From positions 1,550,001-1,614,000 of the forward strand of contig OZ251240.1 in the NCBI GenBank assembly GCA_965240325.2: a stretch of 64,000 nt of DNA. Reading direction: 5' to 3'. The position numbers and the translations under genes are program-made. The notes under the pieces are model-generated. The model saw only the letters and a list, made by a program, of their open reading frames with translations. It was not told where the DNA came from and did not search any database. Shown one piece after another: positions 1 to 64,000 of this stretch (positions within the stretch are counted from its first letter, which is position 1; the number at the start of each line of letters is the position of its first letter). The DNA comes from Rebecca billardiae RCC1528 (taxonomy: Eukaryota; Protista; Haptophyta).

Positions 1-36
1 CAACCCCCACCGTGGGCCCACACTGGGGTTGGTTGG

Positions 37-125
37 ATGCTCATCCGGACAGTCGGTCGGGTGCCTTCTTGCCATACTCGGTATGCTCATCCGGACAGTC
101 GGTCGGGTGCCTTCTTGCCATACTC
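37..125. repeat. Tandem duplication, 46-bp period (43-bp identical core)
   Basis: ATGCTCATCCGGACAGTCGGTCGGGTGCCTTCTTGCCATACTC occurs at 37-79 and 83-125. Confidence 0.95.
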
Positions 126-2577
126 CGTACTCGCTAGCTTCGCCTCTGCGCCGTCCGTCCGAGCGCTGCCAGTGCCCTCGGCCGCACGCAGTATGCGCGG
201 GCCCGCAACCCGATGGCCGCTGCCGCGCTGCGTGTCCGGACGATCCCTTTCCGCGGCCGGCCGCCCCTTTTCTACTGTCCCTGGCTGCCTACTCAGCCCA
301 GGCTCTGCACAATTGATCGACTACAGACTTCTCCCTCACTCTTGGCAGTCGAAGAACGAGTTCTAGCCCCGAGCAGCCGGGCGCCGACCGTGCGGGCGTA
401 GTCAGTCAGGCGAGGTGCCGAGGTCGGGCGGACATGCTGCGCGTGATGATACCGCCAGATGAGCGAGCGCGACTGCGCGAATAGCTTTGACAGCTTCCGT
501 GCCGACCATCGTCGTCTCCGGACCACTCCTGAACTCAGCGCAACATGAACCGTGATCACGACCCGGCCCACTGCGGCGTGCACGCACAGTTCTCGTCCTG
601 CCAGCTTACGCGGCCCGTGGGCCGAACGTAGCTACGTGCCAAGTCAGGCCTGGCAGGCCCCGGACGCGGGGCTGCAGACCACCGGTGCCGACTCAGTTGC
701 CATCAATACGCCATACGGCGGCCGATCATGGGGCACGGGCGGGCCTCACTGGCTGATCTCTCCGCCCGGCCACCTGTCCGACTTCAGTGAGCGCGCAGCC
801 GGCTCAGGGCTGCTGCGTGCACGCTGTGCACGGGCCGGCCTGGCGCTGACTGGCTTCGGAGTGGCTCGCCGGGGCCGCACCGAGCCCGGGGCACCGCCCT
901 ACCGGCGCGACCCGCCCACAGACCGCGCCGGCGCGGCTGCCGTGCGCCTTGAAGCCGTGCGTTCACTATATAGTAGCGACTGTGGCCCGACTCTACTGCG
1001 CCCACCGACCGCGCCGGCTGACGCGGTCACGCGCGGGCCAGCGCCGCGGTCCGGGCCCCGGCGGCCCGCGGGCGCGGCCCGCGCGGCCGCCGCGGCGGGC
1101 CGCGGATGCCGCCGCTCGGGGCCCCGCTGCGGCCCGCGTCTGCCCGATGCGGCGGAGCCGGCTGCACGCCGGTCTCTCTTATTTGAACCTAACTATATAC
1201 GGGTGCTGTACAACCTGCTCACTGCTGAGTTTCTGACGATCGGAACGGGAATGCTGCTGCCATCATGACATTCTGGCCTCAGCCGTAGGTCACATCACTC
1301 GGACGAATGCGCACCGTCGTTCCGCGGCGCCGGCTGGGAGTCCGAGGGAGACGGAGTCGGCGGCCGGCGCCGGATTCGAACTGGACACTGCTGCCTTCGA
1401 GATCCTTGTCGTTCCTGGGCGCCGCCGGCCGTGCACGGCGGGCGCCCGGTCTGCGTGCCACAATGCTGCGTCACAAGTCGGAGCTCGTGCGTCGCGGCCT
1501 CGGTCCGCGGTGAGTCGGTCGGCGCCGGCGGCATGGCCCGAGCTCCGCGTGTGGGCGGGCGGCGGTGCGGGCTGCCCGCGAGCGCCGCTGGGAAGGATGC
1601 GTCGGCGATGTGATGACAAGCGCGACGATGCCCGAGGCGCCAGGTGAGAAGCACGGCGCTCGTCGGGACGTGACGCGCGCGCGCCCGGTCGGGATCGGCT
1701 GGGCAGCGAGGCTATGCATGCTTCTGCTCGCAGGCGCCACGCTCGAAGCAGACTGTGCACGGCTGGCGCCACTTGCCCCGGAAGGCGCACGTATCAACCG
1801 TGCCGTATGCAGTTCGTGGCGTCATCGACGCGCCGCGCCGAACCAGGTCCCACGCTGCTCGGAGCGGGAGCAGCAGGCCATCGCTGCCGCGTGCGCCGGC
1901 CGAGGGCGGTCCGGCGACGGTGGAGAGGGCGGTGGGGCGCCGGCTGGTGGCGTTGGGCAGAGCGGCGGCAAACGCACGAGCCACGCGTGCGAGCATTGCA
2001 CTCTCGGCGCTGGCGGGAGGCGGCGAGTCGGCGAGGGAAGGTCTCGACGGTCGCGAAGGGCTCTCGAGACGTCGGTGTGGTCGCGAGTTCGCGACTCGCA
2101 AGGTGCGCAAAAGGGCCAACGGAGAGGGGGGGGGGCCGCCCCGCCCCAATCGGCACGAGAGGACGGACGAGGGTGCGAGGTTTCAACTCGAGGCGGCGGT
2201 TTGGCTAATGAGATTGCGTGCATGATGAAATAGGGGGCAGGTGGCGGGTTCCGTCCGTCATTGGGTCGTCATCCGAGATTGATTGGTCAGATTGCAGGCG
2301 CTCCAATTAATGAAGCCTGGCATTCAAGCAGAATCGGGGTAAGATGCAGTGATGCACGCTCCCCGATTGGTGGTTGCGAGAGCGGGCGGCATCACGGCTG
2401 ATGCAGTCGAGACGAGGCGAGTGTCCAACGAGATCCACTCCGGGCGCGAGCAAATCAGGGCGATCCGGTTCGGGACCGCCATCGCCCACCCGCTTGACGC
2501 TTCTTGAATCTTGAGGCAGCATGGGGCCATGGGCTGCATGGGCCGGCCGGAGTAAGCAGCAAGCAGCGCGCGGCACG

Positions 2578-3846
2578 ATGCTTCTGCCGAGCCTCGTCGT
2601 GTGGGCATCGTCGCTTCCTGGGGCGCAGCCCCAGGCGGCATTCGACTGCACCGGTAACGCCCGCCGCTCGATCCCCAACCTGTGCGCGTGCGCGCTCTCG
2701 CCGAAGCTGCGAGCCGCCGTGCGGCGCGGGGACGTGCAGGTGCTCTTCGCGCACCTCCCAAAGGCGGGGGGCACGACGGCGGAGGCGTTCTTCGACGACT
2801 ACCTGCGCAAGGCGAGCGGGCGCAAGCCCAGGCGCTTCGCGCTGCCCCGGCCGCGCGACGTCGACCGCTGGTACGCGCTCAAGCCGGAGCAGCGCACAAG
2901 CACGCGGCTGCTCGTGAGCAAGGCGAGCGCGCAGCTCGACGACGCCGCGCGCGTCGACGCGCGCGGGCTCCCGCGGCTGATGGCGACGACGCTGCGCGAC
3001 CCGGTCGAGCGCATCCTCTCGCACTTCCGGTACATCCAGCCCGCCGCGCACGCCCGGCTCGTCGAGTGGGGGATGGGCGTACCACTCAGCCGGCGCGCGC
3101 GGCCGGGAGGCTGCACCGTGCGCGGCCTCAACGCGACGGACCTCGGCGCGTTCGCGCGCTGGTACCGCGCGCACCGCACGCACCTGATCGACGTGAGCAA
3201 CCTCGCGGTGCGGCTGCTGGTGACCAGGCGCGAGAACAGCGCCCACGCGCTGGCGAGCCAGTCCGAGTCCTACTGGGACGACCCAAAGTGCATGCCGACC
3301 GCGCTGCCGCTGCCCGCGGTGAGCTCGTCCGATCTCGCGCACGCGCAGCGCCGGCTCGCGCGCATGGCGCTGGTGGGGCTGGTGCACGACATGGGGACGG
3401 TGCTCCGCGTGTGGCGCGCCGCGCTCGGGATGGGCGCCGCCGAGCACGCGCCGCCGCCGCCCGCGCCCGCACGGAACGCCTCCCGCCCAACCGGAAAGTC
3501 CGGGTCCGGAAAGTCCGGGTGGATGTGCGGCGAGAGCCAATCAAACGACTGCACGGGGGCGACGGGCGCGCGCGCGGCGCTCGAGCGCGAGTGGCCGGCG
3601 CTGGTGCGGCAGATCGAGGCGGACAACCGCTTCGACATGCAGCTGTGGGCGTACGCCACGTCTCTCTACGAGCTGCAGCTGCGCGCGTGCAACGACCGCC
3701 TGCGCCGCCCCAAGCAGCAGCACTCCGCCAGCCTCGACAACGCGCCGACACGGCTGCCGCGCCAGCCGACGCCGACGGCGCGCGGCCCGCTGGCGGACAG
3801 GCTCCGGCCCCGTCGGAAGCAGCAGCCTGGCAGTGGCACGCGGTGA
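2578..3846 (+). CDS. Secretory/Golgi-type carbohydrate sulfotransferase (Sulfotransfer_2 / Gal3ST-like)
   Basis: 5'-PSB motif FAHLPKAGGTT, 3'-PB motif TLRDPVERILSHF, later 'LARMALVGLVHD' and 'N.FDMQLW.YA' segments typical of the family; hydrophobic N-terminus MLLPSLVVWA. Upstream ATG at 2521 is also possible. Confidence 0.8.
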   Translation: MLLPSLVVWASSLPGAQPQAAFDCTGNARRSIPNLCACALSPKLRAAVRRGDVQVLFAHLPKAGGTTAEAFFDDYLRKASGRKPRRFALPRPRDVDRWYALKPEQRTSTRLLVSKASAQLDDAARVDARGLPRLMATTLRDPVERILSHFRYIQPAAHARLVEWGMGVPLSRRARPGGCTVRGLNATDLGAFARWYRAHRTHLIDVSNLAVRLLVTRRENSAHALASQSESYWDDPKCMPTALPLPAVSSSDLAHAQRRLARMALVGLVHDMGTVLRVWRAALGMGAAEHAPPPPAPARNASRPTGKSGSGKSGWMCGESQSNDCTGATGARAALEREWPALVRQIEADNRFDMQLWAYATSLYELQLRACNDRLRRPKQQHSASLDNAPTRLPRQPTPTARGPLADRLRPRRKQQPGSGTR

Positions 3847-4257
3847 CAGCCATGCACGCCGTAGCTGCAGGCACGGCCCACGGCCCACGCACTGCACATC
3901 GCCGCATGCCATGGCGGGCCCGGAGGCTCCTGCCAGTATCTAGAGTATGAAGTGATGAACAGTGATACGCATGCAGGATGATGCATCGTCATGAACGAAT
4001 CGTACTCGTACAGTTTACTCAGAATAACACAGCTCAGGCAGGCGAGATGTAGGCTACGACTACCTGAACGAGTCCGGGTCTGGGCTCTGGCGCGGCCTTG
4101 CTGCAGCAGTCCGCAGGGCGCAGGCTGCCAGGCTGCTGCAGCAGGATCGGTCCGGGCTGCGCGCGAATAAGCAGCAAGCTAGCCGAACCAGGTCTGCAAC
4201 AGCATCGCGAGTAGGTCACCCCCGGCACGGGCCCGAGCGCAAGCGCGCGGGCGCGAG

Positions 4258-6888
4258 ATGGCCGCGGCGGCAGCGGGCGGCGGCGGCGGCGGCGGCGCGC
4301 TCGCGGCGATCTTCGAGCGCGTGGGCGAGCTCGCGCCCACCTTCACCCCGACCTACCCCAACGCCACGCTCGCCGGCGTCGACGTCGAGTACGACGTGCT
4401 CGCGCTGATTGTTGCGCGGCTGCGCGCGAGAGAGTTGCACGCGCTCGGCGCGACGTGCCGCGCGCTGCGCGCGCTGTGCGCGCGGGCGGTGCCGGGGATG
4501 CGGCTGGAGCTCTACCCGCACCAGCGCGCCTCGCTCGCGTGGATGCTCGCGCGCGAGGCCGAGCGCCCGCACCGCGGCGGCATCCTAGCGGACGAGCCGG
4601 GCACGGGCAAAACGATCACGGTCGCGGCGCTCCTGTGCAAGACGGCGGGGCTGTGGAGCGGCGGCGCGGAGTCGGAGGGTGCGGGTGCGTGCAAGGCGGC
4701 GCGGCGCGACGACGACGCCTGGGCCAGGCTCACGCCCACCTACCGCCGCCTCGAGCTCGTGCGCGTGCTCCGCCGACTGCGCGAGCGCGCGCCGCACGAA
4801 TTTCCGTTTTTCGAAAAAGGCGCCGCGCGCGACGCGGCGCGGCTGCCCGGGTACGCGCGGGTGGTGGGGCGGCCGGCGGTGGACTACGCGGGCGTGGCGA
4901 CCGACGAGGCCGCCGCGCGCCTGCACACCCTCGCCGACGTGCGCGCCGCGCTCGCCCAAGTCACCGACAACGCGATCCTCTACTGGAGCCACGAGGAGAG
5001 GCGCGCGGCCGCGGCGGCCGACGACGGCTTGCTGCGGCGCGCGCGCACGGTGCGCGCGGCGGCGGAGACGCTGGCGGGCGCGCTGGACGAGGCGATCGGC
5101 GGCGTGCTCCGCCGCGCGCCGCCGCCGCGCCCCGCGCCGCGCGCGTCGCGCGCCACGCTCATCGTCGTGCCGCGCCCGCTGCTGCAGCACTGGCGCGAGC
5201 AACTGAGCTGGCACGTCGATCGAAGCATTTTGGGCGCCGAGATTCTGTTCGACGAGCGGTTCGGGATGGACGCGGGTGCGGCGCGGCGCGGCGGCGGCGG
5301 TCGGCGCGACCCGCTCGACGGCGCGGACGCCGACGACGACGCGTGCGCCGCGCGCCTCGCGCGCTGCGCCGCCTTCGTCACCTGCGCCGAGCGGCTCTCG
5401 CTCGAGCATAGCGCGCGCGGCGCGCGCTCGGTACTCACGCGGGTAAAGTGGGTACGGGTGCTCGCGGACGAGGGGCACTTCCTCGGCGGCGGCGCGCTCA
5501 CCGCGGCGAAGGCGCTGCTCGGCGGCCTCCACGCCGAGCGGCGCTGGGTCATCTCCGGCACGCCCGCCAAGGAGACGGCGCTCGCCGAGGGGTTGCGCGG
5601 CCTCGACGGATTATTATCTTTTCTGCGCCACCCGGCGCGAAAGCGCTTTGGCGCGGAGCTCGGCCGCCCGCTCGCGCGCGGCGCGCCCGGCGCGGCGGAC
5701 GCGCTGGTGCGCTTCCTCCGCGGCGTGATGGTGCGGCAGCTCAAGCGGCGCATCGCGCTGCCGCCGCCGCGCCGCCGCGTCGTCACCCTCCGCTGCTCCG
5801 CCGCCGAGCGGCTCGCGTATAACACCGTCGCGGGCTATATCGGCGCGAATTTGCTTCTGACCGGGCTGCGGGGCGGCACGCGCGGCGCGGGCGCGGACGC
5901 GTCGCTGCTGCACGCGGCGAACGCGCGCGAGGCGCGCGTCGCGCTGGACAACGCGCGGCTCGCGTGCAACGGCGGCGGCGCCTTCGTCGCGCAGCTCGCG
6001 CCGCCATTCTTTGACGAAACAAGAGACACGCTCGCCGAGCGGTACCGCGCGCCGCCGGACGTCGTCGAGCGCGCGTGCGACTTCATGCGCGGCGCGTGCG
6101 TCGGGCGCGCGGCGGCGTGCGACGCGTGCGGCGTCGCCTCGCTGCTCCAGCTCATCATGCCCGCGTGCGGCCACCTCGCCTGCGCCGAGTGCGTTCGCGC
6201 CGCCACCGCCGGCGCGGCCGACGCGGACGCGGACGCGGGCGCGGCCGACTCGACGGCGCGAGAGCCGCCGCCGCCCGCGTGCCCCGCGTGCTCGGCGCCC
6301 TTCCCCGCGCCGACGTACCTCAAGTGCGCGCGGTGCGAGCACGTGCGCTGCGCGCACGCCGCGCCGCGCGAGCCGTTCACCGAGCACCCCGTCGACGCCT
6401 TCGCCTACCTCCAGCCAGGCTTCGAGCTCGCGTGGGCCGAGACGCGCCGCGAAAATGCCGCGCTGGAATTGGAAAAGGCATATAAATGCGCCGCGCTCGC
6501 GCGGCGGCGCAGGGCGGCTGCTGCGGCGAGGGAGGGCGAGGCGGGGCACGCGAGCGCGCCGCCGCAGCTGTTGCTGCCGCCGCCGACGACGGCACCGGCG
6601 GCGGTGGCGACGACGACGGCGCCGGGCGGCGCCTTCATCACGCCCGAGCGCCGCCGCCTCGCGAGCGCCGCCGCCGAGCCGGCGGCGCCGGCCGACGGCG
6701 GCGGCGCGCCCGCGGCGGTGGCGGTGCCGCCTGCGCCGAGTGCCGCCACCGTGACGCCTGCGGGCACGTGCGCCGGCACGAGCGCCGATCGCATCGCGAT
6801 CGCGGCGGGGCCGAGCGCCGACGCCGCTGGCCCGGCCGTGGGGACGGCCGGTGCCGCCACCGGAAGCGGCGGCGCGAGCGGCGCTGCG

Positions 6889-6949
<61 letters not shown>

Positions 6950-8637
6950 CGGACGGCAGCGCGCTCGAGATCGGCGCTGGCAGCAGCGCTCGCGAGGAGG
7001 AGGACGAGGGCGAGGAGGGCGGGCTGGGCTCGCTGCCGCACAGCAAGGCGGCGTACATCATCTCGCGCCTCACCGAGCTGCGAGACGCCGCGCCGCCCGC
7101 CGCCGCCGCCGCCGCCGTCGTCGACCGCCGCGCCGCGCCCGCCGCGCCGCGCCGTGACGGCGGCGGCGCCGAGCGCGGCGGCGGCGACGGCGGCGCAGAC
7201 GTGCGCGTGGTGGTGTACTCCGAGTCGCGCAAGGCGCTCGATGGCGTGGGCCACTACCTGTACTCGCACTTTGGCGACGACGCCGTCGCGCAGTTCTGGG
7301 GCCGCTACCGCAGCTCCGAATTAAATAAATTCCGCTCGCGCGCCGTGCACACGTGGCGGTGCGCAGCGTGCCCGGCGCGGCGCGACGGCCGCGACGGCGG
7401 CGCCGGCTCGGCGGCCGGGTGGCGCGAGGTGGAGTGGCCGGAGGATCGGTGCTACGGGCGGCACCTGACGGTGCTCGTGGAGGTGCTGCAGCCGCCCGCC
7501 GCGCCGCAGCCGCCCGCCGCCGCCGCCGCCGCGCACGACGCGCCACCGCCCGCGCCCGCCGCGCAGCCGCCGCCCGAGCCGGCGGCGCCGGCGCCGGCTG
7601 GCCTCGGCACGAAAACGCTTCGGGTCGTCGTGAACGAGGAGGAGGTGCTGGGGTTCGCGCCGGGGCGGCGATGGGCCGTGGGCGAGCCCGTGCGCGTGCC
7701 GCGCGCGGCGCTTCCCGCCGGCGCGCTGCCTGTCGGCGGCGGCCTCGGCGGCGGCGGCGGCCTCGGCGGCGGCGGCGGCGGCGGTGTGGGCGGCAACGGC
7801 GGCGGCCTCGGCGGCGGCGGCGGCGGCGGTGTGGGCGGCAACGGCGGCGGCCTCGGCGGCGGCGGTGTGGGCGGCAACGGCGGCAACGGCGGCGGCTTAT
7901 TTGGCGGCGGTGGTGGCGGCGGCGTTTGGGTCGAGGGGCGGATCCACTCGTTCGCGCGGTGCAACGCGCGCATCCCGCCGGGCGCGGCGCTCGCCGAGCG
8001 GCCGTGCGACTGCTTCATCCTCCTGCTCACGCGCGACGGCTCGCACGGGCTCGATTTGTCGATGGTGAGCCATCTATTTTTGATCGACCAGATTTGGGAG
8101 CCGACTGTTGAGGCGCAGGTCGTGGCGCGCGCCTTCCGCATGGGCGCGGCGGCGTCCGTCGTGGTGGAGCAGCTGCTGATGGGCGGGACGGTGGAGGAGG
8201 AGCTCCACCTGCTGCACCGCAGGCAGCGCGCGCGGCGCGCGGCCAAGCGCGACGCCGGCGCGGACGCGGACGCGGACGCGGACGCCGACGCGGACGGCGG
8301 GGCGGACGCGCGGGGCAACGAGCGCGGCGGCGCCAAGCGGCAGGCGGTCGGCGGCGGCGAGGGCGCGCCCACGGCGGTGCCGGTGCCCGCGCCCACGTCG
8401 GCGCGCGTCGAGCGCCACCGCGACGAGGCCAAGGTGCACCACCTCCTGCGCTCGCTGGCCTTCATTCGCGACGGCGCCGACGGCGCGGGCGCGCCGAGGC
8501 CCAGAGGCACAGGACTCGCAGGGGAGCCGCTGCGCCGGCGGCGCGTGACGGTGGCGGAGGCGGAGCTCAGCGCTGAGGCGGCGGCCGGCGCGGCCGGCGC
8601 GGGCCTTCTCGCGGGGCCAGGCGCCGTACCTCACTAG
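4258..8637 (+). CDS. Rad5/Rad16-like SNF2 ATPase with N-terminal F-box-like motif, bromodomain-like insert and RING finger
   Basis: LYPHQ..SLAWM, GGILADEPGTGKT (I), TLIVVP (Ia), WVRVLADEGH (II), WVISGTP (III), RING CDAC..CGHLACAEC..CPAC, HelicC GSHGLDL..IWEP.VEAQVVARAFRMG; F-box-like 'YDVLALIVARLRARELHALGATCRALRALC'. Confidence 0.9.
6889..6939. repeat. (GGC)n trinucleotide tract encoding poly-Gly in the SNF2 gene
   Basis: About 17 consecutive GGC units. Confidence 0.9.
7735..7923. repeat. Coding minisatellite (GGGLGGGGGGGVGGN-type units)
   Basis: Imperfect tandem copies of ggcggcggcctcggcggc...ggtgtgggcggcaac inside the SNF2 ORF. Confidence 0.85.
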
Positions 8638-8889
8638 CGGCTTGCGTGAGACTGGCGTCGGGTCCGCATGGGCGGCGCCGAGCGGGGCCCCATGACGAGG
8701 GAGTCTTCGGAATGAATGCACGGCCGCCATCGTAGAGCACCACAATGGCCGCTCCCGGAATCCCGGATCGCCGAGGTCCTGCTCAGCGGCGGGCCGCCCG
8801 GCGGCCCCAGCGCTCCCGGAAAAGCGGCGTGAAAAGGCAGGTGGCGGCACGGCGCGCGCCCGATGCCTGCAACAGCGGCAGCAGCGGCC

Positions 8890-10233
8890 ATGAGCGCGGC
8901 GCAGGCGCAGCACCGGTGGCGCAGGCGCGGCGCGTGGGCGCTGGGCGGCGGGACGGTCGTCGCCGCGCTCGTCCTCTGCGCCGTCGCCTGGCACTCCCCC
9001 GCGCACGACGAGCTGCCCGCCGCGCTCGTGCCGGCGCCGCTCGAGGCCGCGCCGCCGCCGCTCGAGAAGTCGTATCAGGCATGCATGAGTTGCATGGCGG
9101 CGACGTGCGACAAATCGTCGGTGCAGCCCGGGCCCGAGGAGAAGAAGGGCAAGGGCAATCACAGCCGGACGCGCGCACGCGCGGGCCACGGCGCGAACGC
9201 CCACCACCGCACCACCCACCACGCCAAGGGGCGAGGCAAGGGCGGCGGCAAGGGCGGCGGCGGCACTGGCGGCACCGGCGGCGGCCATGGCGGCGGCGGC
9301 TGCGCGGCGACGTACGCCGACCCGTCGGGCGCCGAGCGGTACTACTGCATGTGCAAGTGCTGCCGCATGCAGTGCGGCCTCAACCGCCTGTGCTCGACCA
9401 AGCCCGACGCGGCGTCGCCGCCGCCGCCGCCGCCGGCCGGGCTTGCTGAGGCGCGAGCCGTCGTCGATGACCTCGGCGCGCTGGGCAACCCGTGCGCCGA
9501 GCTCGGCAGCGCGGTGATCACGGAGGCGATCCGCTTCGTCGGCTCGCGCTGCGTGCAGGTCTGCCTCCCCGCCACGCGCAAGAACGACTTCTTGCGCCGC
9601 GGGCTCATCTTCGGGCGCGGCTGGTGCGGGCAGCACGGGTACACCGAATATGAAACGGACGCTCTGAACGAGGGGGTGCACGCGTTCGTGTTCGCTCCGG
9701 GCGAGGGCGTGGTGGTGGAGCGGCCCGACGCGGGCGACGGGGTGGCCGCGCTGGCGCCGCCGCCGCCGCTCAGCACCGTCCGCCCCGCGCCGCGCTCGCC
9801 GCCGTCCCCGCCGCCGGCGCCGCTGCGCCCGCCGCTCGGCGACGCGACGCCCAACGCTCGGAACACCGTCAACTTCACCGACGTGAACCCGTGCGTCGCG
9901 GCGAAGGAGGAGCACAAGAACGTGATGGTCGACGCGACGAAGGTGAGCGGGCGCACGTGCACCCAGGTCTGCCTGCCCGAGGCCTTCCGCCTCATCGGCG
10001 AGAAGCGAGGCATCCACACGGGCAACGGCTCGTGTGTCGACCGCGGCTACAACTCGTTCGTGACGTCGGGCAAGAACGGCGGCGTGTGGTGGTACGTCTT
10101 CATCGACTACCGGAAGCCCAAGCCGGGCGCGCCGATGCCGCCGCCGTCCTCGTCGCCGCCGGCGCTCCCGCCCCCGCCGCAGGGCGGCTGGGGCAATGCG
10201 GCCGGAGTCAGGCTTCTACGGCGTGGGCGGTGA
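8890..10233 (+). CDS. Membrane-anchored/secreted Cys-rich protein with a duplicated ~70-aa 4-Cys domain; function unknown
   Basis: N-terminal hydrophobic stretch (GAWALGGGTVVAALVLCAVAW), strong codon bias, two homologous NPC..C.QVCLP..RG...G.G.C...GY...N.GV...VF units separated by Pro-rich linkers. Confidence 0.8.
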   Translation: MSAAQAQHRWRRRGAWALGGGTVVAALVLCAVAWHSPAHDELPAALVPAPLEAAPPPLEKSYQACMSCMAATCDKSSVQPGPEEKKGKGNHSRTRARAGHGANAHHRTTHHAKGRGKGGGKGGGGTGGTGGGHGGGGCAATYADPSGAERYYCMCKCCRMQCGLNRLCSTKPDAASPPPPPPAGLAEARAVVDDLGALGNPCAELGSAVITEAIRFVGSRCVQVCLPATRKNDFLRRGLIFGRGWCGQHGYTEYETDALNEGVHAFVFAPGEGVVVERPDAGDGVAALAPPPPLSTVRPAPRSPPSPPPAPLRPPLGDATPNARNTVNFTDVNPCVAAKEEHKNVMVDATKVSGRTCTQVCLPEAFRLIGEKRGIHTGNGSCVDRGYNSFVTSGKNGGVWWYVFIDYRKPKPGAPMPPPSSSPPALPPPPQGGWGNAAGVRLLRRGR

Positions 10234-10487
10234 GTGACTCACGAGTCACTGCGTGCTCAATGATGGACGGATTCAGTCTGCTTAGATGATGTTATTAGAC
10301 GTATCCCGCGGCGTCCACGATACGACCCGCGGTCGCCTCCATCGTATATATATAACTATACTGAGACGACTGTGCCATGACGATGATGACGACGAGTTCA
10401 CTACTAATGTGCAGAAGGCATCATATACTGATCAGCTGCATATCAGCATCAGTATATATCGTCATCCGATCGGCCGGTGCCTGACTA

Positions 10488-11045
10488 CAGGCAATCGCGG
10501 GCAATAAGGAGCTGTCACGTTAAGAAACTGGGGCTTGCTATCTGCGGATCTGGCCTAGAAACTGAGACTAGCGATTGGCTGGTTCGCTATATACGCATAG
10601 TCACACTAAGAAACCGGGAAGCGTCCTACGACTACGTCGTCCCGGCTGACGAGTGGTCCGCCGAGACTCGAGACTCGAGAGCGAGGCGCAGTCGGCCCGT
10701 CGGGGACGCGGCGCGCGGCCCGACTACGAGTACAGGCCAAGTCCTGACTTCTCCTGATGACTGACTCCTGGCCAGTGCACCGCAGCATCCATGCAACATC
10801 ATATGCCAGATTTGCTCCAAAAAGGCCCAAAACTTTCGTCGGCCTCGCCGGCCGGGCCTAAAGACTCAGCGCGGGGGGCTCTGCCCCCCTGCGCCCCCCG
10901 CGCCTGCGCGGCGGGCGGACTCCTAGCTAAGAAACTGAGACTCCGTAGGCGCTCGGGCTACCGAACGGCTAAGAAACCGAGGCTAGCCGTGAGATCTCTC
11001 GGACTTCTTAGACTTATATACGCTGTAATTGCCCGCGATTGCCTG
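10488..11045. mobile_element. MITE family E, copy 1 (Tc1/mariner-type, TA target duplication)
   Basis: TIR CAGGCAATCGCGGGCAAT...ATTGCCCGCGATTGCCTG; TA on both sides (10486-87, 11046-47); close homologue at 56094-56617. Confidence 0.9.
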
Positions 11046-11269
11046 TACTCCGCGGACGTCCGCGGTGCCTACTCCGTAACTCAGTATAATTCCGTTCCGA
11101 ACAGACCGAAGGCCGGGACCGCCGGACCGCGGCGCGGCCGCGGCGGCGCGATCAGCCGCCGCCGGTCCGCTCAGCAGCACTGTCAGCTGCTTGCTGCTAC
11201 TGCGATAACTTATGTTAAAATTATAGGCCTGTTAAACCGGACGCGACGATAGTATAGCGCAGCAGTAGA

Positions 11270-13177
11270 TAGGTGGGCCCACTGGCTACTGTGGGATTAT
11301 AGTGGCGCAGAGCGCGAGCTCATAGCGCGGTGTTTACTTTCATCTCGAGCTGGATTCCAGCCCCAGGAGATGGCCCCTGGCCTGCCTGGTAAAAAAACCA
11401 GTGGTACATGCCGTAAATATAGGGCGTAACGGTGACCTATTTACTAGTATGGGAAGTGGCCCTGTGCCCAATGTAACGACCATGTAACGGGCGTCTTAAA
11501 CGTGACATATAGGGTCGGCAGACGTCACTTTGATATAGCACTTTGATGGTCTGATCATAGGTCTTCAGCAGCATGCACACCCATTGTCACATATACGGCG
11601 TATATGGGCACTCTGAGAATACGGGATAACGGCCGTTACACCCGTGCGTTACATATACACCGCCATGCTGATCAGCATGGCTGCCATAGTATTTCAGACT
11701 GTTTCAGACTGCTCTCGTAGCAGCCGTACGGCGTGCATGTGACACCTAATATTTTTTCCAACCCTTCTACCCTCGATGGATGAGTCTTGAGGAGCCGTGG
11801 GCAAAGATTGAGCCGCATCGAGTCGTGGCGTCAGCCCTCCTGCCGTGGTCAAGGCAAGCAGGAGTGGTGCACGCGGCGCCGGGCACATCCGTCATCCAGC
11901 AGCCCGCAGCGTGAACACGGACAAGGTTCGTCGAGCGCTCATCTGTGGGCGTGGCGTTCAAGGCAGGCACTGCTATGCATCGAAACGCCTTTCCTCATGA
12001 CCCGACCTAACCGTTGCTCTACACTGCGACCAAGCTGTGTCCGAGCTGTCCTCAGCTCGACCGTCCTCTGCCTAACTGTGCGCAACGGCCGCTTCGTCAC
12101 AGCGCCGAGCTGGCTCGCCGTGGTGCGCGCGCGCGCGTAGCGATGTGCATTCATCACCGCTTCCTGCGTGGCAGCAGGGCGAGACATGGCTCGTCAGTAA
12201 GCGGGTACGCCTGCTGACCATGCATCGGCATCGGCGGCGTCACCAACGTGCTCGGGCAGGCTCACGAAGGGCTCAAATCACTTGTGAACGGATCAACTGT
12301 ACTGTCCGCAGCGAGCACGGCGCACAGCGGATGACCAAGCAGAGGCGGGGCGACTGCTGTGCGGCCGCGCGGGGGAGTAGCTGGGCTATCGAGGTACACG
12401 TAGAGCCACGACAGGGCTCAACAAGCGCATCAGCTGCGATCTACCCGGTCTGATGTGCAGCCCGACCTCGTGCAATTGTGTGGCTCGAGGCCCTTAAAGG
12501 GGCTCGTAGCTTCCAAACACCCGAGGAGCGTCGGCGCTGAGAGTTGAGTCGAGGCCGGGGAGGTAAGAGACGGCCTACGCATCCACTTTGACCGTGGTAT
12601 GACAATCAGATCCTTCCCCAAGTGCCCACGATGATGTGCTCGGCCACCTCGCCCAAGCGTACCGCCCTCATCCGTCGGGGACCTGACCGACGGGGGCAGT
12701 CTCCACAGGGCCGCAGAAGTAGCTGGGCCTTGCCAGGATACCATGTAGATGCTGTACCAGTAACGCTCCGGAGTGTACCAGTTCGTTCAAGGGTGTCCCA
12801 AGCTCGCGTTGTGCTCGCATTACAATCCTCAAAGCTGTTCCCGTGTTTGAACGCGCGACTGTCGGCGAGAGATGGCTAACCGGGAAGATGACCCAGGGAT
12901 GAACCGTTCGCATGGCTCGTTCCAGAGGGCTACGCAGCACGCCACGGGCGTGCGGCGCAGCGTGCCTCGCATGGCAGGCGGGCAAGCGCGGCGGACAACG
13001 CGCTGACGACGCGCGCAGGTCGATCCCGGTCATCGTTTTCGCGATCGACCGGCTTCCCGGACCGGGAGTTTGGCGGCCTGGGAAAAGGGACTTCAGCGCT
13101 AGAAAAAGAGCACGGCTGCCGCCCGAAAAAGCCAGAGAGATTTTGTTTTCATTTTTAAATGGCTGTGGGCCCACCTA
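11270..13177. mobile_element. Non-autonomous TIR element, TAGG...CCTA ends, 7-bp TSD (hAT-like)
   Basis: 13-bp TIR TAGGTGGGCCCAC...GTGGGCCCACCTA flanked by CAGTAGA on both sides; AT-richer interior with no recognisable transposase ORF. Confidence 0.8.
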
Positions 13178-13400
13178 CAGTAGATAGCAGATGGCAGATT
13201 TACGTCGTATAGTCGCGCGCAGACCAGCAGCGCGCTGTCGAAGAGTAAGTAAGACTGCTCATGTCTGAGGGCGAGGCGCCCGCAGTCAGTAGAGCACACT
13301 GGCGCCGCAGCCGAGCCGCGTAAGTACATACGGCCGTCACGGAGTCTCAGCCGCACTGAGTGAGTCATCCACGTAGCAGCCGGATCACGCGGCCTCGAGT

Positions 13401-14243
13401 TCAGCCACCGGGGCTTCCCCCGCTGCCTGCTGCCTCAACGCACCACTCGATGCAGTGCGGCTTGTGCAGCTTCCACGAGCTGCGCAGGTGCTCACGCGAG
13501 CAGAAGACCGCCACGTGGCACCGCTCGCACTTCTTCAGGCCACGGCCCGTCCGTCCGCAGGCGATGCAGCACTGGGACACCACCTCACGCACGCCAGCTG
13601 CCTCGGCCAGGATCTCGCGCAGGCCGCCTTCGAATTTGGGCTCGAGCTCTTGGGCACGGCGCATTAGCCGCATGCCCTCCGCCACATCATGCTCCAACCC
13701 CCCCACGCCTTGCAGAGTCATCCCTCCCACCGCGAAGATCGCAGCTGCTTCCCCGCCATCGGCAGCCAGGCGCAACAAGCGTATCGCCTCGCCCCGGTCC
13801 TGCGGCACACCCTCGCCGCCTCCGAGGCGCAGGCCCAGCTCGAGTTGCGAGAGCGCATGGCCCTGCTCAGCCCCCATCCGGAAGCAGCGCACTGCCTCGC
13901 ACGAATCCTGCGGCACACCATCGCCGTGCGTGTAGCACATGCCCAGGTTGTATTGCGCTTGAGCAAAGCCCTGCTCGGCCGCCAGCCGGTACCAGCGCAC
14001 GGCTGCCTCGAGGTCCACGGGCTGACCAAGCTCGCCTTTCCTGTGGATGTCGCCCATCTGGTCCTGCGCATCGGCAAAGCCGCGCTCAGCGGCGAGGGTG
14101 TACAGGCGGAAGGCTTCGCGCTCGTCCTGCGCGATGCCGTCACCAGCTTCAGCCCGCCGCGCCAGCAGGAACGTCGCGCGTGCGTCGCCACGCCCCGACT
14201 TGCGCCGGAGGAGCCCGACCGCCGCGGAAGCGTCCACCGCCAT
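13401..14243 (-). CDS. Sel1-like repeat protein with C-terminal zf-MYND
   Basis: Sel1 repeats (AVRWYRLAAEQGFAQAQYNLGMCYTHGDGVPQD); MYND CIAC..CERC...FCSREH...W..HK..C. ATG at 14243 is preferred over the longer ORF start. Confidence 0.92.
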   Translation of the reverse strand: MAVDASAAVGLLRRKSGRGDARATFLLARRAEAGDGIAQDEREAFRLYTLAAERGFADAQDQMGDIHRKGELGQPVDLEAAVRWYRLAAEQGFAQAQYNLGMCYTHGDGVPQDSCEAVRCFRMGAEQGHALSQLELGLRLGGGEGVPQDRGEAIRLLRLAADGGEAAAIFAVGGMTLQGVGGLEHDVAEGMRLMRRAQELEPKFEGGLREILAEAAGVREVVSQCCIACGRTGRGLKKCERCHVAVFCSREHLRSSWKLHKPHCIEWCVEAAGSGGSPGG

Positions 14244-14539
14244 GAACGATCCCGCGGCGGGGCTCGTCGCCGTGCGTCCGCCCGGAGCTCCGCAAGTCCT
14301 TATTCCGAGGAGGAGCCCCGCCTCTGGAAGGATCGATGGTCCTTTGGACGGAAGCAGTTTAGTAGTTTTCATCAAGTTTACGACGACCTTGTTACGACGA
14401 CACGTTGCCGCCGACGACGAATCAGGAGACCTGCAAGGCTGCAATCATAGAATTATTGGTCGCGCGACCAAGCAATGGCGGCGGCCTGACCGCCCGTGGC
14501 TGACAGAAAGAGCAGCCGTCTCGGTGTGGACGCGGCGTG

Positions 14540-15535
14540 ATGCTGCGGCCATTCTACGCAGACGCGCACATCCTCGCGGTGTGCAAGCCCGCCGGGCTGC
14601 TGAGCGTCGGCGCGCGCGACTCCGCCGCGTGCGCGATGCGCGCCTGGCTGAGCGCCTGCTTTGGGTACGCGCGCGGCGGCCGGCCGCCGCTGCTGCTGCC
14701 GGTGCACAGGCTCGACCAGCCCGCGTCCGGCGTGCTGCTGCTCGCGCGCACGCGCAAGGCGGCGTCGCGGCTCTGCGCAGCGTGGCGCGAGCCGGGCGCG
14801 GTGCGCAAGACGTACCTCGTGCGCACCGCGCCGCCGTCGCCGGCCGCGCCGCTGCGCGCGCGGCTGTGCGACGCCGGCGCGGAGGGCACGGCGGTCGTGT
14901 GGCTGGCCGCGCCGCCGCACAGGCGCGCCGCGGGCCCGCCCTCGAGCGCGCCGTCGGTGCGAGGCTCGCTCGAGCCGTTCGCCGGCGCGACGCGCACGAC
15001 GACGCGCTGGCGACTGCTCGGCTGGGCCGCGGACGGCGGCGCGGCGCTTGAGCTCGAGGCTTCCGGCGGCGCGGCGCACGGCGGCGCGGGCGGCGCCCGG
15101 CACCAGGTGCGGCTGGCGTGTGCGCTCGGCCTCGGCGCGCCCGTCGCGGGCGACGTGCGGTACGGCGCGCCGCGCGAGCTGGCGGGCTCGACGCTCGCGC
15201 CGCGCGCGCTCGCGCTGCACGCGCACACGCTCAGCGTGCCGTACCCTGTGTCGGTGCGGCCAGGCGCGCTGCCGCAGCGTCGGCTGCCGCGTGCGCGCGA
15301 GGGCGGCTGCGCCGACGACGCGCGGGCTCCGAGCGGCGGCGCCGCGTGCTACGCCGAGAGCGACGGCAGCTGGGCGTTTGCCGCCGAGGAGGCCGCCGAG
15401 GCGGATTTGGCAGAGCCGCCATGCGAGCCTCACCTCGCGGCGGTGGCACGCGGTGCGAGCCCGGTGCGCGTGCGGGCGACCTTCACCGCGGCCCCGCCGG
15501 CGTGGTGGCCGCTGGGCGCGGAGGCAGCGGGCTGA
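14540..15535 (+). CDS. RluA-family RNA pseudouridine synthase
   Basis: KPAGL, catalytic HRLD (VHRLDQPASGVLL), KTY, HQVR, GDVRYG and LALHA motifs. Confidence 0.92.
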   Translation: MLRPFYADAHILAVCKPAGLLSVGARDSAACAMRAWLSACFGYARGGRPPLLLPVHRLDQPASGVLLLARTRKAASRLCAAWREPGAVRKTYLVRTAPPSPAAPLRARLCDAGAEGTAVVWLAAPPHRRAAGPPSSAPSVRGSLEPFAGATRTTTRWRLLGWAADGGAALELEASGGAAHGGAGGARHQVRLACALGLGAPVAGDVRYGAPRELAGSTLAPRALALHAHTLSVPYPVSVRPGALPQRRLPRAREGGCADDARAPSGGAACYAESDGSWAFAAEEAAEADLAEPPCEPHLAAVARGASPVRVRATFTAAPPAWWPLGAEAAG

Positions 15536-15846
15536 GTCGGCGCGGAGGCGACGGCTGGCGATGCGCCAGCAGGCCTCGGCTGTGGCAAATGATAAGGCGT
15601 CACCGGGTCCGGGGCCGGCGCGCTGATCGGTCCGAGGGCGTCGTCCGTGTAGTCGTCGGCGGCGCGGCGCGGCTGAGGTCGCGGGGGCGCGCGCGCGACG
15701 AATGAACAGCACAGATCATCATATCATGCGCTGACGCAGACGATCGACGATGTATAGTCACTATAGCCTGGCGCCGGCTAGCCAGCACGCATGGCTGTAT
15801 ATATGACCGCGTTCCGCGGTCCTTCCGTAGAACCAACGTAGTTAGA

Positions 15847-17479
15847 GGCCCGCGGTGCACCCTTCGTCGGCTGCTGTCTCAGTGGCCAGTGCCTTCATCT
15901 CCGCCGCTCCAAGCGGCCCACCTGCTCACGCGCACCTCGGAGCTCGGCCTGCGCTGCGTCGGTGGCCGCTGGGTCAGGGTGCCGCTCGATGACGATGGCG
16001 ACCGTGCTGCCCAACTGCTCGACGTTGACGAGCTTATCGGTGCAGTACCTGTACCGAGTCACCAGCGGCAGCGCGGTCTCCACGCAGTCGTAGTCATGGC
16101 CGACTGAGATCGTCGGCACGCGCTGCTGCTGCGGGGGCTGCTCGCTCACCAGCTGACCGACGCTCTCGAGCAAGCCAATCCACGAACACGCCTCGTCGCA
16201 GCCAGCGAGAGCCTCCAGGATTTTGTACAGCACCTCACATGCGTCCTGCTGCTGCTGCCCAATCGCCGTCGTCCACCGACAGGCCTCGGCTATCGCGTCG
16301 TGGAGCGGCTCGAGCAAGCTGCGCGTTGGCTCCAACTCGCTGGGCCACTCGCAGTTGACATGAGCGAGCGCCAGCGTGCGCACACCGGACACGGTGCGGC
16401 TGCTGGACTGCTCCGTCGCGGCGGATGTGGCGAGCGAGACGAGGGAAGGGCACGCGAGCAGCGCCGCCAGCAGCGCGCCGAGGTAGCACGTGGTGCCGAG
16501 GTTGCGCGTGCCCAGCAGGCTGAGCATGCCGGCCCGCCTGCCGGCCTGGCGCGCGCTCGGCTGCTTGGAGGCCGAGTACATCGGAGTGGAGGGCCGCTCC
16601 GAATCGCGCTGGCCCGCGCGTGGCACGCCTGCGCCTGCCGCCGAATCGCGCTGGCCGCCCGTGCGCGGCACGCCTGCGCCTGCCGCCGAATCGCGCTGGC
16701 CTGCGCGCGGCGCGCCTGCGCCTGCATCAGCGCCCCCGCCACCGCGGGGCGGGGCCGGGGGCGCTGCTGGCGGCTGATCACCGTTGAGCGCTGCGAGCGG
16801 CGCGAAGCGGTTTGCAGCAGCGCTTGTGGTGAAGTCCGTGATCAGGCGTTTCGCGCCACCGCCGCCGAGCGTGCCCACCGCCTTCAGCGCAGTGCGGACC
16901 CCTTCGATGAGGCTGGAGATCGACCCAAGAGTGACTCCGTACTGCTCGGCCGCCGTCGTGAGCGCGTGCTTTCCCTGCACGACGGAGATGGCTGCAGCGA
17001 CTGCCTTGAGCGACACTTGGTTAAGGCGTGATTACAGTTTACTACGGTTTTTTTCAATATGACCCCCGCGTGCGCAAAATAATGCAAACCGGCAAACAGC
17101 GCGCTCGGTACGCCGACATGCAGTTTGAAACAGTCGTAGTATATGACCCATGCACATGCACTTTGTCAAAACAATACGGCCCTTGGACCGGCGACCAAGT
17201 TTTCAATAGCGTCGATGACACGATGACTAAACTTTACTGACAAAGTGACGGCCAGCGGCCTTCGATCTTTCTTATTACTCACGTCCGGGCGCGCCTATTT
17301 CGTCAACCGCATCTTGCGATAGAGAGCTATCTACCCCTCGAAAAAGCGAAAACTCACCCTCCAACAACCGTAAAAATCGTCCCCCGTCCCCTTTTCTTTG
17401 ATCAAAAGATCTTTTTGACAACGTAGTGAGGGCCCCCGGCGGGGCTCCACGCTACGCGCTCCGCCCTGCACCGCGGGCC
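15847..17479. mobile_element. Putative GGCC-ended TIR element carrying an HTH + truncated USP ORF
   Basis: 13-bp inverted repeat GGCCCGCGGTGCA (15847) / TGCACCGCGGGCC (ends 17479) brackets the ORF and an AT-rich upstream segment. No perfect TSD (AGA/ATA). Confidence 0.6.
15895..17016 (-). pseudogene. Truncated ubiquitin-specific protease (peptidase C19) ORF with N-terminal HTH-like segment
   Basis: Cys box GTRNLGTTCYLGALLAAL and QQQDACE motif present; His box absent; no ATG before the HTH-like part; internal ~42-45-bp tandem repeat (GAGVPRAGQRDSAA). Confidence 0.7.
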
Positions 17480-17896
17480 ATAATATAAAATATACATGTA
17501 TATTAATTATTATTGAGGATTGCCCACGGCTGGTGCATATACGACGACGCTACTACCGACTCATCACGCAAGATAGCAGTCCGAGCCGCATCGTCCGAGT
17601 CCGGTACGGCGCGCTACTCACTGATGAGTCACTACTGCTACTCACAGTACAGGCTATACGACATCAGCAGTCGATGATCCGATATAGCCAAATTGTATAT
17701 CGCGCGTACCCGGCATAGTGTATATGTCGATCGTATATCATCCGCCGCCGCCGGCGGGCGCCGCACTGCGTGACACTGATCAGCGCTCGCCGCCAACTGA
17801 GGCGGCCGGCACACTCGTGAACAGCAATCACAGCGGCGGCGCACGGATGTGAACAGTCGCGCGTCGACGCGTCATCATCACGCACTCATCAGTTAT

Positions 17897-19069
17897 TCAG
17901 TTAATGCGCATCGACGACGGCATGAAGCGCGCCACGGCCATGAGCTGACGGAGTGTGTGTGCGTTGGTGTAAATGTCGCTGTCTGCCCTGGCGCCGAGCG
18001 CCTCGATGCGCGCTGCCTCTGGCGTAGAGAAGGGCGCACCCTCGCCCGTGGTGTCTGTCGTGCGATTGACGAGCGCGAGGCCGCCGTGTAGGGAGTACAG
18101 GGTGCGCAGGGCGCGCGCGCTGTAGAAGACCACGTGGAAGTTGGCTTTGACGAGGTCGCGGCTGCCACAGCTGCCCGTCTTCATGCACCTGCGCGCGTCC
18201 ATGTTGGGCACGGATGTGTACACGTAGCCACCTGGGCGGAGGCAGCTCGTCATGGCGCGCAGGAACTTGCGCGGCTCGGTCACGTGCTCGAGCACATGGG
18301 AGGCGACCACCAGCGAAGCGGTGCCCTGCCCGCTGCAGCCGGTGAACATGCTGTTCCGGACGGCGATCTGGGTGGCGAGGCCCTTGGCGCGGCGTTCGCG
18401 CTCGAGCAGCGCGCCAGCAATGCGCGCCTGCGCGGGGTCGGGCTCGATGCAGGTGAGCTTGCCCACGAGCCCAACGGCTAAGATCTCCTTGCTCAGCATC
18501 CCGTACCCGCAGCCCGCGTCGATCACCTCGCTGCCCGGGCCCCACGCGTCTCGCGCGCGGCCGTGGAGCCAATGCGCCTGCTCGTCGGGCACGTTTCCAA
18601 AGTGCTGCCTCCCGCTGAGAATATCCTCCTCAGTCGGACCGTGCCTCCGCGAGTAGTAGTCCCCGGCGTACAGCGTTGTGAGCTCTCGCGCTGTGGGCAA
18701 GGGGTCCACGAATGTGGCCGAGCACGCACGGCAGGTGAGCGTCCTTGTCCCCTTCTGGGAGGGCGTCGCAAAGTCGGTGGCAAAGGGGCTGAGGCCCGCA
18801 ATGTCGTGCGAGCCGCACACTGGACATCTGACTGATGGATCGACTCGGGGGCGCGCCGGCGTGCGGCGGAGCTGCCTCTGCCGGCGCACCTGGCTGTCTC
18901 GCCGAGGTGCAGCGAGAACATCGTCGCCTCCGGCGATGACGGCATCGTCCTCGCCCGCAGCGGTGCCGATTCCCGCCGCAAGCGCCCCGCTCACCCAAAG
19001 CACTACCAGGATGAGCTGCGCCGCGACGGCCGTGGGTGGGGCACGGCCGCCCGCCACGCAACCCGCCAT
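17897..19069 (-). CDS. Class I SAM-dependent methyltransferase with N-terminal Zn ribbon and signal/anchor peptide
   Basis: VIDAGCGYG (motif I), CIEPD, SHVLEHV, LRPGG; CPVC...CRAC...YAGDYY; hydrophobic LILVVLWVSGALAA. Confidence 0.9.
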   Translation of the reverse strand: MAGCVAGGRAPPTAVAAQLILVVLWVSGALAAGIGTAAGEDDAVIAGGDDVLAAPRRDSQVRRQRQLRRTPARPRVDPSVRCPVCGSHDIAGLSPFATDFATPSQKGTRTLTCRACSATFVDPLPTARELTTLYAGDYYSRRHGPTEEDILSGRQHFGNVPDEQAHWLHGRARDAWGPGSEVIDAGCGYGMLSKEILAVGLVGKLTCIEPDPAQARIAGALLERERRAKGLATQIAVRNSMFTGCSGQGTASLVVASHVLEHVTEPRKFLRAMTSCLRPGGYVYTSVPNMDARRCMKTGSCGSRDLVKANFHVVFYSARALRTLYSLHGGLALVNRTTDTTGEGAPFSTPEAARIEALGARADSDIYTNAHTLRQLMAVARFMPSSMRIN

Positions 19070-19371
19070 CCCTGAATGGTGACGGGAAGTGAGGCGTGAC
19101 CTTGCACCGGCATGCACTTCCGCGGCACTTCGACGAGGATTACTTACCGACCTTGTTGATCGGCTGCTGACATGAGTCATGATGCGTCGTCACAGTCTAT
19201 GATTCACCACTGTGGCGCGTCGTCGCACAGAGAAGTGATGGTACGACACCCGGGCGCTCGTGGACCCCGCCCGCAGTCCCTTCGGCGGCGCAGCACAGAC
19301 AGAGTAGGTGCTTAGCATACCACTTCGAAAGCATGGGATGGGCTCCCTCCACCGCGCCCGGCGGCCCCGGC

Positions 19372-20253
19372 TCAGGCGGAGAGCACCGCATCCGCACGCG
19401 CTTGCGCTGGCCAGGTCGCCTCGGCGCACTCGGGCTCGAGCTCGATCCAGACCTCGTGGCGCGTGCCCTCACGCACGCTGTACCCTTCCTTGAGCCGCAG
19501 CCCGTCGCGCGTCGCCGCTTTGCGCAGCGCCTCGGCCGCCTGGCGCGTGCCGAGCACCTCAGACGCATCCGGGACCTCGGCGACCGCCACGGTCGCCTCG
19601 GAGAGGGCCGCGGCGCCCTCCATCGGCACGAGCACCATGCTCGGGCAGTTGACGTACCGGCGCACCGAGTACGCAGACGCGCGGCGGAGCAGCTCGTACC
19701 CGGGCAGCTGGCACGGCCCGGCCTTCACCGTGAGCTGCGCGCCAAAGTCGGCGAGCGCCTCGAGCGGCGACGCGTCGACGTACTCGCCCTCGCGCAGGTT
19801 GACGCTGTCCCAGAAGTCGCGCTGGCTGACGACCTGCGCGCACTCGTTGAGGGTGTACTTCGACACCCCCGAGAAGCGCGCGAACGGCTGCCACGGCAGC
19901 ACCTGCATGCACAGCTGCAGCGTCCAGCGCGTGGTGAGCGCGTACGGGTCGGCCTCGTCCTCCAGCACGTCGTGCAGCTCGATGCTCGCGTCCCTGAAGA
20001 GGACGCGGCCGAGCAGCGTGCGCCCGGCGAGCATGTCCACGTTGCTGCGGTACGCGCCGATCCCCGAGATCGAGATCATCGGGTCCTTGAAGGTGACTGC
20101 TGGCACGTAGAACTCCGTGCGCATCGGATCGAACATGGACGCATACTCCTCGCGCAGCGTGCGGATGAGCGCCGTCTTCGCGGCGGCGAAGTTGGATGGC
20201 GGCGCGGAGACGACGCCGAGCGCGGCGAGCACCGCGTGTACCACGCCGAGCAT
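19372..20253 (-). CDS. DUF2358 (SnoaL/NTF2-like) protein with partial SOUL-like C-terminus
   Basis: Y...VTFKDP..SISG...Y, TRWTL, FSGVSKY, Q.DFWDS; then PGYELLRRASAYSVRRY; hydrophobic leader. Confidence 0.8.
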   Translation of the reverse strand: MLGVVHAVLAALGVVSAPPSNFAAAKTALIRTLREEYASMFDPMRTEFYVPAVTFKDPMISISGIGAYRSNVDMLAGRTLLGRVLFRDASIELHDVLEDEADPYALTTRWTLQLCMQVLPWQPFARFSGVSKYTLNECAQVVSQRDFWDSVNLREGEYVDASPLEALADFGAQLTVKAGPCQLPGYELLRRASAYSVRRYVNCPSMVLVPMEGAAALSEATVAVAEVPDASEVLGTRQAAEALRKAATRDGLRLKEGYSVREGTRHEVWIELEPECAEATWPAQARADAVLSA

Positions 20254-20517
20254 TGCGAGCCCTGGGCGCGCGTGCACGCGACGCGTGGGGAGCGGGCGCG
20301 TTGAGGCAGCGGCAGCCGCGGTTGGGAGAGAGAAGCCCGGCCCACCGGAAATGCGGGCGAGGCCGAACGAAGCTTCGAGCACGTGTTCCGGCGCTGTGCT
20401 GTGCGCCCGTTCGCCGCCGCTCGCGGCGCACAGCAAGGAAACGCGACGCCAAGACAGTGCTTGGTGACTTTGAGCAGCCGGGCCGGACGCGGGATCGGCG
20501 GATCTTCCAGCATCACG

Positions 20518-21117
20518 ATGGTGGCGCGCAGGCTCCTCGCGGTCGTGGCGGTGGTGGGAGGGCCGCTCAGCGCGCACGGCTTCGGCGTGGCGCCGGCGCG
20601 CGGCATCTCGCGCGCCACGCCGATCACGCTGCGCGGCGGCGCGTGCATGCGTCCCGACGAGGATGACCCCACCGCTTCGCCGATCATGCAGGCCGTGAAC
20701 TGGCTCTCGCAGAGCGTGCAGCAGTCGCCGGTCGCGGGCCTGAAGAAGGGGCTCGCCAAGCTGCAGGCGGGCGACTATGACGAGGCGACAACGCGCGCAG
20801 AGCTCGACGCGCTCATCGCCGACAACCCCGTCATGGTCTTCTCCTTCACCACCTGCCCGTTCTGCCTTCGCGCGAAGCAGCTGCTCGATGGGATGGGCGC
20901 CAACTACAAGGCGGTCGAGCTGGACGCCGTCCCAGGCGGCTTTGCGTACCGCGCCGAGCTGGCGCAGCGCACGGGGCGGACCTCCGTGCCGGCTGTCTTC
21001 ATCGGCGGCGAGTTTGCTGGCGGCTGCAACGACGGCGGGCTGGGCGGCGTGGTCGCCCTGGACAACCAGGGCAAGCTGAGGCCGATGCTGAGCAAGGTCG
21101 GCGCGCTCGCGGCGTGA
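20518..21117 (+). CDS. Dithiol glutaredoxin (CPFC), probably plastid-targeted
   Basis: VMVFSFTTCPFC, TGRTSVPAVFIGG, GGCND; signal peptide ending AHG-F followed by a transit-like region. Confidence 0.95.
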   Translation: MVARRLLAVVAVVGGPLSAHGFGVAPARGISRATPITLRGGACMRPDEDDPTASPIMQAVNWLSQSVQQSPVAGLKKGLAKLQAGDYDEATTRAELDALIADNPVMVFSFTTCPFCLRAKQLLDGMGANYKAVELDAVPGGFAYRAELAQRTGRTSVPAVFIGGEFAGGCNDGGLGGVVALDNQGKLRPMLSKVGALAA

Positions 21118-22192
21118 AGCCGTCGCGGCCGAGCGCGTGGCGGCCTGCGGCTGCGTGGGCAGCGATCGGCAGGCCGCCCGGGTGAGCACCATCGGGCCAA
21201 GTGGGATCTCACAGTGAGTCCGACTCGGGGCATCAACTCGCAGCGCACGGTGACGGCCCTGCTGCGTCGCCGGGATGGGCCTGTGCCACCCGCCCTGAAC
21301 CGGGCCCAGTGAACGAACTTGTCGTCGACGTTGTCACACAGTGTTACGACGCGCGTTGGTGTCGACTGTCGTTACGTAAGGTACTCGTCAGTACGTACAT
21401 GTATATATATAGTCAACGGTATACTCACAGCATCGTCCGTTGACTCGATGACGCCTACTACTACTAGGCCTTCGAGCTACCACATGACTGCACTCTGCAG
21501 GCCGAAATACGACAACTGATGCCGTACTCAGAATCGGCAGATGATACGCGGTTGCGGTTATTATAATCGTCGGTTATCGAGTCACACGCCCGCCACTCAC
21601 CGGGTCACCAACACCGCACACGGGCCGCGCCGCGCACGGCGGTCACTCCGCAACCGCCTTCGGGGCCGAGAGAGTAGTGGCCTCACACTGTCGATGACTA
21701 GCGCTATATAGCTACATACATGCTGCCAGTAGTCTGACGGTCGGCTGTCGGCCGGGCGCCTAGTCGCTCCTGACCGGGGCACCTGGCCTGCCAGCCCGCG
21801 GGGCCGGTGGCGGGCTGGGCCGCGATCGTGCGGGCAGTGCGGCAGTGCCGCGCCCGGCCCCGGGGCCGGTCCGATCACGGCATCCGCGCCGCGAGCGGCC
21901 GAGTGGCATAATCGGACTGATGGCACATACGCAGCCCGGGAGACATTTTCGCATATGTACACAAGTGTCCGGAACGCTCCCGGACTGTGCTGAAATCTGA
22001 GTAGTAGTGGGGGCGGGGGGGGGGGGACCGGAGCCGGAGCCGACTGTCACAGTCGTAAGGCCGCGTACCGCGCTCAGCAGCCTGCACCAACACACCGCCG
22101 GCCGGCGCCGCCGCACCGTGACCGTTGCCACCGGGTCAAGACGGTCACTAGTTGCCACCGCGTCGGCTCGTCGTGCCGAATCTGAATAATGA

Positions 22193-22195
<3 letters not shown>

Positions 22196-22246
<51 letters not shown>
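22196..22246. repeat. (TA)n microsatellite
   Basis: About 25 TA units. Confidence 0.98.
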
Positions 22247-22248
<2 letters not shown>

Positions 22249-22662
22249 GTATAATAATCTGACGATGCCGGAATCTTCGACTTCTTAATCTTACGGCACT
22301 AACTAGTAACTTACTCCGACGATCGATGAATTCGATGATGATGTTAGATGTAGCAGACACGACGACACTCGTCTGTACTACGAAAACTAGCTATGTATAT
22401 ATGCTGGCTGGATGAGTAGTCCCATGTGCACATTATAGCATCAGCGCCGGCCACACGTAGGTAGAGTCGGAGCCGCAGTGCCATAATGCACCTGTGGCGG
22501 AGTTGCGACGACGACGCGTTACGATGCGGGACCGCGCGAGTCCGACGACGCATCATTCTGACGGCTGGTCAAATGTCGAGCGTCACTGGTGGCAAGGCCA
22601 CGGCGAGCAGCGCGTGCCGCCAGCTGCCTGCCGCGCATCGCGCACGGCGCCTTGCGCCGTGC

Positions 22663-23478
22663 TCACTTCGCCGAGCGCTCCAGCAGGGCGCCGACGCAGA
22701 AGAGGACCATCGCCGCGATCGCGACCGCCGCCCCGTACCACCCTGCGAGCGTGAGCGCCGTCATGATGCCGCCGGCCAAGGCGACGCCGAGGCCGATGGA
22801 GCCGATGGCGAGCGAGAAGGGGATTCCCAGGATGTGCGCGATCATCGCGCCCGTCCAGCCGCCCGTGCCCGGGAGCGGGATGCCGACGAAGAGCGCGAGG
22901 CCGAGCCCGATCGAGCCCTCGTCGATGCCCTTCATCTTGCTGCGCGCCTTGTCGAGGACCGGCTTGAGGAGCTTCTCGACGAGCGGGAGGCGGAGCGCCG
23001 CGAGGAGGAGCGCCACCGCCGCGGTGTTCCCGAGCACGCACACGACGAACGTGCGCAGCGGCGACACGCCCATCCACGCGCCGACCGGCACCGCGCCGCG
23101 CAGCTCGATCACAGGCAGCGTCGAGATGAGCACGAGGATCAGCTCGTTCGGCAGGCCGAATGACTGGAGCCAGAGCGAGAGCTTCTGGCCGATGTGCAGC
23201 TTGGCCGGGGCAGACGCCGACGCCGCGGCCGCCGCCCACGCCGGCATGGTTGCCGCGAGGAGCGGCAGTGCGGCTGCCGTGGTGAGCGCGGCGCGCACGA
23301 GTGGCCGCAGCGGCACGCGCGACGGCTTCTCCAGCACGGCCAGCTTCGGCGCAGGCGCGGGCGCGGCGTGGCTCATCGCCACGAGGCGGGGCGGTGCGAC
23401 CCCTGCGCGCGCCACGTGCGCTCGCCCCAGCGGCGGCGCCGAGAAGCCCAGCAGCGCGATCGTGAATGCCGTGAGCAT
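22663..23478 (-). CDS. COG2426 / putative small multidrug export family membrane protein, probably plastid-targeted
   Basis: PVIELRGAVP and FVGIPLPGTGGWTG signatures; leader MLTAFTIALLG-FSAP plus transit-like stretch. Confidence 0.9.
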   Translation of the reverse strand: MLTAFTIALLGFSAPPLGRAHVARAGVAPPRLVAMSHAAPAPAPKLAVLEKPSRVPLRPLVRAALTTAAALPLLAATMPAWAAAAASASAPAKLHIGQKLSLWLQSFGLPNELILVLISTLPVIELRGAVPVGAWMGVSPLRTFVVCVLGNTAAVALLLAALRLPLVEKLLKPVLDKARSKMKGIDEGSIGLGLALFVGIPLPGTGGWTGAMIAHILGIPFSLAIGSIGLGVALAGGIMTALTLAGWYGAAVAIAAMVLFCVGALLERSAK

Positions 23479-23748
23479 CGTGCCGCCGTCGGGTCGGTGG
23501 TTTGCGCCGACAGCAAGTCGCGTCGGCGGCGCGCGCTGGGCGGGCGGTGCGACCCCGCCAACCGTGGCGGAGGGGTCCGGAAAAAAAGCAGCCGGAATCT
23601 GCTGGTGCGGAGATACACACTGTTAGTGTTAGCAGTGTCTGTAGGCCTGGATCGAATCATGTCGTCGGGCCCTGACTCCTGAGGCAGCCCGAGTCTGAGG
23701 TCCCGGGCCCGGCGGCCGGAGCCTCGAGCCCTTCACAGACAGAGTCGA

Positions 23749-24696
23749 TCATCGATGCCGTGTCGTCGTGTGCGGTCTCGTGCGCAGCATCGCGCGGAGC
23801 TCCGGTGGCACACCGGCGGCCATCAGCGCGCGATGCACCTTCGCGTAGTTGTAGATCTTCCTGTAGTGCGGCGGCGGCGGCGGGCGCGTGCCGCTCAGCG
23901 GGCGCAGCGTCGCCGCGATGTCCTCCAGCCGCGCCGGCAGGCCCCACGCGGTGAGCACGCGCTTGTACGCGACGGCGGAGGCCATGAGCGCGCCCGGGTC
24001 GTGCGTGAACTCGGCGAGCGCCTCGGTGGTCACGTCGAACGGCGGCATGGCGTAGCCCCGCGCGGCCAGCTTCAGGCGCCGCGTGCGAGCCAGCCGGTGC
24101 AGCTTTGCGAGGTGGGGCACGATCGCGCTCACGTTGATGCGCGCGAACGCGGGCGGCGGCGGCGCGCCGAACTTGGGCCTTCGAAGGAAGCACGCCGGCG
24201 CCGCGGAGCCGTTGCGGTAGACGGGCACGCCGACCCCGTGCCCGGTCATCGAGACGAAGCAGTCGACGATGTTGCACACCGCCTTGTCGAGCGCGTTGGC
24301 GCGGTACACGTGGACGACGCGCGCGCGCACGGCTTGGAACGCGCGCGCCATCGCCTCGCTGTGCAGCTCGCGGATGTCCGCCTTGAAGACGAGCGCGCGG
24401 CCGCGCGCCTTTTGTCGCTCGTACATGGCCAGGAACGCGCCCGCCTCGCCTCGCTCGGGCGTGTACAGCGGGTTCTTCTCCTTTCTCAGCAGCTCGAACT
24501 CGTGCATGCCGACCGCCACGCGCGTCACGTTGGCGACGAGCCTGCGCAGCGTGCCGGTGACGAAGGTCGAGCCGGCGCAGCCCTGCATCGCGACTGCGCG
24601 CGGAGCGACGTCCACGGCTTGCGCGGCGACGGCGTGCAGCGCGGCCGCTGTGGTAGCCAAGACCGTCAGCGCGCTCAGGCGGGCGGGGCGCGCCAT
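23749..24696 (-). CDS. Secreted/Golgi protein, probable Stf0-like sulfotransferase
   Basis: Signal peptide; AVAMQGCAGSTFV resembles a 5'-PSB loop; LVFK; VVHVYRANALDKAVC resembles the Stf0-type 3'-PB (R-N-L---VS); C-terminal KIYNYAKV. The ORF is confident, the function tentative. Confidence 0.55.
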   Translation of the reverse strand: MARPARLSALTVLATTAAALHAVAAQAVDVAPRAVAMQGCAGSTFVTGTLRRLVANVTRVAVGMHEFELLRKEKNPLYTPERGEAGAFLAMYERQKARGRALVFKADIRELHSEAMARAFQAVRARVVHVYRANALDKAVCNIVDCFVSMTGHGVGVPVYRNGSAAPACFLRRPKFGAPPPPAFARINVSAIVPHLAKLHRLARTRRLKLAARGYAMPPFDVTTEALAEFTHDPGALMASAVAYKRVLTAWGLPARLEDIAATLRPLSGTRPPPPPHYRKIYNYAKVHRALMAAGVPPELRAMLRTRPHTTTRHR

Positions 24697-25395
24697 CGTG
24701 CAGGGACACCGGCCGGCACTCCGGCAGCATGAGCGATTGGAGCGCGATATTATTGATTGTAGAAAAGAAATTCACTCGTCGTCACCGTCATCCGCGCGAA
24801 TATCGCCGCGCCCGTGCTCGAATACTGAAGATGCGCACTATTATTATGCTATACGCTACAGGCCGCCGCCAGAGGTGATGTGTAGTCGTCTTGGTATGTT
24901 CATCATCATGCAGATATAGACTGTAATGAGCACGCAGAGCATCGTCCGACTGTGAGTGTCAGATGTCGCGCGCGCTCGGGCAGCAGCGCCGCGCGGCGGT
25001 GGCGGCGCCTAAGCCCGGGCACATCTGACAGCAGAGCGCGAGTGCGGCCAGCGCATGCGTCGGCAGGGCGGGGCGGCGGTGCGAGCAGTGCCAGTCCAGC
25101 ACGGCGCGCGCGCGCGCGCGGCTGCGCGTGCCCCACGCCGGCCGCTGCGCACGAGGCGAAGCACACTCTGGCTCGGCCGCGCGCCGGGCGCGTGCGGCCC
25201 TGCGAGTGCGCGCGCGTGAGAGAGAGGCAGGGGAGTCCAAGAAGAGTCCAAACGGAAGGAAGGTTGGGCCGCGCGGCGTCGAGAGCGGCCGCGCAGGCCC
25301 TCGCCGCCGGCGCGAAGCCCGCGCTGCAGCCCGCCTCCGGCCGCTCACGCCGGCGCCGCCGCCCACGGCGCCGCCGGCGGTACGCGGCCGTCCGC

Positions 25396-27343
25396 TCACG
25401 GCGCCGCCGGCGTGATGGCGTAGGCGGGCGGCGGCGCAGTCGGCCGCGTGCCGATCCAATACAGCATGTTGGTGCGCGAGCCGCCGTCCTCGTAGACGCT
25501 CACCTTGGCGTCGAGCTCGCCGCGCGCGGCGGGCGGGTCGTAGATGGCGTGCAGCGCGACGACGAACGGCACCCAAGGCGTGTCCATCCCGTCGAAGCTG
25601 CCCATCGACGCATACTGCTCGCGCACAAAATCGGCGGGCAGCAGCGCCTCGGTGACGGGCGTGATCGGCATGATGTTGATGCCGACGACGTACTCGGCCT
25701 TCTCGCCGAACCAGGTGGAGGCCTCGACGTCGGAGGCGCCGACGATGCCCATCATGCGCACGCGCTTCACGAGCGACGCGTCGTACACCTGCGACGTCGA
25801 GGGCACGTGCCAGTACCGGTGCGCCGCGCGCAGCTCCATAGCGAGCAGCAGCCGCGCCCAGTCGGCGAGCTCGGGCGCGCCGACCGCGTCCGCGGCGAGC
25901 GCGGCGCCGTAGTACGCGTTCACCGCCTCGGAGGAGGACTCCTGCGACTTGGAGTCGGGCATCGGGAAGAGCCCCGACGCCCACGAGTGCCCGTCGTACA
26001 GATCCTTGTGCCGCGCCGTCGGGAAGCGCGCGCCCTTGGCGTCGGCGGCGCCGAGCGGCGCGGCAAAGTCGTGAACCAAGTCGAGGATCGCGCCGCGGTG
26101 CCTTGCGCACAGCCCGGCGTCCATCTTGCACGCGACGGCGGCGGCGTAGGTGAGGTAGCCGTAGTGGAAGTGGTGGTCGTTGTACCGCCCGTTGCCGTAG
26201 TCCGCGCGCGACGACGCGAGGCCGGTGCGCGTGCACAGCCCGCCGTACACCGAATCGTACACGAGCGCCCCCGAGCCGCGCGCGTCCGGCGCGCCGAGCG
26301 CGACGTTGGCGGCGCTCAGCCACGGGTCGAGCGCGGTGCTGAGCGCCTCGCTCGCGGCGCGCCGGCTCTCCTCGTCGGCGAGCTGCTCGGCGATCAGCGC
26401 GAGGCGCGCGAGCCGCGCCGCCTGCTTGCCGAAGCCGTACACGTCCTTTGCGTCGGGGCTCTTCACGTTCGGGTTGGGCTGCGCGAGCTCGGCGTGCAGC
26501 GCCTGCAGAATGTCAGGCACAGCCTGGCCTTGGATGGGCGTGGGCGCGTACCACGAGATCGGGTTGACGGGCTCGCGCACGGCCCACGCGCGCCCCTTGA
26601 CGGGGCTCATCAGCCCCTTGAGCGAGTCGAACTTGGGGTGCGTCTGCGCCTGCCCCGCCGAGAGGGAGTCCATGTGGTGCGGCAGCAGCAGCGTGACGTA
26701 ATCCTCGGCTGACGTGCCCGGCTCGCCGCCCGCGAGGAGCCACTCGAAGCGCAGCTCTGAGGCCTCGCCGCCCTGCGGCATGGCCATGTGGTGCTGCGCG
26801 GAGGCGTTCACGCCGGTGGCGTACGGCGCGCGCGCCAGCTTGAGCAGCGCCGCCTCGTCGTGCTCGCTCCCCGCCATGCCCACGCGCACCGTCCCCACGA
26901 ACCCCTCGCCGAACGTGAGCGCGTTGCCGTCCGCGCCGCGCGTCCACACGAGGTTGACCGGGTGTTGCGTCGCGAGGAGCCAGCGCGCGCCCGAGCCGAG
27001 CGTGAGGCGGAAGAGGCGGCCCGGGCCGACGCGCGTGGGCGCGGGCGGCGGCGGCGACGGCGGCGGGTGGTGCGGCGGCGTGGGCGGCGGCGCGGGCGGC
27101 GGGTGGCGCGGCGGCGACGAGGGCGGCGACGAGGGCGGCGGCGCGGGCGGCGGCTGCGGCGCGGGCGGCGGCGACGGCCCGGCGACGACCGACTGCGCCT
27201 CGTTCCCGCCGACGCCGCAGCACGCGAGCATCACGCCGTTGCTCAGCGGGCAGCAGTCGCCATCGATCATCGCGTCCGCCAGCGGCGCGCACGCAGGGTG
27301 CGCCGAGCAGCGCGCCTTGTCCGCCGCGGCGCCGCGCGCGCGC

Positions 27344-27378
<35 letters not shown>

Positions 27379-28305
27379 GGCGGCGTCGGGCGCGGGCGCG
27401 TCGAGCGCGGCGGTCTCGTTCGTCTCGCCGAGCGCGCGCCCCGCGCCGCCGCCCTTGCCCTTCCCCTTCCCGCCGCCCTTCCCCTTCCCCGCGCCGCTCG
27501 GCGCCGCCGCCCGCGCCGGCGCCGACGGCAGCACGTCCACCTTGACGAAACCAAAGTCAGACTCGAGCCGCGGCGTCGAGCGCACGCCGCCCTTGCGGCC
27601 CCACTCGGTGACGAGCCACGGCGCGCCGCGCGCGAGGCGCGCGACGAACGAGCCGCCCGGGCCGCTCACGTTCATCGCGAGCGTCAGCGCCGACGCCGCC
27701 GTCACGCGGTGCGCGAAGCCGCGGTCGATGCCGGTCGGCGCCGGGCCGTGCTTGTGCGCCTTGGCGACGGTGAGCAGGACGTCGCACGCAAAGTAGTCGG
27801 CCTCCTTCTTGGGCTCGACGTGGCGGCGCGCGGGGCCGTACGAGACCTCGAGCCCCCGCCCCTGGTTGCGCACGGCGTACGGCAGCGGCACCACCGGCAG
27901 CGAGCCCGTCGGGATCTTGTCGTCTCCGAGCGCGAGATTGGTCCACCACGCGCCCGTCGGGAACGGGATCCCGACGGCGCCCCAGTGCGGCGAGGGCTTG
28001 AGCGGGTTGGCGACCTCGTCCCACGGGCCCTGGAGCGCCGCGAGCGGCAGCGCCACCCGCGAGAACGCGAGCGAGCCCGGCGCGTACCCCGCGCGCGACG
28101 CGAGGCCAATCACCGCCGCCGCGGCGACCGAGAGCGCGCAGAGCACGCCGACGCGCGCGCACGACGTGGGCGGGGCGGCGGGCCGGCGGTCGGGGCCGTC
28201 GAGCAGGGGCTCGGCGGCGACGTGCGCCGAGGCGCCCAGCTCGAGGTACGGCGCCTCGCCCTCGCCCGCCTCGCCGCGCGCCGCGCTGGAGATCGCCGGC
28301 TTCAT
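25396..28305 (-). CDS. GH81 endo-1,3-beta-glucanase, type II membrane-anchored, with Cys-rich insert
   Basis: PTGAWWTNL, YGFGK, YNDHHFHYGY, HSWASG, QESSSEA, GINIMP motifs; N-terminal TM (VGVLCALSVAAAAVIGL). Confidence 0.95.
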
Positions 28306-28503
28306 TTGCGCCTGCCTGCGCGTTCGGCTGCGAGTCGCGTGCTTTGACGACGAGTTGAGTGGCGGCCGGGGAGCTCAAAAGCCGTTTCATCGAGATTTCG
28401 TAAACGAGATGGCATCTGGAGCGCCCGGACCGGCATGGCCTCCAGCCGGACGGAGCGGCCACCGGCCCGCTGCGCGTTGCGATTTGAAGGACGGTGCTCT
28501 GCC

Positions 28504-31500
28504 ATGGCGCGGCGGACGACGCTCAGCGCGAGCTTCCTGGAGGGCATGTCGGCGGATGTGCTGGCCGACATTGCGCCGGAGATGGCGCGCAGTCGGACCG
28601 GCTCGTCGCGCTCCGGGAGCGCCGGCACCTCCACCGCGCCGCCGTCGCGCCACGTGTCCGTGCCGAGCACGCCGCCGCGCGCGCGCAGCCGCGCCTCGTC
28701 CGCGGCCGCTTCGCCGCCGGCGCGGCTCGAGCGCACGCTCAGCCCGGGCTTCCTCAGCACGATGTCGGCGGAGGTGCTCGGCGAGCTCGCGGGCGTGCAG
28801 CCGGCGGGCGCCGGCGGGCGCGCCCACGGCCGCGCGAGCGGCGCCGAGGCCGCAGCCACGAGCGCGCTGCTCGACCTCGCCGCCGCGCGCTCCGCCGCCT
28901 CGCCGCCGCGCGCGCGCACGCCGTCGAGCCCGTCCGCCTCGAGCGCGCGCTCGCCGCGCGCGCAGTCGCACCCGTCCAGCCCCGCGCGCGCCGAGCTCGC
29001 CAGCGCATCCGCCGTGCTGCGGGGCACCGCGCCCGCGCCGCCGCCCGCGGCCGGCTCGCGCCGCGGCAGCCGCACGCCTGTCCTCTCAGAGGCGTTCATC
29101 GCGTCGCTCTCGCCGCACGCGCTCGAGGAGCTCGCGCCGGGCGGCGGCGCGTCCTCCGCCGCCTCGCCCGCCGAGCGCTCGCCCGCGGCCCGCTCGGAGC
29201 CGCGGCGCGGCGCGGCGGAGGAGGGCGCGGCGGCCGGTGCGCCCAAGCGCGAGCCGGCGGCGTGTGGCCCAGGCCCAGCGCTGCCGAGCCGGCCGGCGAC
29301 GGCGTCCGTCTCGTTGCGCGCGTACGTCCCGGAGGGCTCCGCGCGCCGCGCGCCGAGCTCGCCGCGTGACGCCGCCGAGCGCGCCGCGCTCGGCGGCGGC
29401 GAGGCGGTGTCGGGTGCCAGCGGCGGCGGCGGCGTGAGCAGCGCCGGGCTCGGGCGGGCCGGCGCACCCGTGCGCGATGGCTACGGCGCGCGCGGCGCCG
29501 AGCCGAGCACCTCGCCGCCGCCGAGCAGCGCCCGGGCCGCGCCGGGCGAGGGCGGCGAGGCCGCGCGGCCGCGCGCCGCCGCGGACGGCGCGGGCGCGAG
29601 CGCGGCCGGCGCGCGCAGCCCGCGCGCCGACGCCTCGGCGGCCGGCAGCTGCTCGCGCGGCGGCAGCAGCAGCCCGGCCGACGCGCGGGCAGAGGCGGCG
29701 GAGCAGAAGGCGGCGGCGGCGCGCGCTCGCTCGCCTGTTGGGGCGGCGCGCGCCGCGCCATCCAGCCCGCGGGCTCGCACGCCGCCGAGCGCCGCCGCCG
29801 TGGCCGCGGGCGGCGCGGCGGCGGCCGAGCTGGCGCGGCCGGCGGCGGCGGCGGAGGGGCGGCGGGCGCCGAGCGGCGGCTCGCCGCCCGAGACCTCCGC
29901 CGCGGCGCGGGCGCACGGGCTTGGCCCGTGGGAGCATGCGGAGCGCGCGGCTGAGCCGGCGGCGCGCGCGCGCTCGGCGGCGGAGCCGCGCCCTCCGCCG
30001 GCGTCGCCCGGCGCGCGGCGCGGCGCGAGCGACGGCGACACGAGCGCGGCCGAGCGGCGCGGCGGCCGAGCCGCCGCCGCCGCCGCGTTCGACGTGACGC
30101 CGCCGCCGGCCGCGCGGAGCGGCGGCGGAAGCGTCGGCCGAAGCTTCCGGCTGGTCGTGTGCCACGTGTGCGGGCGCGAGCACGGCGCGCCCTCGCTGCG
30201 CATGCACGTGAGCGCGTGCCTGCGCCGCCGCGAGGCGGAGCAAGACGCGCTGCCGCCCGCGCTGCGCACGCGGCCGCCGCAGCTGCGCGCGGGCGCGCCG
30301 TCGCCGCCGCGCGCGTCGAATGTGCCCGGCCGTTACTTTGACGGTTACAACGAGGCGGCGCGCGAGGCGTACGAGCGCTCGCTGCCGGTGTGCACGCGGT
30401 GCAAGGCGCCCTTCCGCCCGACGGCCGACGGCGCGGGCGGCGCCGCCGGGCCGCCGCGCGCGGCCTCGGCGCGGCGCCGCCCGCGCGGCGCCGGCGCCGC
30501 CGGCGCGTGCGTGTGCGCAGACTGTGGCGGCGCGGCGCGCGCCGGCCGGCGCGACGGGGCGGAGCGCGCGGCGCTCGCGCACGGCTCGTTCGTGACGGTG
30601 GTCGAGCCGGCGGTCGGCGCCGAGCGGAGCGCGCGCGAGGCGCGCCGCGCCGCGGCGGCGGCGAGCGTCGAAGTGGCGTGGGCGGAGGCGCACGCGCGCG
30701 AGGCGGCGGCGCGGCGCGCGCGCGAGGGGCGTTGGCGCGAGGCTGCGGGCGGCGGCGGCGGGCAGCCGGGCTCGCCGTACGCGGAGGCGCAGCACCGAGC
30801 CGCGCGCGCGCGCGCGGGCGCGCCGATGCCGCCGGCGGGCGTCGCGAGCGCGCGCGCCGGCGGCGCCGAGCGCGGCGCGGGCGCGGGCGGGCCCGGCGGG
30901 CCGTGCGGCGCCGGCGGCGCGCGCGGCGCGCACGGCGGCGGCTGGCGCGGCGGCGGCGCGGCGGCGGCGGCGCGGCAGTCGGCCGGGACGCAGTACGAGC
31001 CGCCGCACCCGTCGGACGCGGAGCTCGCGCTGCTCTACACCGCGCGGCTCGCCGCGGTCCCGCTGCCGGCCGCGGCGCGCGCCGGCGGCGCGGCCGCGGC
31101 CGCGCCCGCCGCGCCGCCCGGCGGCGCGGCCGGCGCCGGCGCTGCGCTCGCGACGTGCGAGCGCGTGCGCGCGCTCGAGGCGTCCGCGGCCGAGATCGCG
31201 GCGGAGGTGGCCGCCGCGGCGGGGGAGGATGCGGCCGCGCTCGTCGAGGAGGCGAACGCCGACGCGGAGGCCGCGGCGGCCCTGGCCGCCGGCGCGCGCG
31301 AGCGCGCCGTCGCGGAGGCGCGCGCGGCGCACCGCGCAGCGGCCGCGGCGACGGCGGCGCGCGCCGAAGCGGACGCGCTGCGCGCGCGCGCGCCGCCGCC
31401 TCCCCGGCCGCCGCCGCCGCCCGCGGGCGGCGTGCCGCCCGCGGACGAGGAGGCGGAGGCGGAGCGCCGCGCGCCGCGAGCGCCCGCCGCCCCGCCGCCT

Positions 31501-32665
31501 CGCCAGCCCTCGCCGAGCCCAACGGCCGCCGCCGCCGCCGCCAAGCGGCCGACAGCGGCAGACGTCGCGGCCGCCGCCGCCGCGCACGCGGACGCGGTGA
31601 GCTGCCTGCGCGCCGCCGCGGAGGAGCGGGTGCACGACGAGCTTCGGTGCGTCGGCGCGCGCGCGACCGACCGACCGGCCGACCGACCGGCCGGCCGGCC
31701 GATGGGTCGCGGCGCCGCCTGCCGCGTCGCCAGCGCGCGCTCCACTCTTTGCCGCGCCGCGCCGCCGCCGCGCTGGCCGGGTGCTGGCGGCGCGCGTGCT
31801 CCGGGCCGCGCGCGCTCGGTCGGCCGTGGCATTGCGGCGTGGCTGACGCGCGCACGGCCCCCGCCCCCCCCCCTCCCTACCCCGCGCGCGCGCGCACGCC
31901 GCGTGCCGCAGCCACGGCGCCGCGCTCGCCGCGCGCCCGGCGAGCGCCCAGCGCGAGCGGCAGCGCGCGCGAAGCTCGGCCCAGCTCGCGCACCGGCAGC
32001 ATCTCGCGTTCGCGGCGCCGCAGCTGGCGCGCGGCACGGCGGAGGCGGGCGAGGCGGCGCGCGCGTGCGCGGCGGTGGACGGGCACGTGGCGGACCGGAG
32101 CGCGGCGCACGCCTCCGCGCTCGCCGACGTCGCCGCCGCCGAGGCCGACGCGCACGCGCTCGACGCCATGCTGCGGCCGCGCGGCGGCGCGCGAGGCGTC
32201 GGCGTGCCTTCGATGCGAGGCCTCCGCGCGTCAGTTGACGGGCTGGGCACGCTCGGCGGCGGCGGCGGCGCACGCGGCGGCGGCGGCGGGCCGACGGGGC
32301 TGCAGGCGCTCAAGATCAAGTACGACCTCCTCTGCGCCGCGCTGCTCGACGACGCCGACGAGCCGCCCGGTCCGGAGGACGAGGCGGCGGCGGCCGGACT
32401 CTGGGGGCCCGACGCGGTCGGCGGCGCGGACGGCGGCGGCGGCGGCGCGGACGGTCGCGGCGCGCGGCCCCGCGGCCGAGCCGACGCTGGCGCGGCGCGG
32501 CACGCGCACGGGGCAGCCTACGCCGCCGCTGGAGGAGGCGCTCGCGCGCGGCTCTTCCACGCGCCCGGCGCCGAGGGCCGCGAGGCGGCAGAGGCGGAGT
32601 ACTGGACCGTCGGCCCAGGCTCCGACGACTTGTCCGATGCTGACGATAACGCTGGCTTTTGGTAG
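28504..32665 (+). CDS. Two-exon low-complexity protein with ZNF474-like zf-C2HC and coiled coil (intron 31647-31911)
   Basis: VVCHVCGREHG..SL.MH...C and YNEAA..AY...L..C.RC...F.P motifs. A phase-2 GTGCGT...CCGCAG intron joins ORF 28435 in frame to ORF 32075-32665. Alternative ATG at 28435. Confidence 0.75.
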
Positions 32666-33364
32666 GGAGCAATATAATCGTGTCACGTTCTTTCAGTAGA
32701 GCAGCAGCATGGTGATGCTGCCGGCGCCACTGATCGCGGCGGGCCGGATCAGGAATCCTCCGCCGCACGCGTCGAATTGCTTTTGCACTGCGAGTGCGGG
32801 CCGGGGACGCGGTCGCGGTCACCGCGGGCGGGCCCCGGCACTGCGGACTGACGCAAGTCACGGCCCACGTCGTCGGCTCTTGCCCCGGGCCCCGGAATAG
32901 CAGTAGCAGTGAGCAGTGACCTCGCTGTCAGCGGCGCGCTCTCGGCCGGCGCGCAGGTGCACGGCGACGACTCAGGACACTGTCACTCGGGTTTAATCGG
33001 AGCCATACGGTGTCCGCGCAAGACCACGGTGTGGCCACGCGGCTGAACGCGTCGGGTTGGTGGAATGGGCTGCCGCGGCAGACAGCGGAGTAGGTCTCGA
33101 AAAGGGCGCGGGGCGCAGGGGAGCGCACGGCATCGTGCTACCGCTGTCTGCGCGCGCCCCACACGCCCGACGGAGGCGACTTGACAAGCAGGGCCGGGAG
33201 CGGCAGCGACGCCATTGTCCGATTGTCCGCTCGCGTCCGGTGGGCGCGCGCATCACGCATGGATGGCCCTCGCCACGTCCCCTCGCCAGCAAGCAGTCGG
33301 AGCACTGAGCAGCCGCCGTCGACGACTGCCGACTGCGCAAATGACGAGGGCGCCGACGACACCC

Positions 33365-33767
33365 ATGCGCACGGCTGCTGCGCTCCTGGTGCTCCTCGCC
33401 GGTGTGGCCGCCGAGCTGGACCCTCGCCGGGACTCGCAACTAGGGCTGTCCAAAGTCGCGGGCCGCGCGCTGGCCGCTCCTGGCCGCCATCTCAGAGGTG
33501 CGCGCACGCCGGCATCCGGCGCGCGCGCGCGCGAGACGGCCGGTGCTCATGCGCCGTCTGCGCGCCGTGTGCCACCATCCGCCCGTCCGCCCCGGCGCGG
33601 GTGCGTTGTCGCGCAGGTGGGAGCAGCTTTGATGGGCAGGGCTGGGGTGGGCAGCAGCAGCATCCGCCCGGGCCGGGGCAGGGCCAGCCGCCCATGTATC
33701 AGCAGCCGTATCAGCAGCAGCAGTGGCAGCAGCAGCCGCCGCCGCAGCAGCAGCCGCAACAGCAGCC

Positions 33768-33831
<64 letters not shown>

Positions 33832-34337
33832 CCGCTCGCGCCGGCGCCACAGCAGATGGGCTGGCAGCAGGCCGGCGGCGGCGGCGGCGTGCTCCCGCCG
33901 CAGCCACAGCCGTCGTTCCTGCCGCCAGACCAGCCGCTGCCGCCGCAGCAGCAGCAGCAGCAGCTGGGTGGCGCGGCGATGGCGCCGCCGGGCGGACTCT
34001 TTGGCCAGCCGCCTGCCGCTGGCGCCGGCGGTGGCATCTTTGGGCCTCCGGCCGGGGCTGCGGACATGGGCGGCGCGCCGGCGCAGATGGGCGGCGTGCT
34101 CGGCGGCATGCCGGGCCAGCCTGCATGGGGCGGGCCCGGCGGCGACGGCGGCGGGCATGGGTCGCTGCTGACGCCGCAGCCGCCGGCGGCGCCCGAGCGG
34201 CCGCCGACGCCCGTGCACGAGACCGAGGTCGACGGCTGCCGGCGCGCCGTGCTCGACTACTGGGACCCGCCGTCGCAGGCATCGGGCGCGGCCGCGGCGC
34301 AGCCGACCGCGCAGCCGCCGCCGGCGGGAGGAGCCGC

Positions 34338-34370
<33 letters not shown>

Positions 34371-35301
34371 GCCGCCGCAGCCGCAGCAGCCGCAGCAGCA
34401 GCCGCCGTACCATGGCCAGCCATACCAGCAGCCCATGGGCGCGCAGCCGGACACGGGCGCGGCGGCTGCCAAGCCCAGCAGCGGCGGCGGCGGCGGTGGC
34501 TTCTTCTCAAGCATGCGCTCCAAGCTGGTCAAGGTGATCGCTGGGGACGACGACAAGCCGTCGCAGGGCGGCTCGGACGGGCGCGGCCCGGCGCAGCCGC
34601 CGATGGACGCGGGTTACGGGTACGGCGGCGCGGGCCAGCCGTACGGCGGCGGGTACGCCGGCTACCAGCAGCCGCCGCCGCAGCCGCAGCAGCCGCCGCC
34701 GCAGCAGCCGCAGCAGCCGGGCGGCGGCTATGGCGGCGCTCAGCAGCCGGCCTATGCGCAGCCGTACGAGCAGCATCCGCCGCCGCACGCGCAGTACTAC
34801 CCGCCCTCGGCGCAGCAGTACCCGCCACAGCCAGCCTCGGCGGGCGGCGGCGCCGGCCCGTACGGCGGCCCGCCGCCGCCTTACGGCGGCGGCGCCGTGG
34901 CCGGGCCATCGGCGTCGCCGATCGGCGCGGCGGCCGCGCCGCTCGGCGCGCAGGGTGGCGCGTACGGTGCGCCGCCCCACGCGCCGTACCCCGGCGCCGG
35001 AGGCCTTGGCGGCGGCGCCGCCGCCGCCCCGCACGAGAGCCCCGGCTACAGCGCTCCGGCCGCTCCGGCGCAGCACGCGCCGTCGGCTGCGGACGCGCCG
35101 CCGAGCGCGGACGCGCGCGGCGGCGCGCCCGCGGACGGCGGCTCGGGCGCGGCGGCGGGGGACGACGGCGGATGGCCCCCGGAGCTGACGTCCCAGGAGC
35201 CAGCCGGGGCGGCGGGGTCGGAGGCGGCGGGCGGCAGCCCGCAGGCTCTGGGCACGGCGGAGCAGCCAGCCGGTGCTGCCGAGGACCGACAGTCCGGGTA
35301 G
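33365..35301 (+). CDS. Two-exon secreted Q/P/G/Y-rich low-complexity protein (intron 33498-33616)
   Basis: Signal peptide MRTAAALLVLLAGVAA; a phase-1 GTGCGC...GCGCAG intron joins it in frame to the polyQ ORF. Alternative ATG at 33341. Confidence 0.8.
33769..33828. repeat. (CAG)n tract encoding polyQ
   Basis: About 20 consecutive CAG units; shorter tracts near 33945 and 34340. Confidence 0.95.
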
Positions 35302-35674
35302 GCCTGGCACGCGGACTCGTGCGACGGTGACACGCCGCGGTCCTGCTGACGAGTGACGGCCGCGCGGGCCGTGACTGCGGACCGTACCGGTGGAGTGATG
35401 GACTCTGGCCGACGAGTGCTGATGCTCAGTAGTGCGAATGATGATTTCACGCTCTAGAGCGGCATGCGTCGTGCGCCCCGAACAGGTCGACGCTGTCAAT
35501 CGGGCGTATATCCTGGCACCGTGCTCAGCATCTAGATGAGTGAGCGGAAATCCGCCGATGCAGGGGGCGGCCTGCACGCCGCGTGCGTCCTGTGAAAATA
35601 TCGGGGGAACGAAATAAATTAAATGCGAATTCCGGCGAATAGGGCCACCAACACGGGTTCAAACGGGCGTGGCG

Positions 35675-36999
35675 ATGGCCGACGACGCCGGGTGCGTGAA
35701 GAGGCGCCTGTCGCTCTCGCTCAAGAAGCGGAGGCGACGAGGCGACGCGGCGGCGGCGGTGGCGGGCGCCGACGTCGCCGCCACACGCGCATCCGCCCCG
35801 TGCGCGCCGCCCCGCGCCGACGACGATGGCGGCGTCGCGGCGTGCACGCCGCACGCCCGAGCGGCGGCGAGCCTGGCGCCGCCGCCGTCGCCGCCGCTCG
35901 AGCTCTCCGCGGGCCCCGGCGCAGCCGTCGCGCGCGAGCGTGCGGAGGGGGTGGCCGCGCTGCCCTGCCCCGTGTGCTCCCTCGACCTCGGCCCCATGCC
36001 CGTCGAGCAGCGCACCGAGCACACCAACGAGTGCCTCGACAGCGCGGCCGAGCGCGCGGCGCCGGCGCCGCCGACGTCGTGCGAGCGAGCGAGCGGCCGG
36101 GCGGAGGGCGTGCCCGCGGAGTGCGCGTGCGTCGTCTGCGCCGTCGACCTCGGCGGCTACTCGCTCGCGCGCCGCATGGCGCACATCGAGCAGTGCCGGC
36201 GCGAGCGCGACGCGCATGCGGCCGCAGAGCGCGCGCGCGAGCTGCGCGGCGCCCTGGCGGCGCTCGTGCCGCCCGCGCCGCCCCCCCCGGCGGTGGACGG
36301 CGGGCGCGCTGAGGCGGGCGTGGCGCACACCGCCGCGCCGCGCGCCGAGGGCCCCGCCGCCGCGCCGCGCACGGCGCTCGACGAGCTGATGCGCGCGGCG
36401 CGCGCCGGCACGCTCAGTCCCCTGCGGCCAAACGGGCGGCGCGTCGGCGCGGGCGGCGCGGCGCGGACGCCGCCGGCGGAGCCCGCGGACGCGTTCGCCG
36501 CGCTGATGCGCGGGAGCGCGTGCGCGGCGAAGAAGGGGGCGCCGCCGCCGGGCGCTGGCGCCGCGCCGCGCGGCCGCGGCGGCGGCCGCGGCGGCGGCCG
36601 CGGCGGCCGCGGCCGCTGGCTGTTCCGAGCGCCGCGCGGCGCGGGCAGCGGCTGGGTGCCTCCGAGCAAGCGCGTCGACGGCACGCCGTTCGTGGTCGAC
36701 GGGTTCCAGTGGGCGCACGGCGGGTGCGCGGACTACTTCCTCACCCACTTCCACGCCGACCACTACGGCGGGCTCAGCCGCGCGCTGCTCGAGCGGCCCG
36801 AGCTCGCGCGCGCGCGCGTGTACTGCACCACGCCCACTGCGGCACTCGTGCAGCTACGGCTGGGCGTGCCGGCCGCTCGGCTGGTGTGCCTGCCGCTGGG
36901 CGAGGCGGTGGCGGTGCGCGAGACGGGGGTGCGCGTCACCGCGCTCGAGGCCAACCACTGCCCCGGCGCCGCGCTGCTGCTCTTCGAGCTGCCCGCCGA

Positions 37000-37033
<34 letters not shown>

Positions 37034-37855
37034 AGCGCGCCACTTGCCGAGCCGGCCGCGGCGCCGCGCGTCGCGGTGCTCCACACGGGCGACATGCGCT
37101 GGCAGCCGTACATGGCGCGGTACGAGGCGCTCGCGCCGTACGCCGGCGGCGGGCTGCGCACGCTCTACCTCGACACCACCTACTGCAGCCCGCACTACCG
37201 GCTGCCGTCGCAGGAGGCCGCCATCGGCGCGGTGGTCGCGTGCGCGCGCGCGCACGCCGAGAGCGCGCGCACGCTGTTTGTGTTTGGGGCCTACTCGATC
37301 GGCAAGGAGCGCGTGGTGCTCGCGGTCTCGCGCGCGCTGGGCGTGCGCATCCACGTCGACCGCGGCCGGATGCGCGTGTACGAGGCCGCGCTCGGCGCCC
37401 AGCTCGACGTGCGCGCCGCCTTCACCACCGACCCGGCCGAGAGCCGCTTCCGCGTGCTGCCGATGGGCCACTTGCGCGCGGACCGGCTGCGCGCGCTCGT
37501 GGGCGGAAGCTCGCGCTGGGCGTCGGTGCTCGCGTTCCGCCCGACGGGCTGGGCGCACCAGCGCGGCGGCGGCGGCGGCGGCGGCGCTCGCGCGCCCATG
37601 CGCGTCACGCGCCGCGGGCGCGTCACGCTGTGCGAGGTCGCCTACTCGGAGCACTCGAGCTTTGACGAGCTGCGCGCGTGCGTGCGCGCGCTGCGGCCCG
37701 CGCGCATCGTGCCGACTGTCGGCGGCGCGGACGAGGGCAAGGCGGCGGCGATGGTCGCCGCGCTGCTGCAGCAGCAGGGCGGCGAGGGCGAGGGCGCCGC
37801 CGGGCCCTTTGGACCGCGCCGCCCTGGCATCAGTAGCGCGGCCGCCGGCCTCTGA
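35675..37855 (+). CDS. DCLRE1A: DNA cross-link repair nuclease SNM1/PSO2 (MBL/beta-CASP) with two UBZ-like zinc fingers
   Basis: FLTHFHADHY, ANHCPGA, LHTGD, LYLDTTY, YSIGKE, FRPTGW, YSEHSSF, IVPTV; CPVC..R..H.NECLD. Confidence 0.93.
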
Positions 37856-38805
37856 GCCGAGCTGGCGACTGCTAGCCAGTCGGCTGCGGTCCGGGTCCGG
37901 GCCATCAGTGCTGATGACTGCTGACGGACGACGACTGCGCTAAAGACCCTTCAGGAAAGGGTCGTGTCGTGGCCCCACTGCGACCGCCCGGACGAGGTCG
38001 AGGGCCGCGCGGAATAGCAGTAGATAGCCGAATAGCTCATCCGTGACTGTGCGACGTCACGCGCCGCTGTTAGTGTTGGGCCTTCGGAGCGCCGCTAGTG
38101 ATGTGAGGCCCTGGCTGGCAGCGCGTCGGAGCGCCCCATACCCACCATGCGGCCGAGTCGTACGGAGTAGCCAGCTCTCACGCCTCTCACGACAGCCTGT
38201 ATTGGCAGCCACACCGTGAGCATAACGCGGCAGCCATCGGAGCCGATCGTCATCACACACACCGTTCAAAATAGAAACATGGGAGCAGCTACGGGACGCA
38301 TCCGCCACTCGTCTCTTCTCCGTACAGTCTACAGACGTCACAGCGTTGCGTGTTGCTGCTCCGGCGGCATCAGCACGCACTCACACCTACGGCTTCGGGC
38401 GTGCAAACTGGCAAAGAGCAGCGCGTGCAAGCTGTAGTTATATTATTGCGTTTCACTGAGTTGCGCAGATCGCGGCGCGTCGGCGGTGACGACAAGGTTA
38501 AGCTAAGGTATTAATAGTGGCATAAGAGACGACGGGTGTCTGGATGACATACAGCATCGAGCATGCCGAAGCGGGCGCATGCCCTTCCAATTATTGCGGT
38601 GTCTACTTGCCCACCATCCACCCCGGCGGACGATCCGGCGATGGCCGCCGCGCGAGTCTACGCGCGCACATTACTGCTCATCAAATAATATAATAATATA
38701 ACTGCTGCGCGCTTAACTGACGCACGCGACTGATATGACGAACTTACGTCGCGTATATATCAGATATATTAACAACGTGGTATGCAACGGGCAGGCGTCA
38801 GAGTC

Positions 38806-38807
<2 letters not shown>

Positions 38808-38861
<54 letters not shown>
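38808..38861. repeat. (TA)n microsatellite
   Basis: About 27 TA units. Confidence 0.98.
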
Positions 38862-38863
<2 letters not shown>

Positions 38864-38879
38864 TAGTACTAGTTATTAT

Positions 38880-39778
38880 GGCCTGTTTTATTTCTACGAG
38901 AGCCCAACGGCGACATTCGCCAAAACGCGGTAAAATGGCGGCGGCTTGCCCGCTGGTGGTGGGTACCGGCGCGAATGCGGAGTAGTGATGGCACGTCGTT
39001 GGCGCATGTTCGTACTAGGGCGCTGAGCTGTAGCGAAGGGTGTTGCCAAGGCATGCTGCTTAGCCTTGCCATGGTGCTTCGCCATGACACAGAGGTCACT
39101 CGCAGCGCACGGCGGTGTGACGATCGCCGCGCCGCGGCGGCAAACCGAGTTGCGGGCGCGCTGCGAGCTGCAAGCACTCTGCCTTGGCTGCGTCGCGCCC
39201 ATGTCAGTTGGTGAACCAAGACTGTTGAACGACAGATGGACTGCAAACGATACCAGCTCCACTCGCTCCGCCGCCCCTTCCTTGTCGAGCGTGAGATGTT
39301 TCCGTTGCGTGCGCTCGCACTGCAGCCTGCATTTGAACGTGGTCACGGCAGGTTGGTGGGCTGGTTGCTCAGGCCTCCTCGGCGTGGATGACGGTAAAGT
39401 GCGCACCCATGACGCGCGGAAAGGCCGTGCACACGCGTCCTCGCGCATCTGGCAGGCTGCAGTCTTGGCCAAGATGATGAGAACAAGCCTGCCAGTGCCT
39501 CGCCACGCGGGCGCGAGCGCGCACAGAGATCTGGCTTCTGACCCGTGCTCTTCAGTGTACCTCGTGTGCGACGACGACGAGGCGGACGAGCGCCGCAACT
39601 GGATTCGTGCACTCACCGGTCACCGAGGAGTGCACGAATCGCATTCCTCACGCACGTGGGGGCCGCCATCGGCCGTGAGAGGTACACTGAACGGGGCGTG
39701 ACATCGATTCCCACTGGCGGGCACGGGTTTGTCGCCGTGACATAGTAAATGGAATCTGGTAGAACTATAAAACAGGCC
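38880..39778. mobile_element. Non-autonomous TIR element family B, copy 1
   Basis: TIR GGCCTGTTTTAT(TTCTAC)...(GTAGAACT)ATAAAACAGGCC with TTAT on both sides; diverged homologue in opposite orientation at 58674-59574. Confidence 0.85.
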
Positions 39779-39961
39779 TTATTGACGACTACCGTCACGG
39801 TACGCGACCGGACGACTCCTGGTCATCAGATCGGCGGACTGACTACGACTACGATATGCACTCAGTGACTGTGAGCGCTGACGACGCGCTGAGGATGGCG
39901 CTGCAATAGCCTCACGGTGGTCAGAGCCTTGGCGCGCGCGCCTTCTGTGCGCGCTCATGAA

Positions 39962-42900
39962 TCACGCCGGCGCCGGCTTGGCCGGCGGCTCGAGCCGCGC
40001 GCCGCAGCCAAACGCGCGGCACACGCCGATCTTGCGCAGCTCCGAGATGAAGATCTTGACCCAAGGGTAGCCGAGCATCACGGGCAGCGCCATCAGCAGC
40101 CACGCCGCGACGAGGTACGTGAAGTCGTCCGGGTCCACGGGCACGTCGCTCACGAGCGGGAGCAGCGTCTTGTACCTGTGCGCGCGCGCGGGCGCGCGCG
40201 GCGCGCGCGCGTGAGCGTCGCCGCGTCGCCGGCCGGGCGCGCGCGCGCGACGGTCGCGCTGGCGGGCCGTGCCGCGCGCACCACTGCGCGAAGATGAGCG
40301 CGATCGCGACGAGGAAGATGCCCATCTTGATCTGCACGATCTCGGGCGGGTGGGGCAGCTCGACGCGCGTCGTGTCGATCGTCGCCTGGAAGACCGTAAT
40401 GGTCTGCACGTTGCACAGCTTGGCCTTGAGAAGCTTCCACGTCTCGTCGATGAAGACCTGCACGCCGCAGAAGGTGAAGCACAGCGCCATCTGCGTCTGC
40501 CGCCACACGTGCAGCAGCGGCCGCGCGAGCCACGGGTTGCAGTGCGGCGTGTTGAAGAGGAGGCAGTACTGCAGACCCCACACGGCCAGCTTGATCAGCC
40601 CGAGCGCGACAGGCAGCACCGGCATCGCGATCACCTTGAGCTGCACGCCGCTGCTCGGCGCGGCGCGGCGCGGGGCGGGGCGGCGCGCGTGAGCCGCTCG
40701 CGCGCTAGGCTGCGGTGCCGGCCGCGCGCGGAGGGGCCGGCCGCGGCGCGCTGTGCGCATGTGCTTTTTGGGGCTGCTTTTTGGGGGGGGGGGGGGGGGG
40801 CGCGCGGCGCGCTCTGCGGCGCACAAGGAGAAGCAGGCCATCAGGATCAGCGGGAAGCCGGAGACGTTGACCGCGAGCACGGTGGTGAAGACGGTGCGCA
40901 TCTTGAGGTCGAGCTTGCGGTTCCACAGCGGGTTGTACCGCCAGAGGATCTGCAGGTTGCCGTGCGCCCAGCGGCAGCGCTGGCGGAACGCCGAGCGGAT
41001 CGTGTCGGGCGCGAGCCCGCGCGTGAACGTGCGAGGGTAGTAGAGCGCGCGGTAGCCGGCCGTGTGCAGCCGAAGGCAGATCAGCGTGTCTTCGGTGAGG
41101 CAGTTGGTGGGGAAGCCGCCGACGGACTCGACGGCCGCGCGCGAGAAGATCGCGTTCGTGCCTGCGCGGCCGGGCGGCGCGCGGTTGGGCCGCGCGGCGG
41201 GGCGAGCTGAGCGTGTGTGCCGCGCGGCCGTGCGCTCGCCCGCCCGGCCGGGCGCGCGCGCGCGCGCGCGCGCGCGCACGCGCGCACACAGCCGCCGCGC
41301 GCACCGAGGAAGAGCGCCTGGTCCGTCGCGTCGAGCGCGGGCTCCCACGTGTCGTACATCATGTCCTGCCGGTGGCCGAGCGGGTCGAGCGGCGGCGCGT
41401 CGCCAAAGACTTGGCGCGTGGCGATGAAGGCGACCGAGCGGTCGGCGACGACGCGGAGGGGCGGCGCGGAGGGCTCGGCCGCGGCGCCCGCGCCGCCTCG
41501 GCCGTCGCGCGTCGGCGGCGTCGGCCCGCCGTCCGCGCCCGTCGTCGTCGCCGTGGTGGGCAGGTGCACCACGTGGAGCATGGCGGGGAGCATCTCCTGC
41601 ACGAAGAGGCCGTGCGGCACCATGTCGCAGTCGAAGAGGACGAAGAACTCCCAGTCGAAGCCGTGGTCTGTGCTCTGCAGCCAATGGTTCATGTTGCCCG
41701 CCTGCGCGCGGGAGGTCGGGAGGACAGGGGCGGGCGCGTCGGGTGCGCGCGCCCGTCCCGCCCTCGCGTGCGCGCGCGGCGTGCGGCGCGCGCACCTTTG
41801 CGTGCGAGTTGTCCGGCCGCCAGACCACGTCAAACCCAGGCCGCTTCTCCTCGGGCAGCCAGCCGCCCGTGTGCAGTTGGAAGCACTCGCGGTACGCCTC
41901 CAGCATCACCGCCTTGCGCGCGTCGCGCACGGGCCTGCGCGGGGGGCGGGGTGCGTGGGGTGGCGTGGGTGTTGGGGTTGGTGGTGGCGGCGTGCCAGCG
42001 CGTCAGGGCGCGCGCGCGCGCGCGCACTGGTTCTGGTTGTCGTCGAGCAGGAAGACGTGGAGCCGGCTCGGCGGGTAGACCTGACGCAGGCACGCGGCGA
42101 TCGTCTTGGCGATGATGTCGTCGGGCTCCTTGTAGCACGGCACGACGATGGCGACCTTGGGCCACTCGGACTTGGGGAAGAGGCCGCGCCGGGCGTGCGC
42201 GCGCGGCGGCTGCGCCGAGCCCGCGCCGGGCGCGGGCGCGGGCGCGGGCGCGCCGCCGCGCGGCGCGCGGCCGACGTGCGCGTCTGGGCGCGCGAGGCTC
42301 GGGTGCAGCGGCGCGAGCGCGTTGAGCGCGATGTTGTGCCGCTCCTTGGGCTCGGCCATCGTGGTGATGAAGCCGCAGAAGAAGGCGGTGAGGTAGAACG
42401 TGATGAACGAGAGCACCAGCGCCACCGGGTCGAGCGGCGCCTGGTGCCACAGCACCCACTGCTCCCACACGAACGAGCACGAGATGAGCGTGACGTGCAG
42501 GCCGGTGAGCGAGAGGTACACGTTGCGCCGGAGGTTGGAGACGACGGGGGCGTGCATGGTGAGGCGCGCGGGCAGCGTGGGCGGCGCGTGGACGGCCTTG
42601 GCCTTCCACTCCGAGAGGAAGAGCGCGTTCGACTGCTGGTGCGCCACGTACTGCTTCCGCTGCCAGAAGCCGCGCCACGCCGCCTGCAGCCGCGCGGCCG
42701 CGCGCACGCGCAGCGCTAGCACCGCCGCGTGCGCGCCGAGCGCGTGGCCCGGCTGCCCGGCGGCGGCGGCGACGTCGTCGGGGTAGGCGGCGGCGTCGGG
42801 CGCGGCGGCGGCGGCGGCGGCCTCCACCGCCGCGCGCCGCGCCTCGGGGCTCATCCGCTGCGCGTTGGCGAGCAGCAGCGCCGCCTGCCGCCGCCGGCCG

Positions 42901-45900
42901 GGCGCGGGCGCGAGCGCGGTCCGCGGCACGAACGCGAGCACGATCGGGAGGAAGCCGAGGGAGAAGACGGCGCCGACGGCGATGACGATGAACATGAGCG
43001 TCATGAGCAGCCGCATCGCCGCCCACCGCGCCCAGAGGAACGGCAGCACCACGAACAGCGTCGTCACCGCGGACGCGAGCACGGCCGAGCCGACCGACTC
43101 GATCGTCTTCACGACGCGCCGCGTCGCGGTCGCGCCGACGCGCGTCGCCATGAACTTGGAGGCGATGTGGATGTGGTAGTCGACGATGAAGCCGACGCCC
43201 ATCTGGAGCATCACGGCGGAGAGGAAGTGCAGGTGCATCGAGAAGTACTTCATCACGCCGAGGATGATCACGTTGCACAGCGCAAGCGAGAGCAGGCATA
43301 TCAGGGAGACCAGCAACGCCTCCCACACCGAGTAGCCGAGGACGAGGCCAAAGGTGACGGCGGCGGCGGCGAGGGTGCAGCGGAGGAGCGCGCGGCGCAC
43401 GTCGGCGCGCATCGTGACGTACTGCTGCAGCCCGAGCCACGACTGCGCCACCGGCGCCGCGTCGAGCGCCCCCTTGTGCGACGCGACCTCCGCCTGCACC
43501 GTGAGCATCGCGCGCAGCTCGCACTCGTGCCGCGACTCGCCGTCGGTCTCGTCGTCGTCGCACGGCGCGAGCTTGAGCGGGATGCGCAGCGCGCAGACGA
43601 CGGCGGAGGCGGCGCCGCCGGGGAGCGCGTCGACGGCGGCCGTGCTCAGCATCGCCGACGGCCCCGCCGCCAGCGCCGACGCGCAGTCTGCGCGCGCCGC
43701 CGCGCCGCCCGCGTCCGCGTCGGCGGCCGCGATCGCATCCGCGGCGCCCGCGGCGGGCGGCGGCGGCGCGGAGCGGCGCGCCCAGGCGAGGTTGGCGGCG
43801 TTGTGCTCGTGCTTCGGCTCCGTCAGGTACGCGCGCAGCGCGACGGAGAAGGCGGCGACCGCGTCGTACTCGGCGACCGCGCCGCCGCCGCCGCCGCTGC
43901 TGTGTGCTGCGGCCGCCGGCAGCGCGGCCGTCGGCGGCGGCGCGGTGCCGTTGGCGGCGGCGTACCCGTCGACGAACTGGAGGAGCCAGGGCGAGACCGA
44001 GTCGACCGCGCTCGACGCCTTCACCGCACCCACCACCTCGCGCAGCTGCGCCTGGTACCCAAACTCGTGCGCGCCGCCGCCCTTCACGTACACGTACGCC
44101 CACTCGCCCTGGTTGAAGCACTCGCGCGAGTGCGCGTCAAAATCGATCAGGTAGGAGCCCGCCTTGGCGAGGCCGGCGACGTCGATGCCGAGCGGGACCT
44201 CGCCCGCGGTGAGGTCGGTCGCGCAGTACGTGCAGATCAGCAGGATCGTCACCAGCGGGATGAACGTGTAGTGCGTGAGCACCTGCGCCCAGATCGGCGG
44301 CGTGCGCCCAAAGTAGCGCGCGAGCCGCGCGGGCGACGCCTTGGCGCCGTACCGCGCGTCGGCGTACGGCTCGGCGAAGATGGGCGGGAGCTCGGGGGCG
44401 AGGGCGCGCGCGTGCGCGGCGGCGGTGGCCGGCTCCTCGTCCTCCTCCGCCTCCGCCTCCCCCGCGCCGCCGCGCGCCGCGAGCTCGTTGAGCGCGAGCG
44501 GCGAGGGCGCGGCCGCGTGCGCGGCCGCGGCGCGCTGCGCGTCGCGCGCCGCGCGGTGGCCCGCCTCTTCGGCGGCGTAGCGCGGGCCGAGGACGAGCGC
44601 CATCGCCGCGCCGAAGACGGCGACCTGCAGCCCAAAGTCGAGCAGCGCGATCAGCGCGGAGAGCCAGCAGAACGACTGGATCGCCAGCACCGAGCTCGTC
44701 GCGCCGCCGATCACGAACACGACAAAGCTCGTGAGCGACGTGCAGAGGCACGAGATGCCCGCCGACTCGAACGCGAGCTGGATGTGCTCGAGCAGCTGCG
44801 GGCGCGAGCCGTGCGCGGCGCGGCGCACCTCGGAGAAGGCGGAGAGCAGCACGAACATGTCGTCCAGCCCGTACCCCATCGCGAGCAGCGGCGCGGCGAG
44901 CCACATCGGCGAGATGGTGAGGCCACACAGCGCCATCGCGACGAGCGCGCCCGTGATCGACAGGCAGATGGCGCAGATCTCGAGCAGCAGCAGCTGGCAC
45001 GCCTCCGAGGCGCGCAGGTTGTGGTTGCGCGCCATGTAGAGCGGCACCGCGCCGAGGATCATCGGCAGCCAGTACAGCGTGAGCACCAGGTCGTCCCAGC
45101 TCATCCCCGACAGCTCCGCGTCGTACGAGCCGGGCACGACCGAGTCGACGCGGATGTGCTCGTAGCGGCCGTGCAGCGTCGAGCGTTGGAACGCGTCGGC
45201 CCACGCGCTCGCGTTGGGGCCGGGCTGGAGCTGGTAGACGAAGCGGAGCATGCGGAAGGTGGCCATGTTCTGCGCCGGCAGCTTCTCCATGCACCCGAGG
45301 TAGTCCGCCATCGCCAGGTCCAGCCCGCCCGAGCCGGTGGCCGCGTGGATGGCCGCGCGGATCATCGGCACCGCCGCGGACATGTGCGACGGCGACGGCG
45401 CCGTGTTGTTCCACAGCGTGAAGATGGAGGAGGGGAGGCACTGCGCGCCGGGGGCGGCGCGGTAGCACACGTCCTCAAAGTCCGGGCCGGTGCGCGCGCT
45501 CGCGCCGCGCACGCTGCGCTGCGTGCGCAGCCGCTCGTCCAGCTGCACCGCCTCGATGATCTGCGGCAGTTGAGTCATCGAGTCGCCCTCGGCGGACGAG
45601 ACGATGGCGACGGCGGTGAGCGGCTCCTCGAAGAGCGAGGTGTACGCGTCGAACTGCACGGACGTGCCCTTCGGCACCCACAGCCGCGTCGAGTCCGACT
45701 CGACCACGATCCGCACCATCCCCGTCGCGAGCAGCAGCGCGCAGAGCAGCGCCGCGAGGAAGCAGCAGCCGAGCACCGCGCGCGGCCGCTCGGCGGAGAA
45801 GCGGCCGAGGCGGCCGATGAGCGAGGAGAGGCGCGGGCCGAACGGGTGCGTCGAGCGCCGCCGCCCGCCCAGCGAGCGCGGCGAGGAGAAGGGCGCGCGC

Positions 45901-46049
45901 GCGCCCGGCGGCGCGCGCGCCGGCGTCGACGCGTCGTCCGACGGCGGCGCGCCGCCGCCGCCGCCCGCCGACGACGTGGGCCCGCCGCCGGCGAGGAGGC
46001 CGTCGCCGCGGAGCTTCTCCGCGGCCGTGCTCACCCGCGCGCCGAGCAT
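39962..46049 (-). CDS. Patched/NPC1-like SSD-RND + IQ motif + cellulose-synthase-like GT2 fusion protein (~1825 aa); exons 46049-42028, 41934-41796, 41701-41305, 41161-40825, 40650-40282, 40175-39962
   Basis: RND half 1: LWVPKG, GYGLDDMFVL, AGISCLCTSLT, IQSFC. Half 2: GFIVDYHIH, VGSAVLASAVTT. IQ: LQAAWRGFWQRKQY. GT2: WPKVAIVVPCYKE, LLDD, HAKAGNMN, FDCD, LTED, QRCRW. Five GTGCG..CAG introns keep frame; 5478 nt spliced. Confidence 0.9.
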
Positions 46050-46333
46050 CGCGCCAGCCTCGAGCGCGCTTCGACCCCGCGGCCGCGCCGATGCCCAAAC
46101 GTGCGCGCCGAATACGCGCGCGTGCCCGTCGTCGTCAGCCGTGGGGCTGGCTGGCTGGCTGGCTGGCTGGGAAGATGCGCAGCAGCCTGATTCATCATGC
46201 GCACACCCCCCACCGGAAATCGTCGGCACCGTGCGCTGAAGCCAGCGGAAATCTCGGCGCGCGCGGCCGGACTCGGTCGTCCGTCCGAGGCCGAAGCCCG
46301 GACAAAGGCCGCCAGCAGCAGACAACAGCGCGC

Positions 46334-48085
46334 ATGGCGGCCGCGGTGGCACGTCGCTGCTGGCGCGCCCTCGCGCACCCCGCCGCGGGGTGCGGCCGAC
46401 GAGCCGCGCTCTCGGGCGTGGGCGGCACGCACCGAGCCCTCGCGTCGCCGCCGAACGCCTCGCCCGCCGCCGCCGCCGAGCGCGGCGCCGAGCCGGCCGC
46501 GCCGCTCCCGCCGCCCGTCGCCGCGCGCGGGCCTGCGGGCTGGGCGGACGTGCTCGCCGCGCGGCTCGCGGCGGTGGCGCACGACGACACCGCCGCGGCC
46601 GACGCGGCGCGCGCGGACACGCGCCGCGACGCCGCCGCCGCCGGCCACGCCGACGCGCCCGCGCTGCACTCCGCGCTGATCCGCTCGCTCGTGCGCGAGC
46701 AAAGGCCCGAGGCGGCGTGGGCGGCGTTCGACGCGGCGCGGCGCGAGGGCGTGCGGCACGACGCGCGCGCGCACACCGCGCTCGTGCAGGCGTGCGCGCT
46801 CACCGACGAGGTGGAGAAGGCGGAGAACATTCTCAACGCGATGCAGGCGGACGGCCTGTGGCCGCCGCCGCCCGTCGCGTGCGCGCCGCGCGCGCCGCGC
46901 GCGCGCCGCGCGCGCCGCCGCGACTCCGCCTCGGCCGCTCTGCTCACGCGCCCGCGCGCGCGCCGCGCCCCGCGCCGCGCCAGCTACGACAACCTGCTCT
47001 TCTGCTACGCCGCGCGCGCGGCCTCGCTCGGCGCGCTGCCCGCCGAGCGCAAGCGCGAGCTGCGTCGACTTTGCATCCCGACGGAACCCGAGTCGGTGGT
47101 GGAGCGCGCGCTGGGCGTGCTGCGGCGGATGCGCGCGGAGGGGCTGCACGCGAGCCCGACCACGCACCTCGCGCTCCTCCGCGTGCTCGCCGCCGCCGCC
47201 CAGCCGCGCCGCGCGCAGGCCGTGCTCCTCTGCCTGCTGCAGGCGCGCGCGCCGCTCGGCGAGGCGCACTTTGCGTGCGCGATCGACGCGTGCGGCCGCG
47301 CGGCGCGCCCGGGGCAGCCGGGCTCGGAGGAGCTGCTGGCGCAGGCGCGCGGCATCCTCGACGCGATCCCGCTCGCGCTCGGCGTGCCCGCGCCCGGCGT
47401 GCGCGCCGTGCGCGCCGTGCTGCGCGCGTACGCCACCGCGCTCCGGCTGCACCGCGCGCGCCAGTGGCTCTACTCAGGTGGGTATTCGGAGTACGGGCTG
47501 ACGCCGAGCGCGGAGTGCTACGCGGTGCTCGTGCGCATGTGCCGCGAGGCGGTGCGGCCCGACCTCGCGCTCGAGGTGCTCGCGCACGCCCGCGCCGCCG
47601 GCGTGCCCCTCTGCCCGCCCGGCGGCGGCGCGCTCGCCGCCGAGGTCGGCCGCGGCCTCCGCGCCGACCTGGCCGCGCTCGGCGCGCGCTGGGCGCTCGG
47701 CAGCGAGCTCGGCCCGGACGGCGCGGCGCGCTCGTTCGCCGCGGCGCGCGCGCTGCTGCGGCTGGGCGAGGAGGCGGCGCGCCACCCCGGGCTCGACGCC
47801 GCCGCGCGCAGCCTCGCCGACGCCGCCGCGCGCGCCGAGCGCGCCGCGCTCGCGCCCGGCGCGGCGGGCGCGGGCCGCGCGCAGCTGCTCGGCGCCGACG
47901 TCGACACGGTCGGCGGCTCGGCGCGCTCGCGGCGCTGGCTCGCGCGCGAGCTGGGCGCGGGCGGCGGCGGCGCGGAGGGCGAGCCGGGCGGGCTCGCGCC
48001 GGCGCGGCAGCCGCGCGCGCCCGAGCGGGGTGGCGGCGGCGGCGGCGGCCGCGGCGCCAGCAGCGTCGGCGGCGCCGATCGATGA
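46334..48085 (+). CDS. Pentatricopeptide repeat (PPR) protein, probably mitochondrial (in-frame intron 46879-46983)
   Basis: PPR-like helices (HTALVQACALTDEVEKAENILNAMQADG; YAVLVRMC; FACAIDAC); Arg-rich N-terminal leader; removing the intron restores PPVAYDNLLFCYA. Confidence 0.82.
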   Translation: MAAAVARRCWRALAHPAAGCGRRAALSGVGGTHRALASPPNASPAAAAERGAEPAAPLPPPVAARGPAGWADVLAARLAAVAHDDTAAADAARADTRRDAAAAGHADAPALHSALIRSLVREQRPEAAWAAFDAARREGVRHDARAHTALVQACALTDEVEKAENILNAMQADGLWPPPPVACAPRAPRARRARRRDSASAALLTRPRARRAPRRASYDNLLFCYAARAASLGALPAERKRELRRLCIPTEPESVVERALGVLRRMRAEGLHASPTTHLALLRVLAAAAQPRRAQAVLLCLLQARAPLGEAHFACAIDACGRAARPGQPGSEELLAQARGILDAIPLALGVPAPGVRAVRAVLRAYATALRLHRARQWLYSGGYSEYGLTPSAECYAVLVRMCREAVRPDLALEVLAHARAAGVPLCPPGGGALAAEVGRGLRADLAALGARWALGSELGPDGAARSFAAARALLRLGEEAARHPGLDAAARSLADAAARAERAALAPGAAGAGRAQLLGADVDTVGGSARSRRWLARELGAGGGGAEGEPGGLAPARQPRAPERGGGGGGGRGASSVGGADR

Positions 48086-48491
48086 CGATGACAAGCGGCG
48101 GCGGCGGCGCTTCTGCCGGCTGCGGCCGACGTACGCAGCGCGTCACGACTCTCACTCACCACTGTCTAGATCTAGCAGTGCCACTACTAGTAATACTGTG
48201 CGGCACCGTACATACAGCGCAGCCCATGCATACTATGATACGCCATCAATACGGCTGACGATACAGTCTGATACTTGGGACGGTCGGCCCAGTGGCCGCC
48301 AGCGACCGTTTCGATCATATCGGTCCTTCACCTAAGTTGTCCCGACGAGCTGCTGCCGCGCCGTGCTCACCGGCCAAGGACTGCCAGTGGCCGACCGGTA
48401 CAAAAGCGATGACTCGCCGGGCTGCGCCAAACCCACAGGGCCCTTCCGCTTACAATATTGGCCAACCGTCGTCGCGTCGGCCAGGACCGCG

Positions 48492-49919
48492 ATGACCTCG
48501 ATCGCGATGATGATGCCACTACCGGCGTCCGCGCGGCAGCTGACCGACCTGCCGCCCGAGCTCGTCGCGCGCATCCTCGCCCACCTCGATGGCACGCGTG
48601 ACCTCGCCGCCGCCAACGCCGCCGCTCGCCTCTTCCGCGGCGCGCTCGAGCACGCGCTGCGCGAGCGCGCGCGCGCGCGCGGCGGGCACGAGGCCGCGCT
48701 GCCGGCGAGGCTGCCCGGCGGCGCGTCCACGTGGGCGGAGGAGCTGCTCGCGCGGGAGCGTGTGCTCGAGCTCGCCCACGCCCACGCGCACGTCGTGGCT
48801 GTCGCCGCAGACCCTATGGTGGTGACTACTTGCAGCGCGTTTGTCGACGCGGATGGCGGCGTGCACACGTGCGGCGCACCGCTGGGCCATCCCGAGCTCA
48901 GCATGGAGGCGCGCGTGCGCGCGCCGACGCGCGTGGGCTCACTGGAGGCGGTGCGCGTGTGCGCAGTGGCTGCCGGCCACTACCACCTGCTCGCGCTGAG
49001 CGAGTCGGGCGCCGTGTACGCGTGCGGCAAAAACAGCTTTGGCCAGCTGGGCGTGGGCGACACGGCTGAGCGACGGGCGTTCGTGCAGGTGGTGGCGCTG
49101 GGTGCGGAGCTCGTCGTCGGCATTTGCGCCGGCGACGGGCGCAGCCTCGCGCTCACGACTGCTGGCGTGGCGTACAGCTGGGGCCATAACGAATACGGCA
49201 AGCTCGGCCACGGCGACACGGAGCACCGGCTGGAGCCGACGCGCATCGGGGCGCTGGACGGCGTGCGCGTGGGCGGTGTGTCCGCGGGCGGTATGCACAC
49301 GCTGCTGCTCTCGGCGTGCGGCGCCGTGTACTCGTGCGGCTGGGGCAACTATGGCCAGCTCGGCCACGGTGGCCAGCAGGATCAGCACACGCCGAGGCGC
49401 ATCGAGGCGCTCGCTGGCGTGCGCGCCGTGCATGTGAGCGCTGGCAGTGTGCACAGCCTGGTGGCGGACGCAGCGGGCGGCGTGCACTCCTTCGGAGGCG
49501 GTCATTTGGGCGTGCTCGGCCACGGCGACGAGGTGAGTCGCCGTATGCCCACGCGCATCGAAGCGCTGGCTGGTGTGCGTGCCGTGCGCGCCCGCGCGGG
49601 CGGTTGCACCAGCGCGGTGGTGTGCGCGGACGGCAGCGTGCACACGTTTGGGTTCAACGACTACGGCCAGCTGGGGCTGGGGGACCGAGTGCATCGCACG
49701 CTGCCCGAGCGGGTGGAGGGGCTCGTGCATGCGCGCGTGGTCGACTGCTCGCTTGGCGATGCCCACACCTTCTACGTCACCGCGGACGGCGGCGTGCACG
49801 CGTGCGGCAGGCGTTCGTGCGCGCTCGGCCTGGGCGTGGGCGACGATGGCGGACCGCAGCCAACGCCGCAGCAGGTGGTGCAGCTGCCGCCCCTGATGCG
49901 GCGCTGTGGGCTGCGCTGA
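48492..49919 (+). CDS. F-box + RCC1-repeat (UVR8/HERC-like beta-propeller) protein
   Basis: LTDLPPELVARILAHL F-box; repeated AGxxHxL...G.VYSWG.N.YGQLGHG units. Confidence 0.93.
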   Translation: MTSIAMMMPLPASARQLTDLPPELVARILAHLDGTRDLAAANAAARLFRGALEHALRERARARGGHEAALPARLPGGASTWAEELLARERVLELAHAHAHVVAVAADPMVVTTCSAFVDADGGVHTCGAPLGHPELSMEARVRAPTRVGSLEAVRVCAVAAGHYHLLALSESGAVYACGKNSFGQLGVGDTAERRAFVQVVALGAELVVGICAGDGRSLALTTAGVAYSWGHNEYGKLGHGDTEHRLEPTRIGALDGVRVGGVSAGGMHTLLLSACGAVYSCGWGNYGQLGHGGQQDQHTPRRIEALAGVRAVHVSAGSVHSLVADAAGGVHSFGGGHLGVLGHGDEVSRRMPTRIEALAGVRAVRARAGGCTSAVVCADGSVHTFGFNDYGQLGLGDRVHRTLPERVEGLVHARVVDCSLGDAHTFYVTADGGVHACGRRSCALGLGVGDDGGPQPTPQQVVQLPPLMRRCGLR

Positions 49920-49937
49920 GCGCGCCGCCAGTGGTGG

Positions 49938-50228
49938 GTGCACGCGCGCGCCCGCGCCGCCGGTGTGCGCCTCTGCCCGCCCGGCGGCGGCGCGCTCGCC
50001 GCCGAGGTCGGCCGCGGCCTGCGCGCCGACCTGGCCGCGCTCGGCGCGCGCTCGGCGCTCGGCAGCGAGCTCGGCCCGGACGGCGCGGCGCGCTCGTTCG
50101 CCGCGGCGCGCGCGCTGCTGCGGCTGGGCGAGGAGGCGGCGCGCCACCCCGGGCTCGACGCCGCCGCGCGCAGCCTCGCCGACGCCGCCGCGCGCGCCGA
50201 GCGCGCCGCGCTCGCGCCCGCGCCCGGC
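49938..50228 (+). pseudogene. Duplicated ~290-bp fragment of the PPR gene (copy of 47576-47860)
   Basis: Near-identical direct repeat (LCPPGGGALAAEVGRGLRADLAALGAR...AERAALAP) starting about 20 bp after the RCC1 stop codon. Confidence 0.92.
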
Positions 50229-51005
50229 GCAGACCGCGGTCGTAACTTTTGATGCATCATTAGGCGGTGGTATGGCGGGCCGTAGGTCCGCCCCTTGTAG
50301 TGCCCGGGAAAAAGATAAGAAAAAGAAAAATAAAAAAGAAAATCGCCTCGCAAAGAAAAGAAAATCGCCTCGCTCACTGCCGGGTCGCTTCGCTCACTAC
50401 CGGGCGCCCTCGCAGCTCCCACTGGGGACGCTCGGCCGAAAAAGAGTTGCGTCATGGCGCGGAGCGCATGGGCGGCGCGCGCCAAATCCAACGCCGGCGC
50501 GGACATCGTGAGAGGACTCCCGAGGGGGGTTTTCGCCCGATTTGCGATTGCTGCCCTCGTCGTCTCGCGTGCAGGTCGAACGGGGGCGAAATCGACGCGT
50601 TTGGAGCGGTACGCTCGGCGCGTCGACACGATCGTGCGACCTGGGGCGGTCCTCGCCTGACTTGCACGTCGAGCGCTCGCACCGGCCATAGTAGCAAGCG
50701 CTGCGCATGACAGCCACCTCGCGTGATCCACCGTCGCGCGTCGGGCTCGGTGCGAGAAACCCCTCATCACGAGGCGTCTCGCGGGCGGGAAGCGCCATCG
50801 CACGCGACGCAAGATTTGGCGCGGCCTTCTGAACTCGATCGCCGGAATCCGCGCACCGGACTGTCGCGTGCCACAACTTCTCAAGGAACGGGCGCATGCA
50901 AATCCGTTTGCGTACAAGACCCGGTAGCGATCATCTTTCGCGATCGCGGCCAAAGATCGCTCGGCGCTCGCGGTCCCTCTAGCCGAAAACCCACGTCCGG
51001 CCTGC

Positions 51006-51548
51006 ATGGCGTCGACGGTGGCCAATGCGACGGAGGCGCAGCGCAAAGCGGCGTACGAGGCGCACCGCACGCACCTGCTGGGTCTGCCGCCGTGGCAGGA
51101 ATTGCGTCTTCGCGAGTCGACGACTGAGGCGACAGCGCGATACAACCGTTCCAGGGCGCTCACTCGCAAAGAGATGCAACGTCGCGCGTGCAAGATCGCC
51201 GCGCCATCCTCCACCATGGCACGGGCGCTGCGGGACGAGGCCGACGTCGTGAAGCCAGTGGCACATGCGCTGCGCTTCATGTGCCTGCTCGAGCAGCTCG
51301 TGCCCACCCTCGATCGCGAGTGGCACACGCTCTCGCACTGCGCGCGCGCGCACCACCGAGAGCTCCTGATACCGCCGAACGTGCGAGTGCCGGACCTGGC
51401 GCGCGGAGCGGCGAGCGCCGACGAGCGCTTGGACCTGGACGCGCTGTTGCGCAGCGTGGCGGCCGTGCACGACGCCGACGCGACCTTCGCCGAGCCCATC
51501 GTGCCCGGAGCGGACATTGGCATCCTGGCGACACACGATCTCAGCTAA
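51006..51548 (+). CDS. Hypothetical protein, 180 aa
   Basis: ATG-started ORF with ordinary amino-acid composition, followed by AT-richer DNA; no motif recognised. Confidence 0.45.
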   Translation: MASTVANATEAQRKAAYEAHRTHLLGLPPWQELRLRESTTEATARYNRSRALTRKEMQRRACKIAAPSSTMARALRDEADVVKPVAHALRFMCLLEQLVPTLDREWHTLSHCARAHHRELLIPPNVRVPDLARGAASADERLDLDALLRSVAAVHDADATFAEPIVPGADIGILATHDLS

Positions 51549-52162
51549 ATCAACATAGAGAGACAGAGAGACAGAGAGACAGAATTCGGTAGGATGCACT
51601 AACTTCCAGACGACCTGAACAAATGAATCATGACATCACACTCCGCCACAACTTGAACTGTTTTCGTGTTTAGCTCCGAGAACAAACCGTCACCGTCAGG
51701 CGTACACGAGCACGCCGCCGTCGCACGGCAAGGCCGAGTTGGCAGTGCGTGCGCGCAGTCGAAGGCTCGGCACGATGACGAGTAGCGCAGTGGGTGCACG
51801 AATACACGCGCAATCACACTGTCGGCGAGCTCGCACCAGAGTCATCTGTCGCGTTATTATTCGTATCAGTGCCGTCGGGTAGCTCACCATCATCTGTATG
51901 TCGCATTGTTATTATTCGTCATCCTGCCCGTCAATCCGCTAAAAGACGCGAACCCGCTGGGGAAATATTGCGACAGCACTGGCACGGCCCGCCGACCCCC
52001 CGCCCGCCAGGGCAGAGTTTTATTTTTGTAAGCCCCTTGTCATTAGTCCATCGTCACGCCGAAGATTCCCGCCCTGCACGCTGTGACTGTGTGCGTCTCT
52101 TGTTCATCTCAGTAATAGACTGCTGTACATCATCATGCATGCAGCGCATATATAGTACTTAT

Positions 52163-53180
52163 TCTGGTGAACACAGCTTTAAACAATTTTAATTCGTGAG
52201 AAAGCCCTGGGAGACCCAGCTCCGACCCCCTTTAATTGTGTGTGACGTACTGATGGGGAGAGTAATACCGGAGTAGGAATACGAAGAATGGGGCCTCAAA
52301 CGTTTTTTGATTAGGCACGCCTCGGGAATCGAGAACGCACTTGGTTAATTTTTGCGCCAATTAGGGCACGCCTCGGGAATCGAAGCGCATGTGGTTAATT
52401 TTTGCGCGCGCCGCATAGAGATGTCGTTGCGATTCCCACAAATCTGGCGGCGATCTTAGCGGTACCCCCTTCTTACCCAGTTCATACCGCCTATACAATA
52501 CGGTAACGGTACGGACCTGGCGCGCCTCGCCGTGCACCCGCACGAGGCCACGCCCCCCGGCGCGCGCGCGCCCGCGGCCTCGCACCCAAACTGCGAGACG
52601 CCGGCAGCGCTCGACGCGTGCCTCGCGCAGCGCGGCTGGCGAGCACGCTGAACGGCGTGGACGAGGCGCGCAACGCGGAGCGCCGCGAGGGTCACGCCGC
52701 GCGTCGAGCCGAACCGCGCGCGGCGCGCGAGGCCGCCGCGACCGACGCGGTCGCGCGCCATCTGGGCGTCCGGCGGCAGCAGCGCGCACGACGTGCGGAC
52801 TGCAGTTGCTGCACGACTACCACGCGTCGATGGCCGACGCGCGCACGCACGGCGTGATCGGTGCGTGCCGTTGCCGTGCCGCCGTGCCCGAGCGGCCGTG
52901 CGCAGCGACGACTGCATCGACTGCATCGACGCGCGCCTCGCTGGCGCCTCGGTGGGCCTTGCAGAACTGGGAGAGCCACGCTGCCGCACCTGGCTAATGG
53001 CTAAATCGCACACGCGACGCGCGAAGACGCGGCAGCTTGGATGATACCGTTAGTCAGCGCTGAACGGCCAACTCGTCTCATCGTCGTCGGGTCTGCCGGC
53101 CCTGGCAAGCTTCTCCGTCGCGTCCTAGACGCGCTGTGTTCGACCAGCCCCACCGGGAAAAGGCCGCTAGGCCCCCGCTG
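52163..53180 (+). mobile_element. Helitron2/Helentron-like non-autonomous element family A, copy 1
   Basis: 5' TCTGGTGAACACAGC is matched by subterminal inverted GCTGTGTTCGACCAG (53133-53147), then a GC hairpin; inserted in a T run with no TSD; ends shared with 57421-58673; ~50-bp tandem duplication at ~52311-52410. Confidence 0.7.
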
Positions 53181-53552
53181 TTTTTCGGTATGATGATGAT
53201 TCGGCATCATGCGGGTGAGTGGTCTCATCAGTCTGTGGTACGGTACTAGTGTAGTTAGTACTCTGAGTAGTATCCGCCTATATCCGGACGCCAATCCGAA
53301 CTGTCACCATCAATTGCTCATTTATTTATCATTTGCCGGACCCAGTGGCGATGAACGAGGCTTGCTTCGTCAAGACAAGTCAGGGCTAAACTTTACTCAA
53401 TACTGGCGACGAGTGGCGGAGCCGCGCTGATGATCAGTACTAGTAGCAGTGAACTGCACAGGCGCGGCGCCGCTTATATCCCGCCCCGCAGAGTCGGATT
53501 GATGACCGCCCGATCACGGTTAACCGCGGATCCTGAGCGTGTGTCTGCTGTG

Positions 53553-55648
53553 ATGCCGACGTCCCGACCGCCCGCGTCGCTCACCGCCTTGGTCCTGGCG
53601 CTGCTCGCAGCGTGCCTCGCGGTCCCGGCCGCCTGCTTCGAGTTCGCCATGGGCGGCTGCGGCGGCCCCGCGTGCGCCATCCTCGGCACGGGCGAGACCA
53701 AGTGCTGGGGGACAGGCACGTACGGACGGCACGGCCTCGAGGACACCGAGAACCGCGGCGGCCAGCCCGGCGAGATGGGCAACAACCTGACGGCGGTCGA
53801 CCTGGGCACGGGGCGCACGGTGAAGCAGCTCTACTCGACGATGGAGGAGAGCGCCTGCGCGCTCCTCGACAACGGCGACTTCAAGTGCTGGGGCAGTGCG
53901 AGGAACGGCCGCCTCGGGACCGGCGACACCGTCGACCGAGGCGACGTCAATGGCACGATGGGCGACAGGCTGCCGGCCATCGAGCTGCCGTCCGGCACGG
54001 CCGTCGTGAAGGCGGCCGTCGGCGAGAAGGCGCGGTGCCTCCTCCTCGACGACACCACCACCCGATGCTTCGGCTATGCGAAGTGGCTCGGCCTCGGCCT
54101 GGCCTCCGCAACCACGCAGAGCGTCGGCGACGACCCGCGCGAGATGGGCAACAACCTGACGGCCATCGACTTTGGGGCGGGGCGATACGCCGTGGACATC
54201 TACGCCGGCACGGCTGCGTTCTGCGCCATCCTCGACGACCGGTCCCTCAAGTGCTGGGGCGACAACCCGAAAGGCAATCTCGGCTACGACGATCGCAACG
54301 ACCGCGGCGCGGACGTGAGACCAGGGTGCGCCACCTGCCATCTCATGGGCGACACGCTCCCGGCCGTCAACCTGGGCAGGAACTGGACGGTGAAGAGGAT
54401 GGAGCTCTCCCAGGTGCACACCTGCGCGATCCTCGACAACGGCGGTCTCAAGTGCTGGGGGGAGGGCTGCGACGGCGGGCTCGGCTACGAAGACGGCCAA
54501 GATCGCGGCGACGGGTGGGACGGCGACTTCATGGGCGACAGGCTGCCCTTCGTCGACCTGGGCAAGAACAGGACGGCCGTCGCGCTGAGCCTCGCGGCGC
54601 CCTCCTGTGGCACGACGTGCGTGCTGCGCGACGACGGCTCGTACGTGTGCTGGGGCGACAACACGTACGGCATTCTCATGACTGGCGACACCAAGGAACG
54701 CGGCGACGAGCCGGGGCACATGGGCGACGCCCTCCAGCCCATCTACCTGGGCAGGCACCCGTCCGACCCGAGCGGGCGCAACCGGACGGTCTGCAAGTTC
54801 GAGATGGGCGAGGAGACCAACTGCGTGCTCATCGACGACTGCACCTTCGCGTGCGTCGGCGGCTGGGAGCACCTCGCCCAGGGCGACCAGGTGAACCGCG
54901 GCGGCGTGCCGGGCGAGCTCGGCGACGGCCTGCTGCCCATCGACCTGGGCGACGGCGCCCTCAGCAAGTGCCGATCGGGTGAGGATCTGTGCTTCCTGCA
55001 GGCGTTCCAGGACTCACCGCCACCGTCCCCGCCGAGCCCGCCGCCGGACCCGCCGGGCCCACCGCCCTCGCCGCCGCCGCAGCCGCCGCCGAGCCCGCCG
55101 CCGAGCGCGCCGCCGTCGCAGCCGCCGCCGAGCCCGCCGTGGAGCCCACCGCCGCCCAGCTCGCCGCCGCCCAGCCCGCCGCCCAGCCCGCCGCCCAGCC
55201 CGCCGCTGCCGCCGTCGCCGCCGCCGAGCCCGCCGCCGCCACTGGAGCCACTGCCGCCGCCGTCCCCGCCGCCGCTGCCGCCGCCCACGCCGCCGCCGAG
55301 CCCGCCGCCGCCGCCGCCGCCGAGCCCGCCGCCCGCGCCGCCGCCGAGCCCGCCGCCAGCGCCGCCGCCGCTGCCGCCGCCGCCGCCGCCACCGTCGCCG
55401 CCGCCGCCATTCGCATGCGGGTCGATGTGCTTCTTCACGGTGCGCGCCACCGCCGCGCGCCACCGCGCGCCCTCGTGCCCGCCGCCTGCTCTGCGCAGTC
55501 CGCCGCTATGCTCTGCTGCACTGCGCGCAACTCTGCGCGAGCTGCGCGCGAGGTGCGCCTACATCACCTCCCGCGCGGCGTGTGTGTGCGCCCGCAGGTG
55601 CTCGCCTCCCTGTACAGGGTGGGGTGCGGCATCCTAGGCCTGTGCTGA
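53553..55648 (+). CDS. Secreted RCC1-like (KCWG-type) repeat protein with extensin-like SP(n) stalk (intron 55440-55597)
   Basis: Signal peptide LTALVLALLAACLAVPAA; repeats C.ILD....KCWG....G.LG..D..DRG...MGD.LP.VDLG; PPSPPP tract; GTGCGC...CCGCAG intron gives the C-terminus FFTVLASLYRVGCGILGLC. Confidence 0.88.
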
Positions 55649-55763
55649 CGGTATGTCTGATGCGCGGGTACCGCGCCGCGGAATCGTCGATCATCAGAAC
55701 TATAGTTAGCGCACGCGCGCGGGTTCCTGTCGACACAGGTCAATATGACGACGGTCCGCCCGC

Positions 55764-55768
<5 letters not shown>

Positions 55769-55829
<61 letters not shown>

Positions 55830-55842
55830 CATATACATATAT
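55769..55842. repeat. (TA)n microsatellite, imperfect
   Basis: TA run with a few CA interruptions. Confidence 0.97.
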
Positions 55843-56093
55843 TATTACCTGACGAGCAGAGCAGAATGGGGGGTCGGCACCTGGTCGTCGCCGCGTCGAT
55901 CATCTGATGACTGGCCGACTTAGTACGTATGTCTGCTGATGACGATAGACCTAGCTAGCGGCGCCCGGCGAGGGCGCCGGCCAGAGCCTTGAGCCGCGCA
56001 GTGCCACTGCGACTGACTCTCCCGTCTCCTGCCCGGCCGGGACTCAGGCCGGGCGCCCGGCCGTGCGCACCGCGGTCGACCCGGACTGCTTTA

Positions 56094-56617
56094 CAGGCAA
56101 TCGCGGGCAATAAGGAGCTGTCACGTTAAGAAACTGGGGCTTGCTATCTGCGGATCTGGCCTAGAAACTGAGACTAGCGATTGGCTGGTTCGCTATACGC
56201 ATAGTCACACTAAGAACCCGGGACTACGTCGTCCAGGCTGACGAGTGGTCCGCCGAGGGCGAGGCGCAGTCGGCCCGTCGGGGACGCGGCGCGCGGCCCG
56301 ACTACGAGTACAGGCCAAGTAGTCCCGACTTCTCCTGATGACTGACTCCTGGCGGCCAGTGCACCGCAGCATCATCCAGCATGCAACATCATGCCAGATT
56401 TGCTCCAAAAAGGCCCAAAACTTTCTTCGGCCTCGCCGGCCGGGCCTAAAGACTCAGCGGGGGGCTCTGCCCCCCTGCGCCCCCCGCGCCTGCGCGACAG
56501 GCGTACCTAGCTAAGAAACTGAGACTCCATAGGCGCTCAGGCTATACCGAACAGCTAAGAAACCGAGGCTAGCCGTGAGTAGATCTCTGCGGACTTCTTA
56601 TTGCCCGCGATTGCCTG
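56094..56617. mobile_element. MITE family E, copy 2
   Basis: 21-bp TIR CAGGCAATCGCGGGCAATAAG...CTTATTGCCCGCGATTGCCTG; TA on the left, TC on the right; same orientation as 10488-11045. Confidence 0.9.
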
Positions 56618-56662
56618 TCGTAGTAGCTTGATGATGCCGGACTCGGCGCTGCTGACGATATA

Positions 56663-57419
56663 CAATCCCCTCAACAATTGCTTACCCTTGTGTTTGGCTG
56701 TCTACTATACCAGCTCAGTCACTGTTTGAGGCCCACTGCTGCATGCTATCTGTTACTGCACCTATAGCCCTCACAGACCAGGTGGGTATGAGCTGGGCGG
56801 GTGTGTGGGCTGAGTCAGTCAGATAAATTGAATGCAGGTGCACAACCGGCTGACGGGTGCTGCGCGGGGGTGCTGGACCACCACGAGGGCAGGCAGGGAT
56901 GGAAATTCACCCCCTGAGCAGGCTGTGGGCTGGCTGGCTGGGAGTGTAGCAGCTGTATAGTGGGCCCTGGCGCTGCAGCTGGATGGCCTTTGATACTGCC
57001 TAGCAGCCAGCCTAGCAGCACAGCCTGGCGTGAGCAGTGCTGTTTCAGTGCGCAGGCCACGTCTCTGCGGGTGGTGGTCGGGGAATGGCCACCACAGTGC
57101 ACCAGATGCACCTAGCCTGCCAGCGGCCCACCTGCTGATTGGGTATGCCCTGTAGCACAGCACACGAGGCTCCGCCGAAAATCAGCGGCGCGCTGTGCTA
57201 CAAGCTGGGCTGAAAGGGGTGTGGGAGCCAGTCGAGAGCCTGTCGGCCACTGTCACGTCCGAGCTGGCCGGCTTCACGTGCTGCCCAGAGGAGTCCTCCA
57301 ATTGTCACTCACCCGGCTGAAGTCATGATGGGTGGGTGCAGCTCGACCGAATGGAGAGTGCTGGGGCCGCAGGTGCCCGTCATGCAAGCCTATAGGGTAA
57401 TTTATTGTTGAGAGGACTG
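56663..57419 (-). mobile_element. MITE family D, copy 1 (Tc1/mariner-type)
   Basis: Imperfect TIRs CAATCCCCTCAACAATTGCTTACCCT / AGGGTAATTTATTGTTGAGAGGACTG; near-identical reverse complement of 59580-60385. Confidence 0.9.
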
Positions 57420-57420
57420 T

Positions 57421-58673
57421 TCTGGTGAACACAGCTTTAAACAATTTTAATTCGTGAGAAAGCCCTGGGAGACCCAGCTCCGACCCCCTTTAATTGTGTG
57501 TGACGTACTGCTGTCCCAAGTAATACCGGAGTAGGAATACGAAGAATGGGGCCTCAAACGTTTTTTGATTAGGCACGCCTCGGGAATCGAGAACGCATGT
57601 CGTTACCTTTTTGAGCGCGCCTCATAGGGACGTCGTTGCGATTCCCACCTATTTGTTGACGCTTTTCTACTGTACGACCATCCGCTCCCCAAGTCCGGAG
57701 GAACCGCGACGCACGAGTGCTTTCGCCGCCGCGCCGCGTGCGCTCGGCACACACGATTGAGTATGACGGACGAGCGCGCGCTGCTGCAGGAGGCGAATAA
57801 GGCCGCGCGCGACACGCAGATAGCGCTCAGCCGGCGTGGCTCGACGACGCTGCCGGCACTCGCGCTCGCACACATGCGCGCGACGAGGATCTGAGCTCAG
57901 CGGGCCTCCGCCTGTACCCAGCGCCAGATGCCATCGTCGGCGTCGCGAGGAACTGTTACTGCGCCAATCTGGCGGAGATCCAGCGGCACGTGGCGGCGAT
58001 CAAGCAGCCGCAACCGCATCAGATGACGTGCACGAACGGGCTCATGGAGAAGCTCGTACCACAAGCCTACCATACTAGCCACCCGCTCGCCGACTTGCCC
58101 GACCGTACTACTCGCCCTGGCTCGTCCGTCACCCGCGCCGCCCGCGGCTCGCGGCGCCATCGCGGAGGTGCGTGCCCGCCGGCGCGAGCTGCACAACACA
58201 ACATGCACACCGACGCGAGCCGCTCGTACCACGTCGTGCCCGACGGGCCGTGCTCAGCGACGGCTGCAGGAGTCTACGCCGGCAGTCGGTTGTGGCCCTG
58301 CCGGCCTGCGCCGCTCGCCCCGCGCCTGCAGTCGCCCCGCGCCTGCAGACCGGTGGGCCATCTGCGGTGCGTGCCGTTGCCGTGCCGTCGTGCCCGAGCG
58401 GCCGTGCGCAGCGACGACTGCATCGACGCGCGCCTCGCCGTGCGCCTCACGGTGGGCCTTGCAGAACTGCAGAAGTGCCGGCGCTGCCGCGCCTGGCTTA
58501 ATCGCACGCGCGACGGTGGCGCGCCACCGGATGATACCGTTCTACAGCGCTGAACTACTGCCAACTCGTCCCATCGTCGTCGGGTCTGCCGGCCCTGGCA
58601 AGCTTCTCCGTCGCGTCCTAGACGCGCTGTGTTCGACCAGCCCCACCGGGACAAGGCCGCCAGGCCCCCGCAG
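57421..58673 (+). mobile_element. Helitron2/Helentron-like element family A, copy 2
   Basis: Same 5' ~230 bp and 3' ~310 bp as 52163-53180 with a different interior; asymmetric IR at 58626-58640; flanked by T and TTT. Confidence 0.7.
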
Positions 58674-59574
58674 TTTATTTCTACCAGATTCCATTTCCTA
58701 TGTCACGGCGACAAACCCCTGCCCGCCAGTGGGAATCGGTGTCACGCCCCGTTGGGTGTACCTCTCACGGCCGATGGCGGCCCCCACGTGCGCAAGGAAC
58801 GCGATTCCTGCACTCCTCGGTGACCGGTGAGTGCAGGAATCCAGTTGCGGCGCTCGTCCGCCTCGTCGTCGTCGCACACGAGGTACACCCAACACCATGG
58901 GTCGGATCCTAGAACTCTCCGCGCGCTCGCGCCCGCGCGGCGAGCGCTTGCAGGCTTGTTCTCATCATCTTGGCCAAGACTGCAGCCTGCCAGATGCGCC
59001 AGGAGACGTGTGCACGCCTTTCCGCGCGTCATGGGTGCGCGTGGCACGCACCTTGTCATAATATACGCCGAGGAGGCCTGAGCATCCGGCCTACCAACCT
59101 TCCGCGCTCACGTTCAAATGCAGGCGGCAAGCTGCATGCAAGCGCACGCCGAACGGAAGCATCTCAAGCTCGACAAGGTAGAGGCGGCGGAGCGTTTAGA
59201 GCTAGTGGCGATGGCAGTCCATCTGGCTGTGAACTGGTCGCTAACTGACGCGGGTGCGATGCAGCCAAGGCAGAGTGCTTGCAGCTTGCAGAGGGCCTGC
59301 AGCTGCGGCGGTTTGCCGCCGCTCGCCGGCTGCATCGTACACACTGCCGTGCACCGCAAGTGACCGCTGTGTCAAGGCGAAGCACCACGGCAAGGCGAAG
59401 CAGCATGTCTGACAACATCCTTCGCCACAGCGCAGCGCCTCAACACGAGAATGCGCGAACGACGTGCCATCACTACTCCGGACTAGCTCCGGCGCCCGCA
59501 CCAGCGGGCAAGCCGCCATTGTACCGCGTTTTGGCGAATGTCGCCTTTGGGCTCTCGTAGAAATAAAACAGGCC
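58674..59574. mobile_element. TIR element family B, copy 2 (left TIR interrupted by element A)
   Basis: Reverse-complement homologue of 38880-39778; ends GTAGAAATAAAACAGGCC; begins TTTATTTCTACCAG. Confidence 0.85.
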
Positions 59575-59579
59575 TACTA

Positions 59580-60385
59580 CAGTCCTCTCAACAATAAATT
59601 ACCCTATGGAGAGCACACCTGCACATCACACCTTCTCCTGGCCGCATAGGCTTGCATGACGGGCACCTGCGGCCCCAGCACTCTCCATTCGGTCGAGCTG
59701 CACCCACCCATCATGACTTCAGCCGGGTGAGTGACAATTGGAGGACTCCTCTGGGCAGCACGTGAAGCCGGCCAGCTCGGACGTGACAGTGTCACTGACA
59801 GTGGCCGACAGGCTCTCGACTGGCTCCCACACCCCTTTCAGCCCAGCTTGTAGCACAGCGCGCCGCTGATTTTCGGCGGAGCCTCGTGTGCTGTGCTACA
59901 GGGCATACCCAATCAGCAGGTGGGCCGCTGGCAGGCTAGGTGCATCTGGTGCACTGTGGTGGCCATTCCCCGACCACCACCCGCAGAGACGTGGCCTGCG
60001 CACTGAAACAGCACTGCTCACGCCAGGCTGTGCTGCTAGGCTGGCTGCTAGGCAGTATCAAAGGCCATCCAGCTGCAGCGCCAGGGCCCACTATACAGCT
60101 GCTACACTCCCAGCCAGCCAGCCCACAGCCTGCTCAGGGGGTGAATTTCCATCCCTGCCTGCCCTTGTGGTGGTCCAGCACCCCCGCGCAGCACCCGTCA
60201 GCCGGTTGTGCACCTGCATTCAATTTATCTGACTGACTCAGCCCACACACCCGCCCAGCTCATACCCACCTGGTCTGTGAGGGCTATAGGTGCAGTAACA
60301 GATAGCATGCAGCAGTGGGCCTCAAACAGTGACTGAGCTGGTATAGACAGCCAAACACAAGGGTAACCAATTGTTGAGGGGACTG
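59580..60385 (+). mobile_element. MITE family D, copy 2
   Basis: TIR CAGTCCTCTCAACAATAAATTACCCT...AGGGTAACCAATTGTTGAGGGGACTG with TA on both sides. Confidence 0.92.
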
Positions 60386-60406
60386 TAAAACAGGCCAGTA
60401 TCCGTG

Positions 60407-62207
60407 TAGGGGGTCCAAGCCGCGGAATTTAAAATCGAAAATCGACTGACCGATTTCGCGCTGAGCATTTCCGAACATTTTGGCCTCGAATTGCGGCAAG
60501 CACGGCCGCGGCCGTTCAGAGCACGGTCGAGCCCGAGATCGGGCGAGCAGCACGCCTGGGCGGTGGACTTCATCGTCGCGTCGGCGCGGCGGAGCGCGCT
60601 CTGGCGTCAGAGGCGCGCGGGCGGGCGAGTCAGGGTGGCCACCATGGCAGCGTTCGGCCAAATGATCGCTGGCAGCTCGCTCTCACCGGACATCTTGAAC
60701 CTCACAGCCCCGCTCTGCGCGCCGTTCGAACTCTCATCCGGATGAGCGCGGACAACGCAGCCCCGGTTCCAGGTGAACCGTGCACGCTGCGCCCTGGTTC
60801 CCTACTGGTTCCATCAGTTCATGAGGAGAACGAGTCAGCCCCCGACGCTTGGCCCGGTGCGTGCAGTGCTCACCTCCCCACGCGCTGCGCATGCACTCGC
60901 GTGATCGCTGGCTGCTCGTGCGCAAACGGGAGCGCGCGGCAGTCGTGGGTGGTAAGCAAGCTCGGCGACCCTGTGTACGTGCGGGGCCTGTCTTCCAGCC
61001 CACAGTAGTACCGCCAGAAGCTCCAGCTGGCACGCGTCGGCTTGTTTGTTGTGCCACTTGGCGTGCCGCTTGGCTGCATGCAGCAGCCGAGCTGCCCTGA
61101 GGCGAAGAGCGTGCACCTTGTCACGAACGTCAAGCTTGCTGCGGAGCAGACGCGCGCCGCAAAGCTCCGCTATGGCCGCTGCCACATCTGTACACCGTGT
61201 CTTCGTCTCGGGAGTGCCGGCGCCACTGTTGGCGGCCGTCTTGGAGCAGCGCGCGGACTGCATGGTGCTCGGGGCAGGCGTGCGCGCTGACCGCGGCAGC
61301 TGAGGCAGAGAGCTCAACGCTCGCCACCGAGCAGCTCGCCGAGTCAGGGGTAACCTGGAGCAGCCTCGACTGCAAGCGCTGTAGCCGCAGCAGAGGTGGA
61401 CCGGTGGCGGCCTCGCGTGGGCTGGTGTACGACGAACGGCGACGGTGCCGGTGACACCTGAGACCGGGCAAGGAAGCCGCCACACATGGCGAGCTATCTG
61501 CGCACGCCAGCCTCGACGGCGGAGAGGCCTCTCATACGGGGATGGTGGCATGTTCAGTGGCGGAGTTGGCCGTGTGCCGCAGCACGTGCAGCCCGCCACC
61601 GGCATCAGGCCCGCGTTCGCGGGCCGGCGCTCACTGATGTGAGTCCAGTGGCAGCATGAGCCGTCTCGGCGGCCGCCGTATTCCGTATTCGGATGACCCA
61701 GCAAATAGTGAGCAAGGTACCCATGTATAGGCCCGCACTTGAATACATATTATAAAAGTAACCACATTGTATATAAAGTGGGTAAACATGCTCTTATATG
61801 CGGGTACATTCCTATAATTAAATGGGTAATGTACTCGATCTTGGAGTAGTTTTTCACGGACGTCTACGCGCACAGCATAGTGCCCCACTTTTTCGGTATT
61901 TTCACCATAAAATCCTTCGGATAGGGGGCAGCGCTTGTCAATAAGTAAGTCCGACCGCGTATCGTCATCTAGCTGCAATGACAAGTAGGTAACATTCGGC
62001 TGAATCTCTATGTGACACAGCGGGCGCCGCTGCGCGCGCGCACGACCGCCCGACGACACGCGGAGTCGGTTTTTAGTGCTTCTGACGGCTGGGCTGGGCC
62101 GTGGGACATATTTGAGGGGGACTCCGCAAGCGCCACGCTCAGCAGACGCCTACATGGCATGGTTGTCAAATATCACAAATCAGTGGGCTGCTGGCTTGGA
62201 CCCCCTA
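60407..62207. mobile_element. Non-autonomous TIR element, TAGG...CCTA ends, 7-bp TSD (hAT-like)
   Basis: Perfect 15-bp TIR TAGGGGGTCCAAGCC; ATCCGTG on both sides; the empty site GGCCAGTATCCGTGAA is visible at ~62456-62471. Confidence 0.9.
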
Positions 62208-62717
62208 ATCCGTGAATAATAACCGAGCCGCCCGGGCCGAACGGGCAACGGCGTTCGGCCAAGGGCGACTGAGTTGTCGCGGCCCGCCTGCTTTACGACT
62301 GCGTTCCACTAGTTACTCGCTGCCAAGTCCCACACACAGGCTACGCGGCGGCCCGCGTGCGGCGAGCGGAGCTGCGGAGCGGCCTGCTGCTGCGCGCGGC
62401 CGCCGCCCACTAGTCGGAGCCCCCCTGCGCCACCCGCCCGTCGCCGCCGAGCCCTGGCCAGTATCCGTGAACGAATAATAACCGAGCCGCCCGGGCCGAA
62501 CGGGCAACGGCGTTCGGCCAAGGGCGACTGAGTTGTCGCGGCCCGCCTGCTTTACGACTGCGTTCCACTAGTTACTCGCTGCCAAGTCCCACACACAGGC
62601 TACGCGGCGGCCCGCGTGCGGCGAGCGGAGCTGCGGAGCGGCCTGCTGCTGCGCGCGGCCGCCGCCCACTAGTCGGAGCCGCCCTGCGCCACCCGCCCGT
62701 CGCCGCCGAGCCCTGGC
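62208..62717. repeat. Tandem duplication, ~255-bp unit, just downstream of the AKR stop codon
   Basis: ATCCGTG..AATAATAACCGAGCC...GCCCTGGC occurs twice (62208-62462, 62463-62717), nearly identical. Confidence 0.95.
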
Positions 62718-62775
62718 ACACACCCCCAGCCGCGCGTTCGCGGCGGGCGCGTACGCGCCCCCCCCGCCCGCCCGC

Positions 62776-64000
62776 TCACGCCCCGCCCTTCGCGCCGTAG
62801 TGGTACGTGCCGCTGCCCATCAGCTGCGGCGGGTAGCGCTCGCCCGCGACCGCGCCGAGCGGCACCGCCGCCTCGAGCTCGGCGCGCTCGGCGTCGCTCA
62901 GCTCGAGCTCGGCGGCGGCGAGGTTCTCCCTGAGGTGCGCGGCGCTGCGCGTGCCGGGGATGGGCACGGCGCCCTGCGCGTGCACCCACGCGCACGCCAG
63001 CTGCGCCGCCGTGCACCCCTTCCGCTCGGCGAGCGCGCGCACCGCGCCGACGAGCCGCAGGTTCTTCTCGAGGTTTTCCGGCGAGAAGCGCGGCTGCATC
63101 GCGCGCCGAAAGTCCTTCGCGTGCAGCTGCTCGGCGGAGGCGATGGCGCCGGCGAGGAGGCCGCGGCAGAGGGGCGCGTACGCCACCACGCCGATCCCGA
63201 GCTCGCGGCACACCGGCAGCAGGTCCGCCTCCACGTCGCGCGTGAAGAGCGACCACTCCGCCTGCACGCAGCTCACGGGGTGGATCGCGTGGCACGCGCG
63301 CACGTCGGCCGGCGCAATCTCGGAGAGGCCGAGGTAGCGGACGAGGCCGTCGCGCACGCACTCGGCGAGCGCGCGCCACGAGTCGGCGATGTCGGCGATC
63401 CCCGGGTCCCGCCGGTTGAGGTACACCAGGTCGATGTAGTCCGTGCCGAACCGGTCGAGCGAGCGGCGCACCGCCGCCTTGAGCGCGCGCGCCGAGCCGT
63501 CCATCCGCATGTGCCCGTCCACAATGTCGACGCCGAGCTTGGTGCCGATGACGAGGCGCGCGCGGCGGGAGGGGTCGCGGCCGAGGAAGCGGCCGAGGAG
63601 CATCTCGTTGTGCCCCAGCCCGTAGAAGCACGCCGTGTCGACGAACAGCGTGCCGCCGCCCAGCTCGAGCGCGTCGGCGAGCATCGCGAGCGCGGACGCC
63701 TCAAACTCGGCCGAATTCGCCTCGTCGGGCGCCGTGTACATGCCGCCCGAGAGCGACATGAGGCCGAGGCCCTGCCTGGGCACGCGCAGCCCGGCGCCGC
63801 CGAGCGGCACGGTGTTGTTCGGGTGCTCCGCGGGGGCCGCGCCCGCGAGCGACGCGCTCGCCACCGCGCTCGCCACCACGTCCGCCACGCCCTGCGTGCG
63901 CTCGTTGGCCGCGGCGCGCGCGAGCGCGCTCGCGAGCCGCGGCCGCGAGCCGGCCGCGCGCTCGTCGTCCTCGGCGCCGGCGGGGTGCGCGCCGGGCTTG
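62776..64000 (-). CDS. Aldo-keto reductase (AKR13/IN2-2-like), 5' end beyond the window
   Basis: GLGLMSLS, DTACFYG, IGTKLG, SLDRFGTDYIDLVY, YLGLSE, QAEWSL, AYAPL, PIPGT; the frame stays open to the window edge. Confidence 0.95.
   Translation of the reverse strand, partial: KPGAHPAGAEDDERAAGSRPRLASALARAAANERTQGVADVVASAVASASLAGAAPAEHPNNTVPLGGAGLRVPRQGLGLMSLSGGMYTAPDEANSAEFEASALAMLADALELGGGTLFVDTACFYGLGHNEMLLGRFLGRDPSRRARLVIGTKLGVDIVDGHMRMDGSARALKAAVRRSLDRFGTDYIDLVYLNRRDPGIADIADSWRALAECVRDGLVRYLGLSEIAPADVRACHAIHPVSCVQAEWSLFTRDVEADLLPVCRELGIGVVAYAPLCRGLLAGAIASAEQLHAKDFRRAMQPRFSPENLEKNLRLVGAVRALAERKGCTAAQLACAWVHAQGAVPIPGTRSAAHLRENLAAAELELSDAERAELEAAVPLGAVAGERYPPQLMGSGTYHYGAKGGA

What the first reader, a model, noticed from the sequence alone, without database searches (positions are those of the whole stretch)
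39962..46049. Patched/NPC1-type sterol-sensing RND transporter fused via an IQ motif to a cellulose-synthase-like GT2
Seen: one stop-free exon (46049-42028) encodes a two-halved Patched/NPC1-like module, an IQ motif, two TM helices and the start of a GT2 domain (WPKVAIVVPCYKE...LLDD). The fusion therefore does not depend on splice prediction. Five canonical introns then rebuild HAKAGNMN, FDCD, LTED and QRCRW plus C-terminal TM helices. The ~130-aa linker has coding-like composition and lacks the AT-richer character of true intergenic DNA here. Established: D,DxD,TED,QxxRW define processive beta-glycan synthases such as BcsA/CesA; SSD-RND proteins move sterols or lipids; a sterol-glucoside primer has been proposed for plant CesA. 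Inference: a single-chain machine coupling sterol/glycolipid transport or sensing to beta-glucan polymerisation, possibly for scales or extracellular polysaccharide. I do not know of this architecture being described.
Basis: partly seen in the sequence, partly recalled or inferred. Interest (0 to 1): 0.93.

Follow-up and report, generated by a model that had tools for sequence, protein, structure and literature searches.

The report
Patched-type transporter fused to cellulose-synthase-like enzyme
A GC-rich alga (apparently a pavlovophyte haptophyte) has one real gene that joins a Patched/NPC1-type lipid transporter to a complete cellulose-synthase-like sugar polymerase, a combination I found in no paper, which could make the long-suspected link between sterols and cellulose-type synthesis testable.

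Summary
On the minus strand, six exons (46049-39962) joined by five GT..AG introns give an 1825-aa protein. It has a 12-TM Patched/NPC1-family RND module, a cytosolic linker with an IQ-like helix, a two-TM hairpin, a GT2 catalytic domain with DD, HAKAGN, DCD, TED and QRCRW, and C-terminal TM helices.

The fusion is not a chance open frame.
- GC3 stays at 0.94-1.00 in one frame through the linker.
- Two full-length relatives carry both halves on intron-free contigs: an MMETSP transcript of 1817 aa and a Logan contig of 1869 aa. They align collinearly across every splice junction.
- An environmental genomic contig has the junction in one exon, and Pavlovales sp. CCMP2436 has the halves collinear.

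The GT2 half is closest to BcsA and plant CesA by sequence and by fold. The RND half is closest to NPC1 and PTCH1, and it keeps the TM4 and TM10 acidic residues.

In the searched parts of the 5.8- and 1.84-billion-protein sets, only this small clade shows the architecture. No paper describing it was found.

The coupling of the two halves, the polymer made and calmodulin control are all untested. No RNA-seq run could be listed. Another scan note reports a second such fusion elsewhere in this genome; I did not check it.

The parts
39962..46049 (-). Whole coding region of the fused gene. Six exons: 46049-42028, 41934-41796, 41701-41305, 41161-40825, 40650-40282, 40175-39962 (stop included). 1825 aa.
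   Evidence: Splice model and translation. Collinear with 1817-aa and 1869-aa relatives, with no gaps at the junctions.
42903..45794 (-). Patched/NPC1-family RND module, residues 86-1049. Order: TM1, extracytosolic loop 1 (about 110-320), TM2-6, cytosolic loop, TM7, extracytosolic loop 2 (about 614-886), TM8-12.
   Evidence: Hydropathy. Both TM bundles align in order to NPC1, NPC1L1, PTCH1 and Dispatched.
44580..45089 (-). Sterol-sensing domain (TM2-6, residues 321-490). Includes the TM4 motif GLDDMF with D396 and D397.
   Evidence: Pfam PF12349 1.7e-16 and PF02460 6.5e-16. 77-84% identical to relatives, among the best conserved parts of the protein.
42903..43394 (-). Second RND TM bundle (TM8-12, residues 886-1049). 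Includes the TM10 motif GFIVDYHIH with D957.
   Evidence: Aligns to NPC1 1078-1252, with D957 opposite the NPC1 Glu. 83-84% identical to relatives.
42555..42902 (-). Cytosolic linker, residues 1050-1165. It starts with a conserved LAPAPGRRRQA stretch, followed by a stretch of variable length.
   Evidence: GC3 0.98-1.00 in frame. Indels between four lineages all preserve the frame.
42648..42689 (-). IQ-like basic helix, residues 1121-1134 (LQAAWRGFWQRKQY).
   Evidence: Fits the [FILV]Qxxx[RK]Gxxx[RK]xx[FILVWY] consensus. Pfam IQ scores 17.5 bits, below the 20.3 cut-off. The WRG(F/Y)WxR(K/R)Q-aromatic core is conserved but the Q is not. It is helical in the orthologue model.
42345..42554 (-). 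Two-TM hairpin (TM13-14, residues about 1166-1235). It precedes the conserved ERHN..NALAPLHPSL segment.
   Evidence: Hydropathy, conservation, and helices H56-91 and H96-118 of the orthologue model.
40920..42182 (-). GT2 (GT-A) catalytic domain, residues about 1290-1600, spanning introns 1-3. Motifs: DD 1336-1337, HAKAGN 1385-1390, DCD 1411-1413, TED 1542-1544, QRCRW 1580-1584.
   Evidence: Pfam PF13632 3.7e-16 on exon 4. BcsA matches at 6e-16 for exon 4 and 3e-25 for the orthologue half. Motif columns compared.
40040..40919 (-). C-terminal membrane region, residues about 1601-1800. About five TM helices, interface helices and a modified gating-loop motif (VFQATIDTTR). Spans introns 4-5.
   Evidence: Hydropathy. 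The orthologue model aligns with BcsA and CesA over 510-680 columns, TM region included. Gating-loop columns compared.

Best explanation
This is one genuine gene of a pavlovophyte-type haptophyte, and it encodes a single membrane protein of about 19 TM helices.

Shown:
- The N-terminal 1050 residues are a Patched/NPC1-family RND module with both five-helix bundles. The acidic residues that drive cation-coupled transport in this family are intact (D396 and D397 in TM4, D957 in TM10).
- The C-terminal 650 residues or so are a BcsA/CesA-type membrane-integrated family-2 glycosyltransferase. All catalytic motifs are present, with two TM helices before the catalytic domain and about five after it.
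- The two halves are joined in frame by a cytosolic linker, which is conserved as protein in several lineages.

Inferred:
- The GT2 half polymerises a beta-linked glycan from a UDP-sugar on the cytosolic face and threads it through its own TM channel. A cellulose-like beta-glucan is the most likely product.
- The RND half uses a cation gradient to move or sense a sterol-like lipid, or a glycolipid, at the same membrane site. This would set the lipid environment of the synthase or handle a lipid-linked partner of it.
- The IQ-like basic helix between the halves may give Ca2+/calmodulin control in place of the bacterial PilZ domain, which is absent.

Confidence is about 0.95 for the architecture and about 0.4 for functional coupling of the two halves as described. 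The figure given for this explanation is for the whole statement.
For: - Gene model: 6 exons, 5 GT..AG introns, one frame, 1825 aa.
- Coding signal: GC3 is 0.94-1.00 in frame throughout exon 1, linker included.
- Relatives: full-length relatives carry Patched, SSD and GT2 Pfam domains on uninterrupted ORFs. One is an MMETSP transcript contig and one a Logan contig. A further 1863-aa member exists.
- Collinearity: the alignment is collinear over all splice sites, and the linker motifs are conserved.
- Other genomes: an environmental genomic contig has RND TM10, the linker and GT2 up to HAK in one HSP (E 3e-99). Pavlovales sp. CCMP2436 has the halves collinear on one strand.
- RND half: NPC1 5e-12 and PTCH1 3e-10, each with two stretches in order; no bacterial RND below E = 1. 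The TM bundles are the best conserved parts, at 77-84% identity against 71-72% for the GT2 domain.
- GT2 half: BcsA 3e-25 by sequence. The orthologue model has pLDDT 76 and pTM 0.78. Foldseek ranks BcsA first (1e-21), then plant CesA, CslF6, hyaluronan synthases and chitin synthases.
- Motifs: TED and a G-T motif of the CesA/BcsA type, with D, DxD and QxxRW in register with 70 relatives.
- Topology: after TM12 and after TM14 the chain is cytosolic, which is where the GT-A domain must sit.
Against: - No transcript or protein data from this organism could be obtained, because no sequencing run was listed. An internal start site or proteolytic separation of the halves is therefore not excluded.
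- The RND half could not be modelled (pLDDT 37), and the full-length protein exceeds the fold tool's size limit. Physical contact between the two TM bundles is untested.
- One divergent relative (L004) has TM4 DD changed to DG and the TM10 Asp changed to Arg, yet keeps all GT2 motifs. The RND half may therefore act without transport in some members.
- Several synthase motifs deviate. DDG is DDN, QTPQxF is ATRQVF, and the gating loop FxVTxK has a 3-residue insertion with V replaced.
- The IQ hit is below Pfam's cut-off, and its Q is not conserved.
- Sugar and linkage cannot be read from the sequence.
Confidence: 0.5

Rival explanations
1. The fusion is real, but the RND half is not a transporter. 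It serves as a sterol- or lipid-sensing regulatory and anchoring domain, as the SSD does in SCAP or HMG-CoA reductase. It tunes, localises or oligomerises the synthase according to membrane sterol content.
For: The environmental relative L004 has lost two of the three acidic relay residues but keeps every GT2 motif. SSDs are known sensors (established knowledge). The extracytosolic loops are less conserved, at 46-62% identity, than the TM bundles.
Against: The window protein and its two full-length relatives keep the full 12-TM, two-bundle RND layout with DD in TM4 and D in TM10. SSD-only sensors lack that layout. TM8-12, which a pure SSD sensor does not need, is as conserved as TM2-6.
Confidence: 0.2
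2. The fusion is real, but the GT2 half does not make cellulose. It could make another polymer (beta-1,3-glucan, mixed-linkage glucan, or a mannan-, chitin- or hyaluronan-like chain). Alternatively it could make a short lipid-linked oligosaccharide, such as a steryl oligoglycoside, which the RND half then exports as MmpL-type RND proteins export glycolipids.
For: Identity to any characterised synthase is only about 30%. The nearest relatives are a mix of uncharacterised algal, fungal, oomycete and bacterial GT2s. The motifs DDN, ATRQVF and the altered gating loop are family-specific. Pavlova lutheri contains glucosylated sterols, pavlovols among them (PMC6315552).
Against: Sequence and fold searches both rank BcsA and CesA above CslF6, hyaluronan synthases and chitin synthases. 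The motif is TED, as in the cellulose synthase group, not the EDR of chitin and hyaluronan synthases (established knowledge). QxxRW plus a multi-helix channel fits a processive, translocating enzyme. Known sterol glucosyltransferases belong to GT1, not GT2 (established knowledge).
Confidence: 0.2
3. There are two adjacent genes, or an assembly artefact, read through as one by a chance open frame in very GC-rich DNA.
For: Long spurious ORFs are common here, for example the antisense 1153-aa ORF. No reads from this organism could be laid on the junction.
Against: GC3 is about 1.0 in one frame across the junction. The linker is conserved as protein. The same junction occurs in one uninterrupted ORF in three transcript-type contigs and in one exon of another genome, with independent in-frame indels. 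There is no GC dip of the kind seen in real intergenic DNA, and no conserved internal Met.
Confidence: 0.02
4. One precursor is translated and then cleaved in the variable linker, giving a separate RND protein and a separate synthase that may or may not stay together.
For: Two low-complexity linker stretches of variable length (residues 1051-1112 and 1263-1287) are poorly conserved, at 24-42% identity. In the orthologue model they have low confidence.
Against: No protease site or precedent was identified. The frame is kept through independent indels, and selection for co-translation alone would also explain that. There is no direct evidence either way.
Confidence: 0.08

Closest known systems
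Bacterial cellulose synthase BcsA (Rhodobacter sphaeroides 4hg6/4p00/5ej1; E. coli 9b8v/7lby)
   Same: It is the best sequence match (3e-25 for the orthologue half, 6e-16 for the window's exon 4) and the best fold match (Foldseek 1e-21). DD, HAKAGN, DxD, TED and QxxRW are in register, and TM helices flank a cytosolic GT-A domain.
   Different: There is no PilZ domain and no BcsB partner domain. Two TM helices precede the GT domain, not four. DDG is DDN, QTPHFF is ATRQVF, and the gating loop is altered. A 12-TM RND module is fused to the N-terminus.
Plant cellulose synthase CesA and CslF6 (6wlb, 7d5k, 8vht, 8g27, 8dqk)
   Same: The layout is 2 + about 5 TM helices around the GT domain. A G-T motif (LGTNAIF against VGTGCVF) is present, and fold matches run over 640-680 columns.
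   Different: Sequence similarity is weaker (E 1e-5). No RING/zinc-finger N-terminus and no plant-conserved or class-specific regions were detected.
NPC1 / NPC1L1 / PTCH1 / Dispatched (eukaryotic sterol-transporter branch of the RND superfamily)
   Same: The arrangement is 1+5+1+5 TM helices. The SSD and the second bundle both align, and the acidic residues in TM4 and TM10 are in register.
   Different: It is very divergent (E 1e-9 to 1e-12). It has no NPC1 N-terminal sterol-binding domain. The extracytosolic loops match no Pfam family and could not be modelled. No known member carries a glycosyltransferase.
Bacterial BcsA-BcsB single-chain fusions and TPR-BcsA fusions
   Same: They are precedent for a cellulose-synthase-type GT2 fused to a large partner with extracytosolic domains. 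They are the only other long proteins found with a related GT2 domain.
   Different: The partner there is BcsB, PilZ or TPR, placed C-terminally or as soluble repeats. It is never an RND or SSD module.
Algal and oomycete CesA-like GT2s with N-terminal add-ons (Pycnococcus/Pseudoscourfieldia ankyrin-GT2, Phytophthora CesA3)
   Same: They are the nearest non-family relatives of the GT2 half, at about 32% identity and E about 1e-30. They are eukaryotic and have regulatory N-terminal extensions.
   Different: Their extensions are soluble domains such as ankyrin repeats, not a transporter. None of the ten checked has an RND domain.

Membership tests
BcsA/CesA-type processive GT2 (cellulose synthase superfamily) | UDP-binding acidic motifs D(D) and DxD in a GT-A domain | tested here: met
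   LLDD at 1334-1337 and FDCD at 1410-1413. The columns are invariant or nearly so among 76 aligned relatives.
BcsA/CesA-type processive GT2 (cellulose synthase superfamily) | HxKAGNxN nucleotide-binding motif | tested here: met
   HAKAGNMN at 1385-1392, rebuilt across intron 2 and in register.
BcsA/CesA-type processive GT2 (cellulose synthase superfamily) | TED catalytic base and QxxRW acceptor-binding motif | tested here: met
   LTED at 1541-1544 and QRCRW at 1580-1584. The window's exon 4 aligns to BcsA 310-412 at E 6e-16.
BcsA/CesA-type processive GT2 (cellulose synthase superfamily) | Membrane-integrated fold with a TM channel around the GT domain | tested here: met
   Tested on orthologue P0002:1100-1817 (pLDDT 76, pTM 0.78). 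Foldseek ranks BcsA and then CesA first over 510-680 columns. The window shows the same hydropathy pattern.
BcsA/CesA-type processive GT2 (cellulose synthase superfamily) | Gating loop FxVTxK and the QTPQxF-type motif | tested here: inconclusive
   F and T are kept, but V is replaced by A or P. There is a 3-residue insertion, and R or N stands where K is expected. QTPQxF reads ATRQVF.
BcsA proper (bacterial) | C-terminal PilZ domain and a BcsB partner | tested here: not met
   No PF07238 or PF03170 hit in the window protein or its relatives, unlike the bacterial long relatives.
Plant CesA proper | N-terminal RING-type zinc finger | tested here: not met
   No such Pfam hit. The N-terminus is an RND module.
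BcsA/CesA-type processive GT2 (cellulose synthase superfamily) | Product is beta-1,4-glucan made from UDP-glucose | not testable with these tools
   Needs an enzyme assay and linkage analysis.
Patched/NPC1/Dispatched branch of the RND superfamily | 12 TM helices as 1+5+1+5 with two large extracytosolic loops | tested here: met
   Hydropathy. Two ordered matched stretches in NPC1, NPC1L1 and PTCH1.
Patched/NPC1/Dispatched branch of the RND superfamily | Sterol-sensing domain in TM2-6 | tested here: met
   PF12349 at 60.9 bits (cut-off 22.3) and PF02460 at 58.9 bits (cut-off 23).
Patched/NPC1/Dispatched branch of the RND superfamily | Acidic cation-relay residues in TM4 (GxxxDD) and TM10 (GxxxD/E) | tested here: met
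   GLDDMF at 394-399 and GFIVDY at 953-958 lie opposite NPC1 GVDNIF and GISVEF. They are conserved in P0001 and P0002 but not in L004.
NPC1 proper | N-terminal lumenal sterol-binding domain | tested here: not met
   TM1 starts at residue 91 after a low-complexity cytosolic stretch, and there is no NPC1_N hit.
Patched/NPC1/Dispatched branch of the RND superfamily | RND-type fold of the extracytosolic domains; sterol as substrate | tested here: inconclusive
   The AF2 model of the RND half failed (pLDDT 36.8 with a 5-sequence alignment). The substrate cannot be tested here.
IQ calmodulin-binding motif | Consensus [FILV]Qxxx[RK]Gxxx[RK]xx[FILVWY] and the Pfam threshold | tested here: inconclusive
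   The window sequence at 1121-1134 fits the consensus exactly. Pfam IQ scores 17.5 bits, below 20.3. The Q is E, S or A in relatives, while the basic-aromatic core is conserved. Binding was not testable.

The most novel reading that the evidence does not exclude
The fusion is a natural Rosetta stone. A Patched/NPC1-type cation-driven sterol mover is mechanistically coupled to a cellulose-synthase-type polymerase in one chain. It could create the sterol-defined lipid annulus that the synthase needs, or it could deliver or remove a steryl glycoside that starts or caps the chain. Ca2+/calmodulin acting on the connecting helix would be the switch. If so, the sterol dependence of cellulose synthesis seen in plants (reviewed in PMC3355633) would reflect an ancient direct partnership that can be dissected in a single protein.
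Probability: 0.25. Interest if true: 0.85.

Novelty: new variant of a known kind. Interest (0 to 1): 0.65.

Why it matters
Sterol-biosynthesis mutants of plants are cellulose-deficient. A sterol-glucoside primer for cellulose synthase was proposed and remains disputed (PMC3355633; PMC6315552). What has been missing is a direct physical link between sterol handling and a cellulose-type synthase.

Here evolution has joined a Patched/NPC1-family module to a complete BcsA/CesA-like synthase in one reading frame. It has kept them joined, with both halves under strong constraint, in several pavlovophyte lineages. This gives a single expressible protein in which the effect of sterols, of the RND acidic residues and of Ca2+/calmodulin on glycan synthesis can be measured.

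It is also a new context for Patched-family proteins outside animals, and a candidate enzyme for the unknown cell-surface or storage glycans of Pavlovales. The caveat is that only the architecture is shown. The coupling itself is inference.

Tried and rejected
- Sequencing runs: two searches, one for RNA on 41900-43900 and one of any kind on 42030-43200. None was listed, so read laying was not used and there is no transcript evidence from this organism.
- AF2 of the RND half (window residues 1-1050, 5-sequence alignment): pLDDT 36.8 and pTM 0.27, unusable. No fold search was run on it.
- Full-length or two-bundle modelling: not possible, because 1825 aa exceeds the 1200-aa limit and the spliced protein has no reference.
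- Metagenome scans with the junction alignment A2 and the GT2 alignment A4: the first found no relative. The second found only distant GT2s at 43% identity or less.
- ESM Atlas look-up of P0002: only generic GT2 clusters at score 0.67, which is uninformative.
- Word-indexed search of the SSD alone: only P0002 came back. The RND half has no close relatives of comparable length that share words.
- Chance-ORF or two-gene reading: rejected (see rivals).
- Chitin or hyaluronan synthase identity: considered and ranked lower. The reasons are TED rather than EDR, and the fold ranking.
- Species identity: the 73-75% GC and the Pavlovales relatives fit Diacronema lutheri (73.25% GC, PMC8379373). The species was not established.
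Full report

Yes. The minus-strand stretch 46049-42028 translates without a stop for 1340 codons. Pfam places a sterol-sensing domain (PF12349, 1.7e-16) and Patched SSD (PF02460, 6.5e-16) at residues 353-485. It also gives a weak IQ hit at 1116-1134 and the first 36 positions of a GT2 profile at 1297-1333.

Reading the minus strand from 42200 down to 39700 shows five GT..AG introns, all beginning GTGCGC. Joining the exons 46049-42028, 41934-41796, 41701-41305, 41161-40825, 40650-40282 and 40175-39962 gives 5478 nt in one frame with a single terminal stop. The product is 1825 aa and rebuilds HAK|AGNMN, FDCD, LTED and QRCRW.

**2. Is it more than chance?**

In DNA of about 75% GC, long ORFs are cheap. 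The antisense strand carries a 1153-aa ORF over the same exon, so the open frame is not evidence on its own. Three other lines are.

- Codon composition. Third-position GC is 0.94-1.00 in this frame in every 50-codon block of exon 1, including residues 1051-1300. GC1 and GC2 are 0.56-0.94 and 0.28-0.82.
- Base composition. There is no dip in the linker (0.70-0.81), whereas real intergenic DNA downstream falls to 0.39-0.52.
- Homology, described next.

**3. Independent support for the fusion**

A search with exon 1 found two clusters of full-length relatives, P0002 (1817 aa) and P0001 (1869 aa). Their precomputed Pfam lists hold both Patched/SSD and GT2 families, and my own scan confirmed this.

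- P0002 is an MMETSP transcript on a 7.4-kb contig.
- P0001 is an uninterrupted 5.6-kb ORF on a 5.7-kb Logan contig. Since genomic copies have introns, it most likely comes from RNA.
- A third member, P0153 (1863 aa), sits in P0002's cluster.

The three-way alignment is collinear from the start Met to the C-terminus. There are no gaps at any of my five splice junctions, which validates the gene model.

Two further genomes agree. In an environmental genomic contig (L004), one tblastn segment (E 3e-99) runs from RND TM10 through the linker into the GT2 domain as far as HAK. In Pavlovales sp. CCMP2436 (L003, MU631904.1), RND, linker and GT2 pieces are collinear on one strand between assembly gaps.

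The two variable linker stretches differ in length in every lineage, yet the frame is always kept. The two-genes or artefact reading is therefore rejected.

**4. Organism**

The only named relative is from Pavlovales sp. CCMP2436. The window's GC fits the 73.25% reported for Diacronema lutheri (PMC8379373). I treat the source as a pavlovophyte-type haptophyte and leave the species open.

**5. Anatomy**

Hydropathy and the alignments give the following order.

| Residues | Element |
|---|---|
| 1-90 | Low-complexity cytosolic N-terminus |
| 91-109 | TM1 |
| ~110-320 | Extracytosolic loop 1 |
| 321-490 | TM2-6 (sterol-sensing domain) |
| 491-587 | Cytosolic loop |
| ~588-613 | TM7 |
| ~614-886 | Extracytosolic loop 2 |
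| 887-1049 | TM8-12 |
| 1050-1165 | Cytosolic linker with the IQ-like helix (1121-1134) |
| ~1166-1235 | TM13-14 hairpin |
| ~1236-1252 | Conserved ERHN..NALAPLHPSL segment |
| 1263-1287 | Short low-complexity stretch |
| ~1290-1600 | GT-A domain |
| ~1601-1800 | About five more TM helices with interface helices |

The topology is self-consistent: the chain is cytosolic after TM12 and after TM14, which is where the catalytic domain must be.

**6. The RND half**

Against solved structures, both TM bundles match in order.

- NPC1: 5e-12.
- NPC1L1: 7e-11.
- PTCH1: 3e-10.
- Dispatched: 1e-3.
- No bacterial RND protein came up below E = 1, and a family profile gave the same picture.

The TM4 motif GLDDMF lies opposite NPC1 GVDNIF, and the TM10 motif GFIVDYHIH lies opposite GISVEFCSH. 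The acidic residues used for cation coupling in this family (established knowledge for PTCH1 and RND proteins) are therefore present.

The TM bundles are the most conserved parts of the whole protein, at 77-84% identity. The GT2 domain is at 71-72% and the loops at 46-62%. This argues that the RND half is a working part and not a relic.

There is no NPC1-type N-terminal domain. The loops match no Pfam family, and an AF2 model from five sequences failed.

One divergent relative, L004, has DG in place of DD in TM4 and Arg in place of the TM10 Asp. Transport may not be universal in the family.

**7. The GT2 half**

The orthologue's C-terminal half matches R. sphaeroides BcsA at 3e-25 over about 300 residues. 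The window's own exon 4 matches it at 6e-16, with TED and QxxRW in register.

An AF2 model of P0002:1100-1817, built on 76 sequences, reached pLDDT 76 and pTM 0.78, with values above 90 in the catalytic core. Foldseek ranks BcsA first (1e-21), then plant CesA, then CslF6, hyaluronan synthases and chitin synthases. The alignments span 510-680 columns and include the membrane part.

Column-by-column comparison shows which features are kept and which are particular to this family.

- Kept: D, HAKAGN, DxD, a G-T motif, TED and QRxRW.
- Family-specific: DDN in place of DDG, ATRQVF in place of QTPQxF, and a gating loop with F and T kept, V replaced, and a 3-residue insertion.
- Absent: PilZ, BcsB and a RING finger.

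It is therefore a divergent member of the cellulose synthase superfamily. It is neither BcsA proper nor CesA proper, and its product cannot be read from the sequence.

**8. How rare is the architecture?**

An exhaustive HMMER pass over 1.84 billion representatives was run with the linker plus GT2 half. Above E 1e-33 it found only fragments of this same family. After that came GT2s of about 32% identity.

Ten of those were scanned. They carry cellulose-synthase profiles with ankyrin or other extensions, and none has an RND domain. Named ones are Pycnococcus/Pseudoscourfieldia, Phytophthora CesA3, Chromosphaera, a fungus and bacterial BcsA.

Among long proteins (1000-3180 aa) with a related GT2 domain, only P0001 and P0002 have Patched/SSD. 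The rest are BcsA-BcsB, PilZ or TPR fusions.

Six literature searches found no description of such a fusion. These searches cover open-access text only.

**9. The IQ motif**

The window sequence at 1121-1134 fits the textbook IQ consensus exactly. Pfam scores it below its cut-off, and the Q is E, S or A in relatives. The WRG(F/Y)WxR(K/R)Q-aromatic core is conserved, and the segment is a long helix in the model. Calmodulin binding is plausible but untested.

**10. Most likely mechanism**

The architecture is shown; the rest is inferred.

- The GT2 half most likely polymerises a beta-linked glycan from a UDP-sugar and exports it through its own channel, as BcsA and CesA do.
- The RND half most likely moves or senses a sterol-like lipid or glycolipid beside it, using a cation gradient.
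- The connecting helix may be a regulatory handle.

The rivals are a sensor-only RND half, a different polymer or a lipid-linked product exported by the RND half, and post-translational cleavage. They are given with the tests that would separate them.

Two facts supply context but no evidence for coupling. Pavlova lutheri makes glucosylated sterols, pavlovols among them (PMC6315552). Sterols are needed for plant cellulose synthesis (PMC3355633).

**11. Surroundings**

The flanking genes look unrelated to this gene's function.

- A divergent PPR-like ORF lies at 46091-48082.
- A convergent DRMBL/SNM1-like gene lies at 35669-37852.
- RCC1-repeat genes lie further upstream.

**12. Verdict**

The architectural interpretation is supported, and the functional interpretation is open.

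This is a new domain combination built from two well-known machines. It is confined, as far as these searches reach, to Pavlovales. Other notes of this scan report a second Patched-GT2 fusion with a degenerate GT2 module and a GRAM-like/NPC1 fusion elsewhere in the same genome. I could not check them.

Noticed in passing
window 42729-46190 (+): An 1153-aa antisense ORF lies opposite exon 1, and several other ORFs over 300 aa occur in wrong frames. They are artefacts of about 75% GC and show that ORF length alone is not evidence in this genome.
   Followed up: partly
window introns 41935-42027, 41702-41795, 41162-41304, 40651-40824, 40176-40281: All five introns begin GTGCGC and end CAG. They are 93-174 nt long and carry (GC)n runs. 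Intron 4 holds a C15 run followed by A-rich words near 40775-40800.
   Followed up: no
L004 255-280 and 2545-2600 (environmental relative, JGI 3300036591): This divergent family member has TM4 DD changed to DG and the TM10 Asp changed to Arg. It keeps AGNMNHW, FDCDMVPH, LTED and RQRSRW. Its RND half may be transport-dead while its synthase half is intact.
   Followed up: partly
window 46091-48082 (+): A divergently oriented ORF has weak PPR-repeat hits. It starts within about 50-300 nt of the fusion gene's start, so the two may share a promoter region (46050-46340).
   Followed up: no
window 35669-37852 (+): A DRMBL (SNM1/Artemis-type DNA-repair metallo-beta-lactamase) gene is convergent with the fusion gene. 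GC falls to 0.39 at 38650-38950 between the two.
   Followed up: no
window 48363-49916 (+) and 53430-55634 (+): Two RCC1-repeat (RLD) genes lie upstream of the locus.
   Followed up: no
same genome, other pieces (scan notes s1-346352, s1-338875): First-reader notes report a second Patched/NPC1-GT2 fusion with a degenerate GT2 module, and a GRAM-like/NPC1-Patched fusion. If real, Patched-family fusions have diversified in this genome.
   Followed up: no
L003 (Pavlovales sp. CCMP2436, MU631904.1 59085-79426): The orthologous gene is annotated there only as small fragments, for example the 113-aa KAJ1618787.1. The locus has about 8 kb of N gaps and more introns, so the fusion is invisible in that annotation.
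   Followed up: partly
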